Positions 1 through 30,123 of a stretch of DNA of 30,123 bases are shown piece by piece (the first letter of the stretch is position 1; every line of letters begins with the position of its first letter). The translations under genes were made by a program, and so were the position numbers. The DNA is taken from contig JAXDQU010000049.1 in NCBI GenBank assembly GCA_034667685.1, positions 1 through 30,123 on the forward strand, written 5' to 3'. The DNA comes from Thermoplasmata archaeon (GTDB lineage Archaea > Thermoplasmatota > SW-10-69-26 > JACQPN01 > JAJPHT01). The notes beneath the pieces were generated by a model. It did no database searches, was not told the origin of the DNA, and was given only the letters and a program-made list of their open reading frames with translations.

Positions 1-72
1 TCTCTGGGAGCAGAGCACCCGGAGAGCCCAGAGTCCAGAGCCTGGAGCCCCAAGGCCAGAGTCCAGAGCCCG
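1..72. repeat. Heptamer tandem array (GAG[C/T]CCN x7); arm of a palindromic element cut by the window edge
   Basis: 24-72 reads GAGCCCA GAGTCCA GAGCCTG GAGCCCC AAGGCCA GAGTCCA GAGCCCG. 15-29 GCACCCGGAGAGCCC is identical to 5210-5224. 1-8 TCTCTGGG can pair with 18-25 CCCGGAGA. Confidence 0.85.
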
Positions 73-186
73 TCAACCCGTGGGCCCCAGGTCCCATGCT
101 CCCGTTTCGGGACCCGCCCGCAGGCGCGGGGGGTTATGGCGCCCAGGGGGCGAGGTCATCGCGTGCCCTCTGCCCCGCGCGCCCGG

Positions 187-3100
187 ATGCTCGCCCTCGC
201 GGCGGTGACGCTCCTCGGCCTCCCCCTCGTTGCCTCGCCCGCGGCCGCCCACGACCTCCCGCTCCCGGCGAGCGTGGGCGCGATCTTCGTCGACGCGCAG
301 GGGCGCGCCAGCGGCCAGAACCTCGCCGCCACGATCGACGAGGCGCAGGGCGCGCTGACCGGCTTCGCGAGCACGGCGGGCGGCGGCCTCTTCGACGCGG
401 TGCGCGTCGACGGGTTCGCGCAGGCGGAGAAGATCCAGGGCGTCGGCTCCTCCAGCGTCACGCTGGCCGGCTCGAACGCCATCCTCACGCTCACCGACAC
501 CGCGAGCACGATCCTCGCGATCCACGCGCTCGACGCGACGGAGATCCGCTACCAGCCCGCCTCCGGCACGCACGCGCTGCTCGTCACCGAGCGCCGCGGC
601 ATCGTCGAGCTGCGCCGCGACGACGGCGGCCTCGCCGGCACGCTGGTCGCGGTGGGCGACGACGGCGCGGCCTCGCGCGGCGAGATCCTCTCGATCGTCG
701 AGGGGACCATCGTCGTCTCCGCGAAGGCCGGCACCGAGCTGGTCTTCCTCGGCGGCGCGCAGGACACGCTCCACGACGCGCTCGTCGCGGGCCTCGCGGA
801 AGGCGCGCTCGCGGCGGCCTACGTCACGGGCTTCCAGGACGGCGCGACACGCGACGCGAGCCAAGACTTCGGCACCGCCGCCCGCGCGCTCACCTCCGGC
901 GCGGAAGGCGTCGTGCGGACGCGCGTCGCCGCGCCCGAGCCGGGCCAGACGCTCCTCGCCTACGACCTCGCCTACGAGACGCTCCCCGCCGCGGACGCGG
1001 GCCAGGTCGCGCTCTACCTCGACGGCGGCCTCGCGCTGCGCGTGGACAGCCCGAGCGAATTGCTATCTTACGCCGAGCGCCACGTCGCCGCCTACTTCGC
1101 GCAGGCGCGCGACGGGCGCGTGCAGGTCCTCGCCTCGGTCCCCGTCGACGCCAGCGGCCACGCGATCGAGCTGCGCGCCTCCGCCAGCGCCTCGACGCAG
1201 CAGCAGGCCCAGGCCGAGGATTCCGGCGATGCGTCGGGCCGCGCCTACGGCGGCTTCACGCTCGCGGACAACGGCAAGCTCACCGGGCGCTTCAGCACCA
1301 GCATCGTGCGCAAGGACGCGCTCCAGCTCTTCGGTTACACGGAGCTTTCTCCGCGCGCCGAGGCGTTCCGCAACGTGACGATCTCCGGCGGCGCGTCCGC
1401 CAGCGCGACCACCGACGGCCAGCGCTTCGAGCTCACCGGCGACGACGCGACGCTCCAGCTCGTGGACGACGCGCTCGCCACCCTCTCGCTCCAGGCGCGC
1501 AAGCCCGTCGAGGCCGTCTTCGAGCCCGGCGCCGACGCGCACGCGCGCCCGATCGACGCCCGCGTCGTGGCGCTCGAAGGCAGCGCCGGCCGCGTGGGCG
1601 ACCTCATCCTCGCCAGCGGCCAGGGCGCGCTCGACGTCGACGCGCAGGGCCGCATCGTGGCCCACCTCGGCGCCGGCAGCACGGTGATCTTCCGCGGCGC
1701 CACGCACACCTTCCCCTCCGACGACGCGCTCGCGCAGGCCATCGCGGCCGGGCGCGTGGGCGCGCAGGCCATCGCGGGCGTGCAGGACGCGGCGCTGGCG
1801 ACGAGCGCGATGAGCTATCACGCGCTCACCATGATCGGCGCCGACGCGCGCCACCAGGGCGAGGTCGACGTGAGCTACGCCGCGGGCACCGCGCAGGCGC
1901 AGGCGTTCGCCCTCGACGCGCGCGGCGCGAGCCTCGCGGCCAAGTCCTCGGCTGATATCACCGTCACGGTCGACGGCCTCCAGGCGGCGCAGACGCAGAC
2001 GCTCGCCGAGGCCCTCGCCGCCGGCGCGAGCGCCCGCTACTACGCCGAGACGGCAGCCGACGGCGCGCTCCGCGTCATCGTGAACACGGCCTCCGATGCG
2101 GGCCACGCCTCGAAGGTCGTCGTGTCCAGCCGCGTCGCCGCCGCCGCGCGCGCCGCATCCAACCTCGACGCCTTCGGCACGTTCCGCGTCTTCGACGACG
2201 GGAGCGCCGTGGGCAGCTTCGTCTCGCTCAAGGTCGACGCGGCCGCGGGCGCCATCAGCGGCTACACGCTCCTCGCCTCGGGCCAGCCCGTCTTCGCGAG
2301 CGTCGCGGCGGGCGGCTCCGCCTTCGCGGGACAGGGCCTCGACGGCGCCTCCGCGCTGCTCCTGGAGAGCCGCGAGGCGCGCTTCGAGATCACCGACACC
2401 ACCACCGGCTTCGCGAAGCTCACCGCCAAGTCCCCGACGCACGCGGCCTTCCGCCTCGCCAACGGCCTGCACGCCGAGAGCCGCGGCGCGGGCGTCGTCG
2501 AGGTCGTGACCGAGGGCGGCCGCGACGTGGGAAGCCTTGTCTTCAGCCAGGGCGCGAGCGCCGCGCAGACCGGCCAGGGCGAGGTCGCCGCGCAGCTCGC
2601 GCAGGGCGCGCAGGTCCTCTTCCGCGCGCACGTCGGCGTCGAGTCCGAGCTCTCCAGCGCGCAGCGCGCCATGATGGGGCAGGCCATCGCCGCCGGGCGC
2701 GTCGCGGGCGCCGTGCTCGTGCAGACCCAGCGCGGCCTCTCCACCGCCGCGCGCAACGCGCTCGAAAGCACCTCGAACGAGGCGCAGGACGTCGCCGTGG
2801 GCGCCGCGGAGCAGGGCTCCGGCGTCTTCACCAGCGCCGTCACCGCGAGCTACCGCGACGACGTGCAGATCGCCACCGCCGCCACGCAGGGGCGCGTCGA
2901 CGTCACCGTCGCCTCCAGCGCGAGCGCGGGCAAGACCATCCTCGTCTCCCTCGACCGGGCCACCATCCACGGCCTCGCGACGGGTGACGCGGACATCCTC
3001 TTCGACGGACAGCCCATCAAGGAGGCCTCCTCCTTCGCGGACGTCCTCGATCCCACCGACGACCACGGCCAGGCCGAGTACTTCGTCCTCGCGGGCGAGG

Positions 3101-3270
3101 CCGGCACGCAGGTGCTCGTGAGCATCCCGCACTTCAGCGTGCACACGGTCACGCTCAAGGAGCGCGCGAGCGAGCCCAGCGGCGCGTACATGTACGCCAC
3201 CTTCGCGCTCGCCGTCGTGGTCGCCGCCGAGAGCGTGATCCTCTACCGCCGCCGGCAGAGGAAGAGCTGA
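187..3270 (+). CDS. Large secreted, C-terminally membrane-anchored surface protein with three internal repeats (S-layer-like)
   Basis: ORF 136-3270; the ATG at 187 gives a signal peptide (MLALAAVTLLGLPLVASPAAA/H). The C-terminus has a TM helix plus basic tail (YATFALAVVVAAESVILYRRRQRKS) and a VSIPHFS motif. Ala/Gly/Ser/Thr rich with three homologous blocks. Confidence 0.75.
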   Translation: MLALAAVTLLGLPLVASPAAAHDLPLPASVGAIFVDAQGRASGQNLAATIDEAQGALTGFASTAGGGLFDAVRVDGFAQAEKIQGVGSSSVTLAGSNAILTLTDTASTILAIHALDATEIRYQPASGTHALLVTERRGIVELRRDDGGLAGTLVAVGDDGAASRGEILSIVEGTIVVSAKAGTELVFLGGAQDTLHDALVAGLAEGALAAAYVTGFQDGATRDASQDFGTAARALTSGAEGVVRTRVAAPEPGQTLLAYDLAYETLPAADAGQVALYLDGGLALRVDSPSELLSYAERHVAAYFAQARDGRVQVLASVPVDASGHAIELRASASASTQQQAQAEDSGDASGRAYGGFTLADNGKLTGRFSTSIVRKDALQLFGYTELSPRAEAFRNVTISGGASASATTDGQRFELTGDDATLQLVDDALATLSLQARKPVEAVFEPGADAHARPIDARVVALEGSAGRVGDLILASGQGALDVDAQGRIVAHLGAGSTVIFRGATHTFPSDDALAQAIAAGRVGAQAIAGVQDAALATSAMSYHALTMIGADARHQGEVDVSYAAGTAQAQAFALDARGASLAAKSSADITVTVDGLQAAQTQTLAEALAAGASARYYAETAADGALRVIVNTASDAGHASKVVVSSRVAAAARAASNLDAFGTFRVFDDGSAVGSFVSLKVDAAAGAISGYTLLASGQPVFASVAAGGSAFAGQGLDGASALLLESREARFEITDTTTGFAKLTAKSPTHAAFRLANGLHAESRGAGVVEVVTEGGRDVGSLVFSQGASAAQTGQGEVAAQLAQGAQVLFRAHVGVESELSSAQRAMMGQAIAAGRVAGAVLVQTQRGLSTAARNALESTSNEAQDVAVGAAEQGSGVFTSAVTASYRDDVQIATAATQGRVDVTVASSASAGKTILVSLDRATIHGLATGDADILFDGQPIKEASSFADVLDPTDDHGQAEYFVLAGEAGTQVLVSIPHFSVHTVTLKERASEPSGAYMYATFALAVVVAAESVILYRRRQRKS

Positions 3271-3303
3271 TCGAACTCATCGAGCCAACCAGGAGAACGG
3301 ACC

Positions 3304-3588
3304 ATGTCGAAGCTGACCAACGCCGACGCCCCCAACTGGGGCCTGTACGCCACCACGCCCAAGAAGAACATGGACGCGCGCAAGTCCATCAAGGTCAAGC
3401 TGCCCATCCGCCAGCACATCAAGCTCCACGCGCTGAAGCTCTTCACCGAGAAGAACATCAGCGAGACCGTGGAGAAGGCGCTCGACGCCTACTTCCGCGA
3501 GATGCGCCCCGAGGACGCGACGATGCTGGGCAAGATGGAGGCGAACCTCGCCAACGCGCCCGACGTCGCGCTCGACCTCGAAGAGTAA
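3304..3588 (+). CDS. Small ribbon-helix-helix-like DNA-binding protein
   Basis: AGGAGA RBS at 3291-3296. A beta-strand (KSIKVKLP) is followed by two helices (…HIKLHALK…, NISETVEKALDAYF), as in CopG/RHH folds. Strong coding-like codon usage. Confidence 0.6.
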   Translation: MSKLTNADAPNWGLYATTPKKNMDARKSIKVKLPIRQHIKLHALKLFTEKNISETVEKALDAYFREMRPEDATMLGKMEANLANAPDVALDLEE

Positions 3589-3601
3589 GATATCGTTTCT
3601 C

Positions 3602-3649
3602 GGCGCGCCGGGTTCGTGACCCCGCTCGGCGCGCCACTCATTTTTTTTT
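3602..3649 (+). terminator. GC hairpin followed by a T9 tract; probable terminator of the surface protein/RHH transcript
   Basis: GGCGCGCCG (3602-3610) and CGGCGCGCC (3627-3635) form an inverted repeat. TTTTTTTTT at 3641-3649 is the only long T run in the window. Confidence 0.65.
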
Positions 3650-3651
3650 GA

Positions 3652-3736
3652 GGCTCCGGGCTCTGGACTCAGGGCTGTAGGCTCTGGAGACATTCATGGC
3701 AGAGTCCTGAGCCCTGAGTCCAGAGCCTTGAGCCCC
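3652..3736. repeat. Empty heptamer palindromic element (inverted GAG[C/T]CCN arrays, ~12-nt loop)
   Basis: Left arm GGCTCCGGGCTCTGGACTCAGGGCTGTAGGCTCTGG (3652-3687) is the imperfect reverse complement of right arm CAGAGTCCTGAGCCCTGAGTCCAGAGCCTTGAGCC (3700-3734). Confidence 0.9.
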
Positions 3737-3753
3737 GCGAACGCAGAGCCGCG

Positions 3754-4047
3754 TCAGCAGCCCGACAGCATCGAGAAGCGGCCGTGGCACGTGTTGAACG
3801 CCAGGATGCCGATGCGCAGGACGACGTCGAGCACGATCAGGAGCGAGAGGCCGATGATCCCGCCGATGGCGATGTGGTCCTCCCTGCTCCAGAAGCCGAA
3901 CACCATCGTGGCGATGACGAGCAGGTAAGGCCACGCGCCGAGGCTGACGCCCGCCGCGACCGCGTAGGCCACCACGCCGATGAACGCCACGAGGCACGCC
4001 AGGGCGACGATGCTCTTCCAGGTGCCGTGGATCGTCAGCTGCGCCAT
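3754..4047 (-). CDS. Small integral membrane protein (about 3 TM helices), function unknown
   Basis: 97-aa hydrophobic ORF. AT-rich TTCAAATA on the minus strand ~25 bp upstream (about 4070-4077). Confidence 0.65.
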   Translation of the reverse strand: MAQLTIHGTWKSIVALACLVAFIGVVAYAVAAGVSLGAWPYLLVIATMVFGFWSREDHIAIGGIIGLSLLIVLDVVLRIGILAFNTCHGRFSMLSGC

Positions 4048-4101
4048 CGCGCCGCGATTCGGGCGGAGCTATTTGAAGGCTACCGCCCCATGCCCGGGTT
4101 T

Positions 4102-4141
4102 GGGCTCAGGACTCGGGACTCAGGGCTCGGGACTCTCCGGG
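4102..4141. repeat. Left heptamer arm flanking the four-helix-bundle gene
   Basis: GGGCTCA GGACTCG GGACTCA GGGCTCG GGACTCT CCGGG, the reverse-complement orientation of GAG[C/T]CCN. Confidence 0.9.
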
Positions 4142-4193
4142 CGTCGGTGCGCGCGGGGCAAAGGAGATGATGTGTGGAGAGGAGAGGCCGCCG

Positions 4194-4556
4194 ATGGGTC
4201 AGGCTCCTCACGAGAAGCTGCGCGCATACCAGAAGTCGCTGGAGGCCGCAGCGCTCCTGCGCGCGATCGCCCGCGCGATCCCCGCAGACCAGGCAGACCT
4301 CCGCGACGAGCTTCGCCGCGCGTCGACCTCTGTTGTCCTGAACCTGGCCGAGGGAGGCGACGAGTTCAGCCCCGCGGAGAAGGCGCGGTTCTACCGGATG
4401 TCGCGGCGGTCAGCGGGCGAATGCCTCGCCGTCCTCGATCTGCTCACCGTCGAAGGAATGGATCTGGACGCGACGCTTGCCAAGGATGCGTTGACCCACG
4501 TGATGGCGCTGACGACGACCCTGGTGCTCCGCGCGCTCTCGATGCGGGAGCCCTGA
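4194..4556 (+). CDS. Four helix bundle protein (23S rRNA intervening-sequence protein / Avd-like family)
   Basis: Family signature HEKLRAYQKS…LRDELRRASTSVVLNLAEG…EKARFYRMSRRSAGEC. GGAGAGG RBS at 4181-4187 favours the ATG at 4194 over 4167. Confidence 0.9.
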   Translation: MGQAPHEKLRAYQKSLEAAALLRAIARAIPADQADLRDELRRASTSVVLNLAEGGDEFSPAEKARFYRMSRRSAGECLAVLDLLTVEGMDLDATLAKDALTHVMALTTTLVLRALSMREP

Positions 4557-4581
4557 GCCCCGAGTCCAGAGCCCGTAGCCC
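4544..4581. repeat. Right heptamer arm flanking the four-helix-bundle gene; contains its stop codon
   Basis: GCG GGAGCCC TGAGCCC CGAGTCC AGAGCCC GTAGCCC. TGA at 4554-4556 ends the ORF. Confidence 0.9.
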
Positions 4582-4587
4582 CCCGGT

Positions 4588-5091
4588 TCACAGGTGCATG
4601 ACCGGTTCCTGCGTCGCGAACGCCTTACCCATGCGCTCGGCGGCGATGTTCTCGATGCCGCGGTACTCCAGGTCCACGATCTGGCCGTTGGCGCCCAGGA
4701 AGCGCACCTCGTAGCCGAAGCGCTGCGCGACGGCCTTGAAGAGGACGAACTTGGAGGTGTTCGCGTTGATGCCCTGCCACTTCGCCTCGATCACGTGCGG
4801 CGGGCCCGAGGCGATCAGGTGGTTGTAGAGGGGGCGGTTCCGGCCGCGCACGCCCACGAGGCGGTCGAGGTTGTAGACCTCGTTGACCTGCGGGTTGAGG
4901 TAGCGGTTGACCTCGTCCTTGGACAGGCCGCTCTTCTCCGCGATGGCGCGGAGCGTCTGCTTCTCGCCGGATTGGGCCATCTCGTTGAGCGCGTCGAGGA
5001 GGCGCAGCACGTCCCGCTCCAGCTTCTCCAGGGCGGGGTTGGCCCGGGGCTGCTGGCCTTCGGGCGCGGACGGCGCGTCGCTCATCATCAC
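4588..5091 (-). CDS. HTH-containing hypothetical protein
   Basis: TLRAIAEKSGLSKDEVNRYLN is a helix-turn-helix pattern. TTTATC box on the minus strand about 5110-5115. Start could be 5091, 5088 or 5085. Confidence 0.65.
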   Translation of the reverse strand: MMMSDAPSAPEGQQPRANPALEKLERDVLRLLDALNEMAQSGEKQTLRAIAEKSGLSKDEVNRYLNPQVNEVYNLDRLVGVRGRNRPLYNHLIASGPPHVIEAKWQGINANTSKFVLFKAVAQRFGYEVRFLGANGQIVDLEYRGIENIAAERMGKAFATQEPVMHL

Positions 5092-5160
5092 GGCTTACGC
5101 CGGGATTCTGATAAAGGTTGACACAGGGCCGGGGGTTGGTGGGGTGCCGCCCGCTGTCCC

Positions 5161-5284
5161 TTCAGGGCTCAAGGCTCTGGACTCAGGGCTCGGGGCTCCC
5201 GCTCGCTGTGCACCCGGAGAGCCCCGAGTCCTGAGCCCTGAGTCCAGAGCCCTGAAGCCATGAGCCCTGAAGGTCAGAGCCCCG
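5161..5284. repeat. Empty heptamer palindromic element with both inner-boundary motifs of the gene-containing copy
   Basis: 5161-5198 versus 5219-5256 is a 38-bp imperfect inverted repeat (6 mismatches by hand). Further degenerate units run to about 5284. Confidence 0.9.
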
Positions 5285-5296
5285 ATCGCCGAACCC

Positions 5297-5731
5297 TTAG
5301 TTCCGCGGCGGGCAACAGGCGCCGGCGGGGATCGGCTTCCCATCGACGCCGGTGGCCGGATGCCCCAGCAGCTCGCAGACCCAGCGCTCCATGGCCGGGG
5401 GGATGGCGTGCTCCATGCTGCACGCGGGGTCCTCCGCCTGGTCGGCCGGCACGCCCACGACGTCCACGAGGAAGCGCTCCAGGAGCCGGTGCTTGCGGAT
5501 CACGCCGCGGCCGATGGCGAGGCCGCTGGGCGAGAGCGACGCGCCGCGGTAGGGCTCGTAGTGGACGAACCCCGCGGCCGCGAGCTTCTGCACCATCTCG
5601 GTCGCGCTGGGCGGGCTGACCTTCCACTCGTGGGCAATGTCGCGCGTGCGTGCCAGCTCGCCCTGCTCGGTGAGAACGTAGATCGTCTCGAGGTACATCT
5701 CGACGTTCTCGGAGAGGGCGCGCTTCGCCAC
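5297..5731 (-). CDS. DtxR/MntR family metal-dependent transcriptional regulator
   Basis: SENVEMYLETIY…ARTRDIA…VSPPSATEMVQKL…YEPYRG…RKHRLLERFL…ACSMEH. GTG start at 5731 lies within the longer ORF 5297-6346. Confidence 0.92.
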   Translation of the reverse strand: MAKRALSENVEMYLETIYVLTEQGELARTRDIAHEWKVSPPSATEMVQKLAAAGFVHYEPYRGASLSPSGLAIGRGVIRKHRLLERFLVDVVGVPADQAEDPACSMEHAIPPAMERWVCELLGHPATGVDGKPIPAGACCPPRN

Positions 5732-5766
5732 GCTCGACGATGCGGCGTCCCTCCGAAAAGCCTTCG

Positions 5767-6417
5767 TCAGCGCGGGCCTTCGAGCGTGGGGCGCGCCCCG
5801 TAGCCGCTCTTGCCCAGCGCGCGGGCGAACGCCTCGCCGAAGCCATGCGCCGCGGCGCGCGCCCACTCGCGGTCGGCGCCCGGTCCGCGCACGTCGAGGT
5901 GGATGCGCACGAGGCTCGTCGGGCCAGGCACGTCCTCGAGCGCGCCGCGCGCCCGCACCTTGCCGCGTCCCGGAAGCGCGCGCGTGGCGCCGCGGAGCCC
6001 GTCGCGCGTCGCGGACCTCAAGACCGCCGGGGGCACCGAGTCGGGGATCTCCAGCTCGACGCGCGCGACGACGCGCTTGCCGGCGTCGGCGTCCAGCCAC
6101 GCGTGGTGGATCCCGATGCCGCCGTAGACGTAGGGCACGGGCGCGTTGGCCGGCTGCCAGACGAAGCCGTTGCCCTCGCGCCGGATCGTGGGCGTGGCGC
6201 TTCCGCCCAGAAGGGGCAGCGTGCCGCGGATGGCGTCCGGCGAATACGAGACGGCCGCGGACGTCACGACGAGGAGGACCACCCACGCCACGGCCAGCGG
6301 CGCCGGCACGCCGGCCACGCCGAACGCCACGTGCGCCAGCCACCACGCGCCCAGCGCGAGCCCCGCGAAGAACGTCGTCCGCGCCACGAGGGGAATCCAG
6401 GCCATCGCGCGCGCCAT
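5767..6417 (-). CDS. Hypothetical membrane protein (two N-terminal TM helices plus a soluble domain)
   Basis: The C-terminal 216 aa of ORF 5767-7938, from the ATG at 6417 (or 6405). It fills the gap between tatA and the DtxR gene. Confidence 0.55.
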   Translation of the reverse strand: MARAMAWIPLVARTTFFAGLALGAWWLAHVAFGVAGVPAPLAVAWVVLLVVTSAAVSYSPDAIRGTLPLLGGSATPTIRREGNGFVWQPANAPVPYVYGGIGIHHAWLDADAGKRVVARVELEIPDSVPPAVLRSATRDGLRGATRALPGRGKVRARGALEDVPGPTSLVRIHLDVRGPGADREWARAAAHGFGEAFARALGKSGYGARPTLEGPR

Positions 6418-6431
6418 CGGCCCACCGAGCC

Positions 6432-6827
6432 TCAACCGGGCGCGGAAGGTTCCGCCGGATCGTCCGCCTTGTCCTCGCCCGCGAGCCTCGCCGCGATGGC
6501 GGCCTTGAGGTCGAGCGTGTCGAGGCCCTGCGTCTGGAGGCCCAGCCCCTGGGCGCGCTTGAGCAGGTCCTCGTAGGGCGCGTCGTCCATCGCGCGGATG
6601 TAACGCTCGCGCTTCGCCTCGAACTCGGCTTGCCTGTCGTCGGCCCGATCCTGCGGCGTCGTGAACGCCTCGACGACCTGCCCGCGCGCGGAGTCGAGCT
6701 GCGCCTTCATTGCGCCCACGCGGCGCGCAAGCTCGGGCGCCTTGTCGGCCCCGAAGAGCACGACGAGCAGTACGAGGATGAGCGCGACCTCGGAGGGCCC
6801 GAGGTTGAGGAGCGCCAGGAGCACCAC
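6432..6827 (-). CDS. tatA: Twin-arginine translocase TatA/TatE family subunit
   Basis: LGPSEVALILVLLVVLFGADKAPELARRVG is a TM helix, FG hinge and amphipathic helix. A TATA-like CTATAT lies ~25 bp upstream on the minus strand. Confidence 0.8.
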   Translation of the reverse strand: MVLLALLNLGPSEVALILVLLVVLFGADKAPELARRVGAMKAQLDSARGQVVEAFTTPQDRADDRQAEFEAKRERYIRAMDDAPYEDLLKRAQGLGLQTQGLDTLDLKAAIAARLAGEDKADDPAEPSAPG

Positions 6828-6857
6828 GACCGGCTGAGCCCACCGCGCCGATATAGC

Positions 6858-8042
6858 TTACCACGGGTGGACGTCCACGGGCGTTCCGGCCGCGAGCGTC
6901 GTCCCCTCCGGCACGCCGATCCAGCCGTCGCTCGCCGCGATCGAGGTGAGCGCGCCGCTGGACTTGAACGTCGGGACCACGCGCCCCGCGTCGAGCTTCA
7001 CGGGCAGCACGAGGAAGCGATCCGGCTCGCCTCGCGCCTCGACCGCGAGCGGCGCGCGCGTGACCGACGCGGCCGCCGCCGGCAGGCCCGCCATCCTGCG
7101 CAATGCAGGCACGACGAAGAGGTGCGCGTTCGAGAGCGCGCTCGTGGGATTGCCGGGCAGCCCGACGACGAGCGCAGAGCCGATCCGGCCCGCGAGCATG
7201 GGCTTGCCGGGCTTCACGCGCACGCCGTGGAAGAGCACCTCGCCCGCCTCCGCGAGCGCCCCCGCGGCGTGGTCGCGCGCGCCCACCGACGCGCCGCCCG
7301 AGACCACGACGAGGTCCGCGCGCCCCGCCGCGGCCACGAGCGCCTCGCGCATCGCCTCGCGCTCGTCGGGCAGCCGCGGCAGCGCCTCCACCGCGCCGCC
7401 CGCCGCCGCGAAGAGCGCCCCCAGGGTCGTCGTGTTGCTGTCGAAGATGCGCAGCGGCTCGGGCGGCGCGCCGGGCGATAGCAATTCGTCCCCGCTCGAC
7501 AGGAGCGCCACGCGGGGCCGCGCGACGACCCGCACGCGCGCGAGCCCGACCGACGCGAGCAGGCCCAGCCGCGCGGGGGTGAGGACCTCGCCCCGCGAGA
7601 CGACGCGCGCGCCCTTCGCGAGGTCGACGCCGGCGGGGTCCACGAACTGGCCGGGCCTTGGGGGCATCTGTGCGCGCACCTGACCATGCTCCTCCGCGGC
7701 CTGCTCGACCTTCACCACGGCGTCGGCGCCCGGCGGCAGCGGCGCGCCCGTCGCGATCCGCGCGGCCTCTCCGGGGCCGATCCGCGGCAGGCTCGTCGCG
7801 CCGGCCGGCACCTCGCCCACGAGCTTCCGCGGGGCGGCGCCGTCGGCGGCCCACATCGCGTAGCCGTCCATCGTCGCGCGGGCGAAGGGGGGCACGTCGA
7901 AGGGGGCCGCGACGTCCTGCGCGCAGACCCGTCCGCACGCCTCGCGCAGCGGCAGCTCGTCCACGCGCGCGACGGGCCGGGCCGCGTCGAGGAGCCGCGC
8001 CCGGGCTTCGTCCATGCCGATGAGCGCGCCGAAGGGGCGCAT
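6858..8042 (-). CDS. moeA: Molybdopterin molybdotransferase MoeA (gephyrin E-like)
   Basis: DVPPFARATMDGYA, IATGAPLPPGADAVVKVE, SSGDEL, SGGASVG, KPGKP and LPGNP motifs. Start is 8042 or 8051. Confidence 0.95.
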   Translation of the reverse strand: MRPFGALIGMDEARARLLDAARPVARVDELPLREACGRVCAQDVAAPFDVPPFARATMDGYAMWAADGAAPRKLVGEVPAGATSLPRIGPGEAARIATGAPLPPGADAVVKVEQAAEEHGQVRAQMPPRPGQFVDPAGVDLAKGARVVSRGEVLTPARLGLLASVGLARVRVVARPRVALLSSGDELLSPGAPPEPLRIFDSNTTTLGALFAAAGGAVEALPRLPDEREAMREALVAAAGRADLVVVSGGASVGARDHAAGALAEAGEVLFHGVRVKPGKPMLAGRIGSALVVGLPGNPTSALSNAHLFVVPALRRMAGLPAAAASVTRAPLAVEARGEPDRFLVLPVKLDAGRVVPTFKSSGALTSIAASDGWIGVPEGTTLAAGTPVDVHPW

Positions 8043-8080
8043 GCCGTGCATGCGCGCGGAGCCCGGGGCGCCCCCTTGGC

Positions 8081-8088
8081 TTTATCTA
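8081..8088 (+). promoter_or_regulatory. TATA-like box upstream of the Zn-finger/folD pair
   Basis: TTTATCTA lies 25 bp before the ATG at 8113 in otherwise very GC-rich DNA. Confidence 0.55.
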
Positions 8089-8112
8089 GGCGAAGCCGCC
8101 TCGCCGCGGCGT

Positions 8113-8814
8113 ATGGCCGAGCCCCCCAGCGCGATCAGCACCCACTGCCCGGGGTGCGGCCAGGAGACGCTCCACACGGTGCTGCGCGGCACGATGGGCA
8201 CGAAGGGCGCCTTCGTCACGATCGACGCGACGGTCCAGTGCAGCGAGTGCCAGCACACGCACCACGTCGTGATGCGGGAGCCGAAGCCCGTCGAGGTGCC
8301 CGTCGTCGTCAGCCGCGCGGGCCAGTCGGTGCGCGCGAAGGTCGAGCTCTCGCCCGAGGACGAGGTGACCTTGGGCGAGGCGCTCGTCGTCGAGGGCAAG
8401 ACGTGCAAGCTCACCGGCATCGAGGCCAAGGACCTGCGTCGCGTCGAGGACGCGCGCGTCGCCGAGGTGCTGACGCTCTGGGCGAAGGAGTTCGAGGAGA
8501 TCGCCGTCGGCTTCGCGATCAACCTCGGCAAGAAGACCATCACGAAGGTCGTCGCCGCGCCGCCCGGGCAGGAGTTCAGCGTCGGCGAGGAGTTCGTCTT
8601 CGGCCGCCTGCGCGTCACGGTGCACGCGATCAAGACCGAGGAGCGCCTCGTGAAGCGCGGCAGCGCGGAGGCGGGCGAGATCAAGCGCGTCTTCGCGCAG
8701 CCCACCCCGCTGGGCGGCGAGAAGTACCGTCCCCCCAAGGCGCAGCGCGACCAGTCGCGCCGGGACAAGGAGCGCGCGGCGGGAGGCGTCCCCAGGGGGC
8801 GCCGCCAGGAATGA
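8113..8814 (+). CDS. Archaeal Zn-finger protein (HVO_0476-like family)
   Basis: CPGC…H.VL…QCSECQHTH zinc ribbon, followed by two beta-rich repeats (V.VVVS…TGIE…LWAK…IKRVFA). Confidence 0.75.
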   Translation: MAEPPSAISTHCPGCGQETLHTVLRGTMGTKGAFVTIDATVQCSECQHTHHVVMREPKPVEVPVVVSRAGQSVRAKVELSPEDEVTLGEALVVEGKTCKLTGIEAKDLRRVEDARVAEVLTLWAKEFEEIAVGFAINLGKKTITKVVAAPPGQEFSVGEEFVFGRLRVTVHAIKTEERLVKRGSAEAGEIKRVFAQPTPLGGEKYRPPKAQRDQSRRDKERAAGGVPRGRRQE

Positions 8815-9653
8815 GCGCGCGCATCCTCGACGGCAAGGCCATCGCGGCCGAGATCCGCGCCGACATCGCGCGCCGTGTCAAGGCCGCCGGCCGCCAGCCC
8901 GGGCTCGCGGTCATCCTCGTGGGCGACGACCCCGCGAGCCACACGTACGTCAACAGCAAGGAGAAGGCCGCGAAGGAGTGCGGCTTCCTGAGCATCGTCG
9001 AACGATATCCCGCGGACGTCACCGAGGCCGCGCTGCTATCACGGGTCGAGGCGATGAACCGCGACCCGCGCGTCCACGGCTTCTTCGTCCAGTTCCCCGT
9101 CCCAAGGCAGATCGACGGCGAGAAGGTCATGCGCGCCGTCTCGCCGGACAAGGACGTCGACGGCTTCCACCCGCTCAACCAGGGCCTGCTGCTCCAGGGC
9201 CAGCCGCGCTTCCTGAGCGCCACGCCGCGCGGCGTCGTCGAGCTCATCATGCGCGCGGGCGGCGCCGCGGGCAAGCGCGTCGTCATCCTCGGCCGGAGCA
9301 ACACCGTGGGCAAGCCGCTCGCGGCCGCGCTCATGAGCAAGGGCCCGCGGGCCGACGCCACCGTCACCGTCGCGCACTCGCGCACGCCCGACCTCGCCAA
9401 GCTCTGCCGCGAGGCCGACGTGCTCGTCGCCGCGATGGGCCAGCCGCGCCTCGTCCGGGGCGACTGGATCAAGCCCGGCGCCACCGTCATCGACGTGGGC
9501 ACCTCGCGCGTGGAGGGCAAGCTCGTGGGCGACGTGGACTTCGACGCCGCGAAGGAGGTCGCGGGCTGGATCACGCCCGTGCCCGGCGGCGTGGGGCCCA
9601 TGACGATCGCGATGCTGATGCTCAACACGCTCGAAGCCGCGGGCATCCCCTGA
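8811..9653 (+). CDS. folD: Bifunctional methylenetetrahydrofolate dehydrogenase/cyclohydrolase
   Basis: ILDGKAIA, LAVILVGDDPASHTYV, KDVDGFHPLN, GRSNTVGKP, VIDVG, ITPVPGGVGPMT. ATGA overlap with the upstream stop. Confidence 0.97.
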   Translation: MSARILDGKAIAAEIRADIARRVKAAGRQPGLAVILVGDDPASHTYVNSKEKAAKECGFLSIVERYPADVTEAALLSRVEAMNRDPRVHGFFVQFPVPRQIDGEKVMRAVSPDKDVDGFHPLNQGLLLQGQPRFLSATPRGVVELIMRAGGAAGKRVVILGRSNTVGKPLAAALMSKGPRADATVTVAHSRTPDLAKLCREADVLVAAMGQPRLVRGDWIKPGATVIDVGTSRVEGKLVGDVDFDAAKEVAGWITPVPGGVGPMTIAMLMLNTLEAAGIP

Positions 9654-9705
9654 GTCAAAGCCTCCATCCAATCACGGGAATACCCCTCGGTCGCACCGAC
9701 GGCCC

Positions 9706-10296
9706 ATGCGCGCCGTCTTCCCGACCCTGACCCTGCTCCTGGTCCTGCTCGCCCCCCTCGCCGCCGCGCAGGTGCCCGACCCGGTGGCGACGGCGTGCGG
9801 CGCGTTGGGCGCGGCGCCGCAGGTCAAGGACAAGGTGCCGCTCTGCCCCGAGGAGAGCCCCGCGCCCGCGGATCCGGCCGACGCGCAGCACGTCCACAAC
9901 GAGACGGCGCCGCCGGCGATCCCGCAGGACCCGCAAGGCCTCGCGCAGGACGCGCAGCAGGCCGCGCAGGGCGCCGCGCAGGACCCGCCCAGCGCCCCCT
10001 CGCGCCTCGCGGGCTTCGTGGCGACGCTCGTCGAGTTCGTGAAGCACCTGATCCACCTGCCCGGCGTGGGCGCGGCGAAGGCCGCGACCGCGGCGGTGGA
10101 CGTCGGCCACGCGATGACGCACGCCGCCTCCGCCGTGAAGGCGCAGGCCGCGAAGGCGATCTCCGTCGTGGCGGGCCTCTTCCACCGCGAGCCGGCCGCC
10201 GCGCCGAAGCTTCCGCAGGCGAGGGCGCCCACGCTGCCGACGACGAAGGTGCGCGTCCCGCTAGACCTGCAGAAGGTCCTTCACCGGGCAAAGTAG
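9706..10296 (+). CDS. Secreted hypothetical protein, Ala/Pro/Gln-rich
   Basis: Signal peptide MRAVFPTLTLLLVLLAPLAAA/Q and a Cys pair. Its 3' end overlaps the convergent rfbH fusion by 16 bp. Confidence 0.6.
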   Translation: MRAVFPTLTLLLVLLAPLAAAQVPDPVATACGALGAAPQVKDKVPLCPEESPAPADPADAQHVHNETAPPAIPQDPQGLAQDAQQAAQGAAQDPPSAPSRLAGFVATLVEFVKHLIHLPGVGAAKAATAAVDVGHAMTHAASAVKAQAAKAISVVAGLFHREPAAAPKLPQARAPTLPTTKVRVPLDLQKVLHRAK

Positions 10297-12509
10297 GCGT
10301 CGAAGCGCTCCAGCGTGTAGCGGATCATCTCGTCCGTCAGACCCGGATACACGCCAATGAAGAACGTGTCGCGCATGATCCGGTCGCTGTTCTCCAGCGT
10401 GCCGTGGACGCGGCGCGGGATGTCGAGGTACGCCGGCTGGCGGAGGATGTTGCCCCCGAAGATTTGCCGGGTCTCGACGTTGCCCGTCTCCAGGAACTGC
10501 ACGAGCTGCGTGCGGTTGACGCCCTTCTCCACGGTGATCGGCAGGCCGAACCACGAGGGATCGCTGCGCGGGTCGAGGCGCGGCAGGATCAGCTTGTCCT
10601 CGTGCTTGCGCAGGCCCTCGTAGAGCTTGTGGAAGTTGCGCTTGCGCGCCTCGATGAAGCCGTCGAGCCGATCGAGCTGCGCGACGCCCACCGCGGCCTG
10701 CATGTCGGTCGGCTTGAAGTTGTAGCCGACGTTGGTGTAGATGAACTTGTGATCGTAGCCGTGCGGAAGCTCTCCGAGCTGCCAGCCGAAGCGCATGCCG
10801 CACGAGTTCGATTCGCCGGTGGCGCACCAGCAGTCGCGCCCCCAGTCGCGCACGCTCTTGACGATGCGCGTCAGGCGCGGGTTGTTGACGACGACGCCGC
10901 CCCCCTCGCCCATCGTGATGTGGTGCGCCGGGAAGAACGATATCGTCGCCAGGTCGCCAAACGTGCCCACGGGCTTGCCGCGCCACGTGCCGCCCAGCGC
11001 GTCGCACGTGTCCTCCATGAGCCAGAGGTCGTGCTCCTCGGCCAGGCGCGTCATGACGTCCATGTCGCACGGGTTGCCCAGCGTGTGCGGGATGACAATG
11101 GCCTTCGTCTTGGGCGTGATCGCCTCCTCGACGAGCTTGGGGTCGACGTTGTACGTGCCGATCTCGCAGTCCACGAACACGGGCGTCATGCCGCCGTGCA
11201 CGATGGGCGCCAGCGTCGTGGGGAACGTGACGGCGGGCGTGATGACCTCGTCGCCCGCCTTCAGATGATCGGGCAGGAGCTTGCTCTGCAGGCTCATGAT
11301 GGCGCAGAGGTTCGCCGTCGAGCCCGAGTTGACGAGCGCGAAGTCGCGCGCGCCGAACATCTTCTTCATGCGCGTCTCGAAGACGTCGCCCCACGGGCCC
11401 ATGGTGAGCCAGAAGTCGAGGCTGGAGTCGACGAGATTCACCATCTCCTCCTGGCCGAAGACGCGCCCCGCGTACTGGATGCGCGTCTTGCCGGGCGTGA
11501 ACGTCTTCTTGCCGTGCACCACGTCGTGGTACTCGCGCACCTTGGCGAGGATCTCCTGCTTGAGGCGCTCGCCCTGCTCGTTGGCCGCGGCGCGGACGGG
11601 CATCGCGTGCGTGTCGGCGCGCCAGTGGCGCCGGAAGCGCTTCATCGCCTCGCCCAGCGCCATCGCCTCGGTGCCCAGCACCTTCTCCAGCTTCTCGGTG
11701 GCGAGGCCGCCCTGCAGCGGCCGGCGCGCGACCTGCTTCGTCGCGGAGGTGGGCACGCCCTTGACGAGCGTGGGCTGGAGGAGCATCGCCTTCGCCAGCT
11801 CGCGGGCGAGGTCGGCGCGCGAGATGCGCTCGCGCCCCACGACGTTGATCGTGCCCACGTCGCCCTGCTGCGCGAGGCGCACGCTGACCTCCGCGAGGAA
11901 GTCGGCGAGCGTGGGGTTCGTGAGCTGGTCGTTCGGGACTTGCATCTCGCCGCCGCCCGAGAGCTTCTCCCAGACCTGCATGGCGAAGTTCTTCGACTGC
12001 CGGTCCCAGCCGTACACCGCGGTCGTGCGCAGGATGAGGTGGCGCGCGGGGTCCGCCTCGCGCACGATGCGCTCCGCCTCGGCCTTCGTGCGGCCGTAGA
12101 CGCTGACGGGCGAGAGCGGCGCGTCCTCGGAGTAGGGGCCATCGGCGCCGTCGAAGACGTAGTCGGTGGAGTAGTAGATCACCTGCGCGTGGTGCTTCTT
12201 CGCCGCGGCCGCCACGTGGCGCGTGCCCTCGACGTTGATCGCCTGCGCCTCGGCCGGGTCCTTCTCGCAGGCGTCGACGCCGCCCGAGGTGTTCACGCAG
12301 AGGAAGACGTGGTGCGGCTTCATCGTCGCGATGGCCTGCTCCACGGCGCGCGCGTCGCGCACGTCGAGCGCCACGCCGCCCGGGCGCACGCGCGAGCGCG
12401 ATGCCGCCACGACCTGGAATCCCTCGCGCTCCAAGACCGACACCAGCGCGCCGCCCACGAGGCCGGAGGCGCCGATGACCATGGCCCGCCGCGGTCCGTT
12501 CTCAACCAT
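10281..12509 (-). CDS. rfbH: Fusion of an RmlD-like SDR reductase (N-terminal ~300 aa) and CDP-4-keto-6-deoxyglucose 3-dehydrase RfbH/DdhC (E1)
   Basis: N-part: GASGLVG, STDYVFDG, YGRTK, VPNDQ. C-part: VNSGSTANL, FPTTLAP, HTLGNP, EDTCDALG, SFFPAHHITMGEGG (His at the usual Schiff-base Lys position), RDWGRDCWC…C, GYDHK. Confidence 0.9.
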   Translation of the reverse strand: MVENGPRRAMVIGASGLVGGALVSVLEREGFQVVAASRSRVRPGGVALDVRDARAVEQAIATMKPHHVFLCVNTSGGVDACEKDPAEAQAINVEGTRHVAAAAKKHHAQVIYYSTDYVFDGADGPYSEDAPLSPVSVYGRTKAEAERIVREADPARHLILRTTAVYGWDRQSKNFAMQVWEKLSGGGEMQVPNDQLTNPTLADFLAEVSVRLAQQGDVGTINVVGRERISRADLARELAKAMLLQPTLVKGVPTSATKQVARRPLQGGLATEKLEKVLGTEAMALGEAMKRFRRHWRADTHAMPVRAAANEQGERLKQEILAKVREYHDVVHGKKTFTPGKTRIQYAGRVFGQEEMVNLVDSSLDFWLTMGPWGDVFETRMKKMFGARDFALVNSGSTANLCAIMSLQSKLLPDHLKAGDEVITPAVTFPTTLAPIVHGGMTPVFVDCEIGTYNVDPKLVEEAITPKTKAIVIPHTLGNPCDMDVMTRLAEEHDLWLMEDTCDALGGTWRGKPVGTFGDLATISFFPAHHITMGEGGGVVVNNPRLTRIVKSVRDWGRDCWCATGESNSCGMRFGWQLGELPHGYDHKFIYTNVGYNFKPTDMQAAVGVAQLDRLDGFIEARKRNFHKLYEGLRKHEDKLILPRLDPRSDPSWFGLPITVEKGVNRTQLVQFLETGNVETRQIFGGNILRQPAYLDIPRRVHGTLENSDRIMRDTFFIGVYPGLTDEMIRYTLERFDAYFAR

Positions 12510-12951
12510 GCTTGAGCCCCCAGTCGTATGGAATGTCCTTGCTGAACGGATCGACGCGGATCATCTCGCCGGGCGTGTGCGGCATCGTCGCGCAGTTGGC
12601 GACCATGGCGGGCTTCGTGCCGATGCACTTCCAGCCGTTGTGCACACCGGGCGGAATCTTCGCGAGCTGGTAGTTGTCCTCGCCCAGGAAGATCTCCTGG
12701 AGCTTGCCCCGGGTGGGCGACCCGGCGCGGTCGTCGTAGACGACGAGCTTGATCATGCCCACGGGCACCGCGTAGTTGAGCGCCATCTTCGTGTGGACGT
12801 GCCACGCCTTGACGACGCCCGGGTACGCGGTGGAGAAGTAGATCTCGCCGAAGCGCTCGAAGTGCGGCGCGTCCTCGCGCAGCATGTGCATCACGGTGCC
12901 GCGCTCGTCGGGGATCTTGCGGAGCGGGACGACCTGCACGCCCTCGATCAC
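12502..12951 (-). CDS. Cupin-fold NDP-4-keto-6-deoxyhexose 3,5-epimerase family protein
   Basis: IPDERG…FGEIYFS…VKAWHVH…IPPGVHNGW…PYDW. The GTG start overlaps the upstream stop. Confidence 0.85.
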
Positions 12952-13988
12952 GCGGGGCCACCTCGGACGCGGAGGCTCGGGTCGATGCGGCCGCGCTCCG
13001 CAAGGTATTGCAGCTGGCGGAGCCGGATGTAGCGGCGGTCGTCGAGCGCGCTTTGCGTGAGCTTGGCCTGCTGGAACGCAAGGGCGAGCTCCTTGGCGCC
13101 GCTGCGTGCGTTCCACTTGGGCGTCCAGCCCAGCGTCTGCTTGATCTTCTTGAACGAGACGCGGTAGCTGCGCGCGTCGGCGCTGGCGCCGGGCGCGTAC
13201 TCGACGCTGGTGCCACTCACTGTCTCGGCGACGATGGCCGCGAGGTCGCGCACCTGGTAGTTCTCGGAGTCGCCGCCCACGTTGAACGCCTGGTCGTGGA
13301 CCTTGTCGGTCGGGGCCCGAAGGGCCGCGACGACCGCCGTGGAGATGTCTTCGATGTGCGCGATCGGGCGCCAGGGGGTGCCGTCGCTCATGACGCGGAT
13401 CTTGCCGGTCGTGATCGCCCACGCGGTGAGGTTGTTGAGCACGAGGTCGAGGCGCAGCCGCGGCGAGACGCCGTACGCGGTCGCGTTGCGCATGGAGACG
13501 GGCGCGAAGTCCGCGGAAGCGAGGCCGTGCAGGTCCTGCTCGGTGCGCACCTTGGAGAGCGCGTAGGGCGTGAGCGGGTTCTGCGGCGAGGTCTCGTCTA
13601 CCGCGCCGTCGCCTCCGGCCGCGCCGTAGAGCGAGCACGACGAGGCGAACACGAAGCGCGACACGCCGGCCTGCTTGGCGAGCTTGGCGAGGCGCACCGA
13701 GGCGACGTGGTTGATATCAAGGGTGACCTCGGGCGCGAGATTGCCCATCGGGTCGTTGCTGATGGCGGCGAGGTGGACCACGGCGTCGAAGCCGCGCAGA
13801 TCGCTGGCCTGCACGTCGCGCACGTCGCGCCACAGGGCGGGGACGGCGGGCGGCTCGGTCAGGAACGCGCAGTCGTCGTAGTAGCCCACGTCGAGGCCGG
13901 TGACGTCGAAGCCGGACTCCTTCAGGACGCGCGCCATGACGGCACCGATGTAGCCCGCGTGGCCGGTGAGAAGGACCTTCTGCGTCAC
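12948..13988 (-). CDS. NAD-dependent epimerase/dehydratase (extended SDR)
   Basis: [44 protein letters not shown]. Confidence 0.9.
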
Positions 13989-14755
13989 TTCCACACCTTC
14001 CAGGGCGCCTGGCCGCTCTGCCAGAGCGACTCCAGGAGGCGCACGTCGCGCAGCGTGTCCATGCACTGCCAGAAGCGGTCGTGCCGGTAGCCGACGAGCT
14101 GGCCGTCGGCGGCGAGGCGCTCCAGCGGCGCGCGCTCGAAGATCGTCTCGTCGCCCTCGATGTAGTCGAAGACGCCCGGCTCCAGCACGAAGAAGCCGCC
14201 GTTGATCCACCCCTCGCCGATCTGGGGCTTCTCGGTGAAGCTGCGCACCTGGTCGCCCTGGAACTCCAGGCCGCCGAAGCGCGCGGGCGGGCGCACCGCC
14301 GTGACGGTGGCGAGCTTGCCGTGGCGCTTGTGGAAGGCCAACAGGTCCTGGACGGGGACGTCGGCCACGCCGTCGCCGTAGGTGAGCATGAACGTCTTGC
14401 CGCCGACGTAGGGCGCGACGCGCTTGACACGGCCACCGGTCTGCGTGTGGAGGCCCGTGTCCACGAGGTCGATCTTCCAGTCGAGGCCGCGCGACTCCTC
14501 GACGCGCACCTCGCCGCTCCCTAGGTCGACGCGGACGTTGTTCTGCAGCCGGTGGTAGTCGAGGAAATATTGCTTGATGACCTCGCCCTTGTAGCCGCAG
14601 GCGATGACGAACTCCTTGCACCCCTGCGCGGCGTAGATGCTCATGATGTGCCAGAGCATCGGGCGGCCGCCGATCTCGACCATCGGCTTCGGCTTCGCGG
14701 CGGTTTCTTCGGAGAGCCGGGTGCCCAGCCCGCCCGCCAGGATGGCGACCTTCAT
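13985..14755 (-). CDS. rfbF: Glucose-1-phosphate cytidylyltransferase
   Basis: [59 protein letters not shown]. Confidence 0.95.
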
Positions 14756-14900
14756 GGGAATGGGTCGCGCACCCGGCCGGCGCCCGATAAGACTTGCTCT
14801 CCCAGCCCTGGAGATTGTCCCCTCTCCGCACGAAGACCGACGGCCGAGGCCTCCGACGTCTCGTCTTGCTGGTTCTGGGCCGCCTGCGGCGGGGAAACCG

Positions 14901-15045
14901 CCGAATCTCCGAATCTCGGAATCTCCGCCTCGTGACCTGGGAGAAAAACCCGAGAACCCGAAGACCCGAGAACCCGATCCCGGATTCGCGTCGACGGGTC
15001 CTCGGGTTTCCACCAGGGTCACGAAGCGGAGATTCCGAGATTCCG
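14901..15045. repeat. Nested palindrome built from two octamer arrays
   Basis: CCGAATCT CCGAATCT CGGAATCT (14901-14924) and CCCGAGAA CCCGAAGA CCCGAGAA (14949-14972). Outer inverted repeat 14911-14940 / 15013-15043; inner inverted repeat 14946-14960 / 14995-15009. Confidence 0.85.
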
Positions 15046-15132
15046 CTGCTTACCGCGCGGAGCGCGCCCAGCCGAACAAGACCTTGCTTCGGGGGCTCCG
15101 ACCACCGGCCTTCGTGGGAGAGGCCACGGCGC

Positions 15133-16260
15133 TCAGGAGCAGCCCGCCACGTCCCGAATGGCCCGCTCGATGGCCTGGCAGTACGGCCCCTGGGTGAAGC
15201 GCTCCTCCACCCGCGCGCGGCCCGCGGCGCCCAGCTTCGCCCGGAGCGCGGGGTCGGCGGCCAGCCTCGCCAGCGCGTCCGCGAGCGCGGCCGGATCGCG
15301 CGGGGGCACGAGCAGCCCGGTCTGGCCGTCGAGCACCGCCTCGCGCGTGCCGTCGACGTCCGCCGCGACCACAGGCAGCGCGTGCGCCATCGCCTCGAGG
15401 TTCACGCGGGCGAAGGGCTCCTCCACGGCGGGGTTGACGAAGACGTCGAACGTGTCGAGCCACGAGTCGACCTCGGGCTGCCGCCCCACGAGGAGGAACG
15501 TCTTCTCCAAGCCGGCGCGCGAGACGGCCTCGCGCACCTGCCGCACGTAGGCCTCCTCGCCCAGGCCGCCGACGACGACGTAGCGCGCGTCCACGCCGCG
15601 TTGCTGGAGGATCGCCGCCGCGTCGACCAGATGGTGGATGCCCTTGCGCGGCTGCACGCCGCCCACCATGCCGAAGATCGGGACGCGCGGGTCGGCGGCG
15701 CCCACCTCGGCGCGGTGGCCCGGCTGGCGCGGCGGCGGGAGCGGGATGCCGTTGTGGACGACGCGGATGCGCGAGGCGGGGATGCCCTTCGCCACGAGCG
15801 CGTCGGCCGTCGCCTGCGACACCGCGAGGAGGAGCTTCGGCACGCGGCGCAGGACGCGGACCCGCGCGCGCCGCTCCACGTCGCCCTCCAGGTAGCTGCG
15901 CCCCTCGTGCACGTGCACGAGCGCAGGCACGCCGGCCATGCGCGCGGCCACGAGCGGCGCGGTGTGCGAGATCGTGTTCACGTACACGACGTCGGCGCGC
16001 TCCTCGCGCAGCAGCCGCGCGATCCGGCGCACGTAACGCCAGCGGCGCGTGACGGCCTTCAGCTTTCCTTCGCCGTAGGGCGGCCGCGGCAGGACGAGCG
16101 CGCGGTGGCGCGGCAGCTTCGCCACGGCGTCGAGCAGCGGCCCGGCGACGGGCGAGACCAGCAGCCGGTCGTCCTCGCCCGCCGTGGCCTCCAGGTAGTC
16201 GAGCAGCATGCGCTGCGCGCCCAGGAGGTTCCCGTCATGGCTGAACAGGACGACCCGCAC
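15133..16260 (-). CDS. Glycosyltransferase family 4 (GT-B)
   Basis: [42 protein letters not shown]. Confidence 0.92.
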
Positions 16261-17191
16261 GGGCCTTGCCCTCCTCGCGGCGCTTGCGCGCGAGCGTCTT
16301 CGCGTAATAGCCGAGGTCGCGCCACCGGCGCACCTGCCCGGGCGTGCGCGCGAGCGCCGCGAGGCCCGTCAGCGGACGCCCGTTGAGCCCGAGCGCGACC
16401 GCCTTGCGCGCGCGGATCCAGCCGAGCGAGTCCCGCGCGGCGCGATGCGCCTGCTTCTGCCCGGCGCGGCGCGCGGCTTCGGCGGCACGCGCCACCGCCT
16501 TCTCCTCGCTCTCCAGGCGCGTCAGCTCGCCGCGCACGCTCTGGAGGCGGTCGGTGTCGCTGCCGTACCCGATGCGGTACTTCGCCACCGGCTCGGCCAG
16601 GAGCGCGACGTCGCCCGCGAGCGAGGCGCGCAGCCACATGCCCCAGTCGGTGGCGAAGCCGATGTCCTCGAAGCCGCCCGCCTTGGCGTAGACGCCGCGG
16701 CGCACGAGCACGCCCGGGCAGCGCACGAAGTTCTCGCGGACCATGCGCGCGAACGCCTCGGCGCCGGGCACGAGCGCGTCCCGCTCCGCGACGCGGTGGT
16801 GGCCCACCTTCGCGCCCTTGCCGTCGATGAGCGTCACGGAGCCCACGGCGAGGCTCGCCGAGGGGTGCGCGTCCAGCGCCGCGAGCGCGCGAGCGAGGAA
16901 GTCCGGAAGCAGCGCGTCGTCGTCGTGCAGGAGCAGCACGTCGGCGTCCGGGCCCGCCAGCTCCACGCAGCGGTTCCAGTTGCGCGCCATCGAGAGCTGC
17001 GCCGGGTTGCGGTGATAGCGAACGCGCGCGTCGGGGAAGTCGCGCACCACCTCGGCGGCGACGCCCTTCGTGCCGTTGTCGACCACGAGGCACGTCAGGT
17101 CGCGGTGCGTCTGGGCGAGCACGCTGGCGATCGCCTCGCGCAGGTACGCGTCGCGGTCGATCGTGGGGATCGCGACGACGACGCGGGCCAC
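16235..17191 (-). CDS. Glycosyltransferase family 2 (GT-A)
   Basis: VAIPT…LREAIASVLAQT…VVDN, LLHDDD, GGF, DWGMWLR. Confidence 0.9.
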   Translation of the reverse strand: MARVVVAIPTIDRDAYLREAIASVLAQTHRDLTCLVVDNGTKGVAAEVVRDFPDARVRYHRNPAQLSMARNWNRCVELAGPDADVLLLHDDDALLPDFLARALAALDAHPSASLAVGSVTLIDGKGAKVGHHRVAERDALVPGAEAFARMVRENFVRCPGVLVRRGVYAKAGGFEDIGFATDWGMWLRASLAGDVALLAEPVAKYRIGYGSDTDRLQSVRGELTRLESEEKAVARAAEAARRAGQKQAHRAARDSLGWIRARKAVALGLNGRPLTGLAALARTPGQVRRWRDLGYYAKTLARKRREEGKARAGRPVQP

Positions 17192-18388
17192 TCAGCCCAC
17201 CTTCTTCGCCGCCAGGTCGGCCAGGTGCTCGCCGAAGGGGAGCGAGCAGGTCAGCCCCGGCGAGACGGCATTGAGCACGTGCGCCGCGCGCGGCGTCTCG
17301 CGCACCACGATGTCCTCGACGAGGTTGCCCTTGCGGTCCACCATCTGCGCGCGGTTGCCGGCGTAGCTCGGGCGCAGGTCGTCGGGCCGAAGCTCAGGCA
17401 CAAGGAGGCGCGCCTCCTTCCAGATGGCCTTCAACGAGAGGCTCTTCGCCACCTCGTCGCGGATCAGGCGCCGGAACTGCGGCTTGACCATCATCTTCCA
17501 GAAGCCGCCCCAGCCCAGCGTGAGCCCGAGCCCGCCGCCGCGCATCGAGGAGAACGTGTAAGCCTCGCGGCCGAACGCGAGCATGGCGCCGGGCCCCACG
17601 ATCACGCGCCCGTCAGCGCGGCGCGAGAGGTGCACGCCCAGGAAGGGGAACGTGAGGTCGGGCGCCGCGTAGATGTGCGAGCGCACGAGGTCGCGCCGCT
17701 GCGGCGCAAGCTCGGCGTAGTAGCCGCGGAACGGGATCACGCGCATGTCCGGCGCCAGCTCGCGCGCCAGGCGATCGGCCCACAGCCCCGAGGCGTTGAC
17801 GAGCGCCTTCGCCGTGAGGCTGCCCTTGCTCGTGCGCAGCGTGACGCCCGCCGCGTCCTCGGCGATGCCGAGCACCTTCGTGTCGTAGAGGATGCTCGCG
17901 CCGGCGCGCAGCGCGTCGTCCGAGAGCGCGTGGACGTACGCCCGCGCGTCGAACGAGGCGGCATCGCGCGCGTGCAACGCCTCGATGCCCACGGCGTGCG
18001 GCTCCTGCTCGCGGAGGCCCTTCTCGTCAAGCATGCGCACGTCCACGCCGTTGCCCTTGCCGCGCTTGTGCAGCTCCGCGAGCACCGCGCGCTCGGGCTC
18101 GGTCCGCGCGACCACGAGGATGCCGCCGGGGTGCGTCGCGATGCCGCGCTCCTCGCAGTACGCGCGCAGGCGCTTGTTGCCCTCGACGCAGTACGTCGCC
18201 TTCGCGCTGCCGGGTTTCACGTTGTAGCCCGCATGGATCACGCCGCTGTTGCGCCCGCTCTGGTGCAGCGCGGGGCCGCTCTCCTTCTCCACGACGAGGA
18301 CCTTCAGGCCGCGGCTCGCGGCGTGATAGGCGGCGCTCGTGCCGATGGCACCGGCGCCGACGATCAACAGATCGGCGTCGAGGCTCAC
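17192..18388 (-). CDS. lhgO: L-2-hydroxyglutarate oxidase-like FAD-dependent oxidoreductase
   Basis: IVGAGAIG, EKE…HQSGRNSGVIHAG, IPFRGYY, FPFLGVH, HVLNAVSPGLT. Confidence 0.85.
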   Translation of the reverse strand: MSLDADLLIVGAGAIGTSAAYHAASRGLKVLVVEKESGPALHQSGRNSGVIHAGYNVKPGSAKATYCVEGNKRLRAYCEERGIATHPGGILVVARTEPERAVLAELHKRGKGNGVDVRMLDEKGLREQEPHAVGIEALHARDAASFDARAYVHALSDDALRAGASILYDTKVLGIAEDAAGVTLRTSKGSLTAKALVNASGLWADRLARELAPDMRVIPFRGYYAELAPQRRDLVRSHIYAAPDLTFPFLGVHLSRRADGRVIVGPGAMLAFGREAYTFSSMRGGGLGLTLGWGGFWKMMVKPQFRRLIRDEVAKSLSLKAIWKEARLLVPELRPDDLRPSYAGNRAQMVDRKGNLVEDIVVRETPRAAHVLNAVSPGLTCSLPFGEHLADLAAKKVG

Positions 18389-18810
18389 GCGATTCCCTCG
18401 GCGGCCTTGGCGAGCGACTTGGCGATGCGGCGCACCTCCATGGGAGCGCGCAACGCGTGCGCGTGGATGCGGCTTGGATCGAGCTCGGCGTAGCGATGGA
18501 GGAGGACGTTGCGGAAGCGCCGCAGGTCGCGCAGCGTGCGGGCTTGCTCCTCGTCGAGAAAGCCCGCGTGGAGGAGCTTCGCGTCGATCCCCTCCTCATC
18601 CGAAGGGACGCCGAGGCGGCGCATCGCGCAGACGGTCGCCGCGAGGTCCGAAAGCGCCTCGATGGAGACGTGGAGCGAGCGCTCCACCGCGAGCTGTTTC
18701 ATCCGATCTGCAGCGTACGATGCGAAGACATTGGGTGTGAACTGCTCGACATCCGCGGTGGCGCGGTCGATCACGTCGAGGTACGCGAGGACGCGCTCAC
18801 GACCAGGCAC
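18385..18810 (-). CDS. HepT-like (DUF86) HEPN ribonuclease toxin
   Basis: AVERSLHVSIEA..D and FRNVLLHRY (Rx4HxY). Lies directly downstream of an MNT gene. Confidence 0.88.
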   Translation of the reverse strand: MPGRERVLAYLDVIDRATADVEQFTPNVFASYAADRMKQLAVERSLHVSIEALSDLAATVCAMRRLGVPSDEEGIDAKLLHAGFLDEEQARTLRDLRRFRNVLLHRYAELDPSRIHAHALRAPMEVRRIAKSLAKAAEGIA

Positions 18811-19201
18811 GCTCGACCGCCTCCAGGTACGTCTCGTAGTGCGGCTTGAAGTCCGTCCACGCGCGGACGGTCTGCAGGGCGATCTCGTAGAGCGCATCCT
18901 CGTCCTTGAGGAGCAGCGGGACGGCGTCGCGGAGCACCTGGCGGCGCACGTACAGCGGCAGCGCCTGGAACACGGAGACGTCCAATCCCTCGTGCCGCTT
19001 GCCGCTGGCGTGGCCCAGATAGCGCAGGTGGGCGTCCTGCGGATCGCGGCGCGCGTCGGGGCGCAGCACGACGCACACGTCCACGTCGCGCCCTTCGCCT
19101 TCGCGCGCCGCGCTGCCGAAGAGGAGCACGGCGAGCACGTCGGGGTCCGCACGTGCCTCGGCCAGGAGGGCGTCGAGCGCCCGCGCGTCCGCGTCCTTCA
19201 C
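18797..19201 (-). CDS. Minimal nucleotidyltransferase (MntA-like antitoxin)
   Basis: VLAVLLFGSAAR…DVDVCV, LDVSVFQALPLYVR..VL. Confidence 0.88.
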   Translation of the reverse strand: MKDADARALDALLAEARADPDVLAVLLFGSAAREGEGRDVDVCVVLRPDARRDPQDAHLRYLGHASGKRHEGLDVSVFQALPLYVRRQVLRDAVPLLLKDEDALYEIALQTVRAWTDFKPHYETYLEAVERAWS

Positions 19202-19220
19202 GTTCCGCCGATCGGGGTCC

Positions 19221-20120
19221 TCAGATATGCCCCTTCTCCTTGAGGTACGCGGCGAGCGCGTCCGGCCACGGCCGCAGCGGGTGGCCGAGGGCCCGCGCGA
19301 GACCGGCGTTGTGCAACGCGCTGTTCGCGGGACGCTCGGCCTTGCTGGGGAACGCGGTGTGGTCGATGGGTTGCACCTCGACCTTGAGGCCGGCGAGCGC
19401 GACGGCCCGGCTCGCGAAGCCGTGCCACGTGACGGCGCCCGCGTTCGTGACGTGGACGACGCCGCGCGCGTCGCGCTCCAGGAGGTCGAGGATCGCGCCG
19501 GCCGCGTCCATCGTGTAGGTGGGCGTCATCCACTGGTCGTTGACGACCTTGAGCGGTCCGCCCTCGCGCGCCTTCTTGAGGATCGTCTCGATGAAGTTGC
19601 CCCCCTTGCCCCGCGCGCCGACGACGCCGAAGAGCGAGGCCACGCGCGCGACCAGGGCGTCCGGGTGCCCGACGCGCGTCTCGTGCTCGCCCGCGAGCTT
19701 CGAGGCGCCGTAGGTGTTGAGCGGCCGCGGCGCGTCGGCCTCGGTCCAAGCGTGCGCCGCGTCGGTGGCGCCGTGCGCCGGGGTGGGCTTGTCGCCCGGG
19801 AAGACGTAGTCGGTGCTCACGTACGCGAGCCTCGCGCCCACGGCCCGCGCGGCGCGGGCGACGTGCAGCGCGCCCACGGCGTTGACGCGGAACGCTTCCG
19901 CCGGGTCGTCCTCGCACTTGTCCACCTGATGGAACGCGGCGGCGTTGACCACCATGCGCGGGCGCGTGGCGTCCAGGAGCTTGAGCACGGCGGGCCCGTC
20001 CGTGACGTCGACGCGCTCCGCTTGCGCGACGCTGAGCCCCTTCGCGTGCGCGACCTTCACGACGTCGCTGCCGAGCTGGCCGGTGGCGCCCAGGACGAGC
20101 AGGTCAGAGGACGATGCCAT
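19221..20120 (-). CDS. rmlD: dTDP-4-dehydrorhamnose reductase
   Basis: GATGQLG, NAAAF..VDKCE, STDYVF, YGASKLAGE, VVNDQ..TPT, RPANSAL. Confidence 0.92.
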   Translation of the reverse strand: MASSSDLLVLGATGQLGSDVVKVAHAKGLSVAQAERVDVTDGPAVLKLLDATRPRMVVNAAAFHQVDKCEDDPAEAFRVNAVGALHVARAARAVGARLAYVSTDYVFPGDKPTPAHGATDAAHAWTEADAPRPLNTYGASKLAGEHETRVGHPDALVARVASLFGVVGARGKGGNFIETILKKAREGGPLKVVNDQWMTPTYTMDAAGAILDLLERDARGVVHVTNAGAVTWHGFASRAVALAGLKVEVQPIDHTAFPSKAERPANSALHNAGLARALGHPLRPWPDALAAYLKEKGHI

Positions 20121-21132
20121 GCGGCGCGACTTCCTTCATGGTCTGGTTCCACTGGATGAGCGTCTTGTACCAGTTGAGCGTGTTCGTCGTGGGCCCGTCG
20201 GTGAGCGCGCCCTTCTGGAGCGCTTCGAAGATCTCGCGCGCGCCGTCCTCGGGCTGCTTCTCGGTCTTGTAGCCGAGGCGCTGGCCGATTTTCTTGAACG
20301 AGACGCGGTAGCTCCGGTGGTCGACGTCGCCGTACCAGTCGGGGTCGTACTTGAGGCCGACGGCGGCGCTGACGCGCTCGGCGAGCGGGCCGATCATGAC
20401 GTTCTGGTCCTCGGAGCCGACGTTGAAGATCTCGCCGTTGACCTTCGCGGGGTCGCTCTCCAGGACGGTCATGAACGCGCGGCACGTGTCGCGCACGTGG
20501 ACGAAGGGGCGCCACTGCTTGCCGTCGCGCATGATCTTGACCCGGCCTTGCTTGAAGAGCGAGAGCGTCATGCCGTTGATCGCGAGGTCGAAGCGCATGC
20601 GGCGCGAGAGGCCATAGACCGTCGCCTGTCGCAGGGCGGTGACCGAGAACTTCTCGTCGCCCAGAGGGAGATTGCTCGACTCGGCGAGGCCGTTGGCCTC
20701 CGCGTAGGTCGTGAGCGGGTTGATGGGGCTCGTCTCGTCCACGACGTGATCCTGGAAGCCGTAGATGCTGCACGACGAGGCGAGCACGTAGCGCTTGACG
20801 CCGTGCGCCTTCGCCATCTTGCCCATGCGCGCGCGGGCCGCGTGGTTGATATCAAGGGTGCGCTGGGGGTCGAGCTCGCCCGCGGGGTCGTTGCTCAGGG
20901 CCGCGAGGTCGCACACGGCGTCGATGCCCTTGAGGACGGCGGGCGGCGCCCAGCGGTTGTCCTCGCGCACGAGATGGAGGCGCGGGTTGCCGCGCAGGTC
21001 GGCGAGCGTGTCGCCGAAGAAGAATCGGTCGAGGACGGTGACCTCGTAGCCGCGCGCGAGGAGCATCTCGGTCATCACGGTGCCGATGTATCCGCCGCCG
21101 CCTGTCACGAGGACGTGCTTGGGCTTGTCCAT
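20104..21132 (-). CDS. NAD-dependent epimerase/dehydratase (extended SDR, YxxxN variant)
   Basis: TGGGGYIG, LAALSNDP, ASSCSIYG, PLTTYAEAN, RFDLAIN, RPFVHVRD. Confidence 0.9.
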   Translation of the reverse strand: MDKPKHVLVTGGGGYIGTVMTEMLLARGYEVTVLDRFFFGDTLADLRGNPRLHLVREDNRWAPPAVLKGIDAVCDLAALSNDPAGELDPQRTLDINHAARARMGKMAKAHGVKRYVLASSCSIYGFQDHVVDETSPINPLTTYAEANGLAESSNLPLGDEKFSVTALRQATVYGLSRRMRFDLAINGMTLSLFKQGRVKIMRDGKQWRPFVHVRDTCRAFMTVLESDPAKVNGEIFNVGSEDQNVMIGPLAERVSAAVGLKYDPDWYGDVDHRSYRVSFKKIGQRLGYKTEKQPEDGAREIFEALQKGALTDGPTTNTLNWYKTLIQWNQTMKEVAPHGIVL

Positions 21133-21702
21133 TCAGGGTCCCTTCCAGGTGAAGTCGTTGTCCGCGTCCTGGAGCAGCGGCGCCTCGGCGTCCTTCTTGC
21201 TCAGGATCGGGTGCTCGTGGGGCCAGGCGATGCCCAGCGCCGGGTCGTTCCAGCGGATGCCACGGTCGTGCGCGGGGCTGTACTCGTGCGTGACCTTGTA
21301 GGCGATCTCGGCCACGTCGGTGAGCGTGAGGACGCCGTGCGCGAAGCCCGGGGGCACCCAGATCATCGCGCGGTTCGTCGCCGAAAGGTGGGCCGTGACG
21401 TGCCTGCCGAACGTGGGGCTCCCCTTCCTGATATCAACCGCGACGTCGAGGATCTCGCCCGCGAGGCAGCGCACGAGCTTGCCCTGCGCCGCGGGGTCCT
21501 TCTGGTAGTGGAGCCCGCGCAGGATGCCGCGCCCGACGCTGCGGCTGTGGTTGTCCTGGCGGAAGGGGCCGACGATGCCGTGCTTCGCCATGTCGGACTC
21601 CTTGAACGTCTCCATGAACCAGCCGCGCTCGTCGCCGAAGGCCTTCGGCTCGACGAGCACGACGTCCGGCATCTCGCGGAACGGCTTGAACTCGAACGGC
21701 AT
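21133..21702 (-). CDS. rmlC: dTDP-4-dehydrorhamnose 3,5-epimerase
   Basis: FGDERGWFME, QDNHSRS, LRGLHYQ, QGKLVRC, DVAVDIRKGSPTFG, VPPGFAHG. Confidence 0.96.
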   Translation of the reverse strand: MPFEFKPFREMPDVVLVEPKAFGDERGWFMETFKESDMAKHGIVGPFRQDNHSRSVGRGILRGLHYQKDPAAQGKLVRCLAGEILDVAVDIRKGSPTFGRHVTAHLSATNRAMIWVPPGFAHGVLTLTDVAEIAYKVTHEYSPAHDRGIRWNDPALGIAWPHEHPILSKKDAEAPLLQDADNDFTWKGP

Positions 21703-21711
21703 GAGATCACG

Positions 21712-22581
21712 CTAGAACGGCTGGGAGAGGATGTTGAGGAGGTAGTCGCGCCACTCGTTGTTGTAGCCCTGCGCGAGCTGCTCGACGCGCTTGGCGTCGA
21801 TGTAGCCCATGCGCCAGGCGACCTCTTCGAGGCACGCGACCTTGAGCCCCTGGCGGTTCTCCAGGGTGGCGATGAAGTTGGAGGCTTCGAGCAGCGACTG
21901 GTGCGTGCCCGTGTCGAGCCACGCGGTGCCGCGCCCGAACTTGATGAGCTTGAGCTGGCCCCGGCGGAGATATTCCTGGTTGACGCTGGTGATCTCCAGC
22001 TCGCCCCGGGCGCTGGGCTTGACGCCCTTGGCGATCTCCACGACCTGGCTGTCGTAGACGTAGAGGCCGGTGACGGCGTAGTTGCTCCGGGGCTGCTTGG
22101 GCTTCTCCTCGAGCCCGACGACCTTGCCCTGCGCGTCGAACTCGGCGACGCCGTAGCGCTGCGGGTCCTTGACCCAGTAGCCGAAGACGGTGGCGCCGCG
22201 GTTCTCGCGCACGGCCTGCTGGAGGAGGCCCGTCATGCCCTGGCTGTAGAAGATGTTGTCCCCGAGGACGAGCGTCACGGCGTCGCGGCCGATGAACTCC
22301 TCGCCGAGGAGGAAGGCCTGCGCGAGCCCGCCCGGGTGCGGCTGCTCGGCGTAGCTGAAGCGCATGCCCAGCGGGGAGCCGTCGCCCAGAAGCTCGCGGT
22401 ACTGCGGCAGGTCGCGGGGCGTGCTGATGACGAGCACGTCGCGGATGCCCGCGAGCATGAGCGTGGAGAGCGGGTAGTGCACCATCGGCTTGTCGTACAC
22501 GGGCAAGAGCTGCTTGCTCACCGCCCGCGTCACCGGATGCAGGCGCGTGCCCGACCCTCCGGCGAGGATGATGCCCTTCAC
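21712..22581 (-). CDS. rmlA: Glucose-1-phosphate thymidylyltransferase
   Basis: [53 protein letters not shown] start at 22581. Confidence 0.97.
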
Positions 22582-22604
22582 GCGGCGGCGAGCGGAAGCA
22601 GCGT

Positions 22605-22612
22605 ATTTAAAT
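22605..22612. promoter_or_regulatory. Palindromic TATA box (ATTTAAAT), probable bidirectional promoter
   Basis: Self-complementary AT box centred between the divergent GTG starts at 22581 (-) and 22636 (+), with 23 intervening bp on each side. Confidence 0.7.
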
Positions 22613-22635
22613 CCCGTGCGGCCTGGGTGAGCGCC

Positions 22636-23406
22636 GTGCGGATTGCCATCGTCGTGCCCACCAAGGACGCCACGAGCGAGATGGCGCGCACGTGCCTGGA
22701 CGCCGCGCGCAAGACGACCGAGCACCTGGGCGCCACGGTCCATCCGATCCAGCGCAGCGGGCCCGGCTTCCGCTTCTCGCGCAGCATCAACGAAGGCATC
22801 CGCAAGGCGCCCGACGCCGACGGCTGGGTGCTGCTCAACGACGATGCGTGGATGGACGCGGGCTGGCTCGACGCGATGCTCGACGCCGCGGCCGCGCACC
22901 CGGAGGTCGGCGAGTGGGGCGGCCTGCTGCGCTACCCCGACGGCTCGATCCAGCACGCGGGCGGCTACGTCCACACCTCGCCGCTGCCCGCCCTCGCGCT
23001 CGCCACGCGCCACAAGGCTCCGCTCTGGATGGCGCGCATGATCGCTTCGCAGCGGGGCCGCGCGTACCCCTACATGTGGGGCCACTGGCGCTCGATCTCT
23101 CCGCGCCACCGGCTCGACTACGTCACCGCCGCCTGCGCGCTCGTCACCCGCGCGTGCGTCGAGAAGGTGGGCCTCTTCGACGAGGACTACGAGTTCGGCG
23201 CCGAGGACGTCGACTACTCGCTGCGCGCGCTGGAGGCGGGCCTGGAGATCGGCGTCGCGCGCGGCGCCACCGGCCTCCACCACGAGGGCAAGAGCACCGC
23301 GCCCATGGGCGAGCGCCAGCGCCGCAGCCTCAACACCTTCCGCGCCAAGTGGCCCGCGGCGCGCATCCGGGCCGCCACGCGCGGCCGCCACGGCGTGATC
23401 GCATGA
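22636..23406 (+). CDS. Glycosyltransferase family 2 (rhamnosyltransferase-like)
   Basis: [51 protein letters not shown]. Confidence 0.88.
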
Positions 23407-24467
23407 AGGTCCTTCTCGCCTCGCTTGATAGCATCCACACGCTGCAGGGCGGCGTCGAATGGTACGTGCACCACCTCGCGGAGGCGCTCGCGGACGAAGG
23501 GCACGAAGTCAGGGTCGCGACGCGCCAGCCCCAGCGCCAGCCCCAGCCCTCGGCGACGGACTACCGCTTCCTGCCGATGCCGCGCGGCGCCGCGAGCCAC
23601 CGCTACCGCCTGCTCTGGAGCCCGCGCTTCGCCCGCCGCCTGGCGAAGGAGGCGGCGTGGGCCGACGTGGTGCACGGGCAGAACGAGGACGGGATGGGCG
23701 CGCTCGGCGTCCGCCCCGTGGTCGCGACGGTCCACACGACGCCGCTCGACGAGTGGGCGTCGTCGCGGCTCGGCGGCTGGCGCGAGACGCTCTACCAGCG
23801 CAGGCTGCAGGCGCTCCGCGTCGCGCGCTGGCGCCGCTTCGCGCCGCGCGCCGAGACGATTTGGACGCCCGGCGCGCACGTCGCGGAGAGCCTGCGCGAG
23901 CTGGGCGCGCGCCGCGTCGAGATCGCGCCGAACCCGGTCGCGCCGCTGCCGCGCTTCGGGCAGAAGGAGGCGCGCGACGCGCTCGGCCTGCCCGCCGGGC
24001 CGCTCGTGCTCTACCTCGGAAGGCTGGCGCGCGTGAAGCGCGTCGATCGCCTGCTGGACGCCACGCCGCCCGGGGCCACGCTCCTGATCGCGGGCGAGGG
24101 GCCGGAGGAATCCGCCCTGCGGCAGCGCGCCGGGCCCCACGTCCGATTCCTGGGGCGCGTGGACGACGCGACGAAGGCGCGCCTCTACGCCGCGGCCGAC
24201 GTGCTGGCGCTCCCCAGCGAGCACGAGGGGCAGCCGCTCGTCCTCCTGGAGGCGATGAGCGTGGGCACGCCCGTCGTCGCCACGCGCGCCGAGTGGGTGC
24301 CGCCCGGGCTGCGCGGGTTCGGCCTGTGGGGCGACGACCTGCCGCGGCTGCTGCGCGAGGCGCTGGCGAAGGGCCGCGGCCAGCCCGCGCCGGTCACGAC
24401 GTACCGCGAGACGGCGCGGCGCTTCTCCGAGGAATACAAGCGGCTGGCGCGAGGTGCCCGCGCGTGA
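23403..24467 (+). CDS. Glycosyltransferase family 4
   Basis: GGVEWYV..LA..L…[30 protein letters not shown]. Confidence 0.92.
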
Positions 24468-25573
24468 GGATCCTCCTGACCTCGCACCGGTTCTGGCCCA
24501 GCGTGGGCGGCACCGAGGAGGTCGTCGAGCAGCTCGCGCGCCACCACGCGCAGGCCGGGCACGACGTGACGGTCTTCACGAGCGACGAGCCGGGAACCCC
24601 GGAGCGCGAGGAGCGCGAGGGCTACCTGATCCGGCGCTTCCCCCTCCAGCGGCGCGGCAAGTTCCGCTTCCCGCCGAAAAGCTATCGCGAGGCCGTGCTC
24701 GCGCCGGGCTGGGACGTCGTGCACCTGCACGGCCAGCGCGTCTGGAGCACCGACTACCTCTATCGTCATCTGAGGCGGAGCGCGGCGCCCATCGTCTTCA
24801 CCGCGCACGGCTTCTACCAGTGGCACGTGGAGCGCGCGCCTCTCGCGGACGACCTCTACTACCGCGTCGTCATGCCGCGCGCATTGCGCCACGTCGCGGC
24901 GGCCGTCGCGCTCACCCGCGGCGAGGCCGAGGAGCTGCGGACGTTCGGCGTCGCGCCCGGCAAGGTGCGCGTGATCCCCGACGGCTTCGTGCCCGACGCC
25001 TTCTCGAAGCTCCCGCACGGGTTCCGCGCGCGCCACGGGATCGCGCCCGCCGCGCCGCTCCTGCTCTACGTGGGCGGCTTCTACCGCAACAAGCGCGTCG
25101 ACCGCGCGATCGAGGTGGCCGCGGACACCGGCGCGACGCTCGCCATCGTCGGGCGCGACGCGCACCGCGAGCACGGCCTGGCGGAGTGCAAGGCTCTCGC
25201 CGAGCGCACGGGCGCCGACGCGCGCTTCCTGGGCGTGCTGCCGCGCGACGATCTGCGATCAGCGTACGCGGAGGCCGATCTCCTGCTGCTCCCGAGCGAC
25301 TTCGAGGGGTTCGGCCTCGTGCTCCTCGAAGCGATGGCGGCGGGGCTCCCCTTCGTCGCGACCCCGGTGGGCGCGGCGCCGGACCTCGCGGCGCTGGGCG
25401 CGGGCGTCGTCGCGGGCCCTGGCGCGCTCTCGCTGAAGGCGCGCGAGCTGCTGGCCGACCCTCCGCTGCGCAAGGCGATGGGCGAGAAGGGCAAGGCCGC
25501 CGTGGGCGCGTACACGTGGCCCCCGATCGCGGAACGATATCAGCGGCTCTACGAGGAGGTGGCGCGCAAGTGA
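24464..25573 (+). CDS. Glycosyltransferase family 4
   Basis: PSVGGTE, GHDVTVFT, EGFGLVLLEAMAAGLP. GTGA overlap with the upstream gene. Confidence 0.92.
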   Translation: MRILLTSHRFWPSVGGTEEVVEQLARHHAQAGHDVTVFTSDEPGTPEREEREGYLIRRFPLQRRGKFRFPPKSYREAVLAPGWDVVHLHGQRVWSTDYLYRHLRRSAAPIVFTAHGFYQWHVERAPLADDLYYRVVMPRALRHVAAAVALTRGEAEELRTFGVAPGKVRVIPDGFVPDAFSKLPHGFRARHGIAPAAPLLLYVGGFYRNKRVDRAIEVAADTGATLAIVGRDAHREHGLAECKALAERTGADARFLGVLPRDDLRSAYAEADLLLLPSDFEGFGLVLLEAMAAGLPFVATPVGAAPDLAALGAGVVAGPGALSLKARELLADPPLRKAMGEKGKAAVGAYTWPPIAERYQRLYEEVARK

Positions 25574-26394
25574 GGGTGACGGTCCTCGTCACGCTGCTCA
25601 ACGACCCGCGCGTGGCGCGCACGCTCGACTCGCTGGCGGCGCAGACCCGGCGCCCCGACGCCGTGCTCGTGGCGGACGGCGGCTCGAAGGAGGAGGACCT
25701 CGCCGCCGCGCGCGCCTTCGCCTCCGCTCACCCCTGGACGCGCGTCGAGCATCATCCCGGCAGCGTCGCCGAGACGCGCAACGGCGCGCTTGCCTCCCTC
25801 CACGACGCGGAGATCGTCGTCTTCCTGGACAGCGACCAGGTGGCGCCGCCGGGCTGGCTCTCGGCGCTCGTGGCGCCCATCGAATCGGGCGCGGCGGACT
25901 TCGCGGGCGGCCCCACGAAGCCGCTCGTCGCGCCGCGCGGCAAGGGCGAGGCGTACCTCAACGACTTCGAGGCGTGGTTCTACCCGAACGTCGTCGCGCA
26001 CGACCTGACCAAGCTCCCCATGGGCAACAGCGCGTGGCGCCTGGACGCCCTGCGCGCGGTGGGCGGGTTCGACCCGCGCCTCGTCTGGGGCGGCGAGGAC
26101 TATGATATCAACATCCGCATGGCGAAGGCCGGCCGCAAGGGCGCCTACGTGCCGGAGGCCTGGGTGTACCACGACCAGGGCGGGCGCAACGACCTGCGGA
26201 GGCTGCTGCGCCGCAAGTACCGCTACAACGTGGGCGCGACGCTGGCGTACATGAAGAACGGCGTGCTGCGCGAGAAGATGCGAAGCGCCGCGCGGAACAC
26301 GGTCGCGTTCAAGCACCCCTACGAGCGGTGGAACCTGGTCATCCAGCCGCTGGCGCTGCTGCGGGCGATGACGTTGCGCGGGCGGATCCGATAA
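25570..26394 (+). CDS. Glycosyltransferase family 2
   Basis: LDSLAAQT, VADGGS, RNGAL, VFLDSD, VGGFD, GEDYD. Confidence 0.9.
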   Translation: MRVTVLVTLLNDPRVARTLDSLAAQTRRPDAVLVADGGSKEEDLAAARAFASAHPWTRVEHHPGSVAETRNGALASLHDAEIVVFLDSDQVAPPGWLSALVAPIESGAADFAGGPTKPLVAPRGKGEAYLNDFEAWFYPNVVAHDLTKLPMGNSAWRLDALRAVGGFDPRLVWGGEDYDINIRMAKAGRKGAYVPEAWVYHDQGGRNDLRRLLRRKYRYNVGATLAYMKNGVLREKMRSAARNTVAFKHPYERWNLVIQPLALLRAMTLRGRIR

Positions 26395-26421
26395 GGATAT
26401 TAGGAAATTTCCGAATATCCT
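26394..26421. promoter_or_regulatory. 28-bp AT-rich palindrome, putative operator/promoter of the wHTH-MNT/HEPN module
   Basis: AGGATATTAGGAAATTTCCGAATATCCT has 13 of 14 base pairs complementary and ends 5 bp before the ATG at 26427. Confidence 0.7.
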
Positions 26422-26426
26422 AATGC

Positions 26427-27152
26427 ATGTCCGGGGACTGGTCGATCGTCCTCCGCCCGACGTCGCGCCGGATCCTCGGCGCGCTCCTCGGGGGCAGCAG
26501 GTCGCTCACCGACCTCGCCCAGACGACCGGGCTCTCCAAGCCTTCGCTTCAGCCCCACTTGAAGGAGCTCGCGGCCTTGGGCGTCATCGAGCGCGATGCG
26601 CGCGCCACCCAGCAAGGCCGGGAGGTGCGATATCACCTCAGGAATGCCTCGCTCCACCTGGAGCTCGACCTCGTGACGTCGACGGCCATCGGCTGGGCCA
26701 CCGCAGGCTTCGTGGACTGGCGTTTCCCGCTCACCGGGCAGATCCCGCAGGACGACGCGCGCGACGAGGTCACGCTCTTCTTGAGGCACGTCGGCCCGCG
26801 CATCCCCTCTGCCCTCTGGAACGACTCGTTCGTCATCCTGTACGGCTCGGCGGCGCGCGGCGAGGCGACGTGGAAGAGCGACCTTGACCTGCGGATGCTC
26901 TTCCCCAAGCCCGTCACGTCCAAGGTGGAGCAGGACATCGATGACGTGGTCGCTTGGGTACAGGAAACCCATCCGCACGCGCTGTCGGTCACCTTCGGCA
27001 CCGTCCAGGCGTTCATCGGATCGAGGAAGACCCTCGACCAGGAGATTGCCGCCGAGGGCATGATCGTCTGGGGCCCGCGAGCCCTCGAAGGCGAGGAGGT
27101 GAATCGGGCGCTATGGGAGCGGATGCGGAGATACAAGGCCATCTCGATCTGA
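26427..27152 (+). CDS. Winged-HTH (ArsR-like) fused to a minimal nucleotidyltransferase
   Basis: N-part RRILGAL…SLTDLAQTTGLSKPSLQPHLKELAALGVI…RY; C-part ILYGSAARGEATWKSDLDL (GSx10DxD). Confidence 0.85.
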   Translation: MSGDWSIVLRPTSRRILGALLGGSRSLTDLAQTTGLSKPSLQPHLKELAALGVIERDARATQQGREVRYHLRNASLHLELDLVTSTAIGWATAGFVDWRFPLTGQIPQDDARDEVTLFLRHVGPRIPSALWNDSFVILYGSAARGEATWKSDLDLRMLFPKPVTSKVEQDIDDVVAWVQETHPHALSVTFGTVQAFIGSRKTLDQEIAAEGMIVWGPRALEGEEVNRALWERMRRYKAISI

Positions 27153-27502
27153 GCCGAGAATGGCTGGAAGCAGCCGAGACGCTTCTCGTCAAAGGCCTGT
27201 TGGCGCCCGCCTATCACGATGCGGTCCATGCGCTGGAGCTGGCGCTGAAGGCCGCGCTCACCTCCCTTGAAGTCAAGGTCCCCAAGGAGCACAACATCGC
27301 AGGCGCGTTCGGACTGCACTTCCGCGACCGCTTCGACGCCGCCGACCTTCGCCGGATCAACCGCATCCTCCGATCCTACAACGGGCCCCGCTACCCGGAC
27401 TGGGAGGCGCCCGCTCACACCGAGATTGAGGGGGACGTCGCGTTCATCGGGCAGCTCGTGCGCCAAGAGATCCCGCGTCTCGTCAAGGAGGGCCGGCCAT
27501 GA
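27113..27502 (+). CDS. HEPN domain protein
   Basis: EWLEAAE.L…AYHDAVHALELALKAAL…PKEHN…PRYPD is the classical HEPN pattern. It overlaps the MNT gene end. Confidence 0.82.
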   Translation: MGADAEIQGHLDLSREWLEAAETLLVKGLLAPAYHDAVHALELALKAALTSLEVKVPKEHNIAGAFGLHFRDRFDAADLRRINRILRSYNGPRYPDWEAPAHTEIEGDVAFIGQLVRQEIPRLVKEGRP

Positions 27503-28500
27503 ACATCGTCATGGTCGGCGCAGGCATGATCCCCATCCCACCGCCCGGCTACGGCGCCGTGGAGAAGCACGTCTGGAACCTGAGCGAGGCGCTCCGCGCG
27601 CGCGGGCACGAGGTGCGCATCGTCAACGAGGTCGTGGGCACGCGCAGCGTGGACGAATACCGGTGGGCGCTGCGCGCGAAGCGGCTCGTCACTCAGGAGC
27701 CCTGGGACGTGCTGCACCTCCACACGCCCGGCGTCGCGACGGTGTTCCGCGCGCTCGGGCCGCGCCGCTGGGTCTACACGACGCACAGCCGCCACTGGGC
27801 CGGCACGCAGGGCGCGGGGGAGAAGATCGGATTCTTCCTGGAGCGGCAGGCGGTCGCGCACGCCAAGGAGGTCATCGCCGTCTCGCGCTTCGTCGCGGAC
27901 CAGATCGACCGGCCCACGCACGTCGTGCCCAACGGCGTCGACGTCGCGCGCTACAAGCCCGACCTCGCCGCGCGCACCGGCAAGCGCGTCGTGGGGCTGG
28001 GCGAGGTCGCGTCGCACAAGCGCTGGCACCTGGCGGCCCAGGCCGTCCGCGGGCTCGGCTGCGAGCTTCGCATCGTGGGCCCCATCCGCGACCCGCGCTA
28101 CGCGAACCAGGTCGAATCGCTTGGGGCGAAGCTCCTGGGCCCGATGGACGAGGCCGAGGTGATCCGCGAGCTGGCGCAGGGCGACGTGCTCGTGCATCCC
28201 AGCGTCACCGAGAGCTTCGGCATGGCGGTCGTCGAGGGCATGGCGTGCGGGCTGCCCGTCGTGTGCAGCGACCTGCTCTCGTTCCTCGTCACGCACGGCC
28301 AGGAGGGCTACCTCGTGCCCACGAAGGGCGGCGACGAGGCGCGCGTCGAGGCGTTGCGGGCGCGGCTCTCCGAGCTTCTCGCGGACGCGGGCCTGCGCGA
28401 GCGCATGGGACGCGCGGCGCGCGAGCGCGCGGTGGCGGGCTACGCGTGGGACAGCGTGGCGGCGCGCGTCGAGGCCGTGTACCGGAGGATGGTCATGTGA
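27499..28500 (+). CDS. Glycosyltransferase family 4
   Basis: IPPPGYGAVE, VVPNGVD, ESFGMAVVEGMACGLPVV. Confidence 0.92.
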   Translation: MNIVMVGAGMIPIPPPGYGAVEKHVWNLSEALRARGHEVRIVNEVVGTRSVDEYRWALRAKRLVTQEPWDVLHLHTPGVATVFRALGPRRWVYTTHSRHWAGTQGAGEKIGFFLERQAVAHAKEVIAVSRFVADQIDRPTHVVPNGVDVARYKPDLAARTGKRVVGLGEVASHKRWHLAAQAVRGLGCELRIVGPIRDPRYANQVESLGAKLLGPMDEAEVIRELAQGDVLVHPSVTESFGMAVVEGMACGLPVVCSDLLSFLVTHGQEGYLVPTKGGDEARVEALRARLSELLADAGLRERMGRAARERAVAGYAWDSVAARVEAVYRRMVM

Positions 28501-30065
28501 TCGGACGCAAGGCGCTGCTCTCGTTCGTCAACCTCGCCGTGGGCGCGCTGCTGGGCCTCGCGGCGCTGAAGTTCACGGCGCTCTACTTCGGCATCGAGGC
28601 GTACGGCCAGGTCGCGTACGCCATGAGCGTCCTCGGGATCGTCTACCTCTTCACGGACGTCAACATCGCCGAGGCGCACATCAAGCGCGTCTCGGAGGGG
28701 TGGGACATCCACGACTGCTTCAAGACGTTCGCGATGTTCAAGGTCTTCTCGACGACCGTCTTCGTCTCGATCGTGCTGGCGTTCCTCTACGTCTACGCGG
28801 TCGCGCTGGGCAAGCCGCTGGAGTCGACGACGTTCGGCGTGCTCTTCGCCGTGCTCGCGTACTACTGCGCCAAGAACGCCATGATCACCGCGCAGTCCAC
28901 GTTCGAGGCGAAGATCGAGACGGCGCGCGCGCAGGCGGGCAACCTCGTCGAGACGGTCGTGCGCGTCGCGCTGACCTTCGTGGGCGTGGGCGTCTTCGCG
29001 GGCGTGCTGCTCACCCACGTCGCGTGGCTGCGCGAGAACCCGGGCACGGTGCTCGCGGTGACCTACCTGGGCGGGGCGCTGGCGGGCGCCGTCTTCTCTG
29101 TCGCGCTCATGTGGCGCCTCGCCAAGGGGCGCGGCGCGTTCCGCTGGGAGATCATGCGGAGCTACTGGGCCTTCTCGATCCCGCTCTTCCTCGTCTCCGC
29201 GATGACGGTCCTCGCGACGTACATCGACCGCGCTGCGCTCGGCTTCTTCGGCGCCGCCAACGACGCCGCCGACCTCGCCGCGCCCCGCCAGCTCGTGGGC
29301 GTCATCGAAGGCCTCTCGGTGGCGGCGGGCGCGCTCCTCTTCCCCATCGTCAGCCAGCTCGCGGCGAAGGGCGATCGCGCGGCCGTCAACGACGCCGTGG
29401 ACCGCGCCGTGCGCTACCTCTCGCTGACGCTGCTGCCCCTGGTCGTCTTCCTCATCGCGTTCCCGGAGCGCATCATCCTGCTGACGCTGAGCGACGCCTG
29501 GCAGGGCACCGGCCTCGTGCTGATCCTGCTCTCCCTCTGGATGTTCCTCGCGATCCTCACGCGGCCCTTGCAACTGCTGCTCTTCGGCCTCAACGAGACG
29601 AAGGTGGCGGCGCGCATCGGCGTCACGGGCGCCGTGCTCAACACGATCCTCGTGATCGCGCTCGTGCCGGACGACATCAAGCTGCTCGGGCTGAAGCTCT
29701 TCGGCCTCAAGGCGGTGGGCGCCGCGATCGCGCTGCTGATCTCCGGCGCCGTCGTGTACGTCATGTTCCTCGTGGCCGCGTGGCGCGTCGCGGGCTACAG
29801 GCAGCGCCTCCACCTCTGGAAGCACGTCGCCGCGGGCCTCGTCATGATCGGCGCGCTGCGGGCGCTCGACGCCTACGGCCCCGTCCCGGTGGCGCACTGG
29901 TGGAGCTTCCCGCTCTACGGCATCCTGGGCGTCGCGGTCTACGGCGCGTGCCTCGTGGGGCTCCGGGAGCTCACGGCCGAGGACTTCCGGTACGCGAAGG
30001 AGACGCTCAACCCGGGCGAGATGCTCCGGTACGTGCGCGGCGAGCTGTTCGACCGCGAAGGTTGA
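28497..30065 (+). CDS. Oligosaccharide flippase (Wzx/MOP superfamily)
   Basis: About 522 aa with a dozen or more hydrophobic segments; YGQVAYA, YIDRAALGFF, LFPIVS, VLNTIL. Terminal gene of the GT operon. Confidence 0.88.
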   Translation: MIGRKALLSFVNLAVGALLGLAALKFTALYFGIEAYGQVAYAMSVLGIVYLFTDVNIAEAHIKRVSEGWDIHDCFKTFAMFKVFSTTVFVSIVLAFLYVYAVALGKPLESTTFGVLFAVLAYYCAKNAMITAQSTFEAKIETARAQAGNLVETVVRVALTFVGVGVFAGVLLTHVAWLRENPGTVLAVTYLGGALAGAVFSVALMWRLAKGRGAFRWEIMRSYWAFSIPLFLVSAMTVLATYIDRAALGFFGAANDAADLAAPRQLVGVIEGLSVAAGALLFPIVSQLAAKGDRAAVNDAVDRAVRYLSLTLLPLVVFLIAFPERIILLTLSDAWQGTGLVLILLSLWMFLAILTRPLQLLLFGLNETKVAARIGVTGAVLNTILVIALVPDDIKLLGLKLFGLKAVGAAIALLISGAVVYVMFLVAAWRVAGYRQRLHLWKHVAAGLVMIGALRALDAYGPVPVAHWWSFPLYGILGVAVYGACLVGLRELTAEDFRYAKETLNPGEMLRYVRGELFDREG

Positions 30066-30074
30066 TGGGCCATC

Positions 30075-30101
30075 TCGCCGCGCCGCAGCGCGGCGACAAA
30101 A
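30075..30101. terminator. GC hairpin downstream of the flippase gene
   Basis: TCGCCGCGC-CGCA-GCGCGGCGA is a perfect 9-bp stem, followed by CAAAA. Confidence 0.4.
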
Positions 30102-30123
30102 GGGGGGTTTCAGGGGGCGCAGC

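Follow-up and report, generated by a model that had tools for sequence, protein, structure and literature searches.

A segment of contig C49 in the genome (G000) of an uncultured soil Thermoplasmata archaeon, at 4102–4582, is in our reading a selfish small-gene cassette that carries hairpin-forming arms, as foldback elements or rRNA intervening sequences (IVSs) do, acts as DNA, and has gene-less derivatives. We put the probability of this reading at roughly 0.55. The window, i.e., the whole stretch of 30,123 nucleotides of C49 analyzed here, holds 33 called genes; G000 is 99% complete, has a GC content of 71%, and was compared with 20 relatives, including four congeners of 86–94% completeness. 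The C49 locus combines a small gene of the IVP/GxxExxY kind, inverted arms made of short tandem repeats ~0.4–0.6 kb apart, and gene-less copies nearby and elsewhere, which together define the cassette design.

The cassette is located between two protein-coding genes, with its own gene antisense to both, and is built of 35-nt arms, an inner stem of ~18 bp, and 412 nt between the arms, for a unit of ~480 nt. As the first-pass annotation of this DNA had proposed, the gene is enclosed by inverted heptamer arrays. The left arm (4102–4136, plus strand) consists of five GGRCTCN units in the order GGGCTCA, GGACTCG, GGACTCA, GGGCTCG, and GGACTCT, followed by CCGGG (4137–4141); the left inner junction is CTCT/CCGGG (4133–4141). 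The right arm (4548–4582, plus strand) consists of five GAGYCCN units (GAGCCCT, GAGCCCC, GAGTCCA, GAGCCCG, and a degenerate TAGCCCC), and the right inner junction GCGG/GAGCCC is formed by GCGGGAGCCC (4544–4553). The heptamers do not account for all of the complementarity, which extends inward: the segment GCGTCGGTGCGCGCGGGG (4141–4158, plus strand) is complementary to 4527–4545, within the 3′ end of the open reading frame (ORF). In the RNA minimum-free-energy fold of 4085–4600 (−266.7 kcal/mol, z −4.0), the two arms pair with each other and so do the two segments of the inner stem. A reversed-sequence control for array counts was discarded because the GGRCTCN heptamer is quasi-symmetric, which makes the control invalid; the controls used were counts of left–right versus right–left orientation and inverted-repeat scores around random genes. 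The flanking inverted-repeat score of the C49 gene is 21, and only one of 600 random G000 genes reached 16, the threshold for inverted arms applied to IVP, PDDEXK_3, and control loci; the C49 arms are thus beyond chance.

The enclosed gene (4194–4556, plus strand) encodes a 120-aa protein of the 23S_rRNA_IVP/TIGR02436 family, matching PF05635 (E 1.2e-14, 54.9 bits; cut-off 33.8) and the NCBIfam profile TIGR02436 (E 5.4e-13, 49.1 bits; cut-off 24), in agreement with the four-helix-bundle identity first read from its translation. Its start codon is likely the ATG at 4194, which comparison with paralogues favors over 4167, and its TGA stop codon falls within the first unit of the right arm. The protein retains 16/16 invariant residues of the subfamily alignment A2, whose profile matches the PDB entries 2gsc_A (five chains, E 1.8e-17) and 2rld_A (five chains, E 4.4e-3); at the sequence level, it resembles the solved pentameric members of this bundle family. 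We know of no enzymatic activity for IVP proteins, which counts against our reading. The filled copy holds no other ORF, and no transposase or reverse transcriptase family is found among the 33 called genes of the window, as had been noted. At the scale of G000, there are no matches to the reverse transcriptase profile (PF00078, RVT_1) or the Y1 transposase profile (PF01797), the latter matching in six of 14 genomes run as controls.

The gene-less copies share both inner junctions with the filled one. A class B hairpin at 5165–5253, which has five units on either side of a 19-nt core and degenerate units continuing to ~5282, reads on the minus strand ...GGACTCGGGGCTCT-CCGGGTGCACAGCGAGCGG-GAGCCCCGAGCCC..., i.e., both junction motifs of the cassette in unchanged order. 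The proposal that the element near 5161–5256 is a sibling without the gene therefore stands, and so does the filled/empty relation, except that the two are not a lone pair. The window contains a second gene-less hairpin, more degenerate and with a 16-nt center (3651–3736), and a lone GAGYCCN arm at the contig start (24–51, plus strand), found in the array scan; contig ends in G000 often coincide with arrays of this family. Genome-wide, ~98 gene-less GGRCTCN elements face a single gene-bearing copy, that of C49. They are dispersed, 70–90 bp long with defined ends, and lie outside called genes in 95/98 cases; 69 are complete left–right hairpins, against four in reverse order. The arms abut to form palindromes in ~35 gene-less copies, and both inner junctions around the 19-nt core are kept in ~20. 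The boundary motifs thus recur, as expected by the earlier annotation, and 18 aligned class B copies yield one 88-nt consensus in which the cassette junctions and core are kept while the flanks are unrelated. Complementarity at the R/Y position is nearly the same within a copy's own arms (0.83) and with arms of other copies (0.82), which is uninformative on selection but shows that the copies share one master unit order. The change may have run in either direction, with cargo deleted from a filled copy or inserted into a hairpin that was already there. Deriving the class B core from the filled 5′ inner region by deletion was tried and set aside: CCGGG, TGC, GGCAA, and GCGG are suggestively colinear, but the gaps were freely chosen.

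Comparison with relatives revealed the same elements as present or absent. The family has 79 matches in G000 and none in the 20 relatives, congeners included. In the alignments of two congeners (G003 contig C29 and G004 contig C117), the genes corresponding to 3754–4047 and 4588–5091 are adjacent, and the whole inserted unit of arms, gene, and short outer flanks (4080–4587, plus strand) has no counterpart, bearing out the presence/absence difference suggested for orthologous loci; the gene-less hairpins at 3651–3736 and 5161–5282 are likewise missing from both. Two more hairpin sites, on contig C12, differ between G000 and G003, and at the intergenic site C12 15951, the two genomes carry different hairpin families. 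Judged from these alignments, the cassette and the gene-less copies near it differ from the congeners by insertion or deletion, a comparison drawn across flanking DNA only 72–87% identical, with gain or loss inferred and no mobility event observed. The target duplications that had also been sought are not there: the sites compared with congeners and the 18 aligned copies revealed neither a target-site duplication nor a target motif. A CCCGG that flanks the C49 unit left and right was considered as a duplication and rejected because the empty site in G003 and G004 lacks it.

The GGRCTCN family is one of many in this genome. The long hairpins of G000 number 315 and fall into at least 12 tandem-repeat families, and its gene census counts exactly four IVP and three PDDEXK_3 (GxxExxY) genes, of which three IVP and all three GxxExxY genes lie between tandem-repeat arms. 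An unbiased search of G000 for distant inverted arms returned five repeat-armed gene units with spacings of 416–511 nt, namely two IVP and three PDDEXK_3 loci. The single IVP/heptamer pairing described at first missed the other members of a set of at least 12 hairpin families, GxxExxY as a second cargo, and the cross-phylum spread documented below. Two GxxExxY genes have the GxxExxY signature in their translations and the remaining one has S for G, and all three translations contain the acidic residue and E-x-K that a PD-(D/E)XK site needs. Two observations count against our reading: the fourth IVP gene (C40) is not enclosed but adjoins a complete hairpin, and at least eight hairpin families have no gene-bearing copy in G000. 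With one filled copy per arm family and at least eight families without any, a relation of one protein to one family is unsupported. One family's hairpin is centered in another's at C110 6733, C9 27177, C15 6354, C16 2161, C32 8265, and C116 7279. A further candidate, C74 779–2507, with 66-nt inverted arms around two genes, was rejected because the translations suggest a gene resembling glycosyltransferases plus a small ORF, located between two separate hairpins. In three cassettes, the motif GCGATTCCCGGAGGAG lies ~12 nt inside the left arm; it is also present upstream of ordinary genes.

The predicted enrichment of arms beside IVP genes extends well beyond G000. Arms scoring at least 16 flank 15/28 IVP loci of the relatives and 49/80 IVP loci from many phyla, compared to 13/160 mismatched pairings, as well as 22/30 PDDEXK_3 loci. 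The length of the arm repeat unit follows the cargo family across genomes, with a period of 6 in 28 of the 29 periodic arms of IVP loci and of 8–10 in 21 of 22 arms of PDDEXK_3 loci, which fits arms that travel with their gene. A literature search found no paper on IVP or GxxExxY genes placed between tandem-repeat inverted arms outside rRNA.

In mechanistic terms, the cassette would be a selfish element spread or maintained as DNA, and the gene-less hairpins would have multiplied as its non-autonomous or decayed derivatives. The encoded nucleic-acid-binding bundle, or the putative PD-(D/E)XK nuclease of the sister cassettes, may act on its own element where this forms a hairpin or cruciform, a route that would need no reverse transcriptase, Y1/RAYT transposase, or RNase III. 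Foldback (FB) elements, known from Drosophila and other eukaryotes, are built along the same lines: their long inverted arms consist of short tandem repeats, and the loop is small or missing in most copies and coding in a few; however, they are eukaryotic and far larger, their loop genes are unrelated to that of C49, and no homology is implied. The closest prokaryotic likeness is the ORF-bearing 23S rRNA IVS of Coxiella burnetii and Leptospira, which carries the same protein family in its loop and, like C49, has terminal inverted repeats that form a long stem around the ORF in a unit of ~430–600 nt. In Coxiella, the IVS is described as 428–444 nt long, closed by a 28-bp terminal stem, carrying an S23p ORF, and excised by RNase III (PMC4990558). 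Both are sporadic, with a gain/loss-like distribution, and ORF-less IVSs are on record (PMC4990558; PMC11270868). The C49 unit has the stem-enclosed ORF in a unit of ~0.4–0.8 kb that characterizes an IVS but lies between protein-coding genes rather than within rRNA and belongs to an archaeon; the G000 cassettes differ further in their arms of tandem 6–9-mers, their ~100 gene-less copies per family, the GxxExxY second cargo, and a host family in most of which RNase III was not found.

Other known systems share fewer features. In REP/REPIN–RAYT systems, too, intergenic palindromes with defined ends reach high copy numbers in lineage-specific bursts, and one associated gene is the proposed mobilizer, but the G000 family has its gene inside the palindrome, encoding a four-helix bundle or PD-(D/E)XK protein, and arms of 35–60 nt of tandem repeats instead of 20–40 bp REPs. 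The REP/RAYT-like membership once suggested is not supported because no Y1 (RAYT/IS200-like) transposase was found in the 99% complete G000. MITEs resemble the family in that the short gene-less copies have the termini and inner junctions of one longer copy that bears the gene, and in that insertions are polymorphic between relatives; in G000, by contrast, the filled copy has no recognizable transposase, the compared sites have no target-site duplication, and nearly the whole element is inverted repeat. Finally, Avd, the accessory protein of diversity-generating retroelements (DGRs), belongs to a homologous, nucleic-acid-associated four-helix-bundle fold family, as indicated by PMC10053308 and the match to PDB 2gsc. 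The adjacent reverse transcriptase and template/variable repeat pair of a DGR are lacking in the window, where the gene stands alone between its inverted arms.

Among rival explanations, the one that survives best places the unit at the RNA level, as an IVS-like module whose arms form a long double-stranded stem in the transcript, which either is cleaved by a double-strand RNase such as RNase III, with release of a small mRNA, or stabilizes RNA ends. We regard it as unlikely. The fold of the arms and inner stem described above would serve such a module, and its size and layout match the Coxiella IVS as described in PMC4990558. G000 itself has a gene with an RNase III domain, which favors this module and counts against our reading, but RNase III was found in none of the eight other genomes of the host family, seven of which carry IVP and seven PDDEXK_3 genes. 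In favor of this module, two cassettes (C124 and C115) follow an upstream gene of the same orientation, with 0–8 nt between its stop codon and the left arm, but the C49 gene is antisense to both its neighbors, and divergent promoter gaps hold 27/64 hairpins against a background of 17%. The ~35 gene-less palindromes with abutting arms also argue against a transcript stem, as does the 23S rRNA gene of G000 (C89:71156–74085), which is uninterrupted since it spans 2930 nt for 2987 model positions. Sense-strand arm mismatches have no excess of the G·U type over the A·C type (69 versus 64), although the test has little power because most mismatches are transversions (161/294) and mirror differences between repeat units, not point mutation. 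It is thus unlikely that RNase III processing, although it is the route accepted for rRNA IVSs, is the common denominator.

An improbable alternative, in our estimation, treats the hairpin as the target and not the vehicle: palindromes would spread alone or be host structures, and IVP and GxxExxY genes would insert or home into their centers. The junctions common to filled and class B copies fit this order of events, as do the hairpins nested at the centers of other families and the site C12 15951, occupied by different families in G000 and G003. In such a scheme, the GxxExxY nuclease, with its predicted PD-(D/E)XK site residues in all three genes, could cut gene-less hairpins, and repair would then copy the gene in; rRNA IVSs, too, are placed at helix tips in the account of PMC4990558. 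On the other hand, IVP is not known to be a nuclease, one filled copy against ~100 empties per family is unexpected under efficient homing, arms and gene are missing together in congeners, and arm unit length tracks cargo family across phyla. Local replication slippage or chance, leaving a gene between two independent arrays without unit character, is scarcely credible: short tandem repeats do originate by slippage and heptamer cores are common at 71% GC, but the 69 left–right hairpins of 98 against four reversed, the one consensus with defined ends in 18 copies, the comparable arms at only one of 600 control genes, and the same design at 49/80 loci in other phyla all speak against it.

A wider claim is possible, though we advance it with more doubt than confidence. 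IVP and GxxExxY would be the element-encoded factors of an undescribed class of prokaryotic foldback transposable elements in bacteria and archaea, which would move as DNA in hairpin or cruciform form and need no conventional transposase; ORF-bearing rRNA IVSs and many unexplained intergenic tandem-repeat palindromes would be instances or decay products, and the species-specific burst of ~100 gene-less copies here would go back to one element. The origin, mobility, and function of the rRNA IVS and its S23p/IVP protein have been open questions since about 1990, according to PMC4990558. The C49 locus adds a gene-in-stem unit outside rRNA and in an archaeon, with a countable gene-less family and clean presence/absence, and the second cargo family of the design is a predicted nuclease. 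Two widespread orphan protein families thereby gain a testable job, namely acting on their own arms, and the cassette could explain a large part of the ~315 long palindromes between genes at which the G000 assembly breaks.

No RNA sequencing run was listed as containing the stretch. Four DNA sequencing runs yielded one contig that spans 3300–5700 without differences and may come from the source sample itself. In run X3, joints at 4128→4555 and 4135→4548 were considered as a locus without the gene and dismissed, the sides being only 27–34 nt long and derived from other gene-less hairpins. In one X3 contig, 4969–5326 is replaced by 211 other letters, and one shallow contig of run X4 resembles an IVP gene with a 154-nt internal gap.

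The IVP gene of the window and the inverted arms around it constitute a discrete unit that has been gained or lost. The left arm (4102-4136) comprises five in-phase GGRCTCN heptamers followed by CCGGG; the right arm (4548-4582), directly preceded by GCGG, carries the inverted units GAGCCCT GAGCCCC GAGTCCA GAGCCCG TAGCCCC. The single ORF between them matches the 23S_rRNA_IVP family (PF05635, E = 1.2e-14, exceeding the cut-off) and TIGR02436 ("four helix bundle protein"), which bears out the first-pass annotation of an IVP gene enclosed by inverted heptamer arrays. From comparison with paralogues (MGQAPHEKLRAYQK...), its predicted start is the ATG at 4194, and the stop codon falls within the first unit of the right arm. 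A profile of this IVP subfamily matches the solved five-chain entry 2gsc (E = 1.8e-17), whose protein is a homopentameric four-helix-bundle toroid according to a Coxiella paper (PMC4990558). In an RNA fold of 4085-4600 (-266.7 kcal/mol, z -4.0), the arms pair, and the helix extends inward, joining 4141-4158 to 4527-4545, the latter being the 3' end of the IVP ORF. On the minus strand, the gene-less element that spans 5165-5253 consists of five units, CTCT-CCGGGTGCACAGCGAGCGG-GAGCCC, and five further units, exactly the empty sibling keeping both inner boundaries that had been described from the sequence alone.

In two congeners (G003 and G004), the genes at 3754-4047 and 4588-5091 are directly adjacent (72-87% DNA identity), and the alignment holds no counterpart of 4080-4587 at the orthologous site. 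In the source genome, the unit lies between the stop codon of a 167-aa gene and a TATA-like CTATTTGAAG that is conserved upstream of a membrane-protein gene. Both congeners likewise lack the gene-less hairpins (3651-3736 and 5161-5282). On source contig C12, one hairpin from another family is missing in G003, and the intergenic site of the GGRCTCN hairpin C12:15951-16025 is occupied in G003 (contig C20, ~53657-53813) by a hairpin with GAATCTCC-type units, which belongs to a different family; this suggests insertion hot spots or replacement. Aligning orthologous loci, as had been proposed, recovered presence/absence differences but not the target duplications, none being seen at the compared sites (the C49 unit, its neighbouring hairpins, and the C12 sites). 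Two AT-rich boxes (plus-strand sequence), 4069-4078 (CTATTTGAAG) and 5109-5118 (GATAAAGGTT), are conserved in all three congeners ~20-30 nt upstream of two minus-strand genes and are probably archaeal TATA boxes; the cassette and hairpins are placed just outside them.

The gene-less copies that keep the unit's junctions represent a species-specific burst. Scanning the source assembly (3.48 Mb, 99% complete, 124 contigs, 71% GC; the window is one whole contig) with one mismatch allowed per unit yielded 172 GGRCTCN arrays that merge into 98 elements, 69 ordered as left-right hairpins and four in reverse. Nearly all (95/98) lie outside genes called with our own crude codon-model caller. Contig ends hold ~15 single arms, indicating that the family breaks the assembly and that the true element number is higher. 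Among 64 hairpins having two called neighbours, 27 occupy divergent gaps (background 17%) and six convergent gaps, so these elements are not simply terminators. Their centres take two forms: abutting arms (..GGCTCC G GAGCC..; 35 copies) and an asymmetric core of 18-19 nt in either orientation (~20 copies). Eighteen aligned core-bearing copies yield one consensus, GGGGCTCTGGGCTCAGGACTCnGGACTCGGGGCTCT-CCGGnTGCAAGGCAAGCGG-GAGCCCCGAGTCCnGAGTCCnGAGCCCnGAGCCCC; their flanks are unrelated to one another, and no duplication is visible. The junctions CTCT/CCGG and GCGG/GAGCCC are common to this consensus and the filled copy. The filled/empty reading suggested at first pass holds across the genome. BLAST with 5160-5258 gave 79 matches in the source genome, whereas 20 relatives, among them four same-genus genomes that are 86-94% complete, gave none.

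A palindrome census of the source genome (score >=20, loop <=160) found 315 hairpin loci, of which GGRCTCN accounts for only 70; the others form at least 12 additional families, almost all of them made of 6-10-nt tandem units. Several hairpins are nested, the centre of one family being occupied by another. A composite 8-mer hairpin in the window (14901-15045; arrays CCGAATCT, AACCCGAG, and GAGATTCC), located between two sugar-cluster genes, belongs to these other families. The genome has four PF05635 genes, three of which sit between inverted arms of a different repeat each (GGRCTCN on C49, GGGAAGAN on C124, and GCCTCA on C115, where the arm runs off the contig), while the fourth, on C40, directly adjoins a complete hairpin. 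An unbiased search for inverted arms spaced 160-3000 nt apart found five repeat-armed one-gene units: the C49 and C124 IVP genes, and genes on C21, C55, and C11 that encode PF13366 PDDEXK_3 / TIGR04256 GxxExxY proteins and make up the entire PDDEXK_3 complement. A motif, GC-GATTCCCGGAG(G/A)AG, occurs ~12 nt inside the left arm at C124:76018, C21:31044, and C55:19336, where arms and cargo differ, and in variant form in the C115 cassette's 5' inner region. Similar motifs are found upstream of ordinary genes (C11 73360, C65 1588, C76 11552, C122 51450, C22 9604), and the motif could be a signal for expression.

Across two domains of life, this design encloses two small cargo families that are unrelated to each other. 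Ungapped arms scoring >=16 (+1/-2) flank 15/28 IVP loci of Thermoplasmatota relatives, 22/30 PDDEXK_3 loci of relatives (20/25 with full flanks), and 49/80 loci of the C49 IVP subfamily from many phyla (Myxococcota, Planctomycetota, Chlamydiota, Legionella, Gemmatimonadota, and others). Random source-genome genes reached this score in 1/600 cases and deliberately mismatched locus pairs in 13/160, a null inflated by the (GCCCGT)n arms that are common to many loci. The length of the arm unit tracks the cargo family, being 6 for IVP (28/29 periodic arms in the wide set, 9/13 in relatives) and 8-10 for PDDEXK_3 (21/22 arms). Within the IVP subfamily, Planctomycetota, Myxococcota, Chlamydiota, and others often share one hexamer array, (GCCCGT)n or (GCCCTT)n, as arms (L038-L116); in Thermoplasmatota genomes, arms are different in every cassette. 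A shallow rhizosphere contig (record 28 of DNA sequencing run X4) aligns to 4192-4510 with 85-95% identity to the IVP gene, and skips 154 nt within it (4258 to 4413); it could represent a decayed copy of the gene from a different organism.

We infer that the cassette, acting at the DNA level, is a selfish element of the foldback type; its predicted protein would act on its own element's hairpin, and the copies without a gene would descend from it in non-autonomous or decayed form. The closest described system is the ORF-bearing 23S rRNA IVS. That of Coxiella (428-444 nt, 28-bp terminal stem, S23p ORF) is cut out by RNase III and is considered a selfish element whose origin is unknown (PMC4990558), and rRNA insertions of CPR bacteria also contain IVP ORFs (PMC11270868). 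Unlike these, none of the source genome's IVP genes is located in rRNA, and its 23S gene is complete and uninterrupted. RNase III is present in this genome (domain gene at C78:55583-55942), perhaps through horizontal acquisition or as a binning contaminant, and was not found in archaeal control genomes. Against its processing as a common function stand its non-detection in the eight other family genomes (0/8), though IVP and PDDEXK_3 each occur in 7/8; the counts of G·U-type (69) and A·C-type (64) sense-strand arm mismatches in 49 cassettes, a test weakened by 161 further transversion-type mismatches; and the antisense orientation of the C49 gene to both neighbours. Membership in a REP/RAYT-like system, as suggested, is not supported, as the source genome has no detectable Y1 transposase; RVT_1 was not found there either, and the window, as first noted, contains no transposase or reverse transcriptase family.

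A literature search returned no paper describing IVP/GxxExxY cassettes outside rRNA. New here are the archaeal cassette, the species-specific hairpin family sharing its junctions, the orthologous empty sites, the arm period specific to cargo, and the negative results on RNase III and G·U bias.

Elsewhere in the window, a plus-strand gene (187-3270) encodes a ~1030-aa protein with an N-terminal signal-like segment, a C-terminal hydrophobic-basic tail, and no Pfam match at 1e-5. On the minus strand (18385-19201), a Polbeta-type nucleotidyltransferase gene has a HepT-like RNase gene (PF01934) immediately after it; wedged into a dTDP-rhamnose and glycosyltransferase cluster, the two look like a HepT/MNT toxin-antitoxin pair. 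The same glycosylation cluster contains a second NTase/HEPN pair (26427-27502, plus strand), in which an HTH plus nucleotidyltransferase gene precedes a small HEPN-domain gene.
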